A stretch of DNA of 60,926 nt, the filler included. It is 4 parts of 4 records of this genome, joined end to end, with 100 filler letters (N's around TTAATTAATTAA, not from the genome) between each part and the next. Parts side by side here need not be neighbours in the genome. Positions count along the whole stretch, not along the records: positions 56,342 to 60,926 come from SRR20825010_2198; 3 more parts are not named here. One strand, written 5' to 3'. The translations under genes and the position numbers were made by a program. The notes under the pieces were generated by a model. The model saw nothing but the letters and a program-made list of their open reading frames with translations. It ran no database searches and was not told where the DNA came from. Shown here piece by piece: positions 1 through 60,926 of this stretch (within the stretch, counting starts at the first letter, position 1; each line of letters opens with the position of its first letter).

Positions 1-58
1 CTGGAAAGCGTGTTGGGGTGTAAGCCCCTCCGGGGTTCGAATCCCCGTCCCTCCGCCA
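1..58 (+). tRNA. tRNA-Ser(GGA), 5'-truncated by window edge
   Basis: CT-GGA-AA anticodon loop, long variable arm (ggggtgtaagcccc), GGTTCGAATCC T-arm, ends in GCCA. Confidence 0.9.
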
Positions 59-275
59 TCGCTTTCCGATAAATAACTATTATTTATATTTTAAGTAACG
101 GGAACCCGTCCGTCTGTTGGCGCACGGGTTGATCACCCGTGGAGGCAACTGATTTCCTCAGACTTATGCAGCCTCACCGCGAATCACGCGACAGATTCCA
201 ATACCCGGCCCAAAACCGCTCCCGGTTGATCCAACGGCATGCACAGAGACGCCCAAAGTAGATCAGGGCGGCAGC

Positions 276-770
276 TCAGGCCGTCGCCGGCTGCTCGAGG
301 GCTGCCACCAGGGCGTTCAGGGCGGCTTCGGTGAAACGCCACATATTGGCTTCCCGGTTTCCGTCACCGGTCTCCAGCGTGAAGACCCGGGTCGTCGGGC
401 CGCTGAGCGCGATGCAGGTGTGACCGGCGGCATCGCCATAGCGGTTTCCCCTCGGGCCCGAGGCACCGGTCTCCGCAAGTCCCCATGTGGTGTCCATCTT
501 CCGCCGCATGGTCTCGGCCAGCAGGGCCGCGTAGGGCTCGGAGGAGGAACGCATGCCCGGGTGCTGTTCAAGCGCGATATCCGTGAAGATCTCGCGGGCC
601 TTGTGGGTGTAGATCACCCCGCCGGCGACGAAATAGGCCGAGGCGCCCGGCACCGCCAGGAGAGAGGCGGAAATCAGCCCTCCGGCGGAGGACTCGGCGA
701 CGGCGATGGTCTCGCCGCGTGCCGTCAACAACCGTCCAGCGGCTTCACCAAGCCCACCCAGATCACGCAT
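276..770 (-). CDS. CinA/PncC-family protein (NMN deamidase-like C-terminal domain)
   Basis: AVAESSAGGLI and VPGASAYF motifs, ETGASGP. Confidence 0.85.
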   Translation of the reverse strand: MRDLGGLGEAAGRLLTARGETIAVAESSAGGLISASLLAVPGASAYFVAGGVIYTHKAREIFTDIALEQHPGMRSSSEPYAALLAETMRRKMDTTWGLAETGASGPRGNRYGDAAGHTCIALSGPTTRVFTLETGDGNREANMWRFTEAALNALVAALEQPATA

Positions 771-894
771 CCCGTCAGTCCTCCCGTCGCGCCTTAAATC
801 GCGCTGTCAGCTCATTTCTGCAGTATGCCCGCCATGCGGACAAAGGCGCCGTTCATGTGTTGCGTATGAATGGCGGCTCTCCGAAGTCTGCGTC

Positions 895-1448
895 TTAGGT
901 CAGCGGGATTTTGTACTCTACGGTCTCATGTCCACCGAGAGCCTTATCGGCACTATAGGTTCTAACCATCACCCCGCCTGCTTTTTCAATGACCCGTATC
1001 GAAGCAGAATTGTCAGGGCTGGTCGTAATTTCAACGTATTTAAGGCCAGCTGCTTTCGCCTCTGGAAGAATGGCGACAAGTGCCGCAGACGCAAGGCCCT
1101 CGCCTTGTCTCCAAGGCACGACGGCATACCCGATATGACCCGAACATGTCGGCGGCAGTTCCTCTGTCCCAGGTTTCCACCGCAAACTTATGTGACCGCA
1201 AAACTCATTATCCCAGATCCATCTACGAATGCTTGGCAAGCGCGGCACCTGCGAGCCGTCTGGAAGTGTAAGAGGGCCAGCCTTCGCCGTCGGATCGTCA
1301 AGTTTTAAACGAACGATTCCGCGTCCTTTGAAATCGCAGCGATCTGTTCATCTGCCGCTTCAGGGCGCAAATTGTCTGGTGACCAACCTTTTTTGAGCGC
1401 GGAAACATACGCAGAAATACCGTCAATGCTTGGTATGAGTAACTTCAC
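895..1448 (-). pseudogene. GNAT acetyltransferase, frameshifted near 1303-1307 (or sequencing error)
   Basis: GTG at 1448 after GGAGGG gives MKLLIP..KGWSPDNLRPE..ESFV then TAA; another frame continues LDDPTAKAGPLTLPDGSQVPRLP..GHIGYAVVPWRQGEG..NSASIRVIEKAGG. Confidence 0.75.
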
Positions 1449-1526
1449 CCGACCCTCCCAAACAAAATAAAAACAAATACTTACCTATGAATCAGAATTG
1501 ATCAATGAAGGCACAAAGCAGACAGG

Positions 1527-2708
1527 TCAATCAGCCGTGAGCGCGCCGATAATCGCCTTCACCGACCGGATCGTCAGTGCGTTTCGCTCCTCGTCAACCG
1601 GCAGTGCCTGGGACGAGACCTTTGCGACCACGATTTCGTTCTTTCGGTCGACAAAGAGATTCTGGCCGTGCACGCCGAAGCCGAACAGCAATGGCGCCGC
1701 CCCGTCCTCGACATACCATTTGCTGCGATAGCGCATCGGTGCGCCACCGAAGAGCTCCGCGAAATCACCCGACGCCCAGGCGGCGGCGTCACCGCCCGTA
1801 ATCAGATCGTCGATCCAGCCTGCGGGAACGATGCCCCGCCCGCCTTCAACAAGAAGCTGGCCCACCCGAGCAAGATCGCGCACCGTCGCGCAGAAACCGC
1901 CCGCGCAGCGCGGCGCACCGAGCCGGTCGACGGTGATATAGGCGCTGCGCTCCGCCCCCATCGGCCGCCACAGTTTTTCGGAGACGAGATCGGCATAGCG
2001 CTGCCCGCTGGCACGCTCAATCACCCAGCCGAGCAGATCGGTATTCGGCGAGACATAGTGGAAGCTGCCGTCATGCGCGCCGTCCTCGCCGGTCATCGTC
2101 GCGAAAAAGCTCCGCAGGTCCGAGGGCAGGTCCCCGGGCTCCAGCGGGTTCCAGTTCTGTGCCTTGCGGTATTCGATGATCGGCCCTGATGTCGCGAGAT
2201 AGTCTTCGTCGAAGGCGACTCCGGCCCGCATGTCGAGCAGGTGACGCACCGTCGCGCCCTTGTAGGCCGTGCCCGCAATCTCCGGCACATAGCTGGCGAC
2301 CGGAGCGTCCGGATCGAGAACACCGTCCTCAATGAGGATCCCGGCGATCAGGCCAAGCAGCGACTTCGAGACCGACATCAGAATATGCGGTGTGAAGGCA
2401 TCCATGCCGTTCGCATAGGATTCGAACACCAACGCGCCGCGCCGCAGAACCACGATCCCGTCAGTGTCCGTGTTGGCGAGGAAATCCGCGAGGCTCACCC
2501 CACCGTCCAGCGTGAGCCCGTCGAGGCCGCCCGGCGCATGCCGGAGATCGAACACCGCATCGGGATCGTTCGGAATGTCCGCAGACGCCACGATTTCGCG
2601 CACATGGTGAAAAGCCCACCGGCTGAACGGCGCCGTCCGCCAGTTCGCCAGCGTCACCTGTGTTTCGGGAGAGACAGGGAAGCCCTGCATAAGATCAGTC
2701 ACGGGCAT
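1527..2708 (-). CDS. Serine hydrolase, beta-lactamase class C / 6-aminohexanoate-dimer hydrolase (NylB-like) family
   Basis: SxxK (MSVSKS), FHYVSPNTDLLG, GVHGQ motifs. Confidence 0.85.
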   Translation of the reverse strand: MPVTDLMQGFPVSPETQVTLANWRTAPFSRWAFHHVREIVASADIPNDPDAVFDLRHAPGGLDGLTLDGGVSLADFLANTDTDGIVVLRRGALVFESYANGMDAFTPHILMSVSKSLLGLIAGILIEDGVLDPDAPVASYVPEIAGTAYKGATVRHLLDMRAGVAFDEDYLATSGPIIEYRKAQNWNPLEPGDLPSDLRSFFATMTGEDGAHDGSFHYVSPNTDLLGWVIERASGQRYADLVSEKLWRPMGAERSAYITVDRLGAPRCAGGFCATVRDLARVGQLLVEGGRGIVPAGWIDDLITGGDAAAWASGDFAELFGGAPMRYRSKWYVEDGAAPLLFGFGVHGQNLFVDRKNEIVVAKVSSQALPVDEERNALTIRSVKAIIGALTAD

Positions 2709-2743
2709 GGTGGGTCCTTGAAGGTTGGACGCTACCTCTACCC

Positions 2744-4471
2744 CTATCTCTGTCCCCGCACCACTCCTCCCGGCAGGGCGCCCGTCGCCTCGCCGCCCCG
2801 GTATGTCACCTTGCCGGAGACAATGGTGGCGTCGTAGCCGGTCGATTTCTGCATCAGCCGCTTGCCGTTCGCGGGCAGGTCATAGGTGACGTAGGGATCG
2901 GAGAAGCCGACCTTGTCCCAGTCGATGATGTTCACATCGGCCTTCTTGCCGGGCGCCAGCACACCACGGTCGGACAGACCGGCGGCGCTGGCGGTGTCAG
3001 AGGTCAGGCGGCGGATCACGTCCGTCATCGGGAAGCGGGCCCGGTCGCGGCCCCAGTAGCTCATCAGCCAGGTCGGGTAGCCGGCATCGAGGATGAAGCC
3101 GACATGGGCACCGCCGTCCCCCAGCCCCATGATCGCGTTCTTGTCCGCCAGCATCTCTTCCGGCGCGCTCATGTCGTAATTCGCGTAGTTCACCAGCGGC
3201 GTGTAGATGAAGCCGCGTCCTTCCCGCTCCAGCAGGATGTCGTAGGCGACTTCGGGCGCCGTCCGGCCTTCCCGCTCGGCGAGCGCCTCAATCGAGTCAC
3301 TCTTTGCAGGCTCGTAATTCGCGGGCGAGCCGAGCCGGAACATCTTGGAGAAGGAGATCCGGTGGATCAGCGGGAAGGTGCTGTTCTTCACCGGGTCCTC
3401 GGCGAGGATCTTCCGGCGCACCTCCGGATCGCGCATCGCCGCGACCCGCTGGTCGAGCGGCAGATCGCCGATGGAGCGATATGTGGCCGTGCCGGAGAAC
3501 GGGTTCTGACTGCCTTCGAGGCCGAGCAGGATACCGATCGGGCGCGGCGCCACCACCGGCCGGATCGACAGGCCATCGTTCGCCGCCTCGCCCGCCAGCC
3601 GCAGCAGGTCACGCCAGAAATCCGGCCGGTTATGGCGCTGGTTCAGGGTAAAGACAGCCGTCCGGCCGCTATTCTCGACGATGCGGCGGAGCATGGCGAA
3701 CTCGGTTTCCGGGTCCGGCTCGTCCCAGTCAGAGACGATTTCGAGGAAGCCTGCCCCGGCATCCTGCATGCCGCGCGCGATGCCGGTCAGCTCTTCCTCC
3801 TGGGCGCGCAGGGTCGGTGTGTAGTCACCGGCGAGGCTCTTGTGGCTGATCGTGCGCGAGGTGGAGAACCCGAAGGCGCCGGCGCGCACGGCATCCGCCG
3901 AAATCTTGCGCATCCGGGCGATGTCTTCCGGCGTCGCGTGTTCCAGCTGGATCGCCCGTTCGCCCATGACATAGACCCGGACGGCGGCATGGGGCAGCAG
4001 CACGCCGAGATCCATGTCGCGCGGCAGTTTCTCCAGCACGTCGAGATACTCCGCAAAGCTCTCCCACTGCCAGTTCAGTCCTTCATGCAGGACCGGGCCG
4101 GGAATGTCCTCCACCCCCTCCATCAGCTCGACCAGCTTCTCCCGGTCTTCCGGCTTGCAGGGCGCGAAGCCGACACCGCAATTGCCCATGATCGCCGTGG
4201 TGACGCCGTGCCAGGCCGAAGGCGCCATGTGGCTGTCCCAGACCGCCTGTCCGTCATAGTGGGTGTGAATGTCAACGAACCCGGGCGTGACCAGCATGCC
4301 GCGCGCGTCGATCTCCTCGACGGCGGTCTGCGCCCCAAAATCGCCGATCCCGACGATCTTGTCCCCGGCCAGCGCCAGATCCGCCTCGACCGGCTCCGCC
4401 CCGGTGCCGTCGACGATGGTGCCGTTGCGGATGATCAGTGTGGGCTCAGCAGACTTTGGCTCAGCAGACAT
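2744..4471 (-). CDS. N-acyl-D-amino-acid deacylase family amidohydrolase
   Basis: PGFVDIHTHYD, GVTTAIMGNCG, DGGAH, RGVLAPGKKAD. Confidence 0.88.
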   Translation of the reverse strand: MSAEPKSAEPTLIIRNGTIVDGTGAEPVEADLALAGDKIVGIGDFGAQTAVEEIDARGMLVTPGFVDIHTHYDGQAVWDSHMAPSAWHGVTTAIMGNCGVGFAPCKPEDREKLVELMEGVEDIPGPVLHEGLNWQWESFAEYLDVLEKLPRDMDLGVLLPHAAVRVYVMGERAIQLEHATPEDIARMRKISADAVRAGAFGFSTSRTISHKSLAGDYTPTLRAQEEELTGIARGMQDAGAGFLEIVSDWDEPDPETEFAMLRRIVENSGRTAVFTLNQRHNRPDFWRDLLRLAGEAANDGLSIRPVVAPRPIGILLGLEGSQNPFSGTATYRSIGDLPLDQRVAAMRDPEVRRKILAEDPVKNSTFPLIHRISFSKMFRLGSPANYEPAKSDSIEALAEREGRTAPEVAYDILLEREGRGFIYTPLVNYANYDMSAPEEMLADKNAIMGLGDGGAHVGFILDAGYPTWLMSYWGRDRARFPMTDVIRRLTSDTASAAGLSDRGVLAPGKKADVNIIDWDKVGFSDPYVTYDLPANGKRLMQKSTGYDATIVSGKVTYRGGEATGALPGGVVRGQR

Positions 4472-4698
4472 GGCGAATCCTCCCGATGTTTATTCTCTTT
4501 TTCCGGGAGTGTGAGCCTGCGGACAGGCCCCGTAAAGCCGCAGGCGGGCACAAGTGTGGTGACGATTTGCCGGAACACCCGGCACTCTCCGCGACGCTCG
4601 CCAGCCGTGCTGCCAAAATACCATCAATCGGCGCGGCCCGGCTTTGCTAGCCTCCTGGCAAAACACGAAGCACTAATATCGCGAGGGGAAACGCGGCA

Positions 4699-5667
4699 AT
4701 GGACAGCTCAAGCAAGATCGCCCTGATCGGCGCCGGACTGATGGGACACGGGCTTGCCCTCGTGCATGCAATCGCCGGGCATCCGGTGAAGATGACCGAT
4801 ATCAGCGAAAGCCAGCTCAAGATCGGCATGGACCTCGCCGCCAGCGCGCTGGAGACCATGGTCTCGGCAGGCAGCATCGCCCGCGACGACGTGGCCCCGA
4901 TCCTCGCCCGGATCACACCTGTTAAAACGCTCGCCGAAGCAGTTTCAGACGCGGATTTCATTATCGAGGCGGTGGTCGAGAACCGGGATGTGAAGCGCAC
5001 GGTCTATGCCGAGATCGAGGCAGCGGCCCCGGCGCAAGCGCTGATCGCCAGCAACACCTCCTACCTCGATGTCTTCCCGCTGGTTCCGGCGGGACTGCAG
5101 AGCCGTTTCATCATCACCCACTGGTACACCCCGCCCTACATCATCGACCTGGTCGATATCGCCGGTGGGCCGGAGACCGATCCGGCGCACCTCACCACGA
5201 TGCGGGACCATTACCGCGCCATCGGCAAGAAGCCGGTGCTGTTCGACCGCTTCACGCCGGGCTATGTCGCCAACCGGCTGCAGGCGGCGATGACGCTGGA
5301 AATCACCCGGATGCTGGACGAGGGCTGGGCGACGCCAGAGGCCATCGACGACAGCATCAAATACGGCCTCGCCCTGCGCATGGCGACCATGGGCGCGCTG
5401 ATGAAGGCGGACTTCACCGGCCTCGACATGACCCGCCGCTCGCTCTCCAACAAGATGTACACGCCGCCCGAAGTGAAGGGTTACAGCGAGACGCTGGAGG
5501 GGCTGATCGCGGACGGCAAGATGGGCGTGATGAGCGGGTCCGGCTATTTCGACTATGGCGACATGAAGCCGGACGAGCTGTTCCGGAACCGTGATATCGG
5601 GCTGCTGAAGCTGAAAGCGGCGGTGGAGACGGTGGAAAAAGAAACACCGCTGTCGCCGAAGGGGTGA
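4699..5667 (+). CDS. 3-hydroxyacyl-CoA dehydrogenase family protein
   Basis: GAGLMG Rossmann motif, EAVVEN, ASNTS, PGYVANRLQ. Confidence 0.88.
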   Translation: MDSSSKIALIGAGLMGHGLALVHAIAGHPVKMTDISESQLKIGMDLAASALETMVSAGSIARDDVAPILARITPVKTLAEAVSDADFIIEAVVENRDVKRTVYAEIEAAAPAQALIASNTSYLDVFPLVPAGLQSRFIITHWYTPPYIIDLVDIAGGPETDPAHLTTMRDHYRAIGKKPVLFDRFTPGYVANRLQAAMTLEITRMLDEGWATPEAIDDSIKYGLALRMATMGALMKADFTGLDMTRRSLSNKMYTPPEVKGYSETLEGLIADGKMGVMSGSGYFDYGDMKPDELFRNRDIGLLKLKAAVETVEKETPLSPKG

Positions 5668-7271
5668 TCAGCATGGATGCGATGGAAACGGACTATGTCG
5701 TGGTCGGCGCAGGCTCCGCCGGCTGTGTCGTGGCGAGCCGCCTGAGCGAGAGCGGGGCAAAGGTCCTGCTGCTGGAGGCTGGGCCCGCGGACCACAATCC
5801 CCTGATCCATATTCCGGCTGGCGTGAAGAGCCTGCTCTATAACGCGAACGTCAACTGGAACTATGCGAGCGAGCCGGAAGAGAGCACGGCGGGACGGGCT
5901 ATTCACTGGCCGCGCGGACGCGTTCTCGGCGGCTCGCACTCGATCAACGGGATGCTCTATGTGCGCGGCAACCCGGCCGACTATGACGGCTGGGCGCAGC
6001 TCGGCTGCCGGGGCTGGAGCTTCAGCGACGTCTTGCCCCTGTTTCGCCGGTCCGAGCGCTACGACAAAGGCGAGGAGGGCATCCGGGGACGCAGCGGCCC
6101 GATGCCCGTCGAGGATTACCGGACCATTCTGCCACTGACCCACGCCTTCGTGCGCGCGGCCCAGGAGGCCGGTTTTACCCTGAACCCCGATTACAACGGC
6201 TCACGGCAGGACGGGGTCGCCTATTCGCAGATGACGCGGCGCGGGCGCTGGCGCGCCTCGACCGCACGCACCTTCCTGGCCGAAGCGCGCAAGCGCCCCA
6301 ATCTGCGGATCGAGACGGAGGCGCTGGTGCAAAAGCTGACCTTCGAAGGGCGCCGCTGCACCGGGCTGGTGTTTCGCCGCCATGGCGAGGATGTCCGCGT
6401 CCGCGCCACCCGCGAGGTGATCCTGTGCGGCGGAGCCGTCAATTCACCGCAAATCCTGCAGCTCTCGGGGATCGGCCCGGCCGGGCATGTCGCGGGCCTC
6501 GGACTGCCGGTGGTGCAGGACCTGCCCGGCGTGGGCGCCAACCTGTCCGATCACTACGTCACGCGCATCACGCACCGCGTGCGGGACGCGATCTCGCTGA
6601 ACGAGCTGTCGCGGGGCTGGCGGGTGCTGCGCGAGATCGGCCGCTTTGCGCTTTTCGGCAACGGCGCGCTGACCTTCGGCGTGACCAGCGCGATGGTGTT
6701 CTGCCACAGCCGCGAGGGCCTGGAGAGTCCGGACCTTCAGCTCCTGTTTACGCCGGCCAGCTACGATCCGGACAAGCCTCTGGCCCTGGAGCGCGCGCCT
6801 GGAATGGCGACGGTGATCTGTCCGACGCGCCCCTCCAGCCGCGGCACGGTGATGGCCGCCAGCCCGGATCCGTCGGCACCGCCGCGCATCAAGCCGAACT
6901 ATCTGTCGGATCGCGACGATCTGCGGGTGATGCTGTCCGGCATGGAGCATGTGCGCCGGATCTTCGCCGCGCCGTCCCTCGCGTGCCACAGCGCGTCGGA
7001 ACTCTGGCCAGGACCGGCTGCAGCGGACGAGGCCGCGCTCGCGCAATTCGCCCGGGAACGCGGCACCACGCTCTATCATCCGGTCGGCACCTGCAAGATG
7101 GGGATCGATCCTATGGCGGTCGTTGACCCTGAACTCAAAGTCCGGGGCGTCGAGGGGCTCAGGGTCGCCGACGCCTCGGTGATGCCCTATCTGACAACCG
7201 GCAACACCAACGCCCCGACCATCATGATCGCCGAGAAGGCGGCCGATCTGATCCGGGCGGAAAGCGCGTAA
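5664..7271 (+). CDS. GMC oxidoreductase (choline dehydrogenase-like)
   Basis: GAGSAG, RGRVLGGSHSING, YHPVGTCKMG, GNTNAPTIMIAEK. Confidence 0.92.
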   Translation: MISMDAMETDYVVVGAGSAGCVVASRLSESGAKVLLLEAGPADHNPLIHIPAGVKSLLYNANVNWNYASEPEESTAGRAIHWPRGRVLGGSHSINGMLYVRGNPADYDGWAQLGCRGWSFSDVLPLFRRSERYDKGEEGIRGRSGPMPVEDYRTILPLTHAFVRAAQEAGFTLNPDYNGSRQDGVAYSQMTRRGRWRASTARTFLAEARKRPNLRIETEALVQKLTFEGRRCTGLVFRRHGEDVRVRATREVILCGGAVNSPQILQLSGIGPAGHVAGLGLPVVQDLPGVGANLSDHYVTRITHRVRDAISLNELSRGWRVLREIGRFALFGNGALTFGVTSAMVFCHSREGLESPDLQLLFTPASYDPDKPLALERAPGMATVICPTRPSSRGTVMAASPDPSAPPRIKPNYLSDRDDLRVMLSGMEHVRRIFAAPSLACHSASELWPGPAAADEAALAQFARERGTTLYHPVGTCKMGIDPMAVVDPELKVRGVEGLRVADASVMPYLTTGNTNAPTIMIAEKAADLIRAESA

Positions 7272-7294
7272 TCGTCGCGCACCCGAACCTCACT

Positions 7295-7672
7295 CTAAGT
7301 GCCGTCGATATAGACCCAGTCTGCGCCCTCGCGGCGGAAGCGGCTGGTTTCGCGCACGCGGCCGGTGTGGGTGCCGTTCCGCCATGTCGCGGTAAAGCGA
7401 ACCGTCGCTGTGTCGGGGCCGGTCACCTCAACACGGTCAATCACGAGCCCGGTCCAGACCTGCGCCGGGTCCAGATCCAGGATCAAGGGCCGCGTCTCCG
7501 CTGCCCAGCTTTTCTGCAGGTAGGCCGCATTTCCCCGGCTGAAGGCGCAATAGCGGGAGCGCATCAGCTCCTCCGCGTCACGCGCCGGCGCCCCTGAATG
7601 CAACCGGCCGCAGCAGCCCAGATAGCTCTTCCCGCTGCCGCACTCACATGGCTCAAACAAATCGCTCTCCAA
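7295..7672 (-). CDS. ychJ: YchJ family protein with SEC-C motif
   Basis: CECGSGKSYLGCC, AEELMRSRYCAF, ETSRFRRE..WVYIDG. Confidence 0.85.
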   Translation of the reverse strand: MESDLFEPCECGSGKSYLGCCGRLHSGAPARDAEELMRSRYCAFSRGNAAYLQKSWAAETRPLILDLDPAQVWTGLVIDRVEVTGPDTATVRFTATWRNGTHTGRVRETSRFRREGADWVYIDGT

Positions 7673-7687
7673 TCAGGTCGCGCCCCA

Positions 7688-8044
7688 TCAACGCGCGCCG
7701 CGCTCGTCGAGATAGATCCGCACGGCATTCTGAACATGCCGGAAACGGTCGCCGCCCAGATGCTTGCCGCCGAACCAGCGTGTCACCACGATGATATGGT
7801 CGCGCAGCCCTTCCCGCTCCAGCATCCGCAGGATCACCAGTCCCGCCCCCGCCTCGCCATCATCGTTTTTCAACGCCGTATCGGCGGTCAGCAGGGCCCA
7901 TGTATTGTGGGTGGCCTTGGCGAATTTCTTTTTGGCGCACAGCGTCTTGATAAAACCCTTGGCCTCTTCTTCGGACGCGCACGGCCCGCCCGAGACCGCA
8001 TATTTCGATCCGCGGTCGCTGATGATGTTCTCGAGAATACGCAT
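7688..8044 (-). CDS. YigZ/IMPACT family protein (N-terminal domain only)
   Basis: DRGSKY, KATHNTWA, DDGEAGAG, VVTRWFGGKHLGGDRFR. Confidence 0.88.
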   Translation of the reverse strand: MRILENIISDRGSKYAVSGGPCASEEEAKGFIKTLCAKKKFAKATHNTWALLTADTALKNDDGEAGAGLVILRMLEREGLRDHIIVVTRWFGGKHLGGDRFRHVQNAVRIYLDERGAR

Positions 8045-8152
8045 AGCGCAGGCTTAGAGCGATCCAATGCCGGCAGCAAGGGGGCTGCGGCGTACCGGCC
8101 GGCATTTTGGTATCCCTCATGAAAGCGCAGCACGGAGAGCAAACGCCTCGCT

Positions 8153-9493
8153 TCAGGGCTGCGTGCTGTTGGTGTCCTGTAAATCGGAAAGAATTTTGCG
8201 GTCAAACCCGGAAAGGGGCTGGCTGCGGCTTGCGCTCAGTACCTGCTCCCGGAAGTCAGCAAGCACAAGACGCGCGGGAAGCGGAAAAGACGCTTCCAAC
8301 CCGGCAAGGGTTTCCGAAAGCCGGCTGACGACATCCGCGTCGGTGATCCCGTATCGGGCAATCCCTGCGAAGGCCCGGCAGGCCACATCCTCCAGAACGA
8401 CAGTTTCGGTTACGAGACGCAACCGGCCATCCCGGTCCAGCCGCATCGCCGAAGGGATGCCCCGCCCTCCTACCCGGCCAAGGACTTCTCCCAGTCTGTC
8501 AATGCAGTAGAGAGCGGTTGTCGGGTCATTGAAGCCGGGCGACAGGGAGCGCTGGGCCAGTTCCACGATGCGGTGGATGGCAAACTCGAGATCCTGGTAG
8601 GGCGTCCGGTCCCGGCCGATGACGACCGCACCGCGGAGGCCTTCTTCGATCTTGTCCGAGACCCGATCCTGCGGATAGGCGGTGATCACGCACGCACCTT
8701 TGGTGACAAACCGGCCGGACGGCGCATCGATCCGCAGAACAAGATCATGCTCCGTGGCAATCCGCATCAACGCGTCAAAGCCGGTATTCTGGACATATCC
8801 GCTGACGTCGGCCGCGATCTGCCTGCTGCCATCATCGAAACCGCCGGGCATTTGCTGCGCGGCCCGTTCGTCCGCCTCATTCCCCGGCCCCTGCTCGGGC
8901 CGTTCGTCAAACAGGCGATCAACAGCGCAACAGCCTTCGTAAGCAAGTTTCGCCAGCAGGGTTTCGATCCGGATCGAGGTTGCGATGTGATGAATGAAAT
9001 AGATCAGGACAGCGACACTGGCCGCGGCCAGCACAATCCCGAACCCGACCGCCAGATGCGGGACGAAGCTGGACTCTTCCATACCCCGCACCGACCGCAG
9101 CACGAACAGGCAATACAGAAAGGTCGCGATGAACGTGCCCAACACGATCTGGTTGCTGCGATCGCGCATGAAGTTGTCCAGAACCCGCGGCCCGAACTGC
9201 GAGGAGGCAAGCTGCAACGACAACATCGTGATTGAAAAGATCAGGCTCGCCACCGTGATCATCGAGGTTGCAATCACCGACAGAATCGACCGCGCGCCCT
9301 CGGGCCCGAACGTATAAAACGCACTCGCCTCGTCCGTCCGGTCCACGGCGCGCAGGGTATCGACCTCGATGAGCAGAAACGAAAGCGCCACAGCCACGAG
9401 GACCATGAGAGCGGGCACGAACCAGAAGCTGGAATTCAGACGGTCCCAGAACGCGAAGACGCGGGTGATCGAAAATGTGGCAGCCATGACCAA
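8153..9493 (-). CDS. DUF2254-family membrane protein
   Basis: SFWFVPALM, LQLASSQFGPR, LGTFIATFLY, RSLSPGFNDPTTA. Confidence 0.85.
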   Translation of the reverse strand: MVMAATFSITRVFAFWDRLNSSFWFVPALMVLVAVALSFLLIEVDTLRAVDRTDEASAFYTFGPEGARSILSVIATSMITVASLIFSITMLSLQLASSQFGPRVLDNFMRDRSNQIVLGTFIATFLYCLFVLRSVRGMEESSFVPHLAVGFGIVLAAASVAVLIYFIHHIATSIRIETLLAKLAYEGCCAVDRLFDERPEQGPGNEADERAAQQMPGGFDDGSRQIAADVSGYVQNTGFDALMRIATEHDLVLRIDAPSGRFVTKGACVITAYPQDRVSDKIEEGLRGAVVIGRDRTPYQDLEFAIHRIVELAQRSLSPGFNDPTTALYCIDRLGEVLGRVGGRGIPSAMRLDRDGRLRLVTETVVLEDVACRAFAGIARYGITDADVVSRLSETLAGLEASFPLPARLVLADFREQVLSASRSQPLSGFDRKILSDLQDTNSTQP

Positions 9494-9750
9494 CTCTTTT
9501 CCTGTTGCGAGCTGGGTCGCAAGCTCGCCGAACTGACGGCGAAGCCGCTTTCCTTCACAATGAAGGGGTTCATCCAGGGCCGCGCGGCATGAGCCTCAAT
9601 CCTAGTGCGATGTCGCCCACCGCACCACCCGCTTGATTACGGCAGGCGGGCGTAGTGCCTGAAGGATCTGGGTGACTGGAACGACGGCATATGCCGCAGC
9701 CAGCAGCACGGATTTCTCTGCGGTCTCAGGGAGGGAAAGCGCCAGCGCCT

Positions 9751-9861
9751 TACCGGCCCGACGGCAAGAAACCGGTGCTGTTCGAGCGCGTCACGCCCAG
9801 CTATGTCGCCAAACGGCTGCAGGCGGTGGAGGAAGAGACGCCGCTCAAGCCGGAGGGGCGA
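9751..9861 (+). pseudogene. Internally deleted remnant copy of the 3-hydroxyacyl-CoA dehydrogenase gene at 4699-5667
   Basis: YRPDGKKPVLFERVTPSYVAKRLQA matches YRAIGKKPVLFDRFTPGYVANRLQA (5212-5287), fused to VEEETPLKPEG matching VEKETPLSPKG* (5632-5667); TGA changed to CGA. Confidence 0.85.
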
Positions 9862-9894
9862 GCAGAGCGAGAGCTGACGATGTGATGCTTACTG

Positions 9895-10557
9895 TTAGTC
9901 TTCTCGGCGCAACGTAATCGATCCCGCAGTGTTAAGGCCTTTCCGCCATGATCTGTCAGTCCAGTAATGCCCCGAAAGCGCGGTCGGTGGCCCTTCCCCA
10001 CCCAAGCTGATTTCCAAGACAGCCGCACCTCGATGCACCCTCTCGTCGCCGTCTCCATGTTCAGGTGTTTGTTGCTCATAAATATATGAGATCTCGGCAA
10101 CATGCCGCTCTGGGTCCTTTTTCAAGCTGACAATCCGAGACGAAGATTTCCCGATATCAGAGACAAGCCGCACAGAAATCCGCAAGAAGCCTTGGTCAAT
10201 GCGAACTTTGACCGGGACAACGTGACTCCCTGAGCCATATTCTCCAATAGGGCCCGGTCGCTCTGCCTCCGGATTCCAGTTCGACCTAATTTCTCCATAC
10301 CAGTCACCATTAACATCGGGGAAGACTCGTTGATTCAAGCTGGGAAACAAGCACCAGAGCATTCGCCAACGCTTTGTGAGAAGGAGGGTTACGAAACTCA
10401 TCACCATGAAAGTTCCGCTGAAAGTGCGTAGAACCCCCACCACCGTCCAAGGCTCTGTTAAAACATGGCTATGGATGAGGATCACCAAGAGGATTGATGA
10501 AGCGCCCGACCACCCGAATATGGTCATCCATGATTTCAAGCCGAGGAGCTGCCACAT
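9895..10557 (-). CDS. cap15: CBASS Cap15-like effector (2 TM helices + beta-barrel, S-2TM-beta)
   Basis: Two N-terminal hydrophobic helices, then FPDVNGDWYG..SYIYE..HRGAAVL..LSGHYWTDR..TAGSITLRR; ATG at 10557 preferred to avoid overlap with the cyclase. Confidence 0.75.
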   Translation of the reverse strand: MWQLLGLKSWMTIFGWSGASSILLVILIHSHVLTEPWTVVGVLRTFSGTFMVMSFVTLLLTKRWRMLWCLFPSLNQRVFPDVNGDWYGEIRSNWNPEAERPGPIGEYGSGSHVVPVKVRIDQGFLRISVRLVSDIGKSSSRIVSLKKDPERHVAEISYIYEQQTPEHGDGDERVHRGAAVLEISLGGEGPPTALSGHYWTDRSWRKGLNTAGSITLRRED

Positions 10558-10566
10558 AACTACATC

Positions 10567-11907
10567 TTGAGGTTTACAGCTAACAAGATTCATGCATATA
10601 GTAATTCTCTCAACAATGGTACCGGAATTGCCGTGGCTTTCGCAACGTCCCATGACCTTGACACGAAGGTTGGAACTCCCCTTCTGAACCTGCATCCACT
10701 GTTCTTCGGGAACCGTCATCGTGGAGGTTTACTCTCTGCGCTTAACATCACCCCTAAACAAGATCAGGAACTGCGTCGTGCGCGGACGGAAATCCGGCAG
10801 GAGCTAAGAATAGCGGCAAGGTCCCCTGAAAGCTTTGGACTGGACCAATCTGAAGTGTTCAGAGGGTACGGAATCCTAGCCCGTCTGGACTTTAGCGAGA
10901 AAACTTTCCGACCCAGGTTCCTGACGCAGGGCAGCTACGTTTACAAGACGCTGAACAGCCCGTGTTGGGCGGCACAGGCAATTGATCTCGACGACGGTGT
11001 CTATTTTCCGATGAGCTTCCTTGATGTGGGGCAACCGGCACTTATGTCGAGCGCTCTTTTTAAGCTTGTCGAGAATGCCTTGGAGTCTTTGTGTCGTCGC
11101 AATAGTTGGACAATGACACGCAAAACGACGTGCGTTCGGATCCATCTTGACCCTGAAAGAACTGCGCACATTGATCTGCCGATTTATGCGATACCTGACC
11201 AAGAGTTCGAGCGCCTCGAAAAATCAGCTCAAACCGCCTTCGCTTCTGGCCACACAAATTTTAGAGAAGCGATGAATTATATTGGTCCAGAAATGAGGAT
11301 CGATCCCAATAGGGTAATGCTTGCACATCGTGAGGTCGGCTGGATTCCGTCTGATCCGCAAAAAATGAATGACTGGGTAAAGATCCAGATAGAGACTCAC
11401 GGAGAGAGTTTACGGCGGGCGTGGCGCTATCTTAAAGCGTGGCGAGACTTTCATTGGAATGACTCGAGCCTAGCATCAATCCACTTGATGGTCGCTGTGG
11501 CAAAAATTTTCGACGAACACAATGAGCAGTCGAACGACCGACCGCGCGATGATATTGACCTATATTTTTTAGCGACCCTGTTGCCGAATGTCCTGACATA
11601 CGCAGTCGAGAACCCAGTGGACAGAAGTCAACCATTCAGGTGCAGCGATCAGGATCATCTGATTGATCTAAAACAGCGCATGCATAGGCTTAGCGCGAAA
11701 TTATACAGCGCAGTCTATGAGACAGCACACAAGCAATTAGCTATCCAGACCATCGTAGATCAGTTTGGGGACAGAGTTCCTAACGACGAACTAATGGTAT
11801 CCAGCAATTTGGGTACACCAGCTGTCGTGTCGGATCGTGGACAAATACGGACAGCGATTGCGGCATCAGTTCCTATTGAAACTGTCAGAAAGACGCACGC
11901 CGGATAA
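10567..11907 (+). CDS. CD-NTase (cGAS/DncV-like nucleotidyltransferase); true start probably GTG ~10633 or CTG 10684
   Basis: PRFLTQGSYVYKTLN..IDLDDGVYFPMS, HIDLPIY, WIPSDP, RYLKAWRD; C-terminus ..KTHAG. Confidence 0.92.
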   Translation: MRFTANKIHAYSNSLNNGTGIAVAFATSHDLDTKVGTPLLNLHPLFFGNRHRGGLLSALNITPKQDQELRRARTEIRQELRIAARSPESFGLDQSEVFRGYGILARLDFSEKTFRPRFLTQGSYVYKTLNSPCWAAQAIDLDDGVYFPMSFLDVGQPALMSSALFKLVENALESLCRRNSWTMTRKTTCVRIHLDPERTAHIDLPIYAIPDQEFERLEKSAQTAFASGHTNFREAMNYIGPEMRIDPNRVMLAHREVGWIPSDPQKMNDWVKIQIETHGESLRRAWRYLKAWRDFHWNDSSLASIHLMVAVAKIFDEHNEQSNDRPRDDIDLYFLATLLPNVLTYAVENPVDRSQPFRCSDQDHLIDLKQRMHRLSAKLYSAVYETAHKQLAIQTIVDQFGDRVPNDELMVSSNLGTPAVVSDRGQIRTAIAASVPIETVRKTHAG

Positions 11908-11915
11908 AACGCGCT

Positions 11916-13613
11916 ATGATGATGCTGGCGGATAAGGAAACACTAGCAATTCGACATATCCACGCCACGTTGAAAGCGCGTGGCTACAAGCGTAAGACAG
12001 ACGAGACCGTTCATGCGTGGGTCGGAAGCGAGAAAATTCTAGGCAAAACCGTAGACCTTGCAATAATAGTAACTGACCCACTCTTTGCCGATCTTCCAAT
12101 AATCGTCCTAATAAACCCGACAACAGAGATCCGCGCTCATGTATTGAGCAGCGGCTCCATATGTTATGCTGCAGATGCCTCTCTTGTTCTTGACCCCGAT
12201 AATCCAGGTGGATCTGTCTTACGATGCATTGAACAAGCGAAAGAAACGTTAGAACTAGCAGATAATATTTCGTCAAACGCAGAGATTCGAGCCGAGTTTG
12301 GCGCTTATTGGGCTGGTCGAACAGTATTTATAGAGTTTGAATCTAAAAAAAATTCAGCCACTCACTATATTGTAGATTGTAATAATGGAAAAACTGTATC
12401 TCTGATATCTTCGGACATCTCTACAGCTCATTTCCTTGCAAGTCGTCATAAATCTGTGGTGCAGCAGTTAGGAAAAGTATCAATACTCCATATGGATCAA
12501 GACCTAGATGTCGGCGGAGTATCGTTCCCCCCGCAAAATTTACAGGAATTGACGGATTGGATCCATGCAGCTGCCCCAAACTACTTGAATACATTGCAGA
12601 ATCTATTGCTCCCAGATGCAGGACCAAAGGAAACGTATATTGTCGCTCGAAATATAACTCTAGGCGTCCTAGTAGAGTTACCTAATGATATCAAGCAAAG
12701 TAGAAAAAAAGGATTCCGTAATGACTTTTGGAAACGTGCAACTAAAAAAAGGCCGGGTGACTTCAAAATTCAACGTTATACGGGACTCCGAGTTGACGAG
12801 GAATACCGCTTCACACGAAATCTGGATGACTCTGATCAAGAACGTAGCCCGCCTCGATCGCTAGAAAATAAAAAAATTGCCTTGATAGGAATTGGGTCCA
12901 TCGGTGGTTATTTGGCTCAAGCATTGACACGCTCTGGAGCCGGAGCAGGAAAAAGCGGGGAGTTGGCATTATTCGACCCCGACGTACTTTTCCCCGCGAA
13001 TCTCGGACGTCATTTGCTATCTTTTGAAGACCTTGCACGCCCTAAAGCCGAGCAAGTCGCGAACCGGCTCTCTGTTGAGGCTCCAAGACTGAATGTAATT
13101 TCTCACGTAATAAATGCACTGACACGAATTGACAGCCTCCGGCATTTCGACCTGGTTATTGATGCGACAGGCGAAGAGCGTGTCAGCCTTGCCCTGAATT
13201 CGTACAAGCAGAATCGCCGAAGTTCGGACAAGCCGCTCCCGCCGATCCTTCATTGCTGGCTTATAGGTAACGGAGCATCATCCCAAACCTTTTTTAATGG
13301 CATGGATAGCAAGGCTTGCTTTCGTTGCTTAAGACCAGACTTGGCCAAGCAAGCGCGCTACTGGCCACTGAAAGACGGAGCGGAGCAAATCTTAAAACTG
13401 CCGCAAGACGGATGCGGAGGAGCGTTTGTCGCCTATTCTGTTTCTGCTCCCATGATCGCCGCAGGTCTGGCATTGGAAGCTGTTCTCGATTGGGCCAGAG
13501 GCTCACCGCACCCCGCCTTACGAACACTCAACATCGACCCGACGCGCACCCAGCCCAAGAAGCATGTTAGCCCTGAACGACATCCGAATTGCCCCGCATG
13601 TAAAGGGCTTTAG
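11916..13613 (+). CDS. cap2: CBASS Cap2-like E2-E1 (ThiF) fusion
   Basis: E2-like AHVLSSGSICY; E1 IGIGSIGG, FDPD..NLGRH, IDATG, CFRC/CPAC zinc pairs, GCGG; 8 nt downstream of the CD-NTase. Confidence 0.88.
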   Translation: MMMLADKETLAIRHIHATLKARGYKRKTDETVHAWVGSEKILGKTVDLAIIVTDPLFADLPIIVLINPTTEIRAHVLSSGSICYAADASLVLDPDNPGGSVLRCIEQAKETLELADNISSNAEIRAEFGAYWAGRTVFIEFESKKNSATHYIVDCNNGKTVSLISSDISTAHFLASRHKSVVQQLGKVSILHMDQDLDVGGVSFPPQNLQELTDWIHAAAPNYLNTLQNLLLPDAGPKETYIVARNITLGVLVELPNDIKQSRKKGFRNDFWKRATKKRPGDFKIQRYTGLRVDEEYRFTRNLDDSDQERSPPRSLENKKIALIGIGSIGGYLAQALTRSGAGAGKSGELALFDPDVLFPANLGRHLLSFEDLARPKAEQVANRLSVEAPRLNVISHVINALTRIDSLRHFDLVIDATGEERVSLALNSYKQNRRSSDKPLPPILHCWLIGNGASSQTFFNGMDSKACFRCLRPDLAKQARYWPLKDGAEQILKLPQDGCGGAFVAYSVSAPMIAAGLALEAVLDWARGSPHPALRTLNIDPTRTQPKKHVSPERHPNCPACKGL

Positions 13614-13788
13614 CCTGCCTCGAACGCCCACCGGCAACTCTTAATTCAATCGCAGCAGGCTTCCATTACCCCCCATCCTCGGCCACCACACCCAACCTCA
13701 ATCCAAACACACCCCCGCTGCGGAATGCGCTACCCTCTGCCTAAACTGACCAGCCCGTTCCAATAGCGTCCCGGAGAGAGAGCCCTCC

Positions 13789-15111
13789 ATGCACCCCATA
13801 ATCCTCTTCACCGGCTATCTCCTCATCACGATCACCCCACTGCTCCTCGGCGCGCTCCAGAACCTTCCCCCGCGCCCCCTGCTGGATGAGATCGCCTCCG
13901 GGCTTGGCATGACGGCGTTTGCCATTTTGCTGGTGGAGTTCGTGCTGTCGGGGCGGTTCCGGGCGATTTCGGGGCGGATCGGGATGGATGTGACCATGCG
14001 GTTTCACCAGCTCGTGGCGCGCACGGCGCTGATATTCGTGCTTGTTCACCCCTATCTCTACAGCGCGGAGTTTCTTGGCACGCCGCTGCCGTGGGACCCG
14101 ACGGGGCAATTCACGCTCGGCCTCGATGCCGGCTCGCTGATCACCGGGCTGATCGCCTGGGTGGCGTTGCCGTGCTTCGTGCTGATGTCGATTTTCCGGG
14201 ACCAGTTGCCGTATCGCTACGAGGTCTGGCGGGCGATGCATGCCGTGGGTGCGGTGGTGATCGCGGCGGCGGTGACGCATCACGCGCTTGAGGCGGGGCG
14301 GTACAGTGCCGATCCGTTGCTCGCCGGGTTCTGGCTTGTGCTGCTTGCCCTCGCCCTTGCCTCGCTGGTCTGGACCTATGCGATCGCGCCGCTCGGGGAA
14401 GCGCGCCGGCCCTACGAGGTCACCTCGGTCAGGAAGATCGCGCTCAGGACATGGGAGCTTGCCCTGCGGCCCCGGCGCGGGGACGCACTCGCCTTCGAGG
14501 CGGGGCAGTTCGCCTGGCTCAAGCTGGGGCACAGCCCGTTCTCATTGCAGGAAAACCCATTCTCGATCAGCTCGGCCCCGGCCGACCGCCCCGATGTCCG
14601 CTTCGTCATCAAGGAAGCCGGGGATTCCACCCGGCATATCGGAGACGTTGCGCCGGGCACCGTCGCGTATCTCGGCAATGCGCATGGCAATCTCACGCTC
14701 AAGGGACGCACGGGAACGGGCATCGCGCTGATCGCCGGCGGGGTCGGCATCGCGCCGCTGCTCTCCATCGCGCGGCAGCTGCGCGCCGAAGATGACCCGC
14801 GCCCGATGATTCTGCTCTACGGCAACCGCACCGAAGAGCAGATCGTCTACGCGGAGGAGCTGGAAGCGCTTTCCGGGCGCCCGAACACAGAGGTCATCCA
14901 CGTCCTCGCGGAGCCCGCGCCGGGCTGGGCCGGACGGGTCGGGCTGATCGACCGGGAGACCATCGGGCAGGTCTTCACAGCGGAAGACGCGTGCGACTGG
15001 CTCTATATCCTGTGCGGGCCGCCGGCCATGCTGGAGAGCGTCGAAGACGCCCTGCTGGCGCACGGGGTTCCGGCGAAGCAGATTATCGCCGAGCAGTTCT
15101 ATTATGATTAG
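13789..15111 (+). CDS. Ferric reductase-like transmembrane domain + FAD/NAD-binding (FNR-like) oxidoreductase
   Basis: TM helices with His pairs, ENPFSISS, IAGGVGIAP, LYGNR, LCGPP, C-terminal EQF. Confidence 0.88.
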   Translation: MHPIILFTGYLLITITPLLLGALQNLPPRPLLDEIASGLGMTAFAILLVEFVLSGRFRAISGRIGMDVTMRFHQLVARTALIFVLVHPYLYSAEFLGTPLPWDPTGQFTLGLDAGSLITGLIAWVALPCFVLMSIFRDQLPYRYEVWRAMHAVGAVVIAAAVTHHALEAGRYSADPLLAGFWLVLLALALASLVWTYAIAPLGEARRPYEVTSVRKIALRTWELALRPRRGDALAFEAGQFAWLKLGHSPFSLQENPFSISSAPADRPDVRFVIKEAGDSTRHIGDVAPGTVAYLGNAHGNLTLKGRTGTGIALIAGGVGIAPLLSIARQLRAEDDPRPMILLYGNRTEEQIVYAEELEALSGRPNTEVIHVLAEPAPGWAGRVGLIDRETIGQVFTAEDACDWLYILCGPPAMLESVEDALLAHGVPAKQIIAEQFYYD

Positions 15112-15123
15112 GGGGCTGGGCTC

Positions 15124-15210
15124 ATGAAGTTGCGACACAGAATCCAGGCCGGTGTCTGGGGGACCAGCGCCCTGATCCTCCTCGCCGTTCTGGTCTTCGC
15201 ACTGCGGTAG
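15124..15210 (+). CDS. Putative 28-aa single-pass membrane peptide
   Basis: MKLRHRIQAGVWGTSALILLAVLVFALR*; G-rich leader; 12 nt after the reductase stop; followed by a hairpin. Confidence 0.45.
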   Translation: MKLRHRIQAGVWGTSALILLAVLVFALR

Positions 15211-15212
15211 GG

Positions 15213-15243
15213 TCCGGCCCGCCGCAAATCACAACGGGCCGGA
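15213..15243. terminator. Hairpin between convergent genes
   Basis: TCCGGCCCG..CGGGCCGGA 9-bp inverted repeat. Confidence 0.45.
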
Positions 15244-15258
15244 GGATATGGGCCGGCC

Positions 15259-16140
15259 TCACGCCACCTCGTGATTGCCGAGCATTTCCAGCGCCTTCAC
15301 CATCGCAGAATGGTCCCACGCGCTGCCGCCATGCGCCGCGCAGGCGTTGAAGAGTTCCTGCGCCGTCGCCGTGTTCGGCAGGCTGATGCCCATTTCACGG
15401 GCGTTGGAGAGGGCGAGGTTCAGGTCCTTCTGGTGCAGCTCGATCCGGAAGCCCGGGTCGAAGGTGCGCTTCACCATGCGGTCGCCATGCAGCTCCAGGA
15501 TCTTCGACGAGGCGAAGCCGCCCATCAGGGCCTCGCGCACCTTGGCCGGGTCGGCGCCCGCCTTGGAGGCGAACAGCAGGGCCTCGCCGACCGCTTCGAT
15601 GGTCAGCGCGACGATGATCTGGTTGGAGACCTTGCAGGTCTGCCCGTCGCCATTGCCGCCGACCAAAGTGATGTTGCCGCCCATCAGCTCGAACAGAGGC
15701 TTCACTCTTGCGAACGCCTCTTCGGAGCCGCCGCACATGATGGTCAGGCTTGCCGCCTTGGCGCCGACCTCGCCGCCCGATACCGGCGCATCGATATAGT
15801 CGCAGCCGAGCGCGTTGATCCTGGCCGCGAACTCCTTCGTCGCCAGCGGCGAGATGGAGCTCATGTCGACGACGGTCTTGCCCTTGGTCAGCGCACCAGC
15901 GATGCCGTTCTCGCTGAACAGCACTTCCTCCACCTGCGGCGTGTCCGGCACCATGATGAAGATGGTGTCAGCCTCGGCAGTCACGTCCGCCGCCGTGACG
16001 CAGGCCTTGCCGCCGGCATCGATCAGCTCTTTCGGCACCTGGCCAAGCGTGTTCAGGAACACCTCGTGCCCCGCCGCGATCAGGTGTCCCGCCATCGGGG
16101 TGCCCATGATGCCAAGTCCGACAAATCCAAGTTTAGCCAT
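15259..16140 (-). CDS. glxR: 2-hydroxy-3-oxopropionate (tartronate semialdehyde) reductase
   Basis: GFVGLGIMG, DAPVSGGEVGAKAASLTIM, GDGQTCKV, GFRIELHQKDL. Confidence 0.9.
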   Translation of the reverse strand: MAKLGFVGLGIMGTPMAGHLIAAGHEVFLNTLGQVPKELIDAGGKACVTAADVTAEADTIFIMVPDTPQVEEVLFSENGIAGALTKGKTVVDMSSISPLATKEFAARINALGCDYIDAPVSGGEVGAKAASLTIMCGGSEEAFARVKPLFELMGGNITLVGGNGDGQTCKVSNQIIVALTIEAVGEALLFASKAGADPAKVREALMGGFASSKILELHGDRMVKRTFDPGFRIELHQKDLNLALSNAREMGISLPNTATAQELFNACAAHGGSAWDHSAMVKALEMLGNHEVA

Positions 16141-16230
16141 CTGTTCGTCTCCATCCTTTGACTATATGCCGCGCAATTTTCCGCGCTTTTCTCCGGTGTT
16201 GCGCCGGAGCCTATCAAAAACCGGCAGCGC

Positions 16231-17241
16231 TTAACCAGCCATGCCGAATTCCTTCGCCAGCAGCTCATAACTCCGCCGCCGCACGCCCTCGTCATGGGCC
16301 CAGGTCACCACCGCGATTTCCTCGATACCAAGCCGCGTGGCCAGCGCGCGAATGCGTTCTGCCACAATGTCCGGCGTGCCGACCATGGCAACCTGGCGGA
16401 GCTGTTCCATCCGGGCGATCTCGCTTTCCGAATAGGCGGCATTTACCGCCGTCTCCGCGCTTTCCAGCGCCGTATAACGGCCCCGGTCGCGATAGAGCTG
16501 CCAGCGGGCGCGGGAGGCGAAATGATAGTGCGCCTCTTCTTCGGTTTCCGCCGCCAGTGCCCAGACGCAGATGCCGGGGCAGGGTTCCGGGAAGCGCTCG
16601 CTCGGCTGATAGCGGTCGCGATAGATCTGGATCGCTTCCGGGCCGCCCTGCCCTTCGGTGAAGAACCAGGCAAAGCTGTAGGGCAGGCCGAAATGCGCCG
16701 CCACCTGGGCGCCGTAAAGCGAGCTGCCGAGCATCCAGATCTCGGGCGACGTGTCGCCCTGCGGGTTGGCCTGGACGGCAGCGAACGGGTGGCCTTCCGG
16801 CAAGGGCTGACCGCTGACCCAGGCCGCCAGATCCTGCACGTCGTTCGGAAACTCGGCCGGACGTTCGGCGGCGGCGGGGTTGAGGGCAAGCGAGGTCCGT
16901 CCGTCGGTTCCCGGCGCCCGGCCAAGGCCGAGATCGATCCGGCCCGGCGCAAAGGCTTCCAGCACGCGGAACTGCTCGGCCACCTTCAGCGGCGCATAGT
17001 GCGGCAGCATCACGCCTGCGGAGCCAAGCCGGATGCGGTTTGTCCGCATGGCGATCCCGGCCAGCAGGATTTCCGGCGCGGTGCCGACAATAGTCGGGTG
17101 GGAATGATGCTCCGACACCCAGAAGCGCTTGTAGCCAAGGCTCTCGCACAGCTCGGCCATGGCGACGGTATCGCGGATGGTCTGGCCGTGCGACTTGCCG
17201 ACGCCGGCAACGGACTGGTCGAGTACGGAAAGATGCAGCAA
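16231..17241 (-). CDS. LLM-class (luciferase-like) flavin-dependent oxidoreductase
   Basis: LSVLDQS, FWVSEHH, GSAGVMLPHY, RIDLGLGRAPG; TTG start after AAGGAG. Confidence 0.88.
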   Translation of the reverse strand: MLHLSVLDQSVAGVGKSHGQTIRDTVAMAELCESLGYKRFWVSEHHSHPTIVGTAPEILLAGIAMRTNRIRLGSAGVMLPHYAPLKVAEQFRVLEAFAPGRIDLGLGRAPGTDGRTSLALNPAAAERPAEFPNDVQDLAAWVSGQPLPEGHPFAAVQANPQGDTSPEIWMLGSSLYGAQVAAHFGLPYSFAWFFTEGQGGPEAIQIYRDRYQPSERFPEPCPGICVWALAAETEEEAHYHFASRARWQLYRDRGRYTALESAETAVNAAYSESEIARMEQLRQVAMVGTPDIVAERIRALATRLGIEEIAVVTWAHDEGVRRRSYELLAKEFGMAG

Positions 17242-17546
17242 GGGCAGGCTCCTTCTGGCGAGAGCTTCGGAAAATGCGGAGGGCAAGCATAGAGGGTTTA
17301 GCGCCGGCTCTCCTTGCCGATCCGCCACGAGACTGTTCCCGCCCGCAACCTTGCCGCATCCGCGCCGCGTCACCAACCCGTGCCGCACACCCTTGCCGCA
17401 GGGCGGAAATCCGGCGGAAACCCGGCGCATTCCGCTGGCGCCCGCGATCCACTATCCCTAGTCTTGCATCGCTCTTCTTCCCGGCAGCCGCGCGCCGGGT
17501 ATACTCCCCCTCTGGTCACTTCAGGCAAGGCTCCCGCCCGCAGATA

Positions 17547-18665
17547 ATGAACGACACACCGGACACGCCCCCACCCGTACCAAAACCCCGCAGGCGCTGG
17601 GTCCGCACGCTGATCCGCGTCACGCTGCTCGCCCTTATCGCCGTGATCGCCTTTGAGGCCGGGGCCTGGTGGTACGCGAAGACAGGGCGCTACGTGACGA
17701 CCGAGAACGCCTATGTGAAGGCGCCGGTGATCGCCGTCAGCCCGAATATCGACGGCCGCGCGGTCGAGGTCCTTGTCGGCGACAACCAGCCGGTGGCGGA
17801 AGGCGCGGTGCTGTTCCGCATAGATCCGGCGCCCTACCAGGTGCAGCTCAAAATGGCGGAGGCCCGGCGTGCGGCCGTTCTGAACGAGCTGCGCGCGACC
17901 CGGGCCGAGCTCGGGCAGATCTCCGCCCAGATGGCCGAGGTCGGCCCGCAGGTGAAATTCTTCGCCAAGGAAGTCGCCCGGCAGCAGCGGCTGGTGAACA
18001 GCCTCGCCGGCACCGAAGCGAAGCTCGACGAGATGCTGATGGAACAGGAGATGGCCGAGCAACGCCTGCGCTCGCTCCGGGAGAAACGCGAGGTCGTGCT
18101 GGCAAAGCTCGGCGGCACGCCGGACCGGCCGGTCGAGACCCATCCGATGGTGCTGGAAATGGAGGCGGAGATCGAGCGGGTACGGCTCGACCTTGCCTAT
18201 ACCGAGATCACCGCGCCGGTCAGCGGCATCGCCACCCGCATGACATTGCAGGCCGGGGAATGGGTCGAGGCCGACACGCCGACCTTCGGCATCATCGGCA
18301 CCGGGGCAACCTGGATCGAAGCCAACCTGAAGGAAACCCAGCTCGGCGCCATCGAAATCGGCCAGCCCGTCGAGATCCGCATCGACGCTTATCCCGATGC
18401 GGTCTGGTCCGGCACCATCGAAAGCCTGAGCCCGGCCACGGGGGCCGAATTCTCGGCCCTGCCGCCGCAGAATGCCTCCGGCAACTGGGTCAAGGTGGTG
18501 CAACGCCTGCCGGTGCGGATCGCCGTCACGCAGGATCCCGACCTGCCACAGCTCCGGGCCGGGATGAGCGCGGCGATTTCCGTCGATACCGGACACAAGC
18601 GCAACCTTGGCGACACTCTGCGGGATCTCGCCAGCACATGGCTCGGGCAGGCCCGGGCGGAGTGA
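17547..18665 (+). CDS. EmrA/HlyD-family membrane fusion protein
   Basis: TTENAYV, ITAPVSG, EANLKETQL, LPPQNASGNWVKVVQRLPV. Confidence 0.9.
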   Translation: MNDTPDTPPPVPKPRRRWVRTLIRVTLLALIAVIAFEAGAWWYAKTGRYVTTENAYVKAPVIAVSPNIDGRAVEVLVGDNQPVAEGAVLFRIDPAPYQVQLKMAEARRAAVLNELRATRAELGQISAQMAEVGPQVKFFAKEVARQQRLVNSLAGTEAKLDEMLMEQEMAEQRLRSLREKREVVLAKLGGTPDRPVETHPMVLEMEAEIERVRLDLAYTEITAPVSGIATRMTLQAGEWVEADTPTFGIIGTGATWIEANLKETQLGAIEIGQPVEIRIDAYPDAVWSGTIESLSPATGAEFSALPPQNASGNWVKVVQRLPVRIAVTQDPDLPQLRAGMSAAISVDTGHKRNLGDTLRDLASTWLGQARAE

Positions 18666-18685
18666 TCCGCCTCCGGCCGTAAAGC

Positions 18686-20200
18686 CTAGTCCGTTCGCCT
18701 GATCTTCACGAAGGCCAGCACCGGAAGCGTGGCGAAGCAGGTCATTGCATAGAGCCAGAAACAGTTGGTGAAGCCGATCAGTGCGGACTGGCGCCAGGCT
18801 TCCCCGGCGATCAGGCCGAGGCTGTCCATCCACTGCACCGCACCGCTGCCGACCGCTGACGGAAATTTCAGCCGCTCCTCGAACGGGCCGATCCCCTCGA
18901 CCATCTCGGCGTATCGGACCTTGCTGGTGCGAACCAGCACGAAAACGCTGACGGCGACATAGAGACTGGTCCCCATGTTCCGGATCAGGTGGAACAGCGA
19001 CGAGGCTTCGGGCAGCAGCGCCCGGTCGAGGGTGGCGAAGCTGACCATGGAAAGCGGCACCCACATCAGCCCGCAGCCGATACCCTGCAGAATGCTCGGC
19101 CAGGCCAGCGCCCAGAAATCCACGTTCAGATCATACAGGCTCATCATCCAGCCACTCATGCCGATGGCCACGGTACCGAGCACCAGACCGACGCGCGGAT
19201 CCACCCGGCCCATTTTCGCCGCCGCATAGAATCCCGCGATCATGCCGACGCCGCGCATCGCCAGCACCAGGCCGATCAGCGTGTCGGGATAGCCGCGATA
19301 GCCCTGCAGCAGCTGGGGCAGCAATACCAGCGGGGTAAAGTTCACCGCCCCATAGACAAAGACAAGAAACAGCCCGACCACGAAATTTCCGTTCCGGAGC
19401 AGGGATGGCCTGATGAAGGGCCGGTCGACGCAGGCACTGTTGGCAATGAACATGGCAAAGGCCGCGATCATGATGATGACCAGCGTGACGATGGTGCCTG
19501 ACTGCAGCCAGTCCTCCCGCTCGCCCCGGTCGAGCACGAGTTGCAACGCGACGATGCTGATCGAGAACAACAGGAAACCGAGATAATCGAAACGCGGCTG
19601 GGCCGCCTTGCCTGCCTCACGGATCCAGCGCAGAACCCCGGCCAGCGCGAGCAGGCTGAAGGGCACGATCATCAGGAAGATGAAGCGCCAGTCATATTCC
19701 TCCGCCAGCCAGCCACCGAGAGACGGCCCGATGGCCGGACCGATAACGACGGACATGCCGAGAAAGCCGTTCGCCCTGGCATGCTCTTCCTTCGGCCAGA
19801 CCTGCAGCACGATAGCCTGACTGAGAGGCACAACCGGTGCGCCGAACCCGCCCTGCAGGATGCGGAAAAACAGCACCGCCTCCAGCGAGGTCGCCATGGC
19901 GCAGGCGACCGAGGCCAGGGTGAAACCGGAAAGACAAACGATCAACAGCCGGCGCTGGCCGAACCAGGCAACCAGCGAGCCGGTCAGCGGCGTCACCACC
20001 GCCGTCGCCACCACGTTCAGCGTCACCACCCAGGAAATCTCCTCGGTGGTCGCCGCGAACGTACCCTGCATCTGCGGCAAGGCCACATTGACGATGGTCA
20101 TGGTCAGCGCATAGAGCGTGCACGCGCAGGCCATGGTGACGAGGACGAGCACCCTGTATGTGGCATCATCGTCCGTTGCCGTCGCCGCAACAGCCGCCAT
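18686..20200 (-). CDS. EmrB/QacA (DHA2) MFS efflux transporter
   Basis: TIVNVALPQM, FRILQGGFG, GPAIGPSLGG, LDRGERE DW-type motif; many TM segments. Confidence 0.9.
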   Translation of the reverse strand: MAAVAATATDDDATYRVLVLVTMACACTLYALTMTIVNVALPQMQGTFAATTEEISWVVTLNVVATAVVTPLTGSLVAWFGQRRLLIVCLSGFTLASVACAMATSLEAVLFFRILQGGFGAPVVPLSQAIVLQVWPKEEHARANGFLGMSVVIGPAIGPSLGGWLAEEYDWRFIFLMIVPFSLLALAGVLRWIREAGKAAQPRFDYLGFLLFSISIVALQLVLDRGEREDWLQSGTIVTLVIIMIAAFAMFIANSACVDRPFIRPSLLRNGNFVVGLFLVFVYGAVNFTPLVLLPQLLQGYRGYPDTLIGLVLAMRGVGMIAGFYAAAKMGRVDPRVGLVLGTVAIGMSGWMMSLYDLNVDFWALAWPSILQGIGCGLMWVPLSMVSFATLDRALLPEASSLFHLIRNMGTSLYVAVSVFVLVRTSKVRYAEMVEGIGPFEERLKFPSAVGSGAVQWMDSLGLIAGEAWRQSALIGFTNCFWLYAMTCFATLPVLAFVKIRRTD

Positions 20201-20344
20201 GAATGTCTTCCTCCCCCTGGGCCGCCGTTGATCCGGAGCTCCATTTGATGCAATCAGCTTAAGAGAAACCGGCGCGAAAGTGGCAAATCTTCCAGGGCAG
20301 GAATGTCATCCCGGCCCCGAACGGGCCATGCAGGCCTCCGGTTG

Positions 20345-21331
20345 TCAGTTTCCGCTAACGCCGGGAGACGGGTAAATCCGCGCGGCAAGCGGCAGCGCGA
20401 CCGTCTTTTCGATAAGCATCTCGATCAGGCCTTTTTCCGCGCGGTTGAGCCGGGAGGCGGGGTTGGTCACGAGGTATATGTCGATCGCGGGCGGATTGTC
20501 ATAAGGCGGCAGCCGCCAGAGCAGGCCATCCTCGATATCCCGCGTCACCGCATGGATCGGCAGCGGGCCGATGCCCACACCGGCGACGATCAGACGCTTC
20601 ACCTCTTCCAGCTGGGAGGAGGTCGCCCGTATCGTGTCGTCGAGATTGAGCTGGGTGCGGAGTATGGCGATGGGCCGGAGAGCGTCCTGCAGGCTGTCCG
20701 TATCGAACGTGACCGAAGGCTCCCCGTCGAGATTCTCCAAAGTCAGGTTGTGCTGGCCGAAAAAGCGGTGGGTCGGGCCGCAGAAGAAGGCGAAATGCTC
20801 CCGGAACAGCTTGTCATAGGTAAGGTCCGGGTGCTGCCGGTGCACCAGGCAGATGCCAAGACTGGCTTCCTTCTCCAGCACCGATGCCACCACGTCCGCA
20901 CTGGTTCTGACGGACAGGTCGTAGCTCACATTCTGGTGCCGGTGGCTGAACTCCCTGAGCGTCTCGTCCAGCGGCGGAAACACCACATGGCTGGCCAGAC
21001 GTATTCTTACATGGCCGCGTATCTCGTCCTCGATGTCCCGCAATTCCACCGTCAGGCGGGCGATGGTGCCATGGATTTCGAGTGCTTCTCCGTACAGGCG
21101 CTGCCCCGCGTCGGTGACCCGGAAATGGCTCGGCCCCCGATCGATAAGGCGTTTGCCGAGGCTTGTTTCCAGCCGCTTCAGGGCATTGCTGACACTCGGC
21201 TGCTTCAGCAGCAGGCGATCCGCCGCGGCCGTGATCCCGCCCTCCTGCACGATCGCGATGAAGGTCCGGAGCAGGTTCCAGTCCAGCTCCCGCGCGAGCC
21301 GCTCGCTGTCGTCCATCCGCGGCAGTTCCAT
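20345..21331 (-). CDS. LysR family transcriptional regulator
   Basis: LDWNLLRTF..GITAAA..QPSVSNALKRLE HTH; divergent from the ABC operon. Confidence 0.92.
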   Translation of the reverse strand: MELPRMDDSERLARELDWNLLRTFIAIVQEGGITAAADRLLLKQPSVSNALKRLETSLGKRLIDRGPSHFRVTDAGQRLYGEALEIHGTIARLTVELRDIEDEIRGHVRIRLASHVVFPPLDETLREFSHRHQNVSYDLSVRTSADVVASVLEKEASLGICLVHRQHPDLTYDKLFREHFAFFCGPTHRFFGQHNLTLENLDGEPSVTFDTDSLQDALRPIAILRTQLNLDDTIRATSSQLEEVKRLIVAGVGIGPLPIHAVTRDIEDGLLWRLPPYDNPPAIDIYLVTNPASRLNRAEKGLIEMLIEKTVALPLAARIYPSPGVSGN

Positions 21332-21471
21332 TCACCATTCCTTAAATCAATGACCATGATTTGCATTATCTATTGGAACAATGACCGAGCCTGATCGAAA
21401 TTTCTATCTTCGAGAAGAGCCGGAAAACCGGCCGCTCGAAAGCAGGGTCGCGTATCGTTGGGGACATTCAG

Positions 21472-22341
21472 GTGAGCGCATTGCGTAGCAAGGCCATGAG
21501 GCCATGGTGGCTCTTGTCGCCAGCATTGGTCACGATCACGCTGCTGGTCGTCGTGCCGATGTCGCTGATCCTGATCTATTCCTTCTATATCAATATCGAC
21601 CTCGGCGTGGACCAGCCTGCTTTCTCTTTCGAGAACTGGTCGGAGCTTTTCAGCGACAGTTATTATCATGTGGCGATCTGGAAAACCTTCCGGCTCGCCG
21701 CGATCGTGACCGTGCTCGCAGCTTTTCTCGGATACATCCCGGCCTATTTCATCGCCAACACGACCTTCAAGCATAAATGGCTGCTGCTTCTGCTGCTGAT
21801 CCTGCCCTTCTGGGTCAGCTTCATCATCCGCACGCTTTCCTGGATCCATATCCTGGGCAATCAGGGCGCCATCAACGGGCTGCTGCTCTGGCTCGGCATC
21901 ATCGACGAGCCGCTGCAGATGATGTTCAACGAATTCTCCGTCGTGCTCGGCTTCCTGCATGTCTACCTGCCTTTCATGATCCTGAACGTCTATGTCAGCC
22001 TGGAAGGGATTGACCGGAATCTGGTTCCGGCGGCGCGGACCCTCGGCTGCGCGCCCATGCAGGCGTTCCGGGAAGTGACGCTGCCGCTGTCCCTGCCGGG
22101 GCTTGCCGCCGGCAGTCTGCTGGTTTTCGTGCTGACCGCCGGAAGCTATGTGACGCCCCTGATCCTGGGCGGGCCGAACGACTTCCTGTTCGGCAACCTG
22201 ATCTATGACGCCGTGCTGTCCGAGCTGAACTGGCCGATGGGCGCGACGCTGTCCTTCGCGCTGCTGGTGCTGCTCGGGGTGGTGGTCGTGCTCTACAGCC
22301 GGCTGATGGGCATGAACCAGCTTTACAAAGCGTTCGGGTAG
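21472..22341 (+). CDS. ABC transporter permease (PotB-like)
   Basis: PFWVSFIIR, AARTLG..FREVTLPLSLPG EAA loop. Confidence 0.9.
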   Translation: MSALRSKAMRPWWLLSPALVTITLLVVVPMSLILIYSFYINIDLGVDQPAFSFENWSELFSDSYYHVAIWKTFRLAAIVTVLAAFLGYIPAYFIANTTFKHKWLLLLLLILPFWVSFIIRTLSWIHILGNQGAINGLLLWLGIIDEPLQMMFNEFSVVLGFLHVYLPFMILNVYVSLEGIDRNLVPAARTLGCAPMQAFREVTLPLSLPGLAAGSLLVFVLTAGSYVTPLILGGPNDFLFGNLIYDAVLSELNWPMGATLSFALLVLLGVVVVLYSRLMGMNQLYKAFG

Positions 22342-22350
22342 GAGGCGGTC

Positions 22351-23133
22351 ATGGGGTGGAGCCTGATCCGGCTTTATACGATCGCCGTCTATGTCTTCAT
22401 GTTCGCGCCGGTCGCGGTCGTGCTGCTGCTGGCTTTCAACAGCTCCCAGTTCGGCGGCTTCCCGATCGAGGGTTTCAGCCTGCAATGGTTCGAAAAACTG
22501 TTCGAGAACGAGGCCATCGTGCGGGCCTTCAAGACCTCGTTCCTGCTCGGCATCGGCACCTCGATACTGGCGACAACACTGGGCATCCTCGCCTCGTTGG
22601 CGCTGGTGCGCTACCGCTTCCCGGGCAAGGACTGGATCACCACCTACCTGATCTCGCCCGTGCTGGTGCCGGAAACCGTGCTCGCCGTCGGGCTGCTGCT
22701 GTTCCTGCGCTGGCTCTCCATGCCGCGCTCCTTCCTGCTGCTGCTGGTCGGACACACGATCATCGCCCTGCCCTTCGTGGTGCTGGTGGTGCAGGCGCGG
22801 CTTGTTGGCATCCGCAAGGATTACGAGGAAGCAGCCCTCAGCCTCGGCGCCAATCCGCTGCAGACCTTCTTCCAGATCACGCTGCCGCTCCTGATGCCGG
22901 CCGTGTTCGCGGGCGCGCTTTTCGCCTTCACCATTTCCTTCGACAACATCACAGCCACCGTTTTCTGGCGTCCGGCCGGCTCCGAGACCGTGCCGACCCA
23001 GATCTTCGGAATGCTGCGCAATTCGGTCAGCCCGGAGATCAATGCCCTTGGCTTCGTGATGATCGTCGTGACCGTCGGCGTCCCGCTCATGGCGGGCGGA
23101 CTCGCCCGGTATTTCACCCGCAAAAAACGATAA
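22351..23133 (+). CDS. ABC transporter permease (PotC-like)
   Basis: GFSLQWF, EEAALSLGA, FTISFD, SPEINA. Confidence 0.9.
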   Translation: MGWSLIRLYTIAVYVFMFAPVAVVLLLAFNSSQFGGFPIEGFSLQWFEKLFENEAIVRAFKTSFLLGIGTSILATTLGILASLALVRYRFPGKDWITTYLISPVLVPETVLAVGLLLFLRWLSMPRSFLLLLVGHTIIALPFVVLVVQARLVGIRKDYEEAALSLGANPLQTFFQITLPLLMPAVFAGALFAFTISFDNITATVFWRPAGSETVPTQIFGMLRNSVSPEINALGFVMIVVTVGVPLMAGGLARYFTRKKR

Positions 23134-23162
23134 CCGCCATACTGAACAGAGGAGTTTCAGAG

Positions 23163-24326
23163 ATGAAAATCAGTTCGACGAAGCGTTACGAAAGCCTGCG
23201 CGAGCGCATGGGTAACGGCGACATGGACCGCCGCTCCTTCATGGCACTGCTCGGCTATGCCGGCATCGCCGCCGGTGTCGCCGGCGGTGCCATGACCGGC
23301 CTCAGCCGCCATGCCATGGCCGCCGGAACCGACATCTATTTCGAAGGCTGGGGCGGTGTCGTCAGCGAGGCCCTGCGCAAGCATGCTTTCGATCCCTACT
23401 CGGCGAAGAGCGGCAACAAGGTCATCGATTCCGCTTTCGGCGGCGAGGCCGAAGTGCTGACCAAGATCAAGGCGGCCGGCTCCATCGACGGCCACAACAT
23501 GCTGCATTCCTCCGGCGTGAGCTGGTACCAGCGCTGGATCGATAACGGCTATGGCAGTGAGCTGAACGAGGCCAACATCCCGAACATGACCAATGTGATG
23601 GACGCCATCATCAAGCCGTTCCGGGCGATCACGCCGAACAGCCTGTCCGCCGTGCCGTACGATTACGGCACCACCGGCATCGCCTACAACACCAAGCATG
23701 TCTCCAAGGAAGAAGCCGAGGCACTGGGCGCAAATCTGCTGCTCAAGAAAGAGCTGAAAGGCAAGATCGGCGGCTGGGGCGGCGACTGGGCGAACCGGGC
23801 CTGGTACGGCGCGCTGCAATCCGATCAGGATCCGAACAACATCCAGGACTGGGACGCGGTCTGGGAGAAAGCCCGTGAGCATCGTGGCCTGATCGTCAAA
23901 TACTGGGAGTCCGGGGCCGAGCTGATGGATCTCCTCGCCAAGGAAGAGATCTATGTCACCGAGGCATGGTCCGGCCGTGTCGCCGCCCTGCAGGCGCAAG
24001 GCCATCCGATCGGCTATCTCGATCCGAAGAACGGCCTCGCCTGGATGGAAAGCATGTTCGTGCTCAAGGGCTCGCCGATGGCCGACGCCGAAGAGCTGCT
24101 GAACTTCATGCTGGCACCGGAAACCGCGCTCGCTGTCGCCGAAGGACAGAAATATCCGTCCTCGCTCGATCCGAACAAGGTTGCCATGTCCGACACGATC
24201 AAGGGCCTGCCGGCCTTCGATCCGACCGGCAAGCTGGAAGGCCTCGTGTTCCGTGATCCGACGACCTGGAACCCGGTCGAAAAGGCGCAGAAGAAGCAGT
24301 GGAACCGCATCAAGAAAGGGGCCTGA
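23163..24326 (+). CDS. PotD/PotF-like periplasmic substrate-binding protein with Tat-like signal
   Basis: MDRRSFM twin-Arg, VPYDYGTTGIAYN, AWSGR; GGAG RBS. Confidence 0.88.
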   Translation: MKISSTKRYESLRERMGNGDMDRRSFMALLGYAGIAAGVAGGAMTGLSRHAMAAGTDIYFEGWGGVVSEALRKHAFDPYSAKSGNKVIDSAFGGEAEVLTKIKAAGSIDGHNMLHSSGVSWYQRWIDNGYGSELNEANIPNMTNVMDAIIKPFRAITPNSLSAVPYDYGTTGIAYNTKHVSKEEAEALGANLLLKKELKGKIGGWGGDWANRAWYGALQSDQDPNNIQDWDAVWEKAREHRGLIVKYWESGAELMDLLAKEEIYVTEAWSGRVAALQAQGHPIGYLDPKNGLAWMESMFVLKGSPMADAEELLNFMLAPETALAVAEGQKYPSSLDPNKVAMSDTIKGLPAFDPTGKLEGLVFRDPTTWNPVEKAQKKQWNRIKKGA

Positions 24327-24340
24327 GCCCTTTTCGCGGC

Positions 24341-24368
24341 CGGGCCGGACCGCATCTGGTCCGGCCCG
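24341..24368. terminator. Intra-operon stem-loop after the substrate-binding protein gene
   Basis: CGGGCCGGACC-gcatct-GGTCCGGCCCG perfect 11-bp stem. Confidence 0.6.
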
Positions 24369-24398
24369 TTTCCCGAAGCATAAACAGAGGTATCGGAC

Positions 24399-25490
24399 GT
24401 GGCGCAGGTTGATCTTGTCGGTGTGAGAAAGGCCTTTGGCCAGGTGGTCGCGGTCGAGGACGCGAACATCAGCTTCGAGGAAGGGTCCTTCACGACGCTC
24501 CTCGGCCCGTCCGGCTGCGGGAAGACGACGCTGCTGCGGATGATCGCGGGGCTGGAATTCCCGACCACCGGGGACATTCTGGTCGGCGGCAAGCGGGTCA
24601 ACGACCTGCCGATCCACAAGCGCAATCTCGGCCTCGTGTTCCAGAACTACGCCCTGTTCCCGCACAAGACCATCGCCGAGAATATCGGCTTCGGCCTGAA
24701 ATACCGGAACATCCCGAAAGCGGACATACGGAAGAAGGTGACCGACGCCCTCGACATCGTTCGCCTGCCCGGCGTCGAGGACCGTTTCCCGACCCAGCTC
24801 TCCGGTGGCCAGCAGCAGCGTATCGCCCTGGCCCGCGCCATCGTGATCGAGCCGGACGTGCTGCTGCTCGACGAGCCGCTCTCCGCCCTCGACGCCAATC
24901 TGCGCGAGGAAATGCGGGTCGAGCTGAAGGCGATCCAGAACCGCATCGGCGTCACCTCGATTTTCGTGACGCACGACCAGTCCGAAGCACTCGCCATGTC
25001 CGACCGCATCGTCGTCATGAGCGCCGGCCGGGTCGAACAGATCGGCTCCCCCGAGGAAGTCTATAACCGGCCCGCCTCGGAATTCGTCAGCTCGTTCCTC
25101 GGTAACGCCAACATCCTCTCCGGCACGATCCGGCAGATAGAGGCGGGCATGGCGGAAATCGAGATCATGGATCTCGGCACCGTTCTGGCCGACCTTGATG
25201 CCAGCACCGGCTCAGAATTCGTGCAGGGCCAACCCGTCCGAATCTCGATCAAGTCGGAGAAACTGGCTCTGAACGGAGCCGAAGCAACATCAAACAGAGC
25301 GGAAGCGAGCACCATATTGGCCGCGCGGGTCCGCGACGTCGACTATCAGGGCCAGGTCGCCCGCTACTTCCTCAGCAGCGGCGGCCATACCCTGCAGGCC
25401 CTCAACCCGATCGACGAGCGCCCGCACGCCGCCGGGGCGGAAGTCTCGGTAACCATCCGCCCCCGCGATTGCGTCATCCTGCCGTCGTGA
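24399..25490 (+). CDS. ABC transporter ATP-binding protein (PotA-like)
   Basis: GPSGCGKT, LSGGQQQR, LLLDEP, VTHDQ, TOBE-like tail. Confidence 0.93.
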   Translation: MAQVDLVGVRKAFGQVVAVEDANISFEEGSFTTLLGPSGCGKTTLLRMIAGLEFPTTGDILVGGKRVNDLPIHKRNLGLVFQNYALFPHKTIAENIGFGLKYRNIPKADIRKKVTDALDIVRLPGVEDRFPTQLSGGQQQRIALARAIVIEPDVLLLDEPLSALDANLREEMRVELKAIQNRIGVTSIFVTHDQSEALAMSDRIVVMSAGRVEQIGSPEEVYNRPASEFVSSFLGNANILSGTIRQIEAGMAEIEIMDLGTVLADLDASTGSEFVQGQPVRISIKSEKLALNGAEATSNRAEASTILAARVRDVDYQGQVARYFLSSGGHTLQALNPIDERPHAAGAEVSVTIRPRDCVILPS

Positions 25491-25515
25491 ACGCCGCGCT
25501 GCCGGGCTGCTATCC

Positions 25516-26733
25516 CTATCTGAGGTCGGCCACGTCATCTCCGGTCACGGGCGCCGCCCTGTTCCCGAATGCATTCCGGACATAGGTTGCCACGGCGGCG
25601 ACCTCTCCGTCCGAGAGCTTCCAGTCGAACGGCGGCATCGCCTGGGGTGTGGGATAGGCTCCGGTCGGGGCGGCACGCACGCCTTCCAGGATCAGCCGCA
25701 GAACCGTTGTGGGGTTTGAGGATTCGACCAGCGAGGAATCTGCAAGCGCCCCGAACATCCCGGGCACGCCCTTGCCGTTCGGGCCATGACATGCCGAACA
25801 CTGTGTCGCATAGATCTCCGCACCGAAGTCGAGCACCGTTCTGTCCGGAGACTCGGTCTCAACCGGCTCGACGGGATCAAGCGGCAGATCCTTCAAATAA
25901 GTCACGACGGCTTCAAGGTCCGCGTCGGTCATCCAGCGGGTCGATTTCTCCACGACCTCCGCCATCGGCCCGATAGCAGCGGTCCGGCCGTTGCGTCCAT
26001 GCTTAAGAAAACTCTTGAGCTCGTCACGGCTCCAGTCCCCGATACCGCCAGCATCGCCGGTGCGAAGCGATGGCGCAAACCAGCCCTCGGCCATGCCGCC
26101 GGTGAAGCGCTCGGCGCCGTCTTTCTCCGCCCCCATGAGATTGCGCGGGCTGTGGCAGGAGGAACAATGGCCGAGCCCCTCGACCAGATAGCGGCCGCGG
26201 TTCCAGTCGGCTGACTTTTCGCTGTCGGGGATGAAATCCTTATCCTCGAAATTCAGCAAATTCCAGGCCCGGACAGACACCCGCATGTTTACCAGAGGCA
26301 GCATATCGGGCGCGCGCACCACATTCCGGACCGGCTCCAGCGTCTGCAGATAAGCGAAGATCGCATCCGAATCCGCCCGGGTGACATAGGTGAAATGGGT
26401 ATAGGGGAATGCCGGATAGAGCGCCTCCCCGTCCTCGCCGATGCCCTCGTTCATCGCCCGATAGAAGGTTTCGGGAGTCCAGTCGCCGATACCGGTCGCG
26501 GCGTCGGGGGTGATGTTGGCCGAATAGATTGTCCCGAACGGTGTCGGAAGCTCCCGGTCCCCGGCGAAGGGATGTTCCGGCTCGGCTGTGTGGCAGGCCG
26601 CGCAATCGCCCATCCGGGTGAGGTACAGGCCACGCTGAACAGTCGTCCAGGCGTTGGAGTCACTTGCCTGGGCCGGCGCCGCGGCGATCACGCCAAAGAC
26701 GAGAGCCAGCCAGATTTTTGCGGAGGTTCTCAT
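25516..26733 (-). CDS. Gluconate 2-dehydrogenase-type triheme cytochrome c subunit
   Basis: Three CxxCH (CAACH, CSSCH, CSACH), TPFGTIYSANITPD, signal peptide. Confidence 0.9.
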   Translation of the reverse strand: MRTSAKIWLALVFGVIAAAPAQASDSNAWTTVQRGLYLTRMGDCAACHTAEPEHPFAGDRELPTPFGTIYSANITPDAATGIGDWTPETFYRAMNEGIGEDGEALYPAFPYTHFTYVTRADSDAIFAYLQTLEPVRNVVRAPDMLPLVNMRVSVRAWNLLNFEDKDFIPDSEKSADWNRGRYLVEGLGHCSSCHSPRNLMGAEKDGAERFTGGMAEGWFAPSLRTGDAGGIGDWSRDELKSFLKHGRNGRTAAIGPMAEVVEKSTRWMTDADLEAVVTYLKDLPLDPVEPVETESPDRTVLDFGAEIYATQCSACHGPNGKGVPGMFGALADSSLVESSNPTTVLRLILEGVRAAPTGAYPTPQAMPPFDWKLSDGEVAAVATYVRNAFGNRAAPVTGDDVADLR

Positions 26734-28490
26734 GCCTGCACCATGGGGCCGGGGTTGCGCAGATACTGCTCGCGGATGGCCTGAGCCGAATGATAGGCAA
26801 GGGCCGCCACGGTTCCGGTCGGGTTGTAGCCGGGATTTTGCGGAAAGGCCCCGGCGCCCATCAGGAACAGGTTCGGCAGGTCCCAGCTCTGCTGGTATTT
26901 GTTCAGCACGCTGTTACGCGGAGTGTCGCCCATGATCGTGCCGCCGGTATTGTGGGTCGACTGGTAGGGTGAAATGTCATAGGGCACCCTGGCCTGCCCG
27001 ACCCTGATCTCGCGCCCGCCCATGGCCCGGGCAATTTCGGTCGCACGCTCGGTGATGTAGCGCGACATCCTGATGTCATTGTCCTTGTAGTCGAAGGTCA
27101 TCCGCATCAAAGGGCGGCCATAGGCATCGCTATAGTCCGGATCGAGGTCCAGATAGTTGGAGCGGTAGCTCATCACCGCGCCATGGGTGCCAACACCGAT
27201 CGTGTGGTTGTAGTTGTCGCGGACCGCCTGTTTCCAGCCGAGCCCGAATTTGGGTGTGCCCTCCGGCACGGCATGGCTTTCTATCGGCCGGCCATTGGTT
27301 TGCCATTGCGCGATATAGCCGCCGCCGATGAAGCCGAGGCCGGAATGGTCGAAATTGTCGCCGTTGAACTCGTCGATCACCTGACCGAGGGCACCGGCGC
27401 CGACAAACGGGTTCACCGCCAGATCGTCGTAGAAGACCTTGACCCCCGAGACGATCTGATAGGCGTAGTTCTTGCCGACCACACCCTCGCCCGTCGACGG
27501 ATCGTACGGTTGCCCGATCCTGGAATGCAGCATCAGGTGAACGTTATGAGTGATGTAGGCGGCGAGGATCACGATGTCGGCGGGCTGATAGAATACCTCG
27601 CCCTCCTCGTTCACATACTCGACGCCTTTGGCCTGCCCGCCTTCATGCACGACACGCAGCACCATCGAGCCGGTCCGCAGGGTGAAGTTTTTCCGCCGCA
27701 TCAGCACCGGCAGGATCGTCGTGTTGGCGGTCGCCTTGGAATAGTTGCCGCAGGCGAATTTCTCACAGAAGCCACAATAAGTGCAGGGTGCGAGCTGAAC
27801 CCCGAGCGGGTTGGTATAGGCCTGGCTCATATTCGCCGAGGGGCCGGGAAAGGGAGAATAGCCCAGCTCCCGCGCCGCATCGGCAAAAACCATCGGCGCC
27901 TTGACCATGCTCATCGGCGGGTTCGGATATTCGCTTGAGCGCGGCCCCTCGAAAGGATTGCCGCCTTCCCGGATCTCACCGTTCAGATTGCCGGCTTTAC
28001 CGGAAATGCCGCAGATCTTCTCGAACGTGTCGTAATGCGGCTCCAACTCGTCATAGGTGATGCCCCAGTCCTGGATTGTCATATCTTCGGGGATCGCATC
28101 GGCGCCATAGCGCTCGATATTGTGGGAACGCGCCTGAAAATCGGATGGCAGGAAGCGCCATGTCTGCCCGTTCCAGTGCACCCCGGAGCCGCCAACGCCG
28201 GTCCCCGGCAGGAAAGAGCCGAGCATGCGCATCGGCAGGGCGGTCTGGTCGGAGCGATTACGGAAAGTCAGCGTCTCGCGCGACAATGCTTCGAACAGCT
28301 CGTCCCGATAGCGGTACCGCACCTCGTCCTGGGCATTGGTGACCGCGTAGTCGGTTGAGGTATCGCGCCAGAGCCCGCGCTCCAGCGCCAGAACGTCGAG
28401 ACCTTCGTTGGTGAGTTGCTCAGCCATGATCGCCCCGGTCCAGCCGAACCCGACGATCACCACGTCTTTATGCGGCATCTTGGTTGTCAT
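26730..28490 (-). CDS. Gluconate 2-dehydrogenase flavoprotein subunit (GMC family)
   Basis: VGFGWTG, GGSGVHWNG, CTYCGFCE, YQSTHNTGG, GYNPTGT. Confidence 0.9.
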   Translation of the reverse strand: MTTKMPHKDVVIVGFGWTGAIMAEQLTNEGLDVLALERGLWRDTSTDYAVTNAQDEVRYRYRDELFEALSRETLTFRNRSDQTALPMRMLGSFLPGTGVGGSGVHWNGQTWRFLPSDFQARSHNIERYGADAIPEDMTIQDWGITYDELEPHYDTFEKICGISGKAGNLNGEIREGGNPFEGPRSSEYPNPPMSMVKAPMVFADAARELGYSPFPGPSANMSQAYTNPLGVQLAPCTYCGFCEKFACGNYSKATANTTILPVLMRRKNFTLRTGSMVLRVVHEGGQAKGVEYVNEEGEVFYQPADIVILAAYITHNVHLMLHSRIGQPYDPSTGEGVVGKNYAYQIVSGVKVFYDDLAVNPFVGAGALGQVIDEFNGDNFDHSGLGFIGGGYIAQWQTNGRPIESHAVPEGTPKFGLGWKQAVRDNYNHTIGVGTHGAVMSYRSNYLDLDPDYSDAYGRPLMRMTFDYKDNDIRMSRYITERATEIARAMGGREIRVGQARVPYDISPYQSTHNTGGTIMGDTPRNSVLNKYQQSWDLPNLFLMGAGAFPQNPGYNPTGTVAALAYHSAQAIREQYLRNPGPMVQA

Positions 28491-29188
28491 GGCGTGATCC
28501 TCCCGCCAATGGAGACGGGATCCAGCACCACGGGCTGGCCGTCATGATTGATCCAGGGGCGATAGTCGTAGCGCGCGCCGGGAAAGCCGATCATCCGCCA
28601 GCCGGCCATGTCGCGGTTGCCGCCATGAACCGGATCGCCGAAATAGCCTTCAAGCGTGTTCTGCCAGAGCATGTCGAAGAACGTTTTGGCCACGACATGC
28701 TCAAGCTCCAGCGTGCCCTCGGAAAGCTCCGAAAGGACCGCGTCCTGTTCAGCCTCCGGCAGATCGGCAAAGCGTGGGCGCCCCGACGCAGCCAGGGCCG
28801 CCTCGATATCGGCGATTGCCTGGCGGTACAGCAAAGCCGGGGCTTCGGACTGATAGCCCTGGGTCGGCAGACCTTCCCGGAAAGGAGGATGCATATAGTA
28901 GATGTCGCCGCGCCCGAACGATCCGGCCAGTTGGGCATCGATATAATCGACCGCCCCGATCTCCGATGCGGAGGGCGCGTCGTCTGCAGGGATCAGCCGG
29001 TCAACGGCTGCCGTGATAAAAGCCCGCTCATTTGCCGTCAGATAGACCGCATCCGGGTCGAACCTCTCGGGCGGAACCGCCTTGCCCGCGAGCCACGGTA
29101 CGGACCCCCGGTATTCTCGTGCCTCCACACTTCCCGTGAGGGCAAGAGCGGAGACTCCCAGCAGAAAGGATCTGCGCTTAAGTCGCAT
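28487..29188 (-). CDS. Gluconate 2-dehydrogenase subunit 3 (Tat-exported)
   Basis: KRRSFL Tat motif, EGYFGDPVHGGNRDMAGWRMIGFPG. Confidence 0.9.
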   Translation of the reverse strand: MRLKRRSFLLGVSALALTGSVEAREYRGSVPWLAGKAVPPERFDPDAVYLTANERAFITAAVDRLIPADDAPSASEIGAVDYIDAQLAGSFGRGDIYYMHPPFREGLPTQGYQSEAPALLYRQAIADIEAALAASGRPRFADLPEAEQDAVLSELSEGTLELEHVVAKTFFDMLWQNTLEGYFGDPVHGGNRDMAGWRMIGFPGARYDYRPWINHDGQPVVLDPVSIGGRITP

Positions 29189-29260
29189 GATATAACTCTC
29201 CCGGCATTTTCATGGTTAATGCCGGGGGGCCGGGAAGAGTTCCGGACTTTTTTCAGCACA

Positions 29261-29306
29261 CCGGGGCGGAGGTCCATCCGACCACCGCCCCGCGCTTGCA
29301 TCATCC
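29261..29306 (+). repeat. Degenerate copy of the 3' end of the ABC ATPase gene (25432-25479)
   Basis: ccggggcgga-g-gtc..acca-ccgcccc-gcg-c-ttgc-a-tcatcc aligns at about 37 of 48 positions by eye. Confidence 0.7.
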
Positions 29307-29308
29307 CA

Positions 29309-29813
29309 TCATGTCATCGGCGGATTGAGCCGGGCGAAACCTTCCTGGCGATGATAGGGAAAATGCGGGTAGGGAGGCGTCACCGCGCTGGCCTCGTTCA
29401 GGCGGCGCATCTGCTCTTCCGTCAGGGACCAGCCGACGGCGCCGAGATTGTCCCGCAACTGCTTTTCGTCCCTGGCACCGATGATCACGGATGACACGGT
29501 CGGCCGTTGCAGAAGCCAGTTGAGGGCGATTTGCGGGATAGTCTTTCCGGTCTCCTCCGCCACGCCTTCCAGCGCATCGACCACACGATAGAGCCGCCCA
29601 TCCTCCACGGGCGGCCCGAAGCTCGCCGTCTCGTGCAACCGGCTGCCTTCCGGGATCGGGCTATCCCGGCGGATTTTCCCGGTCAGACGGCCCCAGCCAA
29701 GCGGGCTCCAGACCAGCGCGCCAAGCCCCTGATCCTGTCCGAGCGGCATCAGGTCCCATTCGTAATCCCGGCCGACAAGCGAGTAATAGACCTGATTGGC
29801 AACATAGCGCGGC
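29309..29813 (-). CDS. Aldo/keto reductase, 5'-truncated by contig end
   Basis: WSPLGWGRLTGK, QIALNWLL, IIGAR..QLRDNL. Confidence 0.88.
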
Positions 29814-29913
29814 NNNNNNNNNNNNNNNNNNNNNNNNNNNNNNNNNNNNNNNNNNNNTTAATTAATTAANNNNNNNNNNNNNNNNNNNNNNNNNNNNNNN
29901 NNNNNNNNNNNNN
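29814..29913. other. Artificial contig linker
   Basis: N-run, TTAATTAATTAA (stops in all six frames), N-run. Confidence 0.98.
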
Positions 29914-30346
29914 CTGGGGCCGCCGCGACATCAAGACGGTGCAACTGCTGTACCCGTCGATGGGCAAGATGATGGCCAAGAAGGCCGGTGTCGACGACGC
30001 ATGGCTGGTCGAGGACGGCTTTGTTACTGAGGGCACCAGCAACAACGCCTATTTCATCAAGGGCAACCGGATCGTCACCCGCGCCCTGTCCAACGACATC
30101 CTGCACGGCATCACCCGCGCCGCCGTGCTGCGCTTTGCCAAAGAGGCCCAGATGGAGGTCGAAGAGCGCAACTTTACCATCGAAGAGGCGCAAGGCGCGG
30201 ATGAGGCATTCATCACCTCTGCCTCGACCTTTGTGATGCCGGTGGTTGAGATCGACGGCGTCGCGCTGGGTGCTGGTACGCCGGGCCCGCGCGCCCTGCG
30301 CCTGCGCGAAATCTATCTGGACGAAAGCCGCAAGGCCGCGATCTGA
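29914..30346 (+). CDS. dat: D-amino-acid aminotransferase (PLP class IV), 5'-truncated
   Basis: RRDIKTVQLL, TEGTSNNA, ILHGITR, ADEAFITSAS. Confidence 0.88.
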
Positions 30347-30350
30347 GCCA

Positions 30351-32546
30351 ATGACCGCCAAGGCGCTCGTCGAGGCGATTGCCGCGCTGGTGATCTTTCT
30401 GACACTGGCGGGGCTTGGCCTGTTTCAGGTGCCTAGCGAAGACGCGACAATTGAGGCTGGTTTGCAGGCGCAGGCCACGGCCTTGCTGGCGGATCTGCCC
30501 AATCCGCCGACCCTGACCGTCAAGGGCCGCGAGATCACCGTTGCGGGCCGCGTCCAAAGCCACGCGGTCCGCCGCCAGATCGAAAGCGATTTGCGCGCCA
30601 TCGACGGGGTCAAAGAGGTGACCGCCCGCCTTCAGGTGCTGCCAGAGGTCGCAGAATTCGCCTTTTCGATGCGCAAGGGGACCGACGGCGTGGTGCTGGC
30701 GGGTCATGTCCGCCGCGCCGATACCATCGCATTGTTGACCGAACTGGCAGGCGGGCCGTTGCCAGAGGTCACTCTGGCCAGCGGCGGGGCCTTTGACGGC
30801 TGGGACGGGGCTGTGCTGACACTGGCACAGGCAGTTGCCCAATTGGATGAGGCCGACATCGTGCTGACGGGCGACGCGGTGCAAATCCGCGGCGTGACGT
30901 TGTGGCCTGCGGATCTGGCCGCAATCGACCGTGTGCTTGCAGAGCTGCCCCCGGACATCGCCGTCACATCAGATCTGACTGCGCGCGATGACGGTCGGCC
31001 CTTTTTCCTGATCGCGGAAAAGCAACCGGGCCTTGGGGTTAGCCTGCGTGGCAAGCTGCCGCTCGCCCTATCGGCCCGTGACCTGTCAGAGGTGTTCACG
31101 CGGGGCGTCCATGCCGAAACCCTGTCGGTCGGTCCGGTCGATCCGGGGTATCCCGCGCTTGCCGCAAGTATGTTGGCCGCCGCGCGTGTTCTGGATGTTG
31201 CGGATGAAGGGGTCGTCACTGTCACCCCCGGCACCCTGATCCTGTCGGCCTTGCGCGGCGGCGACGACGTGGATCAGGCGCTGGATGCTCTGCGGGCCGA
31301 TCTGCCAAGCGAAACCCTGCTTGCGGTGTCGCGGCTTCCTCTGACCGATCCGGAACCTTTTTGGCTGGCGCTTGAACGGCGTGCTGGCAAGGTCACGGCC
31401 CAAGGCGTTGTGCCGGTCGATCTGTCACAACAGACCCTGGATGCGGCGTTTGAGGGGGCGGATGTCTCGGGCCTGCGGCACGCGCTTTACCCGGATATCA
31501 CGGGCTGGTCGGGTGGATTGGATGCTGTCAGCACCGTCTTTGACGAGATCGTCGAAGGGCGGCTGCTGTTCGAAGAGGGGGCCGTCACATTGGACGCGCT
31601 GTTGCCCGATCCGGTCAGTGCCGGTCGGGTCGATGCTCTTTTGACGGCGCTCCCACAGGGGCAGGACTATCGGCGCACGGTCGAATTGGTCGATGACGGG
31701 CTGACTCTGGACGCGACCCTTACCTACACGCCGCAAACTGGCGCACAGATTGAGGGCACCTTGCCGGGAAATCTGACGGCGCAGGACGTGCCGACACTGT
31801 TGGGCCTGCCCGCCGTCGCGGGCGGTGCGGGCAGTGACAAGGACATGCCGTTGCCACGTGCCAAGACGGTCCTGCTGGCTCTCGAACGCTGGTTGGGAGA
31901 GGTCGAGGATCTGACCCTGACCCTCCGGCCAGAGGGAAGCACGCTGGACGCCGTGCTGTCACCCGGCGTCGACATGGCCCAGATCGACGCGGCGATGCGC
32001 GCTATTCTGGCCCCGCAGGACTCACTGCGTTTGCGTCGGATGGCTGTCTTTCCAGAGGCCGGGACAGAGCGGACAAATGCGGCACTGGGTTTGGCGCAGG
32101 TCTTTGCTGCTGGCCACTGGCTGCCAAAGCTGGATTTCACGCCCTCGGTCGCGGAATGCGCGCGGCAAAGCCTGTTGGCCGAACGCGCCGATCCGATCCA
32201 CTTTCTGTCCGGCTCTGCGCGGTTGGATGCCAGATCGGTGCGCGGCGTCAATGCGCTGGCCGCAGTGGCGCGCGTGTGTGTTCTGGACGGCGGGCTAGAG
32301 GTGCAGGTTGAGGGCCATACCGACTCCGACGGAGAGGTCGCAGCGAACCGGGTTATCAGCCGCCAACGGGCCGTTGTGGTGGCCGTTGAGATCGCCAAAC
32401 GCGGGGTGCGCCCGGGCGCAATGAACGTGGTTGGCTTTGGGTCGGCGCGGCCCGTGGCCGACAATGACAATGACAGTGACGCAGGGCGGGCGCGAAACCG
32501 ACATGTATCGTTGTTCTGGCGTGCGCCGGGGCAGGCGGTGCAATAG
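30351..32546 (+). CDS. OmpA-family peptidoglycan-binding protein with BON-like N-terminal units
   Basis: N-terminal TM, BON-like VKGREITVAGRV, C-terminal EGHTDSDG..SRQRA..GFGSARPVADN..GRARNR. Confidence 0.8.
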   Translation: MTAKALVEAIAALVIFLTLAGLGLFQVPSEDATIEAGLQAQATALLADLPNPPTLTVKGREITVAGRVQSHAVRRQIESDLRAIDGVKEVTARLQVLPEVAEFAFSMRKGTDGVVLAGHVRRADTIALLTELAGGPLPEVTLASGGAFDGWDGAVLTLAQAVAQLDEADIVLTGDAVQIRGVTLWPADLAAIDRVLAELPPDIAVTSDLTARDDGRPFFLIAEKQPGLGVSLRGKLPLALSARDLSEVFTRGVHAETLSVGPVDPGYPALAASMLAAARVLDVADEGVVTVTPGTLILSALRGGDDVDQALDALRADLPSETLLAVSRLPLTDPEPFWLALERRAGKVTAQGVVPVDLSQQTLDAAFEGADVSGLRHALYPDITGWSGGLDAVSTVFDEIVEGRLLFEEGAVTLDALLPDPVSAGRVDALLTALPQGQDYRRTVELVDDGLTLDATLTYTPQTGAQIEGTLPGNLTAQDVPTLLGLPAVAGGAGSDKDMPLPRAKTVLLALERWLGEVEDLTLTLRPEGSTLDAVLSPGVDMAQIDAAMRAILAPQDSLRLRRMAVFPEAGTERTNAALGLAQVFAAGHWLPKLDFTPSVAECARQSLLAERADPIHFLSGSARLDARSVRGVNALAAVARVCVLDGGLEVQVEGHTDSDGEVAANRVISRQRAVVVAVEIAKRGVRPGAMNVVGFGSARPVADNDNDSDAGRARNRHVSLFWRAPGQAVQ

Positions 32547-32604
32547 GCGTAAACCTTAATGCCAGGTAAATTCGTCTCTGCAAGCCATTGATTTTGTTGT
32601 GGCG

Positions 32605-33816
32605 TTAACCTTGTCCACTGTGGCGCCCCACTTGCTGGCCTTCCATCCAAGTGGCTGCATGACGCCCCGCCCATAGCCCCGTGGCAAGGCAGGCCGTCAT
32701 CAGATACCCCCCCGTCGGGGCCTCCCAATCCAGCATCTCACCAGCACAAAAACAGCCCGGCTTGTCCCTCAACATCAGCCCCGCATCCAGCGCCGCAAAG
32801 GGCACCCCGCCCGCGGTCGAGATCGCCTCATCCATCGGCCGCAGCCCTGCATGGCGGAGGGGCAGTGCCTTGATCATCGTGGCCAGCGCGGCAGGCTCCT
32901 CGGGCAAAGGGCGGGCAAACTCCATCAGCAAAGCCTGCGCCGCCAGCGGCAGTCGCAGCACCTTGCGGATCGCATTGGCCCGGCTCTGCTTGCCTCTGGG
33001 TCGTGACAGGCGCTCCACCAGCACACCCATCGAAACATCCGGCAGCAGATCGACCGTCAGATCATAGCCCGCCCGCAGCGCCGGGGTCAGCGGATAGATC
33101 CCGCCCCCCTCCAGCCCCCGAGCGGAAATCACCGCCTCGCCCCGGTTTTCCATTGGCCCGGCGCGAAAGGTCACATTCTTCAGCGGCGCGCCGAAATGTT
33201 TGACCATATGCGGCGACCAATCGACAAGAACCCCGGCATTCGACGCGGCAAAAGGGGCCACCGGCAGGCCCACGGCCCGGAAATGATCCGCCCACAGCCC
33301 GTCCGACCCCAGCCGCGCCCAACTGGCCCCGCCAAGCGCCAGAACCGTGACCGCCGGGTGCTCAACGGTTGGGCCCTCCGGCGTGTCAAAGCGCAGGCCG
33401 CCTTCCTCGGCCCAGCCCAGCCACTGCCACCGCGTGCGCCGGTCCAGCCCCATGCCATCCAATCGCGCCAGCCAAGCGCGCAACAGCGGGGAGGCTTTCA
33501 TCGCGGTCGGAAACAGCCGCCCGCTGGACCCGGTAAAGGTGGGCTGGCCCAGCCCCTCCGCCCATGTCTGCACTTCTTCGGGTCCAAACGCGTCTAGCAT
33601 CTTGGCCAGTTCTGGCGCGGCCTCGGCATAGGCGGCGCGAAAATCGGCGCGATCCTCCATCTTGGTCAGGTTCAACCCAGATTTCCCGGCCATCAACAAC
33701 TTGCGTCCGACTGAGGGTTTCGCCTCTGCCAGCACCACGGGAACCCCCGCCGACAGCAGCGCATCCGCCGCCATCAACCCCGCTGGCCCGCCACCAATCA
33801 CCAGCGCATGGCTCAT
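32605..33816 (-). CDS. HI0933/BaiN-like NAD(P)/FAD-dependent flavoprotein
   Basis: GGGPAGL, GRKLLMAGKSGLNLT, EAISTAGG, GEMLDWEAPTGGYL. Confidence 0.9.
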   Translation of the reverse strand: MSHALVIGGGPAGLMAADALLSAGVPVVLAEAKPSVGRKLLMAGKSGLNLTKMEDRADFRAAYAEAAPELAKMLDAFGPEEVQTWAEGLGQPTFTGSSGRLFPTAMKASPLLRAWLARLDGMGLDRRTRWQWLGWAEEGGLRFDTPEGPTVEHPAVTVLALGGASWARLGSDGLWADHFRAVGLPVAPFAASNAGVLVDWSPHMVKHFGAPLKNVTFRAGPMENRGEAVISARGLEGGGIYPLTPALRAGYDLTVDLLPDVSMGVLVERLSRPRGKQSRANAIRKVLRLPLAAQALLMEFARPLPEEPAALATMIKALPLRHAGLRPMDEAISTAGGVPFAALDAGLMLRDKPGCFCAGEMLDWEAPTGGYLMTACLATGLWAGRHAATWMEGQQVGRHSGQG

Positions 33817-34158
33817 GGCGCGGCTGGCCCGGACGCCTGATGCAATTCGACGACGCGATGGGGATAGGGGATCTCTATTCCGTTGTCCTTGAGCGCGTTC
33901 CAGATCAGGAACAGCACGTCAGAGGTGTATTTGTTCGGGCCGTCGTCGATTCCGTTGACCCAGAACTCCACTGCGAAATCCACGCCAGAGTCGCCAAAGC
34001 CGCGCAACTCACAATCGGGCGGATAGGGCAAGTCCAGCACGCCGGGATGCTGCGCCACAGCTGCCTCGACGATGGCGGGCACCAGATTGATGTCGGTTTT
34101 GTAGCTGACCGAGAAATCCGCCTCATACCGGTTGGCGCTGCCCTGATCGGAATAGTTG
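33813..34158 (-). CDS. MscS mechanosensitive channel, C-terminal part (truncated)
   Basis: GFGDSGVDF, IWNALKDNGIEIPYP. Confidence 0.85.
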
Positions 34159-34258
34159 NNNNNNNNNNNNNNNNNNNNNNNNNNNNNNNNNNNNNNNNNN
34201 NNTTAATTAATTAANNNNNNNNNNNNNNNNNNNNNNNNNNNNNNNNNNNNNNNNNNNN
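34159..34258. other. Artificial contig linker
   Basis: N-run with TTAATTAATTAA core. Confidence 0.98.
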
Positions 34259-34930
34259 CAGTTCGAAATGATGGGGGTCTATCCGCTCAATGAATCGGTG
34301 GCGATCGGCCGCTCCCGCGACAAGCTGCGCTCGATGCAGCTTCTGGCGCGGGACGGCATCGGCTTGCCGGTCACCACCTTCGCCCATGATCCGAAACAGA
34401 CCGAAGAGGTGCTGAGCCTTGCCGGTGGTGCGCCGCTGGTGGTCAAGCTGCTGGAAGGCACCCAGGGTATCGGCGTCGTGCTGGCGGATTCGGACCGTTC
34501 CGCCAAATCGGTGATCGAAGCCTTCCGGGGTGCCGGGGTTAATATTCTGGTGCAGGAATTCATCAAGGAGGCCGGCGGTACAGATATCCGTGCCCTGGTC
34601 GTTGGCGGCAAGGTGATCGCGGCCATGCAGCGCACCGGGGCCGACGATGAATTCCGGTCCAATTTGCACCGGGGTGGCAGCGCCAAGGCGATCCGGATCA
34701 GCCCGGAAGAGCGGGCAACCGCGATCCGCTCGGCCAAGACCCTTGGCCTGAATGTCTGCGGCGTCGACATGCTGCGCTCCAATCACGGACCGGTGGTGAT
34801 GGAGGTGAATTCCTCCCCCGGGCTGGAAGGGGTGGAGAAGGCGACCGGCATCGACGTTGCCGGCAAGATCATCGAACATATTGAAGCCCGCGCGAAGGCC
34901 GGCAAGACCAAGACAAAGGGCAAGGGCTGA
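34259..34930 (+). CDS. rimK: RimK ATP-grasp glutamate ligase, 5'-truncated
   Basis: [42 protein letters not shown]. Confidence 0.92.
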
Positions 34931-35970
34931 TGGCCAAACGGCCGGATTTCGTCATTGGCGGGGTTTCGGTTGCCCCGGGCACGCGCCAGACAGTCGATAT
35001 CCCGGTCAGTGTGCTGTCGGATAACACGCCGGTACATCTGTCGGTCCATGTCATCCATGGCCGCCGTCCCGGCCCGACCCTGTTCGTCAGTGCCGCCGTG
35101 CATGGCGACGAGGTGATCGGGGTGGAGATTGCCCGCCGGTTGCTGCGCTCTTCGCAGGTAAACAGCATCAGCGGAACGTTGCTCGTTGTTCCGATCGTCA
35201 ACACGTTCGGGTTCCTCAACCATTCCCGCTATATGCCGGACCGGCGCGATCTGAACCGCAGTTTCCCCGGTGGCGAGAAAGGCTCGCTTGCGGGGCGTTT
35301 GGCGCATCTCTTCATGACGGAAGTGGTGGAGCGGTCCGATCTCGGGATCGACCTTCATTCAGCGGCCATTCACCGCACCAACATGCCGCAGATCCGGATC
35401 TCGCCGACGCATGCCGAGACGATGGCTTATGCCTATGCCTTCGGCGCGCCCGTGATTATCCGGGCGAAATTGCGGGACGGCTCGCTGCGGGCGGCGGCGA
35501 AGGTGCGGGGCATCGACATGCTGCTTTATGAAGCGGGCGAAGGACTGCGGTTCGACGAACAGTCGGCGCGGGTCGGAGTGACCGGTATCCTTCGGGTTAT
35601 GCAGGAAATGTCGATGATCGGGGCGCGTGGCGTCTCGAAACCCCGTGAACGCTCGGTCGAAGCCTCGAACAGTTCCTGGACGCGGGCTCCGGCCGGGGGG
35701 CTTCTCCGGGCATTCAAGGGGACGAGTGAATATGTCACCGAGGGGGATCTTCTTGGCGTCATCGCCGACCCCTTCGGAGAGGTCGAAACGCAGGTTCTGG
35801 CGGAAACCGCCGGGATCATCATCGGGCGCACCAACCTGCCGGTGCTGAATGAGGGCGACGCCCTGTTTCACATTGCGGAGACCAGCCGCCACAAAGCAGA
35901 GACGACAATCGATCGCCTTGCCACACAAGTCGAGGCGGATCCGATGTTCGACGAGGACGAGATCATCTGA
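34930..35970 (+). CDS. Succinylglutamate desuccinylase/aspartoacylase-family (M14-like) peptidase
   Basis: AAVHGDE, RRDLNRSFPG, IDLHS, YEAGE; overlaps the rimK stop. Confidence 0.88.
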   Translation: MAKRPDFVIGGVSVAPGTRQTVDIPVSVLSDNTPVHLSVHVIHGRRPGPTLFVSAAVHGDEVIGVEIARRLLRSSQVNSISGTLLVVPIVNTFGFLNHSRYMPDRRDLNRSFPGGEKGSLAGRLAHLFMTEVVERSDLGIDLHSAAIHRTNMPQIRISPTHAETMAYAYAFGAPVIIRAKLRDGSLRAAAKVRGIDMLLYEAGEGLRFDEQSARVGVTGILRVMQEMSMIGARGVSKPRERSVEASNSSWTRAPAGGLLRAFKGTSEYVTEGDLLGVIADPFGEVETQVLAETAGIIIGRTNLPVLNEGDALFHIAETSRHKAETTIDRLATQVEADPMFDEDEII

Positions 35971-35982
35971 CCGGTGCGCTAC

Positions 35983-37053
35983 TTACTCCGCCGCATCCCT
36001 TGAGCGGCCGCTGAGGCGTTGCTGCCGGGCTTCTTCCAGAACGTCTGCCAGCACTTCGGTATGGAACCGGTCGCAGCCGATGCAGAGATTGCGGTAGGGC
36101 TCACCTTTCACGGTGATGGTTTCCGATTTCTTCAGGAAGGTTTCGACATCCCAGCCGTGGGCGATGCCCATGCGTTCAGGGTGGCCCATCGAGATCGCCT
36201 CGAAGGCCGGATGGCCGACCAGGCTGTCGATGATGTCTTCCAGCGGCTCTTCCGTCAGGTTGCCGAGCGGCGCCTTGGTTTTCAGGCAGCACGGGAAAAC
36301 GTCACCGTTCGGATCGATGGACACTTCCGAGCCGGAATAGCGCCGGTTCAGGAAATTCAGGCCACCGGACCAGACATTGCAGAAATTGTCATTGATGGTC
36401 GCCTTGGAGAGGCCGTTCTTCCAGGCCCGGCCGCGTGGCCAGATCTTGCCGATCCAGGCATCCTCCGTGGCACCAAAGAAGGAAAAGGCCGGTCCGTCAT
36501 CGTCCCAGGCCCGTTCGGACGGCTCATGCACGAAATCGCGCATGCCCGCGGCCTTGAACCACTGGGTCAGCCGTTCCTGCAGCGGAACCCGCTTCTCGCC
36601 CTCCATGCCGACATGAAAATCGTCCATCCCGGCGACCGAGATCATGTAGATCCCGCGTTCCAGCAACTCGCCGATGATCTTTTCGGTGAGCAGGTCACCC
36701 GTGGTCTGTACGACCAGACGGACGCCGCCCTGTGCCTTGTACTTGTCCCGGATCATTTCCAGCGCGGGATAAAGAATATTCTCCCGCACGGGATCGATCA
36801 GCACTTCTCCGCCGGAGACGATGATCCGGCTGTTCCGCTCGACATAACCGCCCGGCGCGTTGTCGTCCGGTTGTTGCAGGTCGAGATAGGTCAGCCGTTC
36901 AGGCAGGTTCGCGATGATGCGGGGGAAATTCTCTTCTGCCGCACTGACGACCGCTTTCAGCTCGTCGCGGACATAGGGCCGGAACTTGTCCTCGTAGCAA
37001 TGCTTGCATCGCCGGTGACAGGCCCATGAGAGGACGTAATAGATACTTTCCAT
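35983..37053 (-). CDS. Radical SAM protein with SPASM/twitch-like C-terminus
   Basis: CHRRCKHC, SGGE, IDPNGDVFPCC, LGNL, CIGC. Confidence 0.85.
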   Translation of the reverse strand: MESIYYVLSWACHRRCKHCYEDKFRPYVRDELKAVVSAAEENFPRIIANLPERLTYLDLQQPDDNAPGGYVERNSRIIVSGGEVLIDPVRENILYPALEMIRDKYKAQGGVRLVVQTTGDLLTEKIIGELLERGIYMISVAGMDDFHVGMEGEKRVPLQERLTQWFKAAGMRDFVHEPSERAWDDDGPAFSFFGATEDAWIGKIWPRGRAWKNGLSKATINDNFCNVWSGGLNFLNRRYSGSEVSIDPNGDVFPCCLKTKAPLGNLTEEPLEDIIDSLVGHPAFEAISMGHPERMGIAHGWDVETFLKKSETITVKGEPYRNLCIGCDRFHTEVLADVLEEARQQRLSGRSRDAAE

Positions 37054-37251
37054 TAGCTTTTTCCCGCTTGCATCTGGTGATGCATATGCCTGTTCCGGCA
37101 CCGCGTGTGAAATCACGCCTCCGTCAGCAGTACGCGATCCAACCGGGTAAGAACCTACCTTCGAGGGGCAGGCAGGTCGAGCCGCAAGCCCGCCCGGTTG
37201 CGCGGGACTGCCTCTTCCGGTACCCCATGAGAGTGGCTCTCAGAGGTGCGG

Positions 37252-38211
37252 ATGACGGCAAGGACACTGATTGGCGATCTCGGCGGCACGAATTTGCGGC
37301 TGGCACTGACCGATGGCAGCGCGCTTGAGGCCGAGGCCCGTTTTCTGACGGCAGAGCATGACGGGCTGGAAGCCGCGCTCGACGCTTATCTGAACGGGCT
37401 CCCGCCCACTCGTCGCCCGACCGGGGCCATTCTCGCCGTAGCCGGTCCTGTTTCCGGCGACCTCTTTACCCTGACCAACTGCCCCTGGAGCTTCTCCCGG
37501 CAGGCTGTCGCGGGACGCTACGGCTGGAGCCGGTTCGATCTGCTGAACGATTTCTCGGCGGTCGCGTCCGGCCTGCCATATCTGGACGGTCCTGATCTTG
37601 AACTGGTCAAGGACGGCACGGCGCGGCCGGATGCGCCCAAGCTGGTGCTCGGTCCCGGGACGGGGCTTGGTGTCGGGATCGCGGTGCCGTCGGAAGATCG
37701 CTGGTCCGTGCTGGACGGGGAAGGCGGGCATGTCAGCCTGCCGGTCTGCGATGCGGAAGAAGCGGATCTGATGCACCGGCTGAAGCACGGCACGGTGCCG
37801 GTTTCAGCGGAAGAGGTGCTGTCCGGCTCAGGGCTGGCGGCTTTGTTCAATGCCATCGCGGAGCGGGACGGGGTGGCGGAGCGGGTCGAGACCGGTGCCG
37901 ATGTCATGGCCCGGCTGACCGGGGACGCTTGCCCGGTCGCCCGCGAGGTGCTGGACCGGTTCTCCGGGCTCCTGGGGGCGGTTGCCGCGAATGCGGCACT
38001 GACCGTGGGGGCACGCGGTGGCGTCTATCTGACCGGCGGCGTGCTGGGACATGCAGGTGCCACTTTCCGGGAGGATCTGTTCCGGGACCGTTTCACTGCG
38101 AATGCCCGGATGGTGGATTATCTTGCCGCTATCCCTGTTTATCGCATCCGGCATCCGGAACCGGGGCTGTTCGGGCTCCGGATGCTGGCGCGTGGCTCGT
38201 CTCTCACTTAG
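37252..38211 (+). CDS. glk: Glucokinase
   Basis: GDLGGTNLR, LLNDF, GPGTGLG, EGGH, GGVYLTGG. Confidence 0.9.
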   Translation: MTARTLIGDLGGTNLRLALTDGSALEAEARFLTAEHDGLEAALDAYLNGLPPTRRPTGAILAVAGPVSGDLFTLTNCPWSFSRQAVAGRYGWSRFDLLNDFSAVASGLPYLDGPDLELVKDGTARPDAPKLVLGPGTGLGVGIAVPSEDRWSVLDGEGGHVSLPVCDAEEADLMHRLKHGTVPVSAEEVLSGSGLAALFNAIAERDGVAERVETGADVMARLTGDACPVAREVLDRFSGLLGAVAANAALTVGARGGVYLTGGVLGHAGATFREDLFRDRFTANARMVDYLAAIPVYRIRHPEPGLFGLRMLARGSSLT

Positions 38212-38229
38212 TGAATGGTGGCCGATGCG

Positions 38230-38883
38230 TCATGCCTCTTCGGTCAATTCTGACATCGTCACCCGGTTCCTTACGCTCGGACGCTCCTGCATTCTCGCGT
38301 ACCAGGCCCGGAGAGCGCCGCATTCCTGTGGCACCGGCACATCCACGAGCTCGGCAAAGATCAGACCGCCTATTGTCGTGATATCGGCCATCGAGAAGAC
38401 ATCGCCAGCGACAAAGGGCTGTTTTTCCAGGACGTCGTTGAAATAGTGCATGCCTCTTATGGCTTTGTCGCGCTGGCGGAAACCCCATTCCGGGTTTTGA
38501 TAAATCTCGACATCGGGTCCAAGCCCGGGCGTGCCATTATGGAAATAAACACTTATGGCATCGAGCAGTTCCAGCTCCGCACGCTTGCTCATCATGTGGA
38601 TCATGCCTTTTTCGCGCGGGGTCCTGCCTGTGAGTGTCGGAAGGCCTTCAAGCGCGTCTAGATATTCCGTGATGGCGGTGCATTCCGCAATGAAGCTCCC
38701 GTCTTCGAGTTCAAGCACCGGTAAGGTGCCGGAGTAGTTCTTCGCCAGAAATTCCGGCGTCTTGTGCTCACCTTTCCAAAGGTTGACCGATACGAAGGTG
38801 ACGAGCGGCTGCAGGTTTTTCTCGGCCAGAGCGATCCGCACGCGCGCCGGATAAGGGCCGGTGTGCCAGTCGTAAATTTTCAT
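38230..38883 (-). CDS. Glutathione S-transferase
   Basis: GPYPARVRIALAEK, GTLPVLELEDG..AECTAITEYL, FSMADIT. Confidence 0.92.
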   Translation of the reverse strand: MKIYDWHTGPYPARVRIALAEKNLQPLVTFVSVNLWKGEHKTPEFLAKNYSGTLPVLELEDGSFIAECTAITEYLDALEGLPTLTGRTPREKGMIHMMSKRAELELLDAISVYFHNGTPGLGPDVEIYQNPEWGFRQRDKAIRGMHYFNDVLEKQPFVAGDVFSMADITTIGGLIFAELVDVPVPQECGALRAWYARMQERPSVRNRVTMSELTEEA

Positions 38884-38893
38884 GATCAATTCT

Positions 38894-38964
38894 CTACCTG
38901 TCAATTGGTAGGTAAGTCATAAGCTATTAATCCATTCGGTCAATGGCTATCTATCACTTGGTAG
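38894..38964. promoter_or_regulatory. Two candidate TetR operators in the GST/TetR divergent region
   Basis: ctacctgtcaattggtag (38894-38911) and ctatctatcacttggtag (38947-38964): 15/18 identical, each an imperfect palindrome. Confidence 0.6.
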
Positions 38965-38992
38965 AATTCAGAATGCTTTGATGAGGCGGGAT

Positions 38993-39556
38993 ATGGGCGA
39001 GAACGCTAAGGAAGCGATCCTGGCAGCAGCCAAAAAGACTGCGCAGGCGCATGGTTACGGCGGGTTGAATTTTCGTGAACTGGCGGCTGAAGTCGGTATC
39101 AAGGCCGCGAGCATCTATTATCATTTTCCAAGCAAAGCGGATCTCGCGGTCGCAGTGGCCCGGCGCTATTGGGAGGACTCGGCGGCTTATCTGGAGGCGA
39201 TGTCAGCCGAGTTTCCGGAGCCTTTGCACTGTCTTCGTAAATATCCTGTGACGTTCCGCTGGGCGCTGGAAAATGGCAATCGCATGTGCTTGTGCAGCTT
39301 CATGGCCGCGGAATATGACGACCTGCCCGACCTCGTGAAAAAAGAGGTGCAGCATTTTGCAGATGTCCATGTGGGATGGCTTAGCAAGGTCTTGTCATCA
39401 GCCGGTATAGGCACTTCTGAGGAGTGCGACCAGCGTGCAGGCGCCATCTTCGCAGCCATTGCAGGTGCGCAGCTGATGGCACGAAGCCGTTCGGATATCT
39501 CGCTTTTTGACGGGATGATCGACAGCTATCGTGCGGCGGGACTTCTTCCGGCTTAG
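38993..39556 (+). CDS. TetR/AcrR family regulator
   Basis: GYGGLNFRELAAEVGIKAASIYYHFPSK HTH. Confidence 0.92.
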   Translation: MGENAKEAILAAAKKTAQAHGYGGLNFRELAAEVGIKAASIYYHFPSKADLAVAVARRYWEDSAAYLEAMSAEFPEPLHCLRKYPVTFRWALENGNRMCLCSFMAAEYDDLPDLVKKEVQHFADVHVGWLSKVLSSAGIGTSEECDQRAGAIFAAIAGAQLMARSRSDISLFDGMIDSYRAAGLLPA

Positions 39557-39588
39557 GTAACGAGCCTTCAGCACCCGTGACTGCTTTT

Positions 39589-39628
39589 GCATCCGGAGCC
39601 GGATCTCTTCGGGCTCCGGATGCTGGCG
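39589..39628 (+). repeat. Second copy of the glk 3' end (38151-38190)
   Basis: gcatccggagccggatctcttcgggctccggatgctggcg vs gcatccggaaccggggctgttcgggctccggatgctggcg, 36/40 identical. Confidence 0.88.
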
Positions 39629-39645
39629 TATGACTGGATTATTAT

Positions 39646-40854
39646 TCAGTGCAGATTGGTCAGCACGTCCTGGAAGCGCTCCAGCGCCCAGTCGACCTGA
39701 TCTCGTGTAATCACCAGCGGCGGGGCGATGCGGATGGAATGTTCGTGCGTGTCTTTCGCCAGAATGCCGCGCTCCTTCAAGGCCTCGCAGTATTTCTTGG
39801 CACCGCCCGCTTCGGGCTGCAACTCGACCGCCAGCATCAGGCCGCGTCCCCGGATTTCCTTCACCGCGTTGGAGCGGATGTCTTCGAGGCCTGCCTTGAA
39901 ATAGGCACCTTGCTCGGCGGAATTCTCGATCATGCCTTCGCTGACCAGCACATCGAGCGCAGCCCGGGCGATGGCACAGGCCAGCGGGTTGCCGCCGAAG
40001 GTGGAGCCATGCTGGCCCGGCTGCAGCACGCCGAGGACCTCGGTGTTCGAAAGCACGGCGGAGACCGGGTAGAAGCCGCCGGACAGCGCCTTGCCGACCA
40101 GTGTCACGTCCGCCTCGATCCCTTCATGCTCTTCCGCCAGCATCTTGCCGGTACGGCCGAGGCCGGACTGGATCTCGTCCAGGATCAGCGTGATGTTGTG
40201 CTCGGTGCAGAGCGCCCGCATCCGCTTCAGATAGCCTGCGGGCGGAATGATCACGCCGGCCTCGCCCTGGATCGGCTCGATCAGCACGGCAACCGTGTTC
40301 TTCGTGATGGCCTCTTCGAAAGCCTTGATATCACCGAACTTGACCACCCGGAAGCCCGGCGCGAACGGGCCGAAGCCGCCGCGTGCGACGGGGTCTGTGG
40401 AGAAGCCGACAACGCCGATGGTGCGGCCGTGGAAGTTGTTGGAGAAGACGATGATCTCGGCCTGGTTCTCCTCGACGCCCTTCTGCTCATAGCCCCATTT
40501 GCGTACGGCCTTGATGGCGGACTCGACCGCTTCCGCCCCGGAATTCATCGGCAGCACCTTGTGGGAGCCGGTGAGCCGGGCGATGTCCTCGTAGAAACCG
40601 GCGAGCTGATCATTGTGGAAGGCGCGGGAGGTCAGGGTGATGCGTTTGGCCTGTTCGACCATCGCCTCGAAGATCTTCGGGTGGCAGTGGCCCTGATTGA
40701 CCGCCGAATAGGCGGAGAGGCAATCGAGATACTGTTTGCCGTCCACATCCCAGACATGCACGCCTTCGCCTCGGGACAGCACCACGTCCAGCGGCTTGTA
40801 ATTGTGCGCACCGAGGCGCTGTTCGGTGGCGATGAAGTCTGCGGCGTTTGCCAT
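39646..40854 (-). CDS. rocD: Ornithine--oxo-acid aminotransferase
   Basis: [51 protein letters not shown]. Confidence 0.95.
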
Positions 40855-40893
40855 GAGTGTCTCCGTGGTTCGGGGTATCAGAAAGGCCAGGGC

Positions 40894-41829
40894 TCAGAAA
40901 GAACGTGTCGGCCGGTCCATGACCTTGCGGCCGAACAGGCTCGCGGCCAGGTCGACCATCAGGCGCGCGGTCTTGCCGCGTTCGTCGAGAAACGGGTTCA
41001 GTTCGACCAGATCAAGGGAGCCGACGCGCCCGCAATCGTTCAGCTTCTCCATGATCAGATGCGCCTCCCGGAAAGTCGCACCGCCGGGAACGGTGGTGCC
41101 GACAGCCGGCGCGATCTCGGGGTCGAGGAAATCGACGTCGAGGCTGACATGAATGATGCCGTCCGCCGCTTCGACCCGTGCTAGAAAATCCTTGAGCAGG
41201 GTGTTGACGCCATGCTCGTCGATGGCGCGCATGTCGATCACCTCGATCGGCTGGTTCATCAATGCGCGATTTTCCGCCGGATCAACGGAGCGGATGCCCA
41301 TCATGGTCATGTTCCCGGGTTTCACCGGCACCTCCAGAGCAGGGAAGTAGCCGTCGAAGCCGTCCCGCCCGGTGAAATAGGCGACCGGGACGCCATGCAG
41401 ATTGCCGCTCTCGGTGCTGTCGAGGTCGTGATAGTCGGAATGGGCATCGAGCCAGAGCACGAAGAGCTCGCGCCCCTCTTCCTTGGCGGCCTTGGCGATG
41501 CCGGGAAGCGTTCCTGCCGCCAGCGCATGGTCGCCGCCGAGGAAGATCGGCGTGCGTCCGCCCTGCTTCGCCTGATAGGCGGCTTCGGTGAGCGTCTCCA
41601 CCCAGCCAGCGGTTTCCGTCAGGTTCTTGATCGCCTTGTTCGGGTGGCTGCGCGGCGCGAGTTCCGCAGCGGCGCAATTCCCCAGATCCTCGACAGAATG
41701 GCCAAGACTTTCCAGCGCCCGGCCGAGCCCGGCGGTGCGGAATGCGTCAGGCCCCATGAGACAGCCCGGCTGGCCAGCCCCGATCTGAACGGGGGCGCCG
41801 ACAAGAACACAGGAACGGGGATCGCTCAT
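40894..41829 (-). CDS. rocF: Arginase
   Basis: GGDH, WLDAHSD, SGNLHG, SLDVDFLDP, ELNPFLD. Confidence 0.95.
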   Translation of the reverse strand: MSDPRSCVLVGAPVQIGAGQPGCLMGPDAFRTAGLGRALESLGHSVEDLGNCAAAELAPRSHPNKAIKNLTETAGWVETLTEAAYQAKQGGRTPIFLGGDHALAAGTLPGIAKAAKEEGRELFVLWLDAHSDYHDLDSTESGNLHGVPVAYFTGRDGFDGYFPALEVPVKPGNMTMMGIRSVDPAENRALMNQPIEVIDMRAIDEHGVNTLLKDFLARVEAADGIIHVSLDVDFLDPEIAPAVGTTVPGGATFREAHLIMEKLNDCGRVGSLDLVELNPFLDERGKTARLMVDLAASLFGRKVMDRPTRSF

Positions 41830-41979
41830 TTTGGGCTCCATGAATGGTGTGCGGATCACGCGCCCGCCGACCAATGATGTCAGTATGCGGGCAATTCTCT
41901 GGCGCAAAATAGATGGCAATTTGCGCAATTTGATCCATGATATAAGCAATATGGTAATATAAATATGACGATTTGAAAA

Positions 41980-42420
41980 ATGGACGCTGTTGACCAGAAA
42001 CTGATCGCCGCTCTGCGCCGGGACGGCCGGGCGGGGATTTCCGAGCTTGCCGGGACGGTCGGGGTGTCGCGGGCCACGGTGCGGAGCCGGCTGGAACGGC
42101 TGGAGCGGGACGGCCATGTGCTCGGCTACACGGTGGTCCTGCGCGGGGACGCGTCGGAAATGCCCGTGCGCGGCATCATGCTGATCGAGATCGAGGGACG
42201 CGGGACCGAGAACGTGGTGCGCCAGCTCACCGGCATCGGCGAGGTCGGCGCGGTGCACAGTACGAACGGAAAATGGGATTTGATCGCGGAGATCGGCGCC
42301 GAGACCCTGACGGATTTCGACGATGTGCTGCGCCGTATCCGGCTGATCGAGGGCATTGCGAGCTCGGAGACCAACCTGCTGCTGGCAACCCGCCGCAGTG
42401 CCCGGGCCGCCCGCCGGTAA
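41980..42420 (+). CDS. Lrp/AsnC family regulator, divergent from rocF-rocD
   Basis: DQKLIAALRRDGR..VSRATVRSRLERL; AT-rich intergenic region. Confidence 0.92.
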   Translation: MDAVDQKLIAALRRDGRAGISELAGTVGVSRATVRSRLERLERDGHVLGYTVVLRGDASEMPVRGIMLIEIEGRGTENVVRQLTGIGEVGAVHSTNGKWDLIAEIGAETLTDFDDVLRRIRLIEGIASSETNLLLATRRSARAARR

Positions 42421-42444
42421 CGGGAGCGGCCCGGGATCGTTTAT

Positions 42445-42846
42445 CTATTCCGGCTTTTCCGCTTCAAGGCCGTGGGCGCCGTGCGGGTTGTCGAGAACCA
42501 TCAGCCATTTGCCATCCGGCTGGCGGCGAAGAACGGCGACGGTGAGCCCGCCCATTGTGACGTCCTCGCATCCGGGAGCCGTACCCCGCATGCCCCAGGG
42601 GGCGAGATGCACGGCGATGTCGCCGCTGATATAGACTTCGTGCTCTCCATAATGGACGGCCGGTTTGGTGGCAGCGAGTTCACCGAAGATCTGCCGGGCG
42701 ACGGTCTCGTCTGTAACGGGCTGACCCGGTTCGAACAGGATCGCCGCTCCCGGCTCATATGATGCCATAACACCGTCAAGATCTCCTTTTTCGAGATTGG
42801 CGGTCATGGTCAGGATGGTGGAGAGAGCCGCTTGTTTGTCTTTCAT
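42445..42846 (-). CDS. SnoaL/NTF2-like (DUF4440/YybH-like) protein
   Basis: GDLDGVMASYE, AVLRRQPDGKWLMVLDNP. Confidence 0.8.
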   Translation of the reverse strand: MKDKQAALSTILTMTANLEKGDLDGVMASYEPGAAILFEPGQPVTDETVARQIFGELAATKPAVHYGEHEVYISGDIAVHLAPWGMRGTAPGCEDVTMGGLTVAVLRRQPDGKWLMVLDNPHGAHGLEAEKPE

Positions 42847-42970
42847 GATTCAGGTTCCTTTCGTGCTGTTCGGAGGGAAGGCGTGCGGAGGCAGCACGAA
42901 GCCTGCGCACACAAGGCAATCGGATAAGGCCCGCTGCAACGGGCGGCCGTGACGCTTAGTGGCGCTGTGG

Positions 42971-43822
42971 TTAGTGAATCTGCTGTTCGGCGACGATGGT
43001 CCGCACCGTGGCGGCGAGATCGTCCGGGCAGGTGAGCCCGGCTGGGCTTTTCTGCAGGCAAAGTGCCGCCAGATTCCGCTCCATGGTCCGGGTGCGGGCG
43101 AGGATGGCTTCATACCCCGCATCCTCGGCACATCCGGCGCTTTGCGTCAGGGGGCGGGAGCGATCAAGCCTGCCAAGGCGGAGCGCTTCGGGAAGACGGC
43201 GCGGACAGCGGCATTGCGCCGACGGATTGGCGATGCCGCAGACGCGCCCGGAGAAGGCAATGACATCCGACCGGGCACGGGACAGGCGTTTACGGTAGGT
43301 GGCGGATGCGATTTCCAGTATGTCAGCCGCTTCTTTGTGGTCGAGCTCAAGGATCTCGCCAAGGACGAAGGCAATGCGGTGCTCCACGTCCAGACAAAGC
43401 AGCATTGCCATGGTGCAGGCGATCCGGAGTTCTCCAAGCATGGCGACATCGTCCGCTGCAGGTGCCGGGTCCTCGATCAGGCCCGTATGCAGATCTTCCT
43501 CGAATGTCTGGAAACTGAGATTTATCGCCCGGCTCTGGATCTTTCGGGAACGGAGCAGGTAGTTGACGGCAATCCGGTAGGCCCATGTCCGGAAATTGCT
43601 GCGGCCCTCGAAGGTAGAAAGCCGGGTGATCAGAATAATCAGGATTTCCTGCGTGGCGTCGCGGGCATCATCGGGATTGGCAAGAAAGCGCAGTGCCAGG
43701 GTGTAAAGAGAATCCTGTGAGGTGAGGATCAGGTCTTCCAGCGCGCTTTTGTCGCCGGATCGGGCCAGTTCGGCCAGTTCGTTCAGGCTTTTTGCGCCCA
43801 GTTTATTCCGTGACATGTTCAT
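42971..43822 (-). CDS. ECF sigma-70 factor with Cys-rich C-terminal extension
   Basis: DARDATQEIL, FRTWAYRIAVN, CTMAMLLCL, RKRLSRAR, CGIANPSAQCRC. Confidence 0.88.
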   Translation of the reverse strand: MNMSRNKLGAKSLNELAELARSGDKSALEDLILTSQDSLYTLALRFLANPDDARDATQEILIILITRLSTFEGRSNFRTWAYRIAVNYLLRSRKIQSRAINLSFQTFEEDLHTGLIEDPAPAADDVAMLGELRIACTMAMLLCLDVEHRIAFVLGEILELDHKEAADILEIASATYRKRLSRARSDVIAFSGRVCGIANPSAQCRCPRRLPEALRLGRLDRSRPLTQSAGCAEDAGYEAILARTRTMERNLAALCLQKSPAGLTCPDDLAATVRTIVAEQQIH

Positions 43823-43849
43823 CGCTCCGTCGTTGGTCTGAAAGCTTAG

Positions 43850-43875
43850 AGACCTGACGGCAGGGATGTGTGACA
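43850..43875 (-). promoter_or_regulatory. Putative ECF-type promoter upstream of the sigma gene
   Basis: TGTCACA-N15-GTCT on the minus strand, about 28 nt before the ATG. Confidence 0.4.
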
Positions 43876-43887
43876 CGAAAACTCACA

Positions 43888-44496
43888 TTAAGCGGGGATG
43901 TCTTCCTCAAGCAGGTCGAGCGCTTTGAGGGCGGTGCGGGCGGAGAGCCAGAGCTCTTCCTCCTCGCGGATCACCTTGCAGACGACATTGAGGCCGACCA
44001 GCACGGTCTTCAGGGCAAGCGCGGTGGCGTGCGGATCGAGGCTTTCGGGCAATTCCCCGGTTTCCTTGCCGAAGGCGAGCAAATGTTCCAGCCGGGTGAC
44101 ATTCGCCCTGACGATATCGGTCAAGATCGGGCCGAGCTCTTCGTCGCGGCTGCACAGTTCAGCCACGCTTTTGATCGCGAAACATCCCCTGGCATCGGGA
44201 TCCGCGGCGCGGGCCTGGCAGGCGGCGCGGAATGTTTCGGTGATCAGGCGGCGGACCTCGCCCGGTTTGACTTGCGCATCGGCAAAGGCCTGGTCGGGAG
44301 CCTGGTCGCCATACCGGGCAAGGGCCTCGCGGAACAAGGCCTCCCGGCTGCCGAATGCGTTGTAGAAACTTGACCGGGTGATGCCGAGACGTTCGGAGAG
44401 CGCCTTGACGGAGCAGGCCTGGTACCCGGCACGCCAGAACGCGTCCATCGCAGTCTCGATGGCCTCGTCTCTGTCAAACTTGCTGGGCCGTGCCAT
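43888..44496 (-). CDS. TetR/AcrR family regulator
   Basis: MARPSKFDRDE..FWRAGY..GITRSSFYNAFGS. Confidence 0.92.
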   Translation of the reverse strand: MARPSKFDRDEAIETAMDAFWRAGYQACSVKALSERLGITRSSFYNAFGSREALFREALARYGDQAPDQAFADAQVKPGEVRRLITETFRAACQARAADPDARGCFAIKSVAELCSRDEELGPILTDIVRANVTRLEHLLAFGKETGELPESLDPHATALALKTVLVGLNVVCKVIREEEELWLSARTALKALDLLEEDIPA

Positions 44497-44620
44497 TTCC
44501 GCTCACGCACCTATGATTTGTACATTTATGGACAAAACGAAGTATCCGTGTTCTGTCCGGCTATGTGCATAAAGCGCCTCGCGCGTTTTGTCGATCTGTT
44601 GGAAAATCAGGGAGTTTGCG

Positions 44621-44914
44621 ATGACGGCATTTTTTGTGGCTGTGGTGACAGTCAAGGACCCGGCCAAGATGCAGGACTATTCAAAGAAAGCTGCGGAAAC
44701 CTTCAAACCGTTCGGCGGTGAAATGGTGATGCGCGGGAAAGCCGGAGAGGTTCTGACCGGCGGCGCCGCCACCCATCAGGCCACCGGTATCGCCTCCTTC
44801 CCGAGCATGCAGAACCTGAAAGCCTGGTACGCCTCGGATGCCTATCAGGCGATCATTCCGCTGCGCGAGGAAGCGGCGGACATGACGATCACCACGTATG
44901 ACGCGCCGTCCTGA
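44621..44914 (+). CDS. DUF1330 family protein
   Basis: FGGE..RG, FPSMQNLKAWYASDAYQAIIPLR. Confidence 0.85.
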   Translation: MTAFFVAVVTVKDPAKMQDYSKKAAETFKPFGGEMVMRGKAGEVLTGGAATHQATGIASFPSMQNLKAWYASDAYQAIIPLREEAADMTITTYDAPS

Positions 44915-45045
44915 TCCATCACGTGAGGTGGCCCGGCGGGGCTGCCTCACGCCGGGAGCCGGACCGCTCCATGAAAAGGCCGTGGCCCGGGTGATCCCGG
45001 ATGATCTAGGCTCCTTGTGTTGGCAACAATGCAGGTCTGCCGGGT

Positions 45046-46206
45046 ATGAAGATCACAGGCATCCGGAGCCATGTGCTCCAGTACGATCTCGATGAAGAGC
45101 TCGGCTATTCCCAGCAATATTACCTGAAGCGCACCACCCATCTGGTGGAGATTACGACCGACGAGGGACTGGTTGGCTGGGGGGAGTGTTTCGGCGGCGG
45201 CGATATCGCTTTCGCCAACAAGGCCATTGTCGAGCGTGTCATCCAGCCGATGGTGCTCGGCATGGATCCGCTTGAGCGCGAGGTGATCTGGCACAAGGTT
45301 TACAACCTTCTGCGAGACCACGGCCAGAAGGGCATGCCGATCCAGTCTCTCTCCGGTGTCGATATCGCGCTCTGGGATCTGGCCGGGAAGATCCACGGCG
45401 TGCCGGTCTACAGGCTGCTTGGCGGTGCCTTCCGGGACCGTATCCAGGTCTATGGTTACGGCATGATGCTGCAGCGGGTGCCGGACCTGAAGGAACGGTT
45501 CGCCGCCGAGAGTGCTGCGATCCGTGATGCCGGCTACAAAGCCATGAAGATGAAGGTCGGGCGCGGCGTGAAAGAGGATGTCGCGCTGGTCGAAACCGTC
45601 CGCGATGCGATCGGCCCCGATATCGGCCTGATGGTGGATGCGAACCATGCCTACACGGCACGGGAAGCGATACCGCTCGGGCGTGAGCTGGAGCGGCTCG
45701 GCGTTGCCTGGTTCGAGGAGCCGGTCGCGCCGGAGGACCGGCAGGGTTATCGCGATCTGTGCCTTGCCCTGGATATGCCAATTGCCGGCGGGGAGGGCGA
45801 GTTCACCCGCTGGGGCTTCCGCGATCTGATCCATAATCGCTGCGTCGATGTTCTGCAGCCGGAAGTCTGCGGGCTGGGCGGGATCACCGAATATCTGAAG
45901 GTCCGGGCCCTGGCGGAGGCCCATTTCATGCCGATCGTGAACCATGTCTGGGGCTCGGCGGTGGCCGTCGCCACCAACATGCACCTGCTGGCGGCCCTGC
46001 CGGATTTGCCGGGAGGAGCCCATCCGGTCCAGCCGATGCTGGAATACGACACCACGCCGAACCGCTTCCGTGAGGAGCTATTGCTTGAACCGCTCCGGGT
46101 CGGCGAGCAGGTAAAGGAAAGCGGCGGTTCTGTCGGCTTGCCGGGCGGGCCGGGGCTTGGGATAGAGCCGGATCCGGAATTCCTGAAGCACTTCGCCGTT
46201 AGCTGA
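45046..46206 (+). CDS. Mandelate racemase/muconate lactonizing enzyme (enolase superfamily)
   Basis: GLVGWGE, SGVDIALWDL, KMKVG, MVDAN, WFEEP, GPGLGIE. Confidence 0.92.
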   Translation: MKITGIRSHVLQYDLDEELGYSQQYYLKRTTHLVEITTDEGLVGWGECFGGGDIAFANKAIVERVIQPMVLGMDPLEREVIWHKVYNLLRDHGQKGMPIQSLSGVDIALWDLAGKIHGVPVYRLLGGAFRDRIQVYGYGMMLQRVPDLKERFAAESAAIRDAGYKAMKMKVGRGVKEDVALVETVRDAIGPDIGLMVDANHAYTAREAIPLGRELERLGVAWFEEPVAPEDRQGYRDLCLALDMPIAGGEGEFTRWGFRDLIHNRCVDVLQPEVCGLGGITEYLKVRALAEAHFMPIVNHVWGSAVAVATNMHLLAALPDLPGGAHPVQPMLEYDTTPNRFREELLLEPLRVGEQVKESGGSVGLPGGPGLGIEPDPEFLKHFAVS

Positions 46207-46266
46207 CGCGTAGTCGTCCGGTCGCCTGTTCTAGGTAGCAGGATTTCCGAATGGTCGGCTAGCCCG

Positions 46267-46986
46267 TCATTCGCCGAATTGGGTCATTGAGCGGTAGCGG
46301 ATCAGGCTGGTGTCTATCCGTTCTGCGACGCGCGTGTTCATCGCCTCGACATCCCCGGCAATCGCGAGGTTCCAGCTGCTTGCCCGTAGTCGGCTGTATT
46401 TCTGTGGGTCGAGATCTCTCAGATATTGCCCGGAAGCCAGCACCACGTCGCCGACATAGAGAACCTCGCCCGCGTCGACGTGAAACACCGGAACGCCCGC
46501 CCGCAGTTTGTCCTCCTTGACCGACCGGACGATAGTGGTTCTGTTCATTGAGCGGACGATCTGGCGGTCTAGGAACCAGTCTCCTGGCGTCACCTCGACG
46601 ATGGCGTAATTCATGGTTCCGAACCGTTCCATCCTGTCGGGTAGGCTGAGAAGCTTGTTCGGTTTGCTGAGCGGTACGGGAATGAGCTCCGGCGACGGGG
46701 CTTCGAGGACAAGCTTGTCAAGGTCCTCGCCGGTTGCCGGGTCGTAACGTCTGAAAGAGGCCTCGGCTCCGGAGAGAAAGGCCGGGACGCGCAGCGGGGC
46801 GGCCACGACCTCGATCTTGTCGGTCCGGACCGCTGGTCCGATGTCAGCGGCCAGAAACGCACCGCCGATGATCACGATGGCCTTGCCCGGGGCTGGACCG
46901 CGCTCAAAGGTGCTTGTGCTGGAAATCGCGCAGGCGCTGAGGAGCGCGCAGAACAGCAACGCGGCAAAACGCTTCAGAACAGGCAT
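46267..46986 (-). CDS. Putative lipoprotein of unknown function
   Basis: Signal peptide with lipobox LSAC; FHVDAGEVLYVGD. Confidence 0.7.
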   Translation of the reverse strand: MPVLKRFAALLFCALLSACAISSTSTFERGPAPGKAIVIIGGAFLAADIGPAVRTDKIEVVAAPLRVPAFLSGAEASFRRYDPATGEDLDKLVLEAPSPELIPVPLSKPNKLLSLPDRMERFGTMNYAIVEVTPGDWFLDRQIVRSMNRTTIVRSVKEDKLRAGVPVFHVDAGEVLYVGDVVLASGQYLRDLDPQKYSRLRASSWNLAIAGDVEAMNTRVAERIDTSLIRYRSMTQFGE

Positions 46987-47245
46987 GGAACCCCCGGTCG
47001 AAATTTTGCGAAGGTTAGTCTGGCGCCGGGATGCCTGCAACTACTGCGGTCTGCCGCTCAGTCGAAACTCCGGCCGCCGGCGGCTTTGCGCGGCCTGCCC
47101 TTGTCTTCGGGCAGGGGAATGAAGCCCGCTTCGTCGCCCGGCACCGTGTCGATCCGCTCGAGCCCGGAGGAGACGAGGTTCCTCCAGATATAGCGCGGTC
47201 CTTCCATAGGCTTGCCGCTGAGAGCATGAAGCGTTCGGATCCTGG

Positions 47246-47380
47246 AAGGAATTGCTTATAGAACCGCTCCGGGTCGGCGAGCAGGTCAAGGACAGCGGCG
47301 GCAGTGTCGGCCTGCCGGGTGGGCCGGGGCTTGGCATTGAGCCGGACCCGGATTTCGTGAAGCATTTCACGGTGAGCTGA
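47246..47380 (+). repeat. Second copy of the last 135 nt of the enolase-superfamily gene (46072-46206)
   Basis: KELLIEPLRVGEQVKDSGGSVGLPGGPGLGIEPDPDFVKHFTVS* vs EELLLEPLRVGEQVKESGGSVGLPGGPGLGIEPDPEFLKHFAVS*. Confidence 0.95.
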
Positions 47381-47387
47381 AACAGGG

Positions 47388-47717
47388 TCACGCCGCCTGG
47401 GTGAGGATGTCTGTCGCTTTGTGATCGCCGGGAACACCCTCGATCAGAATAATGTTCCCGGTGCTGTTCCGGCTGCGTAGCGGCAGGATCGCCCCATAGG
47501 CATCCGAGCGATACCAGGCGCGTGCCTTCTCCATATCCGGAAACTCAATGACGATAATGTCGCCCGCCCACTGGCCCTCGACGCATTCCGCTTGCGCGCC
47601 ATGAACCCGGAAACGCCCTTGAAAAGGCGCCAATGTGGTGTCGATCTGTTCCAGATACTGCACGATTTCAGGCCCCATGCTGACGGCGGTCAGATGCCCG
47701 ATGGCGAATGCCGGCAT
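47388..47717 (-). CDS. DUF1330 family protein
   Basis: YLEQIDTTLAPFQGRFRVHG, IEFPDMEKARAWYRSDAY. Confidence 0.88.
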   Translation of the reverse strand: MPAFAIGHLTAVSMGPEIVQYLEQIDTTLAPFQGRFRVHGAQAECVEGQWAGDIIVIEFPDMEKARAWYRSDAYGAILPLRSRNSTGNIILIEGVPGDHKATDILTQAA

Positions 47718-47773
47718 GTTTATCTCTCCAGCTGATGTAATGCCGGGATATTGCCGATGGGAGGAGCGGAGGC

Positions 47774-47791
47774 CAATTACCGGTGAGGTAA
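47774..47791. promoter_or_regulatory. Candidate operator shared with 55704-55724
   Basis: caattaccggtgaggtaa, containing a TTACC-N5-GGTAA palindrome. Confidence 0.5.
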
Positions 47792-47973
47792 GAAAATCGT
47801 CATGACGTCCGTTTTGTCGACTGGGGGCTCAAGATTTCTGCCGGAGGCTGCTTCTTTTCCTTTCTAAAGCCATCTGATCTCGATTGAAGGCCGTTTTGAG
47901 CCGAAGCGGACTTTCAGCATGTAGCCACCGCTATCCAAGGTGGTTCACATCACCTCATTGTCCTGACGGGGGC

Positions 47974-48909
47974 TTAAGGCTGTATCTCCAAATCCTCGGG
48001 TGAAAGCGCGAGCGGTGCCGTCGTCTCCGCGCCTTTCAGGGTGCCGGCCAGATGGTCGACGAAACGCCTTACCCTGGCGGACAGATTGTGACGCTCCGGG
48101 AAAACGGCAGAGAGGTGGGCGGTTTGCCGGCAGGCGGGCAAGACAACCCGCAGGCTGCCATCCCGGACATGACGGGCGATGTCCCATTCCGACCTCAGCA
48201 TGATTCCATGGCCGCCGAGAACCCAGTCCAACGCGATTTCGCCGTCGTTCGTGCTCAAGTTGCCGCTTACCTTCGCGGTCTGCATTTCCCCGTTTCGGTC
48301 GTCGAACCGCCATACGTCGTAAGCTCCGTGGTCCTGGCGCAGAACGATGCAATTGTGTCCCTGGAGGTCCCCAAGAAATGCCGGGGTCCCGTGATTGGCA
48401 AGATAGGATGGTGATGCGCAGAGATATCGCCGGTTTCTGACCAGCATTTTCATGACCATTCTGCTGTCGGGCGGTGCTCCGAAGCGAATTCCGAGATCTA
48501 TTCCTTCTTTGACAAGGTTCAACGGTGCATCCGTCAGAATCAACTGGACCTGAACTTCCGGGTGGCGCTGCTTGAAGGAGGAAATAGCGGGCGCAATGTA
48601 GGTCCGGCCGAAACGAAGTGTGGAATTGATACGCAGCAACCCTTTCGGAGTGTCTCTCGCTCCGGTGATCCGCTGCTCCAGAGCGTCGATATCCCCGAGA
48701 ATTCGCGCTGCCTCCAGAAGATAGGCATCGCCTTCGCTGGTAAGACTGACCCGCCGCGTCGTTCTGTTCAGGAGCCGAATTCCGAGCCGGTCTTCCAGCT
48801 TCGCCAATCGCCTGCTGACCGCGGAAGCCGATATCCCGAGATCCCGGCCGGTGGCGGTGAAGCTCTCCCGCCGGGCGAGAAGGACGAAAAAGGATAGGTC
48901 GCTTTCCAT
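47974..48909 (-). CDS. LysR family regulator (DmlR/TtuA-like by context)
   Basis: SASAVSRRLAKLEDRLGIRLLNRTTR; divergent from the TRAP-dehydrogenase operon. Confidence 0.9.
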   Translation of the reverse strand: MESDLSFFVLLARRESFTATGRDLGISASAVSRRLAKLEDRLGIRLLNRTTRRVSLTSEGDAYLLEAARILGDIDALEQRITGARDTPKGLLRINSTLRFGRTYIAPAISSFKQRHPEVQVQLILTDAPLNLVKEGIDLGIRFGAPPDSRMVMKMLVRNRRYLCASPSYLANHGTPAFLGDLQGHNCIVLRQDHGAYDVWRFDDRNGEMQTAKVSGNLSTNDGEIALDWVLGGHGIMLRSEWDIARHVRDGSLRVVLPACRQTAHLSAVFPERHNLSARVRRFVDHLAGTLKGAETTAPLALSPEDLEIQP

Positions 48910-49118
48910 GATTTTGAAATCAAACGCAATAATGAAATACGTTTAGCGAATTTATCAACTTCAACGCAATTGTCTATAGATGTCCGGTCCCGGTGTCGAA
49001 ATCCGGGGCGTGCAACCGGGCAGGCGAAATGCAACGCCGAAAATATTGCCCGGACCAAATAACAACCGGGCAAATGCCCGACTCGAACAGGACAGGTTCG
49101 TGCAGGAGAGGAGACATA

Positions 49119-50270
49119 ATGTTTAGTAAATCAAGTCGAACCGCCGCTTTCTTTGCGGCAACGCTCGTCGCCGCATCGGCATCCATCGCTACTGCCGTTG
49201 AGCCGGTGAAATTGCGCTGGGCATCTGACCATCCTGGCCCGCCGCACCCGGCCGGAATCGCCGAAGTTTACTTTGCCGAACAAGTAGAAAAAAAGATTCC
49301 CGGCAGCAAAGTGCAGATTTTCTGGGCGAAATCGCTCTACACGATCCCGCAAGGTGTCAAGGCGCTGACGCAGGGCAATCTTGAGGTTCTCACCGGCCAA
49401 TTCGGCAAGACATCGAGCATTGAGCCCTTGGCGAATGTGGTTCTGGGCGCCGGAAAGCTCTCCACGGTCGGGGCTATCGACTCTATTCACAAGACCAAGA
49501 CATTTCAGGATCTAGCGGCGCATTTCGACAAGGTGCACGACATCCGCTTCATGGGCGCCGGTCACATGAGCATGTACATGGGCGCCGGTGCCGTGGAAGG
49601 GCGCCTGATCGCTCCGTCTGATTTCGCCGGTAAGAAAATGCGCTCCATGGGGCCTGCCGAAAACGCTCTGCTAGGTGCGCTTGGAGCCAACCCTCAGGCG
49701 ATGTCGTTCGGGGATGTTCCGCCAGCACTGCAGACAGGTGTCATTGACGGACTGTTGACTTCGCTCGGTGGTTTCAACGCGACCAAGGAGCAGGCTCCGT
49801 ACTTCACGGTCGCCGGACTCAACGGCATCGTTGGGGACTATTACTGGTTCGGCGTTTCTAATCGTTGGTGGAGCAAGCTGTCCAAGGACCAGCAGGACGC
49901 GCTCACCGACGTCTTCCAGAACGACTTCATTCCGTTCCAGCGGGCGGTGAACTATTGCGCCGACAAGCGCACGCTCGAGAAGTTCATCACGACGGACAAA
50001 TCGGCGCCGGGCATCTACGTGATGACGCCGGAGGAATCCGCCAAGATCAAGAAGGCCGAAGGCGGCGCCACGAACGAGTGGATCAAGAGCAAGGTGAACG
50101 ATACGGGGGACAAGCTCACGGATCAGTTCACCGCAGAAGCCCAGGAGATGGTCGAGGCCAATCCGCCGGGCTCCAGCGCGCTCGAGAAGACCAACTGTGC
50201 CGATTACGAGAAGTACTTCGCGATGTACGCGAAGGGCACCGAGCTGCACGGAGCCAAAAACCGGAAATAG
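49119..50270 (+). CDS. dctP: TRAP transporter substrate-binding protein
   Basis: Signal peptide, DFAGKKMR, ALQTGVIDG; AGGAG RBS. Confidence 0.88.
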   Translation: MFSKSSRTAAFFAATLVAASASIATAVEPVKLRWASDHPGPPHPAGIAEVYFAEQVEKKIPGSKVQIFWAKSLYTIPQGVKALTQGNLEVLTGQFGKTSSIEPLANVVLGAGKLSTVGAIDSIHKTKTFQDLAAHFDKVHDIRFMGAGHMSMYMGAGAVEGRLIAPSDFAGKKMRSMGPAENALLGALGANPQAMSFGDVPPALQTGVIDGLLTSLGGFNATKEQAPYFTVAGLNGIVGDYYWFGVSNRWWSKLSKDQQDALTDVFQNDFIPFQRAVNYCADKRTLEKFITTDKSAPGIYVMTPEESAKIKKAEGGATNEWIKSKVNDTGDKLTDQFTAEAQEMVEANPPGSSALEKTNCADYEKYFAMYAKGTELHGAKNRK

Positions 50271-50348
50271 CGTTCACGCTGTCTGGAAAAAGCGAGGGGC
50301 CGCAGATGCACTGCGACCCCTCCACTCTCAAATAGGACGTTTACCGAC

Positions 50349-50900
50349 ATGGACGGTTTTCTGGCTTCCTCGCAACGCGTGAAGGATGCGGTGCAACTGG
50401 TGCTCGGCTGGATCGCGTCGGCTCTGCTGCTGGTGCTGACTATATTCGCGCTGCTGGAGATCGTGCGGCGCTATATCTTCGGGGTCGTCTTCGAATGGGG
50501 ACAGGACGGGATCATCGTCGGCATGGTTTCCGCGGTCGCGCTGTATTTCGGCGTGACCCAGATACGGCGTGGCCACCTGGTGATGAGTGCTGTCGTGCAA
50601 CTGCTGCACGCCCGGGGATACTACAGGACGATCGGTCTCCTGAAGATCTTCGTCTCGGCGGCGACCGCTCTCTTCTGCGGCGCGGTGGGGATTACCGGCT
50701 GGTCCACGTTGAGCTACGCGTGGAACCGTGACCTTACGACCTACAGCCTGCTGATCCCCCAATGGCCATTCTACCTGATCCTGATGTTCGGCTTTCTCAT
50801 GATGGCCTTCATCGCCTTCCTCCAGTTGATCGAGGACATGATCAGTTACGCGCGCGGTGAGCATCTCGACAGCGCGATCGAATTCACAACCGATGTCTGA
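50349..50900 (+). CDS. dctQ: TRAP transporter small permease
   Basis: 4 TM helices, EIVRRYIF, RRGHL. Confidence 0.85.
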   Translation: MDGFLASSQRVKDAVQLVLGWIASALLLVLTIFALLEIVRRYIFGVVFEWGQDGIIVGMVSAVALYFGVTQIRRGHLVMSAVVQLLHARGYYRTIGLLKIFVSAATALFCGAVGITGWSTLSYAWNRDLTTYSLLIPQWPFYLILMFGFLMMAFIAFLQLIEDMISYARGEHLDSAIEFTTDV

Positions 50901-50933
50901 GCGGGCATCGGGCGAAAGAGCGGAACCCACATT

Positions 50934-52217
50934 TTGATCTGGCTAGCTTCAGCGTTATTCGTACTGCTTCTCGTCGGCGTGCCCATCGGCATCTCGCTCG
51001 CGGGATCGGCCGCCATCCTGGTGATGTTCGACGATTTCCTGTCGTTCAGCACGCTGTTCGAGGCGTTCTACATCTTTGTCAGCAAATACACGCTGATCGC
51101 CATTCCGTTCTTCATCTATGCCGGCTTCCTCATGGAGAAGACCGGACTGGTCCGCGGGCTCTTCAATTTTGCGGATGCTCTGATCGGCTGGGTGCCCGGA
51201 GGCTTTGCCTACGCGACATTGTTGGCGGCGGTACTGTTCGGTGCAATTTCCGGATCGTCCACGGCGATGGCTGCCGCAATGAGCGTGATCGCCTATCCTG
51301 AGATGATCAAGCGCGGTTATCCGAAATGGATGGCGGCGGGTGTCATTGCGTCGGCGGGAGGGATCGCACTGCTGATCCCGCCGAGCATCACGCTGATCCT
51401 GTTCGGCGTGATCACCGAAGTGTCGATCGTCGATCTTTTCTTCGCCGGGGTGATTCCCGGTCTCATGCTCGCGATTAGCGATGCGATCATCATCGTTACC
51501 GTTTCGGTCTTCATCGTGAAGCTGCCGGCCGGGACATTCAGTCTCGAGCACTGCTGGAAGTCCTTCCAGGAAGCCCTGCCGGCGCTTCTGATGCCGGTTC
51601 TTGTTCTGGGCGGTCTGTACGGCGGCGTGTTCACGCCGACGGAAGCCGGGGCAGCGGCGGCTTCCTACGCGCTCGCCTACGGGGCGATCTTCAAGCGTAA
51701 GGAGTTCTTCTCCGGGCTGATGGATGTCACCCGCCGGACAATGAACCTGACAGCGATTGTGTTCTTTCTGCTGGGCTGTGTCGGGATTTTTCAGTTCTTC
51801 CTCGCCAACATGGGATGGCCGCAGGAAATCGCCGCCTGGGCAGGCGATCTCGGCCTCTCCAAATTCGCCTTCTTGTTCGCGCTTATGGCGACTTTGCTGG
51901 TTCTGTCCATGTGGCTGACCGGAGCCGCGATCCTGGTGCTGACAGTCCCGATTTATTTTCCGGTCGCGCTGTCGCTGGGCGTCGACCCCATCCATCTCGG
52001 CATTCTGACAGCCCTCTGCATCGAGATTGGAAGCGTCATTCCGCCGGTCGGTCTCAACCTCTTCGCCGTAAGCGGCGTCACGGGACTGCCCGTGACACAG
52101 GTGATCCGGGGGTCATTCCCCTTCTGTATCTCGGACACGGTCGTGCTGATCATCGTTCTGCTGTTCCCGATGCTGGCGCTGTGGCTGCCGGGATTATTGA
52201 TCACCTCCCACTTCTAG
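50934..52217 (+). CDS. dctM: TRAP transporter large permease
   Basis: LIAIPFF, AISGSS, LIPPSI, FTPTEAG, PPVGLNLF. Confidence 0.92.
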   Translation: MIWLASALFVLLLVGVPIGISLAGSAAILVMFDDFLSFSTLFEAFYIFVSKYTLIAIPFFIYAGFLMEKTGLVRGLFNFADALIGWVPGGFAYATLLAAVLFGAISGSSTAMAAAMSVIAYPEMIKRGYPKWMAAGVIASAGGIALLIPPSITLILFGVITEVSIVDLFFAGVIPGLMLAISDAIIIVTVSVFIVKLPAGTFSLEHCWKSFQEALPALLMPVLVLGGLYGGVFTPTEAGAAAASYALAYGAIFKRKEFFSGLMDVTRRTMNLTAIVFFLLGCVGIFQFFLANMGWPQEIAAWAGDLGLSKFAFLFALMATLLVLSMWLTGAAILVLTVPIYFPVALSLGVDPIHLGILTALCIEIGSVIPPVGLNLFAVSGVTGLPVTQVIRGSFPFCISDTVVLIIVLLFPMLALWLPGLLITSHF

Positions 52218-52269
52218 TACCTGGAAAACAATCGAACGGAATGCCGTTCATTTACTGAAGGAGCCAAGA

Positions 52270-53346
52270 ATGCGCGAATACACCATTGCGGCCGTCCCGG
52301 GGGATGGCATCGGCGGTGAGGTCATTGACGCCGGGACCCGTGTCCTCCATGCCGTGGCCGCGCGTGACGGAGGTTTCAGGCTGAAGGTCGAAGAATTCCC
52401 CTGGGGAACCGACTATTATTTCAAGACCGGAAAGATGATGCCGGACGATGCGCTCGACACGCTGAGAACGTTCGATGCGATCTATTTCGGATCGGCCGGC
52501 GATCCGCGCGTGCCGGACCATATCTCGCTCTGGGGCCTGCGGCTCGCGATTTGCCAGCCGTTGGATCAGTACGCCAATGTCCGCCCGGCGCGGCTCCTTC
52601 CTGGCGTCAAGGGCCCGCTGGAAGGCGTGGGACAGGAGGATCTGGACTGGGTGATCGTCCGCGAGAACTCGGAAGGTGAATATGCGGGCGTCGGCGGTCG
52701 GGCCCATACCGGCCTGCCGGAGGAAGTCGGCATGGATGTTGCCGTTTTCACGCGAACCGGGGTCGAGAGAATCCAGCGGTTCGCGCTGGATCTTGCCCGC
52801 TCCAGACCCCGCAAGAAACTCACCCTGGTGACGAAGTCCAACGCGCAGCGTCACGGAATGGTGTTCTGGGATCAGGTGTTCGAGGATGTTCGGCGTGACT
52901 ATCCGGATGTGGAAACCGACAAGATGCTGGTCGATGCCATGACGACGCGCATGGTCCTGGACCCGAAGTCTCTGGACACGATCGTCGCCACTAACCTGCA
53001 TGCGGATGTCCTGTCCGACTTGGCCGCTGCGCTGACGGGCTCGCTTGGGATTGCACCCACCGCCAATCTCCGGCCGGAACGGGACGCACCGTCCATGTTC
53101 GAGCCGATCCACGGCTCCGCGTTCGACATCATGGGCAAGGGGATAGCGAATCCGATCGGCGCGTTCTGGACGGCGTCCATGATGCTTGCTCATCTCGGTG
53201 AGCCGGACTCCGCGATTGCGTTGATGAATGCCGTGGAGCGGGTAACCTCGGACGGGAAGGTGCTGACGCGTGACCTCGGCGGGGACGCGACAACCGTCCA
53301 GGTGACTGACGAAGTCCTGGCGGCATTGGATGGCCGCAACGGCTAG
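52270..53346 (+). CDS. Tartrate dehydrogenase/D-malate dehydrogenase (decarboxylating)
   Basis: PGDGIG, VPDHISLWGL, RENSEGEY, TKSNAQ, MFEPIHGSAFDI. Confidence 0.9.
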   Translation: MREYTIAAVPGDGIGGEVIDAGTRVLHAVAARDGGFRLKVEEFPWGTDYYFKTGKMMPDDALDTLRTFDAIYFGSAGDPRVPDHISLWGLRLAICQPLDQYANVRPARLLPGVKGPLEGVGQEDLDWVIVRENSEGEYAGVGGRAHTGLPEEVGMDVAVFTRTGVERIQRFALDLARSRPRKKLTLVTKSNAQRHGMVFWDQVFEDVRRDYPDVETDKMLVDAMTTRMVLDPKSLDTIVATNLHADVLSDLAAALTGSLGIAPTANLRPERDAPSMFEPIHGSAFDIMGKGIANPIGAFWTASMMLAHLGEPDSAIALMNAVERVTSDGKVLTRDLGGDATTVQVTDEVLAALDGRNG

Positions 53347-53359
53347 CGCCGTAGCCGGA

Positions 53360-54199
53360 TCAGAACCGATATAGAGCCGCTGGGTTCTCGACGAGGATCC
53401 GGCGGCGCGTATCCTCTGACGGAACCGAGTTCAGGAAATCCCTGAACAGCTGTTTGGTGTCGACGTCTCTGAACGGCTGCGCCACCAGCCGCGTTTCCTG
53501 GGAGCGGTTTGCCGGCGGGTGCGGCCAGTCGCTGCCCCAAAGGAGGTGTTCCGGGTTGGCGGCGACGAATCGCATGGTCAGGGCGTGCGCGGTCTCTCTG
53601 GCGTTGGCCAAGCGGTATGCGGCCGACAGTTTCACCCAGCAAAGGCCGTCCGAAAGTCGGTCGGCGAGAAGGTCCCGCGTTTCGTCGTCCTCGGCTGACA
53701 ACAGTCCAAAATGATCAATGACCAGCGGCGTCGGCAGTTCCGTTGCACGTTCCAGAACGGCCCGGAGGTCAGCTCCCTTGAGAAGGACCTGTATGTGCCA
53801 ACCTAGACCGGCGATGCGCCGCGAGGCCGCCAATACATTTTCGGCGACGGCTTGTGGCGAGAGTGAGCTGGTGGATACATTGTTGACCCGAACTCCCGCG
53901 ACACCTTTGGCGCTCCATTCCCGAAGCTCCGCGCTCGTTTCGGTTCCTTGCAGCGTTACGACGGCCCGGGCCGTGGATCCGAACTCCTCCAAGCCATGGA
54001 AAAGGCGCCGGTTGTCTCCGTGGACACTGGCATGGACAAGCACGATCCGCTCCAGTCCCAGTTCCGCAAGCAGCTGCCGTGCCTCGGTCTCGCCGGCATC
54101 GCTCGGCGTGTAGGCGCGATTGGCCACATAAGGAAACTTGTCGGCCGGGCCAAATAGATGCGTGTGGCAATCGGTGCCTTGCTGCGGCAACTCAGTCAT
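53360..54199 (-). CDS. Amidohydrolase-2 family protein (LigI-like lactonase)
   Basis: DCHTHLFG, VIDHFG, WVKLSAAYR, WGSDWPH. Confidence 0.88.
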   Translation of the reverse strand: MTELPQQGTDCHTHLFGPADKFPYVANRAYTPSDAGETEARQLLAELGLERIVLVHASVHGDNRRLFHGLEEFGSTARAVVTLQGTETSAELREWSAKGVAGVRVNNVSTSSLSPQAVAENVLAASRRIAGLGWHIQVLLKGADLRAVLERATELPTPLVIDHFGLLSAEDDETRDLLADRLSDGLCWVKLSAAYRLANARETAHALTMRFVAANPEHLLWGSDWPHPPANRSQETRLVAQPFRDVDTKQLFRDFLNSVPSEDTRRRILVENPAALYRF

Positions 54200-54356
54200 G
54201 GACTCTTGTACACCCCGACTTCTGACAACACTGAATGTAATTGAAGGGCAAATCCTGCCCCAAAGCTACCGTGCATCCTGAATTCGTGAGCGCCCGCTCC
54301 CCACCCTGCAGAGCCTGATGGCGTATTCGGCCGACGATTGCAAAGGTGGCCGTTCA

Positions 54357-54821
54357 TCAATCGGGCTTCATCGTACCGTCTTGAAGGGCGTCCTTTAACC
54401 CAGTTGGGTAGAGTTCAAGCCCACCACAGTCCAGCGTGTTCACATCGAACCAGGATGCGCGACAGGGCGTTCCATTATCTTCCAAATATTCTATCGGACC
54501 GTCATGAATATAGGCGTCATCGGGGAAGGTAATGTTGGACACAAATGCAACCTCATGCCCAACGACACCGTGATGAGTATAGATATTTTCCAGGATCACC
54601 GGGGTTCCAATGATTTGAACCGACACCCCGAGTTCTTCATCAAATTCCCGCACCAGCGCATCCCGCCAGCTCTCGCCAAATTCCAGCCGTCCGCCAAGCG
54701 GTCGCACGCCTTTGATACTGCCATCGTCATTTTGTATCTCACTGGCCAAGAGGAGACCGTTCCGCCACACGAGGCCGAGTGCTTTGACTTCAATAGTTTG
54801 TGACGGGCGCCAAGTTTGCAT
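54357..54821 (-). CDS. NUDIX hydrolase
   Basis: GGRLEFGESWRDALVREFDEELG Nudix box; lower GC than flanks. Confidence 0.9.
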   Translation of the reverse strand: MQTWRPSQTIEVKALGLVWRNGLLLASEIQNDDGSIKGVRPLGGRLEFGESWRDALVREFDEELGVSVQIIGTPVILENIYTHHGVVGHEVAFVSNITFPDDAYIHDGPIEYLEDNGTPCRASWFDVNTLDCGGLELYPTGLKDALQDGTMKPD

Positions 54822-54873
54822 TGATAGGGCGTAGAAAAGAAACGTGGTGGATGCAAGTACAGAGTGAGGCGGT

Positions 54874-55671
54874 TCAGGTGCTCTCGGCGATCTTTCTCAA
54901 AATATCAGCGGAGCTTTCATTCGCTGGGAAAAATGCCTCGATGGCGAGTTCGGAGAGGGTGATGTCGATGGGGGTGCCGAAGACCGTCACCGTGCTGAAC
55001 ATGGAGAGCAGTCCCGCCGGTGTTTCGAGCTGCAGCGGTATGGCGACGCTGCCGTAATCGGTTTGCCGTGCAGGCGGGGTGGAGGTGTGGGCGGGGTAGC
55101 TTTCCAGCTCGTTCATCAACGTGATCAGGGTCGCATCCGCGCTCGCTTCGATCTGCTGGCGCAGGCGGTGCAGCAGGTGATGGCGCCATTCAGGCAGGTT
55201 CCGGATCTGTGGTGCCAGCCCGTCCGGATGCAGGGCGATGCGGAGCACATTCACCGGCGGCTCCAGCAAGACCGGTGCGACAGTTGCCAGAAGCGGGCCG
55301 ATCATCCGGTTGGCGCTGACCAGTGTCCAGTGCCGGTCAACGGCGACGGCGGGGAAGGGCTCATGTCCCGTCAGCACCAGATCGACAGCCTTGCGGGCGG
55401 CGGCGAGGGACGGATCGTCCAGCGGTCTGGCCGGGAAATGCGGGGCGTATCCGGCGGCAAGCAACAGGATGTTCTGTTCGCGCGGCGGCACCGCGAGCCG
55501 GTCCGAGAGATGCAGGATCATCTCGCGGCTCGGCTGGGCCCGTCCGGTTTCGACAAAGCTCAGATGCTTGGAGGAAATATCGGCCTCCAACGCAAGGTCG
55601 AGCTGGCTCATCCGGCGGCGCTGGCGCCAGCCTCGGAGCTGGGCGCCGACGGGCATGGTCTGCTGGTTCAT
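54874..55671 (-). CDS. XRE-HTH regulator with MmyB-like ligand-binding domain
   Basis: LRGWRQRRRMSQLDLA..HLSFVETGRAQPS, HEPFPA, ELAIEAFFPA. Confidence 0.9.
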   Translation of the reverse strand: MNQQTMPVGAQLRGWRQRRRMSQLDLALEADISSKHLSFVETGRAQPSREMILHLSDRLAVPPREQNILLLAAGYAPHFPARPLDDPSLAAARKAVDLVLTGHEPFPAVAVDRHWTLVSANRMIGPLLATVAPVLLEPPVNVLRIALHPDGLAPQIRNLPEWRHHLLHRLRQQIEASADATLITLMNELESYPAHTSTPPARQTDYGSVAIPLQLETPAGLLSMFSTVTVFGTPIDITLSELAIEAFFPANESSADILRKIAEST

Positions 55672-55703
55672 GAGGCGAGCTTAGAAGCGGGCGGGCGTCG
55701 AAA

Positions 55704-55724
55704 CAATTACCTCGCAGTTAATTG
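55704..55724. promoter_or_regulatory. Palindromic candidate operator of the XRE/MmyB-like regulator
   Basis: CAATTAcctcgcagtTAATTG in the divergent intergenic region. Confidence 0.6.
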
Positions 55725-55804
55725 AGAAGCGGCTCCGGCTGGCCCACGGTCCGCCCGACGCGCCGGCACGCTCTGCCGGAGCGATCGGAAAAAGGAGCCT
55801 GATC

Positions 55805-56215
55805 ATGAAAGCCTTGTCTTCTCCGAAAGCCTTGCGGGCGGTGCTGGTCCTGGACGCCGTGGCGAGTGCTGTTACCTGCCTCTTGTTGGTCGAGGGTGCG
55901 GGCCTGCTGGCCGTGCCTTTCGGGTTGCCGGAGCCGTTTCTCCGCAGCGCCGGGCTGGTGCTGATACCGTTCGTTCTTTTCGTCGGCTGGGCGGCGACGC
56001 GTGAGGCGCCGCCCGTGCCCGTGGTCTGGGCGATTATTGCGGCCAATGCCTTCTGGGTTGTCGCCAGCGCGGTCTTCCTGCTCGGGCCGTGGGTACAGCC
56101 GACGGCGCTGGGCACCGGTTTTGTGATCGCGCAGGCGATTGCCGTTGGACTGTTCGCCGAGTTGCAGTTCATCGCCCTTTGGCGCAGGCGCGCAGGTGTT
56201 TTCAGCGAAGCCTGA
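55805..56215 (+). CDS. Conserved-looking 4-TM membrane protein
   Basis: LRAVLVLDA, ANAFWVVAS, QAIAVGLFAELQ; AAGGAG RBS. Confidence 0.75.
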   Translation: MKALSSPKALRAVLVLDAVASAVTCLLLVEGAGLLAVPFGLPEPFLRSAGLVLIPFVLFVGWAATREAPPVPVVWAIIAANAFWVVASAVFLLGPWVQPTALGTGFVIAQAIAVGLFAELQFIALWRRRAGVFSEA

Positions 56216-56241
56216 AACGAGGTCTGAAACGAGGTCTGAAA
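56212..56241. repeat. 12-bp tandem repeat (CTGAAACGAGGT x2.5) at contig end
   Basis: Directly visible in the sequence. Confidence 0.8.
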
Positions 56242-56341
56242 NNNNNNNNNNNNNNNNNNNNNNNNNNNNNNNNNNNNNNNNNNNNTTAATTAATTAANNN
56301 NNNNNNNNNNNNNNNNNNNNNNNNNNNNNNNNNNNNNNNNN
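56242..56341. other. Artificial contig linker
   Basis: N-run with TTAATTAATTAA core. Confidence 0.98.
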
Positions 56342-56375
56342 AAGGGAGATGCTCTACCAACTGAGCTACCAAATC
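56342..56375 (-). tRNA. 5' half of a tRNA (probably Lys-TTT), truncated in the anticodon loop
   Basis: GATTTGG-TAGCTCAGTTGGTAGAGC-A-TCTCC-CTT on the minus strand. Confidence 0.75.
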
Positions 56376-56422
56376 AAAATGTTTTCTTGTTGAATTAAGG
56401 TCGTTTTCCTTAATTGCGACTG

Positions 56423-56430
56423 CAAAGGTA
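56423..56430 (-). promoter_or_regulatory. Bacteroidota -7 promoter element for the tRNA
   Basis: TACCTTTG matches TAnnTTTG. Confidence 0.55.
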
Positions 56431-56446
56431 AGAGGTAAATAATTAA

Positions 56447-57184
56447 ATGCAAGCACGAAATTTTAAAATTCTCACATTCGTTTTATTGACACTTTTTTGT
56501 CTTCAAGAAAACGTTAATTCTCAAGGGGTTACAGACGACTTAAAAATTGCGGATTCATTGTTTCAAAACAAGCTATATACACAATCGCTCACCATCTACG
56601 AAAAAATTGCACGTGAAGAACAAGCTGCATCACCTGCTATGCTGTTAAAGATGGCATTTGTGTACGAGAGTTTAGAGGATTTAGGGAATGCACTTTACAC
56701 TTTGAACAACTATTACAAACTCACTTCGGATAAAAAAGTGCTGGTCAAAATGAATGAAATGGCGCAGCAAAATAACCTAGAGGGATACTCTACAAGTGAC
56801 TTCAACCTGTTTCTAAAGTTCTTTGACGAAAACCGAAATTACTTTGTGCTGGTGTCTATTGCACTGGGCGTTCTTATTCTCAGTATGATTTTGAAAAGAA
56901 AGAAAAAGCTAGAGGAGAAATCGGCTGGACTGACCATAGGCTTGGCTTTTACGCTTTTGCTTGCCATTTATTTGCTTAATTTTTCACAACTGGCTACCAA
57001 AGGAATTATCACTTCGTCCAACGCTTATTTAATGAGTGGCCCATCGGCAGGTGCTGATTTAATCGAAATTACTGGAGAAGGCCACAAAGTAGAAATTGTT
57101 GGTCAAAAGGACATTTGGGTAGAAATCAAATGGAAAAACAGCCGGGCTTATATTAGGGAAAACAACCTTAAAGAATTGCCTTAG
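56447..57184 (+). CDS. TPR/TM/SH3 domain protein (BatE-like architecture)
   Basis: Signal peptide, ADSLF..Y TPR-like start, two TM helices, C-terminal GHKVEIVGQKDIWVEI..AYI SH3-like domain. Confidence 0.7.
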   Translation: MQARNFKILTFVLLTLFCLQENVNSQGVTDDLKIADSLFQNKLYTQSLTIYEKIAREEQAASPAMLLKMAFVYESLEDLGNALYTLNNYYKLTSDKKVLVKMNEMAQQNNLEGYSTSDFNLFLKFFDENRNYFVLVSIALGVLILSMILKRKKKLEEKSAGLTIGLAFTLLLAIYLLNFSQLATKGIITSSNAYLMSGPSAGADLIEITGEGHKVEIVGQKDIWVEIKWKNSRAYIRENNLKELP

Positions 57185-57195
57185 ATCAAACAATC

Positions 57196-57236
57196 ATCCT
57201 TGCAAATTTAAAGTGCAGTTTTAAATTTGCAAGGAT
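57196..57236. terminator. Bidirectional terminator-like hairpin
   Basis: ATCCTTGCAAATTTAAA-gtgcagt-TTTAAATTTGCAAGGAT perfect 17-bp stem between convergent genes. Confidence 0.8.
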
Positions 57237-57239
57237 CAA

Positions 57240-58457
57240 TCAACGATCCACTTCCCCCAAAACAATATCAATAGAGCCGATTACGGCCACCAAATCTGAT
57301 ATTAAACCTCCCTTTGAGAGTTCATTGATAATAGAGAGGTTCACAAAACTGGCACCTCGTGCTTTGCAACGGAATGGCACATCAGATCTTCCATCGGCAC
57401 GGAAGAAAAAGCCAGTTTCGCCCTTTGGGTTTTCGGCTCGGATGTAGAAATCTTGGGCTTTAGGTCTGATTTTCTTTGGTGCTAAGGCTCGCGGATCGAA
57501 ATCACGCGTTCTCTTGTGCTCGCCAGTGAGTTTTTCTAAGCATTGCTCAATAATCTTCACCGACTCGTAGCACTCTTGCACACGCACTGAGGTTCTGTCC
57601 CAACAATCCCCTAAGGTTCCAACTTCGCCCTTGCCTACTGGAATATCGAAGTCTATTTCTGGATAAACCGAATAGCCATCTACTTTTCGCAAATCATACT
57701 TCAAACCAGAACCACGCAGCATCGGGCCAGTGATACCATAGTTAATCGCTAAATCAACAGGCAATACGCCAACATTGGCAGTTCTGTCGATGAATATTTT
57801 ATTGTCGATGACCACCCTTTCTAGCTCCTTAATTTTGGGCTTTAAGTAGGCCGTAAACTCAAGGCATCTTTCTTCAAAGCCTACGGGTAAATCGTAAAAC
57901 AAACCACCCACCCAAATGTAATTGTAAAGCATTCTCGCACCAGAAGCCCATTCCAACAAACGAACAATATGTTCTCTGTCGCGGGTCATCCAGAAAAAGG
58001 CGGTAACGGCTCCAATGTCCATTCCGTAGGAACCCAGCGCAATAAAGTGAGAGGCCAATCGGTTCAGTTCCGCCACCAAAACCCGGATATATTCTACCCG
58101 CTTTGGAATAATTTTATCGATACCCAACATGCGCTCAACGCCCATAGCATAAGCGTGCTCGGTATTCATGGCAGCCAAATAATCCATTCGATCCACAAAA
58201 GGAATCACCTGATTATAAGGCAAATTTTCAGCATGTTTTTCGAAGCAGCGGTGTAAATAGCCCAAGTGTGGAACCACTTCAATGACCTCTTCGCCTTTGG
58301 TCAAAACCTCTAAACGAAGTACCCCGTGGGTAGAAGGGTGTTGCGGGCCAATATTGATAATCATCTCCTCTCTTTTCAAATCTTCATACTTGAATTTTTG
58401 AGGAGCCGACTTGCGCAAATTCTCCTTATCGAAGATATATTGTACCTGATTCGCCAC
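57240..58457 (-). CDS. nuoD: NADH-quinone oxidoreductase subunit D
   Basis: [38 protein letters not shown]. Confidence 0.95.
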
Positions 58458-58943
58458 TTAATATTCTACTTTAATTCCGCGATAGTATTCTTGTTCTTGG
58501 TAGTCTTTTCTGAGCGGGAAACCGTCCCAATCTGCTGGCATTAAAATCCTTCTCAAATCCGGATGATTATTGAAATGGATTCCGTACATATCGTACACTT
58601 CACGCTCTTGCCAATCGGCCGTTTTCCATAAACTACAAAGCGAATCGATGGCGAGTTTCTCTCTTGACAATTCCACCTTTACCATCAAATGATGATTGAA
58701 AGGAATAGAGTATAGGTTATAAATCATCTCCATTGTATTCGCTTCTGGGCCGTTGTCTAGGCCCGTAATACAGGAAAGAGAATCGATATAGAGTTGGTCA
58801 TCTTTCTGAAGGGAATCCATTACCTCCACCAAATTTTCGGCATTAATCATAATGGCCTTTGGCGAAGCATTTTCGTCTGTAGAAAGAATGATTTCTTCTC
58901 CTAAACTGGTCTTAATATGGTTTACAATTTGCTCGAAATTCAT
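58458..58943 (-). CDS. nuoC: NADH-quinone oxidoreductase subunit C
   Basis: ADWQEREVYDMYGIHFNNHPDLRRIL..GFPLRKDY. Confidence 0.95.
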   Translation of the reverse strand: MNFEQIVNHIKTSLGEEIILSTDENASPKAIMINAENLVEVMDSLQKDDQLYIDSLSCITGLDNGPEANTMEMIYNLYSIPFNHHLMVKVELSREKLAIDSLCSLWKTADWQEREVYDMYGIHFNNHPDLRRILMPADWDGFPLRKDYQEQEYYRGIKVEY

Positions 58944-59533
58944 TACTCCTTGGGTTTAAGAAAATGAGTTTTAAGAAAGCTATAAAGAGGTTCAAGATAC
59001 TCGGCATCAAGATTCCATAAAGAAGCTCTCTTGAAAGTATGAGATTCTTTTTTTCCTTTTTCATCTTTGAACTCAAAAGCATTAGAATAAATATAAACCC
59101 TGCTTTTATCATTAAAATCAGCTAGATCATTAGTTCTCTGTCTCTCAACACAATCTCCATATGAATTGATACATCCAAATATCCACTTTCTTTCTTCACT
59201 GATTATTTGTAACAGGAGCGTTTCCAAATTACCAGAAAGCTCATTATTAGGAAAGTAAAATTGGCCGGCCAACTCTAAATTAAACTTCATGGCTTGTTTT
59301 TCAATTCTTTTCTTAGCTCCCGTCAAGTCTTTGTCTGAATCAAAAATGACTAAGACATTTTCGCCTCGTTCATTAGCAATTTCAATAGCACTTTTTTGTG
59401 GGCTTAGGTTATTTGACTGCGTCAGTATAAAATCCTCTCGATCAATATTAATTGGTGAAAATCTATATTCAATAAAGTCTTTTAGAAACTTAAAGTCGGT
59501 TTCTCCTTCTACGACAATCTTAAATCTGTTCAT
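58943..59533 (-). CDS. TOPRIM-fold protein (DUF3226-like)
   Basis: IVVEGETD, VIFDSD, GNLETLL; overlaps the ATPase stop and the nuoC start. Confidence 0.72.
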   Translation of the reverse strand: MNRFKIVVEGETDFKFLKDFIEYRFSPINIDREDFILTQSNNLSPQKSAIEIANERGENVLVIFDSDKDLTGAKKRIEKQAMKFNLELAGQFYFPNNELSGNLETLLLQIISEERKWIFGCINSYGDCVERQRTNDLADFNDKSRVYIYSNAFEFKDEKGKKESHTFKRASLWNLDAEYLEPLYSFLKTHFLKPKE

Positions 59534-60597
59534 CGTATTTCATTTCCGTATTCGACAGCGTGTTCAAGCTCTTCGAAAGAAGAAGTAACAGCCTTTACAT
59601 CCTTAGATTTATAGTTTTCTACCAAAGTAATTGTTCTCGCTTCTTTTTGAAGGTGCTCCATTTCTTTTTCTTCCAACACCTCTTTGAAATAGCGAATGCA
59701 CTCTTGGTTATGAGTAGTTACAAAAAGTTGAACTTCGTTTTCTTCCGCAGCGCTTAGAATCACTCTCCAAAAGTCTTTCATTCTCGAATAATGAATCCCT
59801 GTATCAATTTCATCTACCATAAGACGCTGCCCCTTAAAAATGATTAAATACATCAGGAGTCTAAAGAGCTTAGTCGCTCCATCACCGAAATTCGCTAATG
59901 GTACTACAGAGTTTTGTCCTTTTAGGGCTACAACTAAAACGGAATAACTAGAAATGACCGTATCGAACTCAATATCCTCAATATCAGGTATAAGAATTGC
60001 CAGCAGATTCAAGAGCCTTCTTTTAGCCACCCTATCACGTATAATGTGTTTAGAATACATATCTGACAAATCCTTTCCGTATGTTAATGAAAATGGTATT
60101 AATGGACAAACATAGTCGTTAGGAAGACTATCTGGTTTATTGCTTTTCAAAACAGCATTGCCGTTATAAAAAGAGTCATCATCCCCATTGATTTTTTTGA
60201 CTATAAAATTACCTTCTTTAGTATATTCAAAGTAACTCCCGTCCATGAAATCATTGACCTTATGATTTCTATCCTTTCTCGTTTTTTGATTGATATAATT
60301 AATGCGTAACATTAACTGAGATGGACGGCTTTCTAAAAGCGAATGCTTATTGACGAAAAAACTCAAATGCCCTTCTTCATACCATCCACCAATGTTCTTG
60401 AAATTTAATGCTGCAAGTAGGTTCTTAGAAAATTCATCGGAATCCTCGCTATACAGCAACGCCTCTAACAATGAGGTTTTCCCAACATTATTATCTCCAA
60501 TTATTAGGTTAAACTCACCGAGATTCTTTAAGTGAAGTTTTTCAAATCTTTTGAAGTTTTCAACCCGAAACTCTAGCAAATGATCTTTTTTTGACAT
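59530..60597 (-). CDS. ABC-type (AAA_15/AAA_21-like) ATPase
   Basis: VENFKRF, Walker A GDNNVGKTS, FGDG signature, Walker B LMVDEIDTGIH, VTTH. Confidence 0.88.
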   Translation of the reverse strand: MSKKDHLLEFRVENFKRFEKLHLKNLGEFNLIIGDNNVGKTSLLEALLYSEDSDEFSKNLLAALNFKNIGGWYEEGHLSFFVNKHSLLESRPSQLMLRINYINQKTRKDRNHKVNDFMDGSYFEYTKEGNFIVKKINGDDDSFYNGNAVLKSNKPDSLPNDYVCPLIPFSLTYGKDLSDMYSKHIIRDRVAKRRLLNLLAILIPDIEDIEFDTVISSYSVLVVALKGQNSVVPLANFGDGATKLFRLLMYLIIFKGQRLMVDEIDTGIHYSRMKDFWRVILSAAEENEVQLFVTTHNQECIRYFKEVLEEKEMEHLQKEARTITLVENYKSKDVKAVTSSFEELEHAVEYGNEIR

Positions 60598-60627
60598 TTC
60601 TGTAAGATTTTAAGAAAGGTAAAAAAT

Positions 60628-60926
60628 TTAAACTGCTTTTGCAGCTAACAACTTTTCAATGGCTTTTGGCGCCACAATGGTTTCTTGTCTTATTTTTTCT
60701 TGAAGCTTCAGCAAACCACCTATTAAAGCTTCTGGCCTTGGTGGGCAGCCCGGCACATAAACGTCCACAGGAATTATTCTATCCACACCTTTTACCACGT
60801 GATAGCCATGTTCCCAATACGGGCCTCCACAATTGGAACATGAGCCCATTGACACTACATAACGTGGCTCGGCCATTTGCTCATAAAGTCTTCTTACACG
60901 GTCGGCCATTTTGAAGGTTACGGTAC
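60628..60926 (-). CDS. nuoB: NADH-quinone oxidoreductase subunit B, 5'-truncated by window edge
   Basis: [26 protein letters not shown]. Confidence 0.95.

Follow-up and report, generated by a model that had tools for sequence, protein, structure and literature searches.

Gene content and boundaries of the insert

ORF calling across the 61-kb window, that is, the whole stretch of DNA analysed, placed three intact genes at positions 9895–13613, within a 4.1-kb low-GC insert (9605–13745) flanked by chromosomal genes. The three genes have a GC content of 0.40–0.53 versus 0.60–0.69 in the flanks, confirming the lower-GC three-gene island that a previous sequence-only reading of this DNA had described. 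The insert and its parts are as follows:

9605–9894, no strand assigned: left insert edge, a GC-rich scrap containing ORF 9691–9885
9895–10557, minus strand: Cap15-type effector, 220 aa (Pfam, PADLOC, AlphaFold2, Foldseek)
10558–10632, no strand assigned: divergent intergenic region, 75 bp, AT-rich, GC 0.373 (delimited by the gene starts on either side)
10573–10602, plus strand: candidate sigma-70-like promoter facing cyclase-cap2 (TTTACA-18-TATAGT; consensus match only)
10633–11907, plus strand: CD-NTase, DncV-like cGAMP synthase, 424 aa, with C-terminal Gly (Pfam, NCBIfam, PADLOC)
11916–13613, plus strand: Cap2, E2-E1 fusion, 565 aa (Pfam Prok-E2_B at residues 17–133, ThiF at 315–561)
13614–13745, no strand assigned: right insert edge, no gene

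Synteny with the relative G136 stops at 9604 and picks up again at ∼13724–13745, and the insertion site is a variable hot spot at which a close relative carries different cargo. On the left, ORF 9691–9885 gave no match in a Pfam search and, judging from its alignments, is what deletion has left of a paralogue to the host gene 4699–5667: positions 9750–9826 are 87% identical to 5211–5287, and the encoded peptide aligns to two separated parts of the host protein. On the right, the insert ends directly at the Cap2 stop codon, and 13614–13745 has no similarity to any related locus compared. The island was also present in a second strain, where a 115-kb contig of run X5 covers 8800–14600 with the same junctions; of its 17 substitutions, 15 fall in the left host flank and only 2 affect the insert.

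The three proteins belong to CBASS families

The cyclase contains the Pfam domains DncV-like_NTFase and DncV_C and scores 293.7 bits against the NCBIfam 'CBASS cGAMP synthase' equivalog NF041078 (cut-off 150). Its best solved relatives are DncV/VC0179-like structures (E 6.6e-45), with which its GS, DLD and third Asp line up, and it terminates in ...KTHAG, so that both the GS..DxD..D motif and the terminal Gly named in the sequence-only reading are indeed present. DncV-like cGAMP synthases belong to CD-NTase clade A, and the product is most likely 3'3'-cGAMP, as predicted from the sequence family. Although the open frame extends back to TTG 10567, this start was set aside for GTG 10633, most likely the true start from the N-terminal register shared with the cyclase of the related locus L121; the intergenic region 10558–10632 is therefore 75 bp long. 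Jenson et al. (PMC10097602) describe a C-terminal Gly or Ala of the CD-NTase, the conjugation site, as conserved in Cap2 systems.

Cap2 matched the PADLOC E1-E2 model at 1.1e-132. The candidate cysteines and the two CxxC pairs that had been picked out from the letters proved invariant or nearly so among 20 homologues (C83 in SICY, C468/C471, C500 in DGCGG, C559/C562), and E2 Cys83, His75, the adenylation motif, E1 Cys500 and both CxxC pairs are all conserved.

The effector scored 47.4 bits against Pfam Cap15_CD_rec (PF18153; gathering cut-off 31.2) and matched PADLOC 2TM effector models down to 3.6e-35. As the PADLOC alignment begins at residue 55 of the long ORF, the effector start was placed at 10557, which agrees with the family N-terminus MYQ(L/V)(I/L)G. 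An AlphaFold2 model (mean pLDDT 87.5) shows two N-terminal helices (7–32 and 39–62), corresponding to the two transmembrane helices of Cap15 proteins and of the PADLOC 2TM models, followed by eight strands that form the C-terminal beta-barrel at residues ∼80–220, the cyclic-dinucleotide receptor domain identified by PF18153 and by the fold match. In Foldseek, Cap15 of Yersinia aleksiciae (7N34/7N35) accounted for the top three matches at probability 1.00, with target-normalised TM scores of 0.76–0.81. Sequence and fold thus both identify the protein as Cap15; of the earlier label 'divergent Cap15-like', the sequence divergence stands, but the protein is a clear member of the family and not merely like it. 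The effector had no homologue at E ≤ 1e-5 in a word-based search, and its relatives are known solely via loci recovered with Cap2.

A divergent effector is common among related loci

The effector adjoins the cyclase head-to-head, 75 bp from the cyclase start (79 bp in L121). The cyclase-facing promoter candidate in this region matches 10 of 12 consensus positions and is the best among 5 sites in 9500–13900, where shuffled sequences average 3.8 sites; its -10 element TATAGT is aligned with TATTAT in L121 and TACTAT in locus L123. A consensus search of the intergenic region found no effector-facing sigma-70-like site. Of the 'short bidirectional promoter' proposed earlier, only the half that faces the cyclase was therefore recovered as a candidate.

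The inverted effector had been regarded as atypical, a co-directional operon being taken as the norm; an inversion that was a one-off decay event would have spoken against that reading. The homologous loci conserve the inversion, and neither the co-directional norm for this effector type nor a one-off event is borne out. Relatives were sought in the genomes with an alignment (A1), a lone Cap2 query having confirmed none, and trees were computed with FastTree on 112 rows and with IQ-TREE (LG+G4) on 31 chosen rows, rows outside the window's neighbourhood being left out. The effector is head-to-head in all 13 relatives from the window's Cap2 clade with visible upstream DNA, and of the 33 related loci whose effector is Cap15-like, 23 have it on the strand opposite cyclase-Cap2. 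Two plasmids, Aminobacter aminovorans pAA02 and a plasmid of Mesorhizobium sp. 131-3-5, carry the order CapV(-) DncV(+) Cap2(+) Cap3(+). As inversion is common among relatives, the divergent layout is not the atypical feature of the island; it is a common but unremarked architecture, and the survey amends the usual picture in that alphaproteobacterial type II CBASS often has its effector pointing away from the cyclase.

Cap3 is absent from the window

The uncommon part of the island is instead its missing Cap3. The JAB/JAMM isopeptidase that in type II CBASS is encoded with Cap2 was not found within the 61-kb window: a Cap3 profile, which detects 30 of 31 related genome loci, gave no match at E ≤ 10 against a six-frame translation of the whole window. 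The only unassigned DNA of the insert amounts to 290 bp and 132 bp, which leaves no room for a Cap3 gene, and Cap3 is likewise absent from the X5 contig. The combination proposed earlier, DncV-like cyclase, Cap2 and Cap15-type effector without Cap3, is supported. Among related loci, Cap3 adjoins Cap2 in 106 of 111, in 104 downstream and in two (L002 and L080) upstream, where it converges on the effector; L110, whose contig ends after 630 bp, was scored undetermined and L055 damaged. Such retention indicates strong selection to keep Cap3, which counts against a stable system without it.

A sister system shares the gene set and the omission

In the 31-row IQ-TREE phylogeny, the window Cap2 is sister, with 100/100 support, to that of locus L121 in genome G462 (protein P0001; NCBI name Thalassobaculum sp.). 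This genome was reached via a relative of the window's organism and was not part of the 401-genome class sample. L121 comprises an effector on the minus strand (6547–7239), a cyclase (7319–8596) and cap2 (8602–10278). Full-length protein identity to the window is 43% for the effector, 54% for the cyclase and 53% for Cap2. dN is 0.41–0.57 and dS is saturated, so that no dN/dS ratio can be computed for this pair. Nucleotide similarity is limited to the coding regions, and the genomic contexts therefore differ; the neighbours of L121 are PIN/HTH and ParDE-like genes.

Cap3 was not found in the 18 kb covered at L121, and the Cap3 profile A2 gave no match in the whole of G462 while matching the control genomes G001, G003 and G411. 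Prok-JAB matched G462 just once, weakly (25 bits), in an ORF of ∼240 aa that lies 4.6 Mb from the locus, and a similar weak JAB-like ORF is carried by the CBASS-free relative G136. When the protein database was searched with the Cap3 profile, no entry from the contig of P0001 was among the 80 matches listed, which is only suggestive. A ClpP-type substitute protease downstream of L121 cap2 was considered and dropped, the ORFs there having no Pfam or PADLOC match.

The same layout occurs in G098 (locus L123), where profile A2 found no Cap3 genome-wide, and in L050, which also lacks Cap3 and whose three genes form a low-GC insert between high-GC flanks. In all eight loci without Cap3 in which the cyclase C-terminus is visible it is Gly or Ala, and these loci keep the E2 Cys, the E1 Cys and the adenylation motif; only L055, whose Cap2 is interrupted by an IS3-type element, is cut C-terminally. 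Most of the other cases lie at tree tips (L068, L005) or are damaged (L055), a pattern that resembles sporadic decay. For the window and G462, the absence of Cap3 from the nearest relative too makes the omission look inherited and not accidental, and the state of the island is not a one-off. An AU test did not reject a single clade of the window, G462, G098 and L050 (p 0.137), and Cap3 may also have been lost separately in the window and in G462.

Interpretation

We consider it probable that the island is a horizontally acquired, working three-gene type II-like CBASS anti-phage module, carried as low-GC cargo, from a small lineage without the Cap3 deconjugase. In such a module, cyclase and Cap2 would share one transcript that starts in the 75-bp divergent intergenic region. 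By extension from published Cap2 work, Cap2 would adenylate the C-terminal Gly of the cyclase and pass it via the E1 and E2 cysteines to a target, leaving the cyclase primed, and without Cap3 this conjugation would stay unreversed. Upon phage infection, the cyclase would produce a cyclic dinucleotide, most likely 3'3'-cGAMP, which would bind the Cap15-type protein, itself transcribed separately, at its beta-barrel. Ligand-induced oligomerisation and membrane disruption have been described for the Cap15 family (PMC10419184), and the same sequence of events would here break the inner membrane and abort infection.

An evolutionarily stable Cap3-less lineage that keeps the E1-E2 of Cap2 and the cyclase Gly, with the window and G462 as members and G098 and L050 as possible ones, is a tentative proposal to which we give less than even chances. 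Cyclase conjugation would then be one-way priming, and self-killing would be limited elsewhere, for instance if the Cap15-type effector is transcribed separately and, probably, weakly. The island might instead be the decaying remnant of a four-gene type II CBASS whose Cap3 was deleted at the island edge, the rest being inactive or on its way to being lost. The near-universal presence of Cap3 in related loci, the end of the insert right at the Cap2 stop codon, the deletion scar at the left edge (the gene scrap 9691–9885) and L055, an example of loss via an insertion sequence, all point in this direction; but all three ORFs run to full length, catalytic residues and terminal Gly are intact, the sister L121 shares the Cap3-less state despite saturated dS and a different genomic context, and the island is nearly unchanged in the second strain, which makes decay unlikely. 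Slightly less probable still is a complete system served in trans by Cap3 or another isopeptidase elsewhere in the genome. Cap3 may sit apart from its usual side of Cap2, as its upstream position in L002 and L080 illustrates, whereas neither G462 nor G098 contains a Cap3-like gene anywhere (controls being positive), the only JAB-like ORF there is weak and has its counterpart in a CBASS-free relative, and the window itself has no Cap3 match.

The first role known for DncV was a physiological one in V. cholerae, which the review PMC10419184 mentions, and the genes could in principle form a cGAMP circuit that serves host physiology and uses the membrane protein as a regulated channel. This seems very improbable, as each component matches defence-system models (PADLOC), the insert is a low-GC piece of cargo whose site is a variable hot spot, and its relatives adjoin toxin-antitoxin genes and PD-T7-3.

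In the literature, Cap2 and Cap3 figure as partners that always occur together, and our search found no paper on natural systems with Cap2 and without Cap3, although the supplementary operon tables of classification papers may list some. The role of Cap3 is disputed: it appears as an antagonist of priming, as needed against some phages or as releasing an inactive conjugate (Jenson et al.; Ledvina et al.; Kruger et al.). The requirement for Cap3 against some phages that Jenson et al. describe (PMC10097602) counts against the three-gene reading, and deconjugation is proposed in Kruger et al. (PMC11153139) as necessary to activate a B. cereus cyclase, a model under which a Cap3-less system would be locked off. 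To judge from the sequences compared here, the three-gene module is one that deep divergence has left intact and that passes from genome to genome as a unit. If the lineage is indeed stable, deconjugation would not be an intrinsic requirement of Cap2-type CBASS, and its existence would argue against Cap3 release as the activating step; a natural Cap3-less module offers a ready-made test case for the role of Cap3.

Comparison with known systems

The nearest counterpart, L121, agrees with the island in its three genes, their divergent layout and the lack of Cap3, and its cyclase ends in AG, but it differs at 43–54% protein identity and in its genomic neighbourhood. Yersinia aleksiciae Cap15 (7N34/7N35) shares with the island effector the two N-terminal transmembrane helices and the beta-barrel receptor (TM 0.81), at only 15–17% identity over the barrel. 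Characterised Cap15 detects uracil-containing dinucleotides (PMC10419184), whereas the island effector is partnered with a DncV-like cyclase of the purine dinucleotide type. Type II (short) or E2-only CBASS likewise has no JAB isopeptidase (Ledvina et al., preprint), but its E2 comes without an E1 domain, whereas the island Cap2 has a ThiF/E1 domain at 315–561 with Cys500. In pAA02 and the Mesorhizobium sp. 131-3-5 plasmid, the effector is also divergent from DncV-Cap2, across ∼125 bp of intergenic DNA, but it is a CapV phospholipase and Cap3 lies downstream of Cap2. The island resembles the type II CBASS of Vibrio cholerae and E. coli TW11681 (CapV-DncV-Cap2-Cap3) in its DncV-like cGAMP synthase, which ends in Gly, and in its Cap2, a full E2-E1 fusion that has both catalytic cysteines; it differs in having no Cap3, in a Cap15-type effector in place of the CapV phospholipase, and in carrying that effector on the opposite strand.

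Genes of the island

The sequence-only reading had described the island as three open reading frames comprising a cyclase, an E2-E1 Cap2 fusion and an effector, and domain and motif searches confirmed this. The features of the insert are as follows.

9691-9885: ORF of 64 aa beside the effector stop, two separated parts of a paralogue fused by an internal deletion
9895-10719, minus strand: long effector ORF, matching Pfam Cap15_CD_rec and PADLOC '2TM effector'
10558-10632: intergenic gap between the divergent starts, 75 bp, GC 0.373
10573-10602, towards the cyclase: sigma-70-like candidate promoter, TTTACA, 18 nt, TATAGT, 10/12 consensus matches
11916-13613, plus strand: Cap2, Prok-E2_B and ThiF (Pfam), PADLOC E1-E2 at 1.1e-132

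The cyclase contains the Pfam domains DncV-like_NTFase and DncV_C and passes the NCBI 'CBASS cGAMP synthase' equivalog (293.7 bits vs 150). Alignment with VC0179-like/DncV structures shows that it retains GS, DxD and the third Asp, and its C-terminal residue is Gly. In Cap2, H75, C83, C468 and C471 are invariant among 20 homologues, and C500, C559 and C562 nearly so.

For the effector, Cap15_CD_rec scored 47.4 bits (cut-off 31.2) and 16 PADLOC '2TM effector' models matched the ORF (best 3.6e-35). As the full-length 2TM models align from residue 55, the gene was set at 9895-10557 (220 aa); its N-terminus, MWQLLG, agrees with the MYQ(L/V)(I/L)G of relatives. A word-based search for effector homologues at E<=1e-5 gave none among 5.8 billion proteins. 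An AlphaFold2 model made from a 30-row alignment (A4) had a mean pLDDT of 87.5 and showed two long N-terminal helices (7-32 and 39-62) and then eight strands. In the PDB, its top three matches were all to the receptor domain of Yersinia aleksiciae Cap15 (7N34/7N35), with a target-normalised TM of 0.76-0.81 but only 15-17% identity. In a review (PMC10419184), Cap15 is described as two transmembrane helices plus a beta-barrel that senses uracil-containing dinucleotides. By profile and predicted fold, the effector is thus a true Cap15-family member, though remote in sequence.

The cyclase reading frame is open back to a TTG at 10567. However, the cyclase of the sister system (locus L121 in genome G462) starts with M-AFSAS..., exactly in register with GTG(10633)-AFATS... 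of the window, and the start was therefore placed at 10633. The equivalent intergenic gap in L121 is 79 bp. Of the short bidirectional promoter suggested earlier, the half directed towards the cyclase has a candidate site, whose -10 hexamer lines up with TATTAT in one relative and TACTAT in another; a consensus scan of the gap found no sigma-70-like site towards the effector. Such sites numbered five in the 4.4 kb scanned, compared with a mean of 3.8 in shuffles. Contigs of sequencing run X6, which is RNA only by guess, are confined to the island (10249-10614, 10608-10987, 12048-12313, 12413-13030 and 13297-13459). In two of these contigs a non-genomic leader of 21 letters, presumably the end of a template-switching oligo, is joined at 10608, which is 6 nt downstream of the predicted -10 hexamer, and at 13297, which directly follows a T run within cap2. 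As a hint only, these joints may be RNA 5' ends.

Insertion site and a second strain

The insert is flanked by a gene for a DUF2254 membrane protein and by a ferric-reductase-like gene. A close relative, G136, whose DUF2254 protein is 88% identical, is collinear with the window at 5284-9604 (93% nucleotide identity) and 13724-17357 (88%). Between these blocks, the window has 4.1 kb and G136 an unrelated 1.1 kb, and this difference marks the position as a hot spot for cargo. Neither an integrase nor a tRNA gene was found near the insert. G136 carries just one low-GC ORF there, 296 aa long (L118, 11772-12662), which has no Pfam or PADLOC match and may be an undescribed defence gene. At the left end of the insert, 290 bp are GC-rich and hold an internally deleted remnant of a paralogue of the host gene 4699-5667 (3-hydroxyacyl-CoA-dehydrogenase-like), within which 5211-5287 matches 9750-9826. 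ORF 9691-9885 is a recombination scar at the insert edge.

Between 99 and 100% of the insert's sampled words were present in five sequencing runs from three studies. Run X1 is identical over 8800-14600 and may be the window's own source. In run X5, one 115-kb contig spans the same interval with 17 substitutions and one inserted base; 15 substitutions and the insertion fall in the left host flank (8979-9560) and two substitutions in the insert. Thus, the same Cap3-less island occupies the same site in a slightly different genome.

Orientation of the effector

Loci for comparison came from Cap2-alignment scans, with at least 31 genome loci among the matches listed and metagenome loci that were the best 80 of 130 confirmed. 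All 111 were surveyed with profiles for effector, cyclase, Cap2 and Cap3. Among these matches, a Cap15-like effector was visible in 33 loci: on the opposite strand directly upstream of the cyclase in 14, further upstream in five and downstream of Cap3 in four, and on the same strand in ten. In a FastTree phylogeny of 112 Cap2 rows, the window's Cap2 fell in a 22-row group (support 92), and all 13 members with visible upstream DNA have the effector head-to-head with the cyclase. The divergent effector, previously taken as atypical, is therefore ordinary for this clade; across the homologous loci examined the inversion is recurrent and not a one-off decay event. A literature search on divergently transcribed CBASS effectors found nothing relevant. 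Among 68 plasmid records with a Cap2 match, the two inspected, Aminobacter aminovorans pAA02 and a Mesorhizobium plasmid, share the window's divergent layout, but their effector is a CapV phospholipase.

Five type II loci (L058, L060, L083, L087 and L105) contain a second CD-NTase-like gene, mostly just beyond Cap3 on the opposite strand (for example, L060 6972-8399, minus). Downstream of Cap3 in L006 (5317-6846), a 510-aa protein with a Cap15-like barrel towards the N-terminal end (profile score 75.8) represents a longer effector architecture.

Absence of Cap3

The absence of Cap3 from the island, noted from the sequence, was confirmed; the spare insert DNA (290 + 132 bp) is too short to encode this protein of about 155 aa. 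A Cap3 profile (A2) was built from eight ORFs downstream of Cap2 that are Prok-JAB according to Pfam (8/10 ORFs tested). Among the matches listed, it placed Cap3 downstream of Cap2 in 104 of the 111 loci and upstream, converging on the divergent effector, in two (L002 4423-5013 and L080 279-851; order cap3(+) eff(-) cyc(+) cap2(+)), and found none in five (L005, L050, L055, L068 and L110, the last with only 630 bp before the contig end). L055 is a visibly damaged copy, in which an IS3-type element (7636-8873) cuts Cap2 (5986-7521) at residue 511 and Cap3 is gone. In L050 the three genes form a low-GC insert between flanks of 70% GC, and this insert, like that of the window, ends at the Cap2 stop.

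The closest database homologue of the window's Cap2 is P0001 (53% identity; next 35%). The Cap2 match in G462, a genome found by way of the relatives of G136, was 54% identical (648 bits), and its translation at L121 equals P0001 exactly. L121 consists of effector (-), cyclase (+) and Cap2 (+), with no Cap3 in 18 kb, and L123 in genome G098 has the same three-gene layout. Searched across all of G462 and G098, profile A2 had no match, whereas the genomes used as positive controls (G001, G003 and G411) gave hits of 1e-56 to 1e-61. With Pfam Prok-JAB, G462, G098 and G136 yielded only one weak ORF of ~240 aa apiece, far from the CBASS in the first two; G136 is without CBASS. In L123, a PD-T7-3-like defence gene (4315-5613, PADLOC 1.3e-20) lies ~550 bp beyond the effector stop on the effector's strand, which is a defence-island context.

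No conserved extra gene common to the Cap3-less loci was found. Their cyclases with a visible end (n=8) terminate in Gly in seven cases and Ala in one. In their Cap2 proteins, His75, the E2 and E1 Cys, the adenylation motif and the first CxxC pair are retained throughout, and the second CxxC pair is missing only from the truncated L055. Absence of Cap3 is unusual, yet not a one-off.

In an IQ-TREE phylogeny of 31 Cap2 rows, the window and L121 are sisters (support 100/100), L123 and L050 each form a separate long branch along a backbone without resolution, and the sister of L055 is L036, which does have Cap3. A tree constrained to unite the window, L121, L123 and L050 was 17.9 log-likelihood units worse and was not rejected (p-AU 0.137), so that anything from one old loss up to three losses fits among these four. 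The window and L121 are collinear end to end, with identities of 43% (effector), 54% (cyclase) and 53% (Cap2). Their nucleotide similarity falls entirely within the cyclase and cap2 genes and dS is saturated (dN 0.41-0.57), indicating different genomic contexts and deep divergence. Despite this divergence, all three frames are still open in both, and the island's lack of Cap3 looks inherited.

Comparison with known systems

What is new here is the apparently inherited lack of Cap3 beside Cap2, not the orientation of the effector; the sequence-only interpretation was right that Cap3 is lacking and not about the orientation as an atypical trait. Literature phrase searches for natural systems without Cap3, which did not cover the supplementary tables of classification papers, returned only the experimental deletion. 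According to Jenson et al. [quoted passage not shown] A published passage on the V. cholerae CBASS reports T2 resistance without need of Cap3, and loss of defence upon Cap3 over-expression. Together, Cap2 priming and a dispensable Cap3 predict that a Cap3-less system should work, permanently primed. In contrast, Kruger et al. (PMC11153139) propose that a B. cereus cyclase is inactive when conjugated to PspA and is released upon infection, in which case a Cap3-less system should not work. For this lineage, we infer that persistence favours the permanently primed state over a locked-off one.

Follow-up and report, generated by a model that had tools for sequence, protein, structure and literature searches.

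A putative AbiL-like defense pair at the nuoB/nuoC junction of a Roseivirga-like complex I operon

Most descriptions of defense genes place them on mobile elements or in islands that separate transcription units (PMC10121019; PMC10250203). What, then, should be made of two genes of defense type that lie between nuoB and nuoC, within the operon for a core respiratory complex? The window that we analyzed (the whole stretch of DNA, 60,926 nt) consists of four contigs joined by N44-TTAATTAATTAA-N44 linkers, and the pair lies on the last of these (positions 56342-60926, 4585 bp). Genes on this contig have a GC content of 33-45%, compared to ~62% in the other contigs of the window. The contig is Roseivirga-like and not related to its neighbors in the window, and the original prediction had correctly guessed a Cytophagales host.

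The genes run on the minus strand in the order nuoB, a short spacer, an ABC ATPase gene, a DUF3226 gene, nuoC and nuoD (Table 1); nuoA and the promoter fall outside the window. Pfam and NCBIfam matches, together with synteny with 42 related loci, identify the flanks as genuine nuoB, nuoC and nuoD, colinear and all on a single strand. Four nucleotides are shared by the ATPase and DUF3226 genes (coding-strand ATGA, 59530-59533), and the DUF3226 stop codon shares one base with the nuoC ATG (TAATG, 58941-58945). The reading frames, their order and both junctions were exactly as first read from the sequence, as was the layout of ATGA and TAATG overlaps that implies co-expression and translational coupling.

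Table 1. Features of the contig carrying the gene pair, with coordinates counted along the whole window
Feature	Coordinates	Strand	Evidence or remark
nuoB, 3′ part, 98 codons, truncated at window end	60628..60926	-	Pfam Oxidored_q6 6.4e-21; NCBIfam NuoB 2.7e-52
Spacer, 30 nt, nuoB stop to ATPase ATG	60598..60627	-	77% identity to L006 spacer
~18-nt imperfect direct repeat, copy 1, in spacer	60608-60625	-	Sequence comparison
ABC ATPase gene, AbiLi-like / PDC-M38A-like, 355 aa, presumed sensor or regulator	59530..60597	-	PADLOC, Pfam, AF2 + Foldseek
DUF3226 gene, TOPRIM-like, AbiLii-like, 196 aa, presumed nuclease effector	58943..59533	-	Pfam, PADLOC, motifs, AF2
~18-nt repeat, copy 2, 3′ end of DUF3226 gene, encoding ..LYSFLKT..	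58969..58986	-	1639 nt from spacer copy
nuoC	58458..58943	-	Pfam Complex1_30kDa 5.5e-43; 90-93% identical to Roseivirga NuoC
nuoD, final gene of nuoABCD unit	57240..58457	-	Pfam Complex1_49kDa 4.2e-85; NCBIfam NuoD 3.3e-125
Terminator-like hairpin, 17-pair stem, directly 3′ of nuoD	57196..57236	-	Likely transcription-unit end

The two inserted genes are not chance reading frames, because both encode proteins with clear Pfam matches: AAA_15 (6.7e-18) and AAA_21 (5.5e-17) for the first, and DUF3226 (PF11536; 2e-13, 51.1 bits against a gathering cut-off of 27, residues 5-191) for the second. Among PADLOC profiles, the ATPase is matched best by AbiLi (PDLC02336, 4.8e-48), with residues 9-355 aligned to positions 4-340 of the 340-position profile, and by five PDC-M38A profiles (best 1.1e-43); the match to AriA (6.3e-21) is far weaker than either. 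Across 72 ATPase sequences, G34, G39 and K40 of the Walker A motif, D262-E263 of Walker B and H296 of the H-loop are invariant. The AF2 model (pLDDT 91.9) matches the heads of PtuA, SMC, Rad50, GajA and TsOLD in Foldseek searches with E values of 4e-11 to 1e-9 and a probability of 1.00, and the predicted fold is thus that of an ABC head of the SMC/Rad50/PtuA/GajA type. A sequence profile of the ATPase gave only marginal matches to PtuA and Rad50 (~6e-4) among PDB sequences, and only generic P-loop families (best 2.3e-11) in PHROGs.

ATPase relatives are widespread in Bacteroidota (442 found). A tblastn search of 72,556 plasmids returned 150 records, all below 60% identity (22-30% among the 15 listed), and only two phage records were matched; the plasmid and phage relatives are all distant.

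The small protein is presumed to be of the TOPRIM type, on the strength of its motifs and of Pfam cross-matches at the level of its family. G10, D13 and D65 are invariant among 141 DUF3226 sequences, and E9, D67 and E104 are conserved in at least 90%. In the AF2 model (pLDDT 94.9), with strands at residues 4-8 and 59-65, the glutamate (E9) follows strand 1 and the DxD (D65/D67) follows strand 3, the placement of a TOPRIM motif. All 141 relatives match DUF3226 itself; 39 of them also match OLD-like_TOPRIM at E <= 0.01 (best 5.6e-7), and 13 match DUF4435, the domain of AriB. The window protein itself reaches OLD-like_TOPRIM at 0.008 (17.1 bits, under the Pfam cut-off of 23.2), and gave no DUF4435 match at E <= 0.01 in Pfam and no AriB match at E <= 1 in PADLOC.

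Fold comparison was less favorable to this assignment. Foldseek against the PDB and BFVD found no match to the DUF3226 model at E <= 0.001; the top PDB entry is a response-regulator receiver (5.6e-3), and TOPRIM/OLD entries recur only at E 0.03-0.15. An hhalign comparison with P2 Old aligned the glutamate and DxD to Old residues 394-455 with a probability of 7% and an E value of 0.0049, and a DUF3226 profile searched against PDB sequences gave nothing relevant (chance ROR-alpha matches, E ~0.2). The original prediction of a TOPRIM protein is thus borne out by the conserved Glu/DxD and the family-level Pfam cross-matches, but not by any significant Foldseek match; likewise, the structural comparison that it proposed links the ATPase to GajA and TsOLD (~1e-9) but leaves the small protein at the E values given above. 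No PHROGs family matched the DUF3226 protein. The family is widespread in Bacteroidota (1413 cluster representatives), and a length-restricted search, which gives weak evidence on this point, scored none of 581 candidates as a longer, fused relative.

Which known system does the pair most resemble? Judged by sequence, the module is an SMC/Rad50-type ABC ATPase and a small, putatively TOPRIM-type nuclease encoded as separate proteins, and the defense-like architecture originally proposed is supported by the PADLOC matches of both. The nearest relative is AbiL: in its PADLOC model an ABC ATPase gene is directly followed, in the same orientation, by one for a small TOPRIM/OLD-like protein, and this model is the best PADLOC match for both window proteins. 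The AbiLii profile (PDLC02338, 1.2e-12) covers the DUF3226 protein only partly, at residues 55-190, and a second AbiLii profile matches at 0.0048. AbiL is grouped with PARIS as an ABC ATPase plus TOPRIM system (PMC13064643; PMC11464382), and the phage-resistance phenotype of lactococcal AbiL is tabulated in PMC13064643. Unlike the lactococcal system, which is plasmid-borne, the pair described here lies on a Bacteroidota chromosome and inside an operon. Since no Lactococcus record occurs among the 150 plasmid matches of the ATPase, what speaks for kinship with the lactococcal prototype is the PADLOC profile.

Both proteins also match PDC-M38, the DUF3226 protein through three PDC-M38B profiles (best 1.4e-8). 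This is a candidate system, and we found no paper naming it in the literature searched; it therefore serves as a label and adds no function. The pair had been called uncharacterized, which holds insofar as DUF3226 was likewise absent from the literature searched, but it can be placed in a named family, AbiL, as well as in a PADLOC candidate system.

PARIS shares the division of ATPase and TOPRIM between two genes, the AriA match and, through the 13 relatives noted above, a family-level link to DUF4435. However, the 355-aa ATPase differs from the 55-kDa AriA (PMC11464382), AriA is not its best match, and the small protein is not an AriB-type DUF4435 nuclease; we do not assign the pair to PARIS. 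OLD nucleases (P2 Old in class 1, GajA in class 2 and the retron-associated class 3) follow the same ABC ATPase plus TOPRIM logic in a single polypeptide (PMC10568477), and both GajA and Thermus OLD are matched by the ATPase model. The window and a second genome (below), by contrast, encode the two functions in two reading frames with separate starts and stops, so membership of OLD classes 1-3 was rejected. The TOPRIM similarity is below significance.

We surveyed the nuoB/nuoC junction in the best 44 loci from Bacteroidota, with one genome per species, of which 42 have colinear nuoB and nuoC. The junction is tight in 37/42 loci (-17 to +10 nt), with an exact ATGA overlap in 23. It is empty in the five closest relatives of the window, whose NuoD is 97-98% identical. 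In empty-site relatives, NuoB ends in ..KLLEKKAKVA and its stop codon overlaps the nuoC ATG; the window carries a different, filled-site tail, ..KLLAAKAV. A homologous pair occupies the same junction in one of the 42 loci, L006, an independent metagenome-assembled genome (84.6-kb contig, other assembly), in which the ATPase is 61% and the DUF3226 protein 39-40% identical to those of the window. The junctions of L006 correspond to those of the window, with the same type of nuoB tail, a related spacer (Table 1) and the last stop overlapping the nuoC ATG. The original prediction had proposed a survey for variable cargo, and a second cargo was indeed found: an orphan ORF of 178-180 aa in three of the 42 loci (L027, L030 and L033), with no Pfam match and no Atlas lead. 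In L042 the nuoB-nuoC gap is 218 nt, and in L041 and L044 nuoCD is separate from nuoAB.

In a NuoC+NuoD tree, the window is nested among the five empty genomes (support 98/99), and L006 is sister to a genome with an empty junction, L007 (100/98). The cassettes themselves form a single clade of 15 members with 100/100 support, comprising the window, L006 and the database proteins P0040-P0052. Filled-type NuoB tails were also found in three further database proteins. One (P0319) has as its sole contig one of 4,139,292 bp, the size of the contig with the R. seohaensis cassette proteins P0042 and P0001, whose WP numbers are consecutive, WP_421977973.1 and WP_421977974.1; another (P0320) lies on a contig of 3482 bp, the size of that with the DUF3226 protein P0002; and for the third (P0311) the longest contig measures 477,885 bp, as does that with the ATPase P0044. 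These NuoB tails and equal contig sizes point to three further nuo-embedded cases, one being a second strain of R. seohaensis, so that five cases can be counted, the window and L006 from DNA and the other three by this indirect route.

Over 98 residues the window NuoB and P0319 are identical (100%), while the corresponding cassettes, taking the deduced address of P0319 as given, are only 62.8% identical. Because alleles ~40% apart occur in hosts with identical NuoB, we regard the locus as strain-variable, with diverged alleles of one module. The original suggestion that the pair is locked into the operon does not hold, as the junction is empty in the closest relatives of the window and in the sister of L006.

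With empty sites in close relatives and diverged cargo in others, the locus appears to behave like a small defense hotspot. Core defense hotspots such as cDHS1/2 of P. aeruginosa and those of E. coli likewise have a fixed address between conserved genes and are strain-variably occupied (PMC10250203; PMC10121019). Those loci, however, span kilobases to hundreds of kilobases between transcription units, and those of E. coli are mostly mobile elements, whereas the nuo locus holds a single intra-operon module of two genes and 1.66 kb, with stop/start overlaps with its neighbors and no integrase or transposase.

In the window and in L006 the insert consists of the two genes only. The two copies of an ~18-nt direct repeat, in the spacer and at the 3′ end of the DUF3226 gene, are identical at 16/18 positions (89%); this is the best match to the spacer in the whole contig, and 4/2000 shuffles reach its score. 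The repeat is not conserved in L006. We rejected both a target-site duplication and terminal inverted repeats, as nothing is common to the window and L006, and also an integrative mobile element, as neither an integrase nor a transposase is present and no terminal repeat is significant. Together, the nuoB tail and the spacer can fold into a hairpin followed by a U-run (-12.1 kcal/mol, z -1.85), and 7/200 shuffles fold equally well; this hairpin occurs in the window and is absent in L006, and the idea of a conserved terminator separating nuoB from the ATPase gene was accordingly rejected. On the coding strand, we found no terminator-like site within 58943-60597 and a strong one 3′ of nuoD. A Bacteroidetes-type promoter consensus had no matches in the window, and a sigma-70 scan is not informative for Bacteroidota.

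Beyond what is directly observed (the gene identities, the anatomy of the junction, the presence/absence polymorphism, the allele divergence and the intact catalytic motifs), we consider it likely that the pair is an AbiL-like anti-phage module, inserted in a strain-variable manner exactly at the nuoB/nuoC junction in a Roseivirga-like bacterium.

Several other explanations were weighed against this one. A chimeric assembly join could place foreign genes between nuoB and nuoC, and the short contig and the mixture of contigs of very different GC in the window might raise that suspicion. Misassembly is extremely unlikely because L006, from another assembly, has the identical gene order and junctions; the overlapping stop and start codons also make both junctions seamless, and no fewer than three other database proteins have the filled-type NuoB tail, including one whose contig measures 4.14 Mb. 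If the join is real, the pair could still be a neutral or decaying passenger from one old insertion, without current function and tolerated because the junction bears interruption. The other contents of the junction (the orphan ORF in L027, L030 and L033, the gap in L042 and the split nuoCD in L041 and L044) fit this, as does a GC3 of 0.27-0.34 in the pair, below the 0.37-0.47 of the nuo genes. Yet both reading frames are intact in the window and L006, the catalytic motifs are all kept despite 39-60% divergence, and the stop/start overlaps are retained in both genomes, which makes this reading improbable.

Somewhat less improbable, although still unlikely, is a selfish toxin-antitoxin-like passenger, in which a toxic nuclease neutralized by the ATPase would ride on un-switchable transcription and offer little or no phage protection. 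The tight overlap of the two genes fits such a unit, the site ensures expression from an essential operon, and PARIS provides the precedent of a toxic nuclease held in check by its own ATPase (PMC13064643; PMC11464382). On the other hand, the toxicity of AriB by itself is only mild, and PARIS is a true defense system (PMC11464382); the cassette has been lost or replaced among near-identical hosts without visible harm, and the ~40% divergence of alleles alongside an identical NuoB is more reminiscent of diversifying immune loci than of a pure addiction module. Recruitment to respiration, with the expression or activity of the pair tied to energy state or in aid of complex I, was raised in part by the original prediction and draws only on where the pair lies and on its translational coupling to nuoC. 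We think it very unlikely: the closest relatives run the nuo operon without the pair, both families are widespread in Bacteroidota, the pair occurs at only 1/42 surveyed junctions and Pfam detects no complex I-related domain in it.

For an AbiL-like anti-phage module at this site, we propose the following mechanism. At an empty site the stop codon of nuoB and the start codon of nuoC overlap (ATGA); at a filled site the co-oriented pair stands between the two genes and is probably transcribed within the nuo mRNA. Translation of nuoC would once more be coupled, now to the nuclease gene upstream of it, so that the module could be expressed constitutively and the expression of nuoCD could survive the insertion. 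In the PARIS system, recognition of a phage protein by AriA sets AriB free to cleave tRNA of the host (PMC11464382). On the model of PARIS and the OLD nucleases, the ATPase may hold or control the nuclease and sense a phage cue, upon which the freed or activated nuclease would cut tRNA or DNA and stop both the infected cell and the phage.

A more specific version, which we offer tentatively and think rather doubtful, is that the nuoB/nuoC overlap of Roseivirga is a dedicated intra-operon immune locus. One ancestral AbiL-like insertion would have persisted as a polymorphism both of presence/absence and of multiple alleles (~40% apart), with alleles swapped via the conserved nuo flanks and expression tied to nuo by the overlaps, and the conserved spacer, similar in sequence to where a DUF3226 gene ends, would be a scar of cassette turnover. 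Because the stop/start overlaps would tie the pair to the nuo operon, it could not, if so, be silenced without loss of NuoC and NuoD.

Extra reading frames have a precedent in the complex I clusters of Paracoccus or Rhodobacter. We found no paper on these in the literature searched, and the searched passages of PMC4859585 do not mention them; nor did we find, in the same literature, a paper combining anti-phage systems with nuo operons. In kind, this would be an ordinary defense system, and its address is unusual but real. The module itself adds little, as one more member of a widespread family of ABC ATPase plus TOPRIM nuclease systems. The point of interest is the address: a defense-type pair within a core respiratory operon, absent in the nearest relatives and present elsewhere as very different alleles. 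If this is borne out in a wider sample, surveys restricted to islands would overlook such loci, the junction would offer a small and clean natural system for following how a defense locus is gained, lost and changed in its alleles without a visible mobile element, and essential operons could act as expression platforms for immune genes.

On the last contig of the window, two genes in the orientation of the nuo operon separate nuoB from nuoC. The ABC ATPase and DUF3226 ORFs overlap by ATGA, and the DUF3226 stop and the nuoC ATG have one base in common (TAATG); the original prediction of two genes between nuoB and nuoC, with a 4-nt overlap and TAATG at nuoC, proved correct to the base. No terminator-like site was detected within the pair. 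A hairpin with a 17-pair stem lies 3′ of nuoD, with a convergent gene beyond it, and the transcription unit is therefore nuoA-D only.

Coordinates of the cassette locus, the orphan junction ORFs and a CBASS-like gene set, with protein identities between the window and L006, the second genome carrying a homologous pair
Feature	Position	Strand	Detail	L006 vs window identity
nuoB	60628-60926	minus	cut by window end; Pfam NuoB 6.4e-21, NCBIfam confirms	95%
spacer, 30 nt	between nuoB and ATPase ORF	minus		
ATPase ORF, 355 aa	59530-60597	minus		61% (63.6% over aligned columns)
DUF3226 ORF, 196 aa	58943-59533	minus		39-40%
nuoC	58458-58943	minus	Pfam NuoC 5.5e-43, NCBIfam confirms	76%
nuoD	57240-58457	minus	Pfam NuoD 4.2e-85, NCBIfam confirms	88%
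orphan junction ORF, 178-180 aa	L027 5456-5998; L030 4118-4660; L033 1209-1745		hydrophobic N-terminus	
Cap15 cyclic-dinucleotide receptor effector (CBASS-like set)	9895-10719	minus		
DncV-like CD-NTase (CBASS-like set)	10567-11907	plus		
Cap2-like E1/E2 protein (CBASS-like set)	11916-13613		ThiF + Prok-E2_B	

Three N44-TTAATTAATTAA-N44 linkers (29814-29913, 34159-34258 and 56242-56341) divide the window into four contigs. The last (56342-60926; 4585 bp) is Roseivirga-like, with a gene GC of 33-45% compared to ~62% in the others, a mismatch that implies either a mixed bin or artificially concatenated DNA. It opens with a tRNA gene fragment (56342-56375) that matches Rfam tRNA positions 1-33 of 71 below threshold and in which ARAGORN found no tRNA. 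Because tRNA-Lys(UUU) occupies the syntenic place in related loci (L001, a Roseivirga genome, 8569-8642; L006, 8544-8617), the break in the assembly at 56342 probably coincides with a tRNA gene. Elsewhere in the window, a GC dip (9895-13613; 0.50 compared to ~0.63) holds a type II CBASS-like set.

The window ATPase has Pfam matches to AAA_15 and AAA_21. Its PADLOC matches are AbiLi across the entire profile (4.8e-48), PDC-M38A (1.1e-43), AriA (6.3e-21) and, with lower scores, the profiles of further ATPase-based systems. Walker A (G34, G39, K40), Walker B (D262-E263) and the H-loop His296 are invariant in 72 aligned relatives, and the AlphaFold model (pLDDT 91.9) resembles PtuA, SMC heads, Rad50, GajA and Thermus OLD (E 4e-11 to 1e-9). 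We note a distant relative on the large extrachromosomal element of Methanocaldococcus jannaschii (NC_001732.1, 8176-9126; 23.7% identity over 95% of the query, E 4e-10).

The small protein is assigned to DUF3226 by Pfam (2e-13), with OLD-like_TOPRIM below threshold (0.008; 17.1 against 23.2 bits), and matches AbiLii (1.2e-12) and PDC-M38B (1.4e-8) in PADLOC. A full HMMER search returned 1413 cluster representatives at E ≤ 0.001, 234 of them at E ≤ 1e-30. Across 141 aligned members, G10, D13, D65, P95 and G101 are invariant, and E9, D67 and E104 are at least 90% conserved. When these members were scanned singly, all 141 matched DUF3226, 39 matched OLD-like_TOPRIM (best 5.6e-7), 5 matched OLD-like_TOPRIM_1 and 13 matched DUF4435, the AriB domain. 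The structural model (pLDDT 94.9) has a core of alternating strands and helices, with a Glu after strand 1 and a DxD after strand 3. Neither PDB nor BFVD yielded a Foldseek match at E ≤ 0.001; the best-ranked PDB match was a receiver domain, and TOPRIM proteins recurred only with E values of 0.03-0.15 (2fcj, RNase M5, the OLD C-terminal regions 6njw/6nk8 and phage primases). By hhalign, two motifs align to residues 394-455 of P2 Old with a probability of 7%. The predicted TOPRIM identity thus stands on motifs and family-level profile cross-hits but not on the fold search, and we treat the protein as a putative TOPRIM nuclease.

A 2026 review (PMC13064643, section 16 and Table 1) groups AbiL with PARIS as systems that pair an ABC ATPase with a TOPRIM/OLD nuclease and describes the AbiL mechanism as still open. 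The PARIS paper (PMC11464382) names AbiL and MADS3-4 as further systems of this type and reports that AriA, on sensing a phage protein, sets AriB free to cleave host tRNA. OLD classes 1-3 are single polypeptides, with PARIS as the split form, according to the OLD review (PMC10568477). The window pair is not PARIS, since its small protein lacks a DUF4435 or AriB match, and not a class 1-3 OLD, since it is encoded by two separate genes. It is an AbiL-like, split OLD-type ATPase-nuclease pair, of an already known kind. Our literature search found no mention of DUF3226 or PDC-M38.

A NuoC scan of species-representative genomes yielded the best 80 loci of 521 relatives, among which five Roseivirga genomes (L001-L005) are closest to the window (NuoC 90-93%, NuoD 97-98% identical). 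We measured junctions from the nuoB stop to the nuoC start, extrapolating the start where the match began inside NuoC. Two of the 44 best loci (L041 and L044) have nuoCD without nuoAB upstream, which makes the nuoB|nuoC boundary a natural breakpoint within the group. In these two related MAGs, a universal-stress-protein-like gene precedes nuoC (L041 1-2950, L044 1-6490). The junction is tight (-17 to +10 nt) in 37 of the remaining 42, with the exact ATGA overlap in 23, L001-L005 among them. The pair is thus not "locked into" the operon, as originally proposed, given that the junction is empty in the nearest relatives. The junction does hold variable cargo: L006 has an insert of 1627 nt carrying the pair (1/42 loci), and three Cytophagaceae/Cytophagales MAGs (L027, L030 and L033; 3/42) have ~547 nt containing a conserved orphan ORF, which matched no Pfam family and no Atlas lead and is a second kind of cargo. 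Pseudarcicella hirudinis (L042) has a 218-nt non-coding gap (5782-6001) where its relatives mostly have an overlap. Among L045-L080, from other phyla and two further Bacteroidota MAGs, the largest gap is at most 211 nt, and one of the junction genes is missing in three loci.

L006 is a Cytophagales MAG (84.6-kb contig) with the order nuoA, nuoB, ATPase (342 aa), DUF3226 (191 aa), nuoC, nuoD; beyond nuoD lie the convergent gene also seen in the window and tRNA-Lys. Its junctions repeat those of the window, with ATGA between the pair genes and the last stop overlapping the nuoC ATG. The NuoB tails are alike in type (..LLAKKAV in L006, ..LLAAKAV in the window), and the 30-nt spacers are 77% identical. 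In each carrier, the sequence on either side resembles that of its own empty relatives as far as the insertion boundary. A NuoC+NuoD tree was built from 41 rows (L028, L037, L042 and L043 were excluded for want of a full NuoD match). In it, the window is nested among L001-L005 (support 98/99), the empty L007 is sister to L006 (100/98), and both groups form one clade with the empty L008 (100/99).

The window's own ATPase and DUF3226 proteins are absent from the protein database, where the best matches are 64% and 62% identical, respectively. At least three members of the NuoB cluster (49 members, the best 40 read and 15 of these listed) combine 173 aa with a filled-type tail, that is, the C-terminus of carriers. 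P0319 equals the NuoB of R. seohaensis SW-152 apart from the tail, and the SW-152 junction is empty (L004). It lies on a 4,139,292-bp contig; a contig of identical length encodes the R. seohaensis ATPase P0042 and the DUF3226 protein P0001, whose WP accessions are consecutive. P0320 and DUF3226 protein P0002 are each on a 3482-bp contig, and P0311, the L006 NuoB, shares a longest contig of 477,885 bp with ATPase P0044. From these tails and equal-sized contigs, we infer that P0319, P0320 and P0311 mark further carriers. The window NuoB is 100% identical to P0319 over 98 residues, yet identity to P0042 (ATPase) and P0001 (DUF3226) is only 62.8% in each case. These comparisons point to near-identical hosts with strongly diverged alleles of a single module at a common address. 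They also point to presence/absence of the cassette within one named species.

The insert consists solely of the pair genes in both the window and L006, with no integrase or transposase, and we found no target duplication or terminal inverted repeat common to the two. Plasmids and phages lack close ATPase relatives: 150 plasmid records matched, all below 60% identity (22-30% for the 15 listed), and phage matches were limited to 2 records. A 62-row ATPase tree groups the window with L006 and database proteins P0040-P0052 in a 15-row clade (support 100/100). Repeated targeted insertion at the nuoB|nuoC junction may account for this distribution; because the left junction is conserved and the cassettes form a single clade, we favor one old insertion, which would have been followed by diversification, loss and exchange through the nuo flanks. 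One further NuoB, P0323 (226,360-bp contig), has an intermediate tail (..LLAEKAKAV) of empty-type length with a filled-type ending, suggesting that the filled-type tail comes from the native nuoB and not from the cassette.

Across the entire contig, the spacer is most similar to the 3′ end of the cassette's own DUF3226 gene (16/18 bases), giving an imperfect direct repeat of ~18 nt (60608-60625 and 58969-58986) that flanks the cassette; 4 of 2000 shuffles reached this score. The L006 spacer matches the same window DUF3226 end at 17/19 (1/2000 shuffles), with no match to L006's own DUF3226 3′ end. Cassette turnover may have left the repeat as a scar; alternatively, it may represent a shared leader sequence or have arisen by chance, given the AT-rich DNA.

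The genes and motifs of the pair are intact in two diverged carriers, and stop/start overlaps occur at both internal junctions of the cassette. We hypothesize that the pair would be transcribed together with nuoABCD and made constitutively, with nuoC translation coupled to the upstream DUF3226 gene, as to nuoB in the empty state. Counting against simple read-through, the window's nuoB tail and spacer (60598-60660) can fold into a -12.1 kcal/mol hairpin followed by a U-run (z -1.85); the L006 equivalent lacks the hairpin (-3.9 kcal/mol, z +1.04). The promoter of the operon also lies beyond the window. The ATPase would control the nuclease in answer to a phage cue, and the nuclease would then damage RNA or DNA, aborting infection. 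A literature search found no publication that treats nuo operons and anti-phage systems together. In Paracoccus and Rhodobacter, the complex I clusters contain unassigned reading frames, which makes foreign genes in a nuo operon less surprising. The address of the cassette is nevertheless unusual and real, being intra-operon, strain-variable and multi-allelic, with ORFs joined via overlapping codons.
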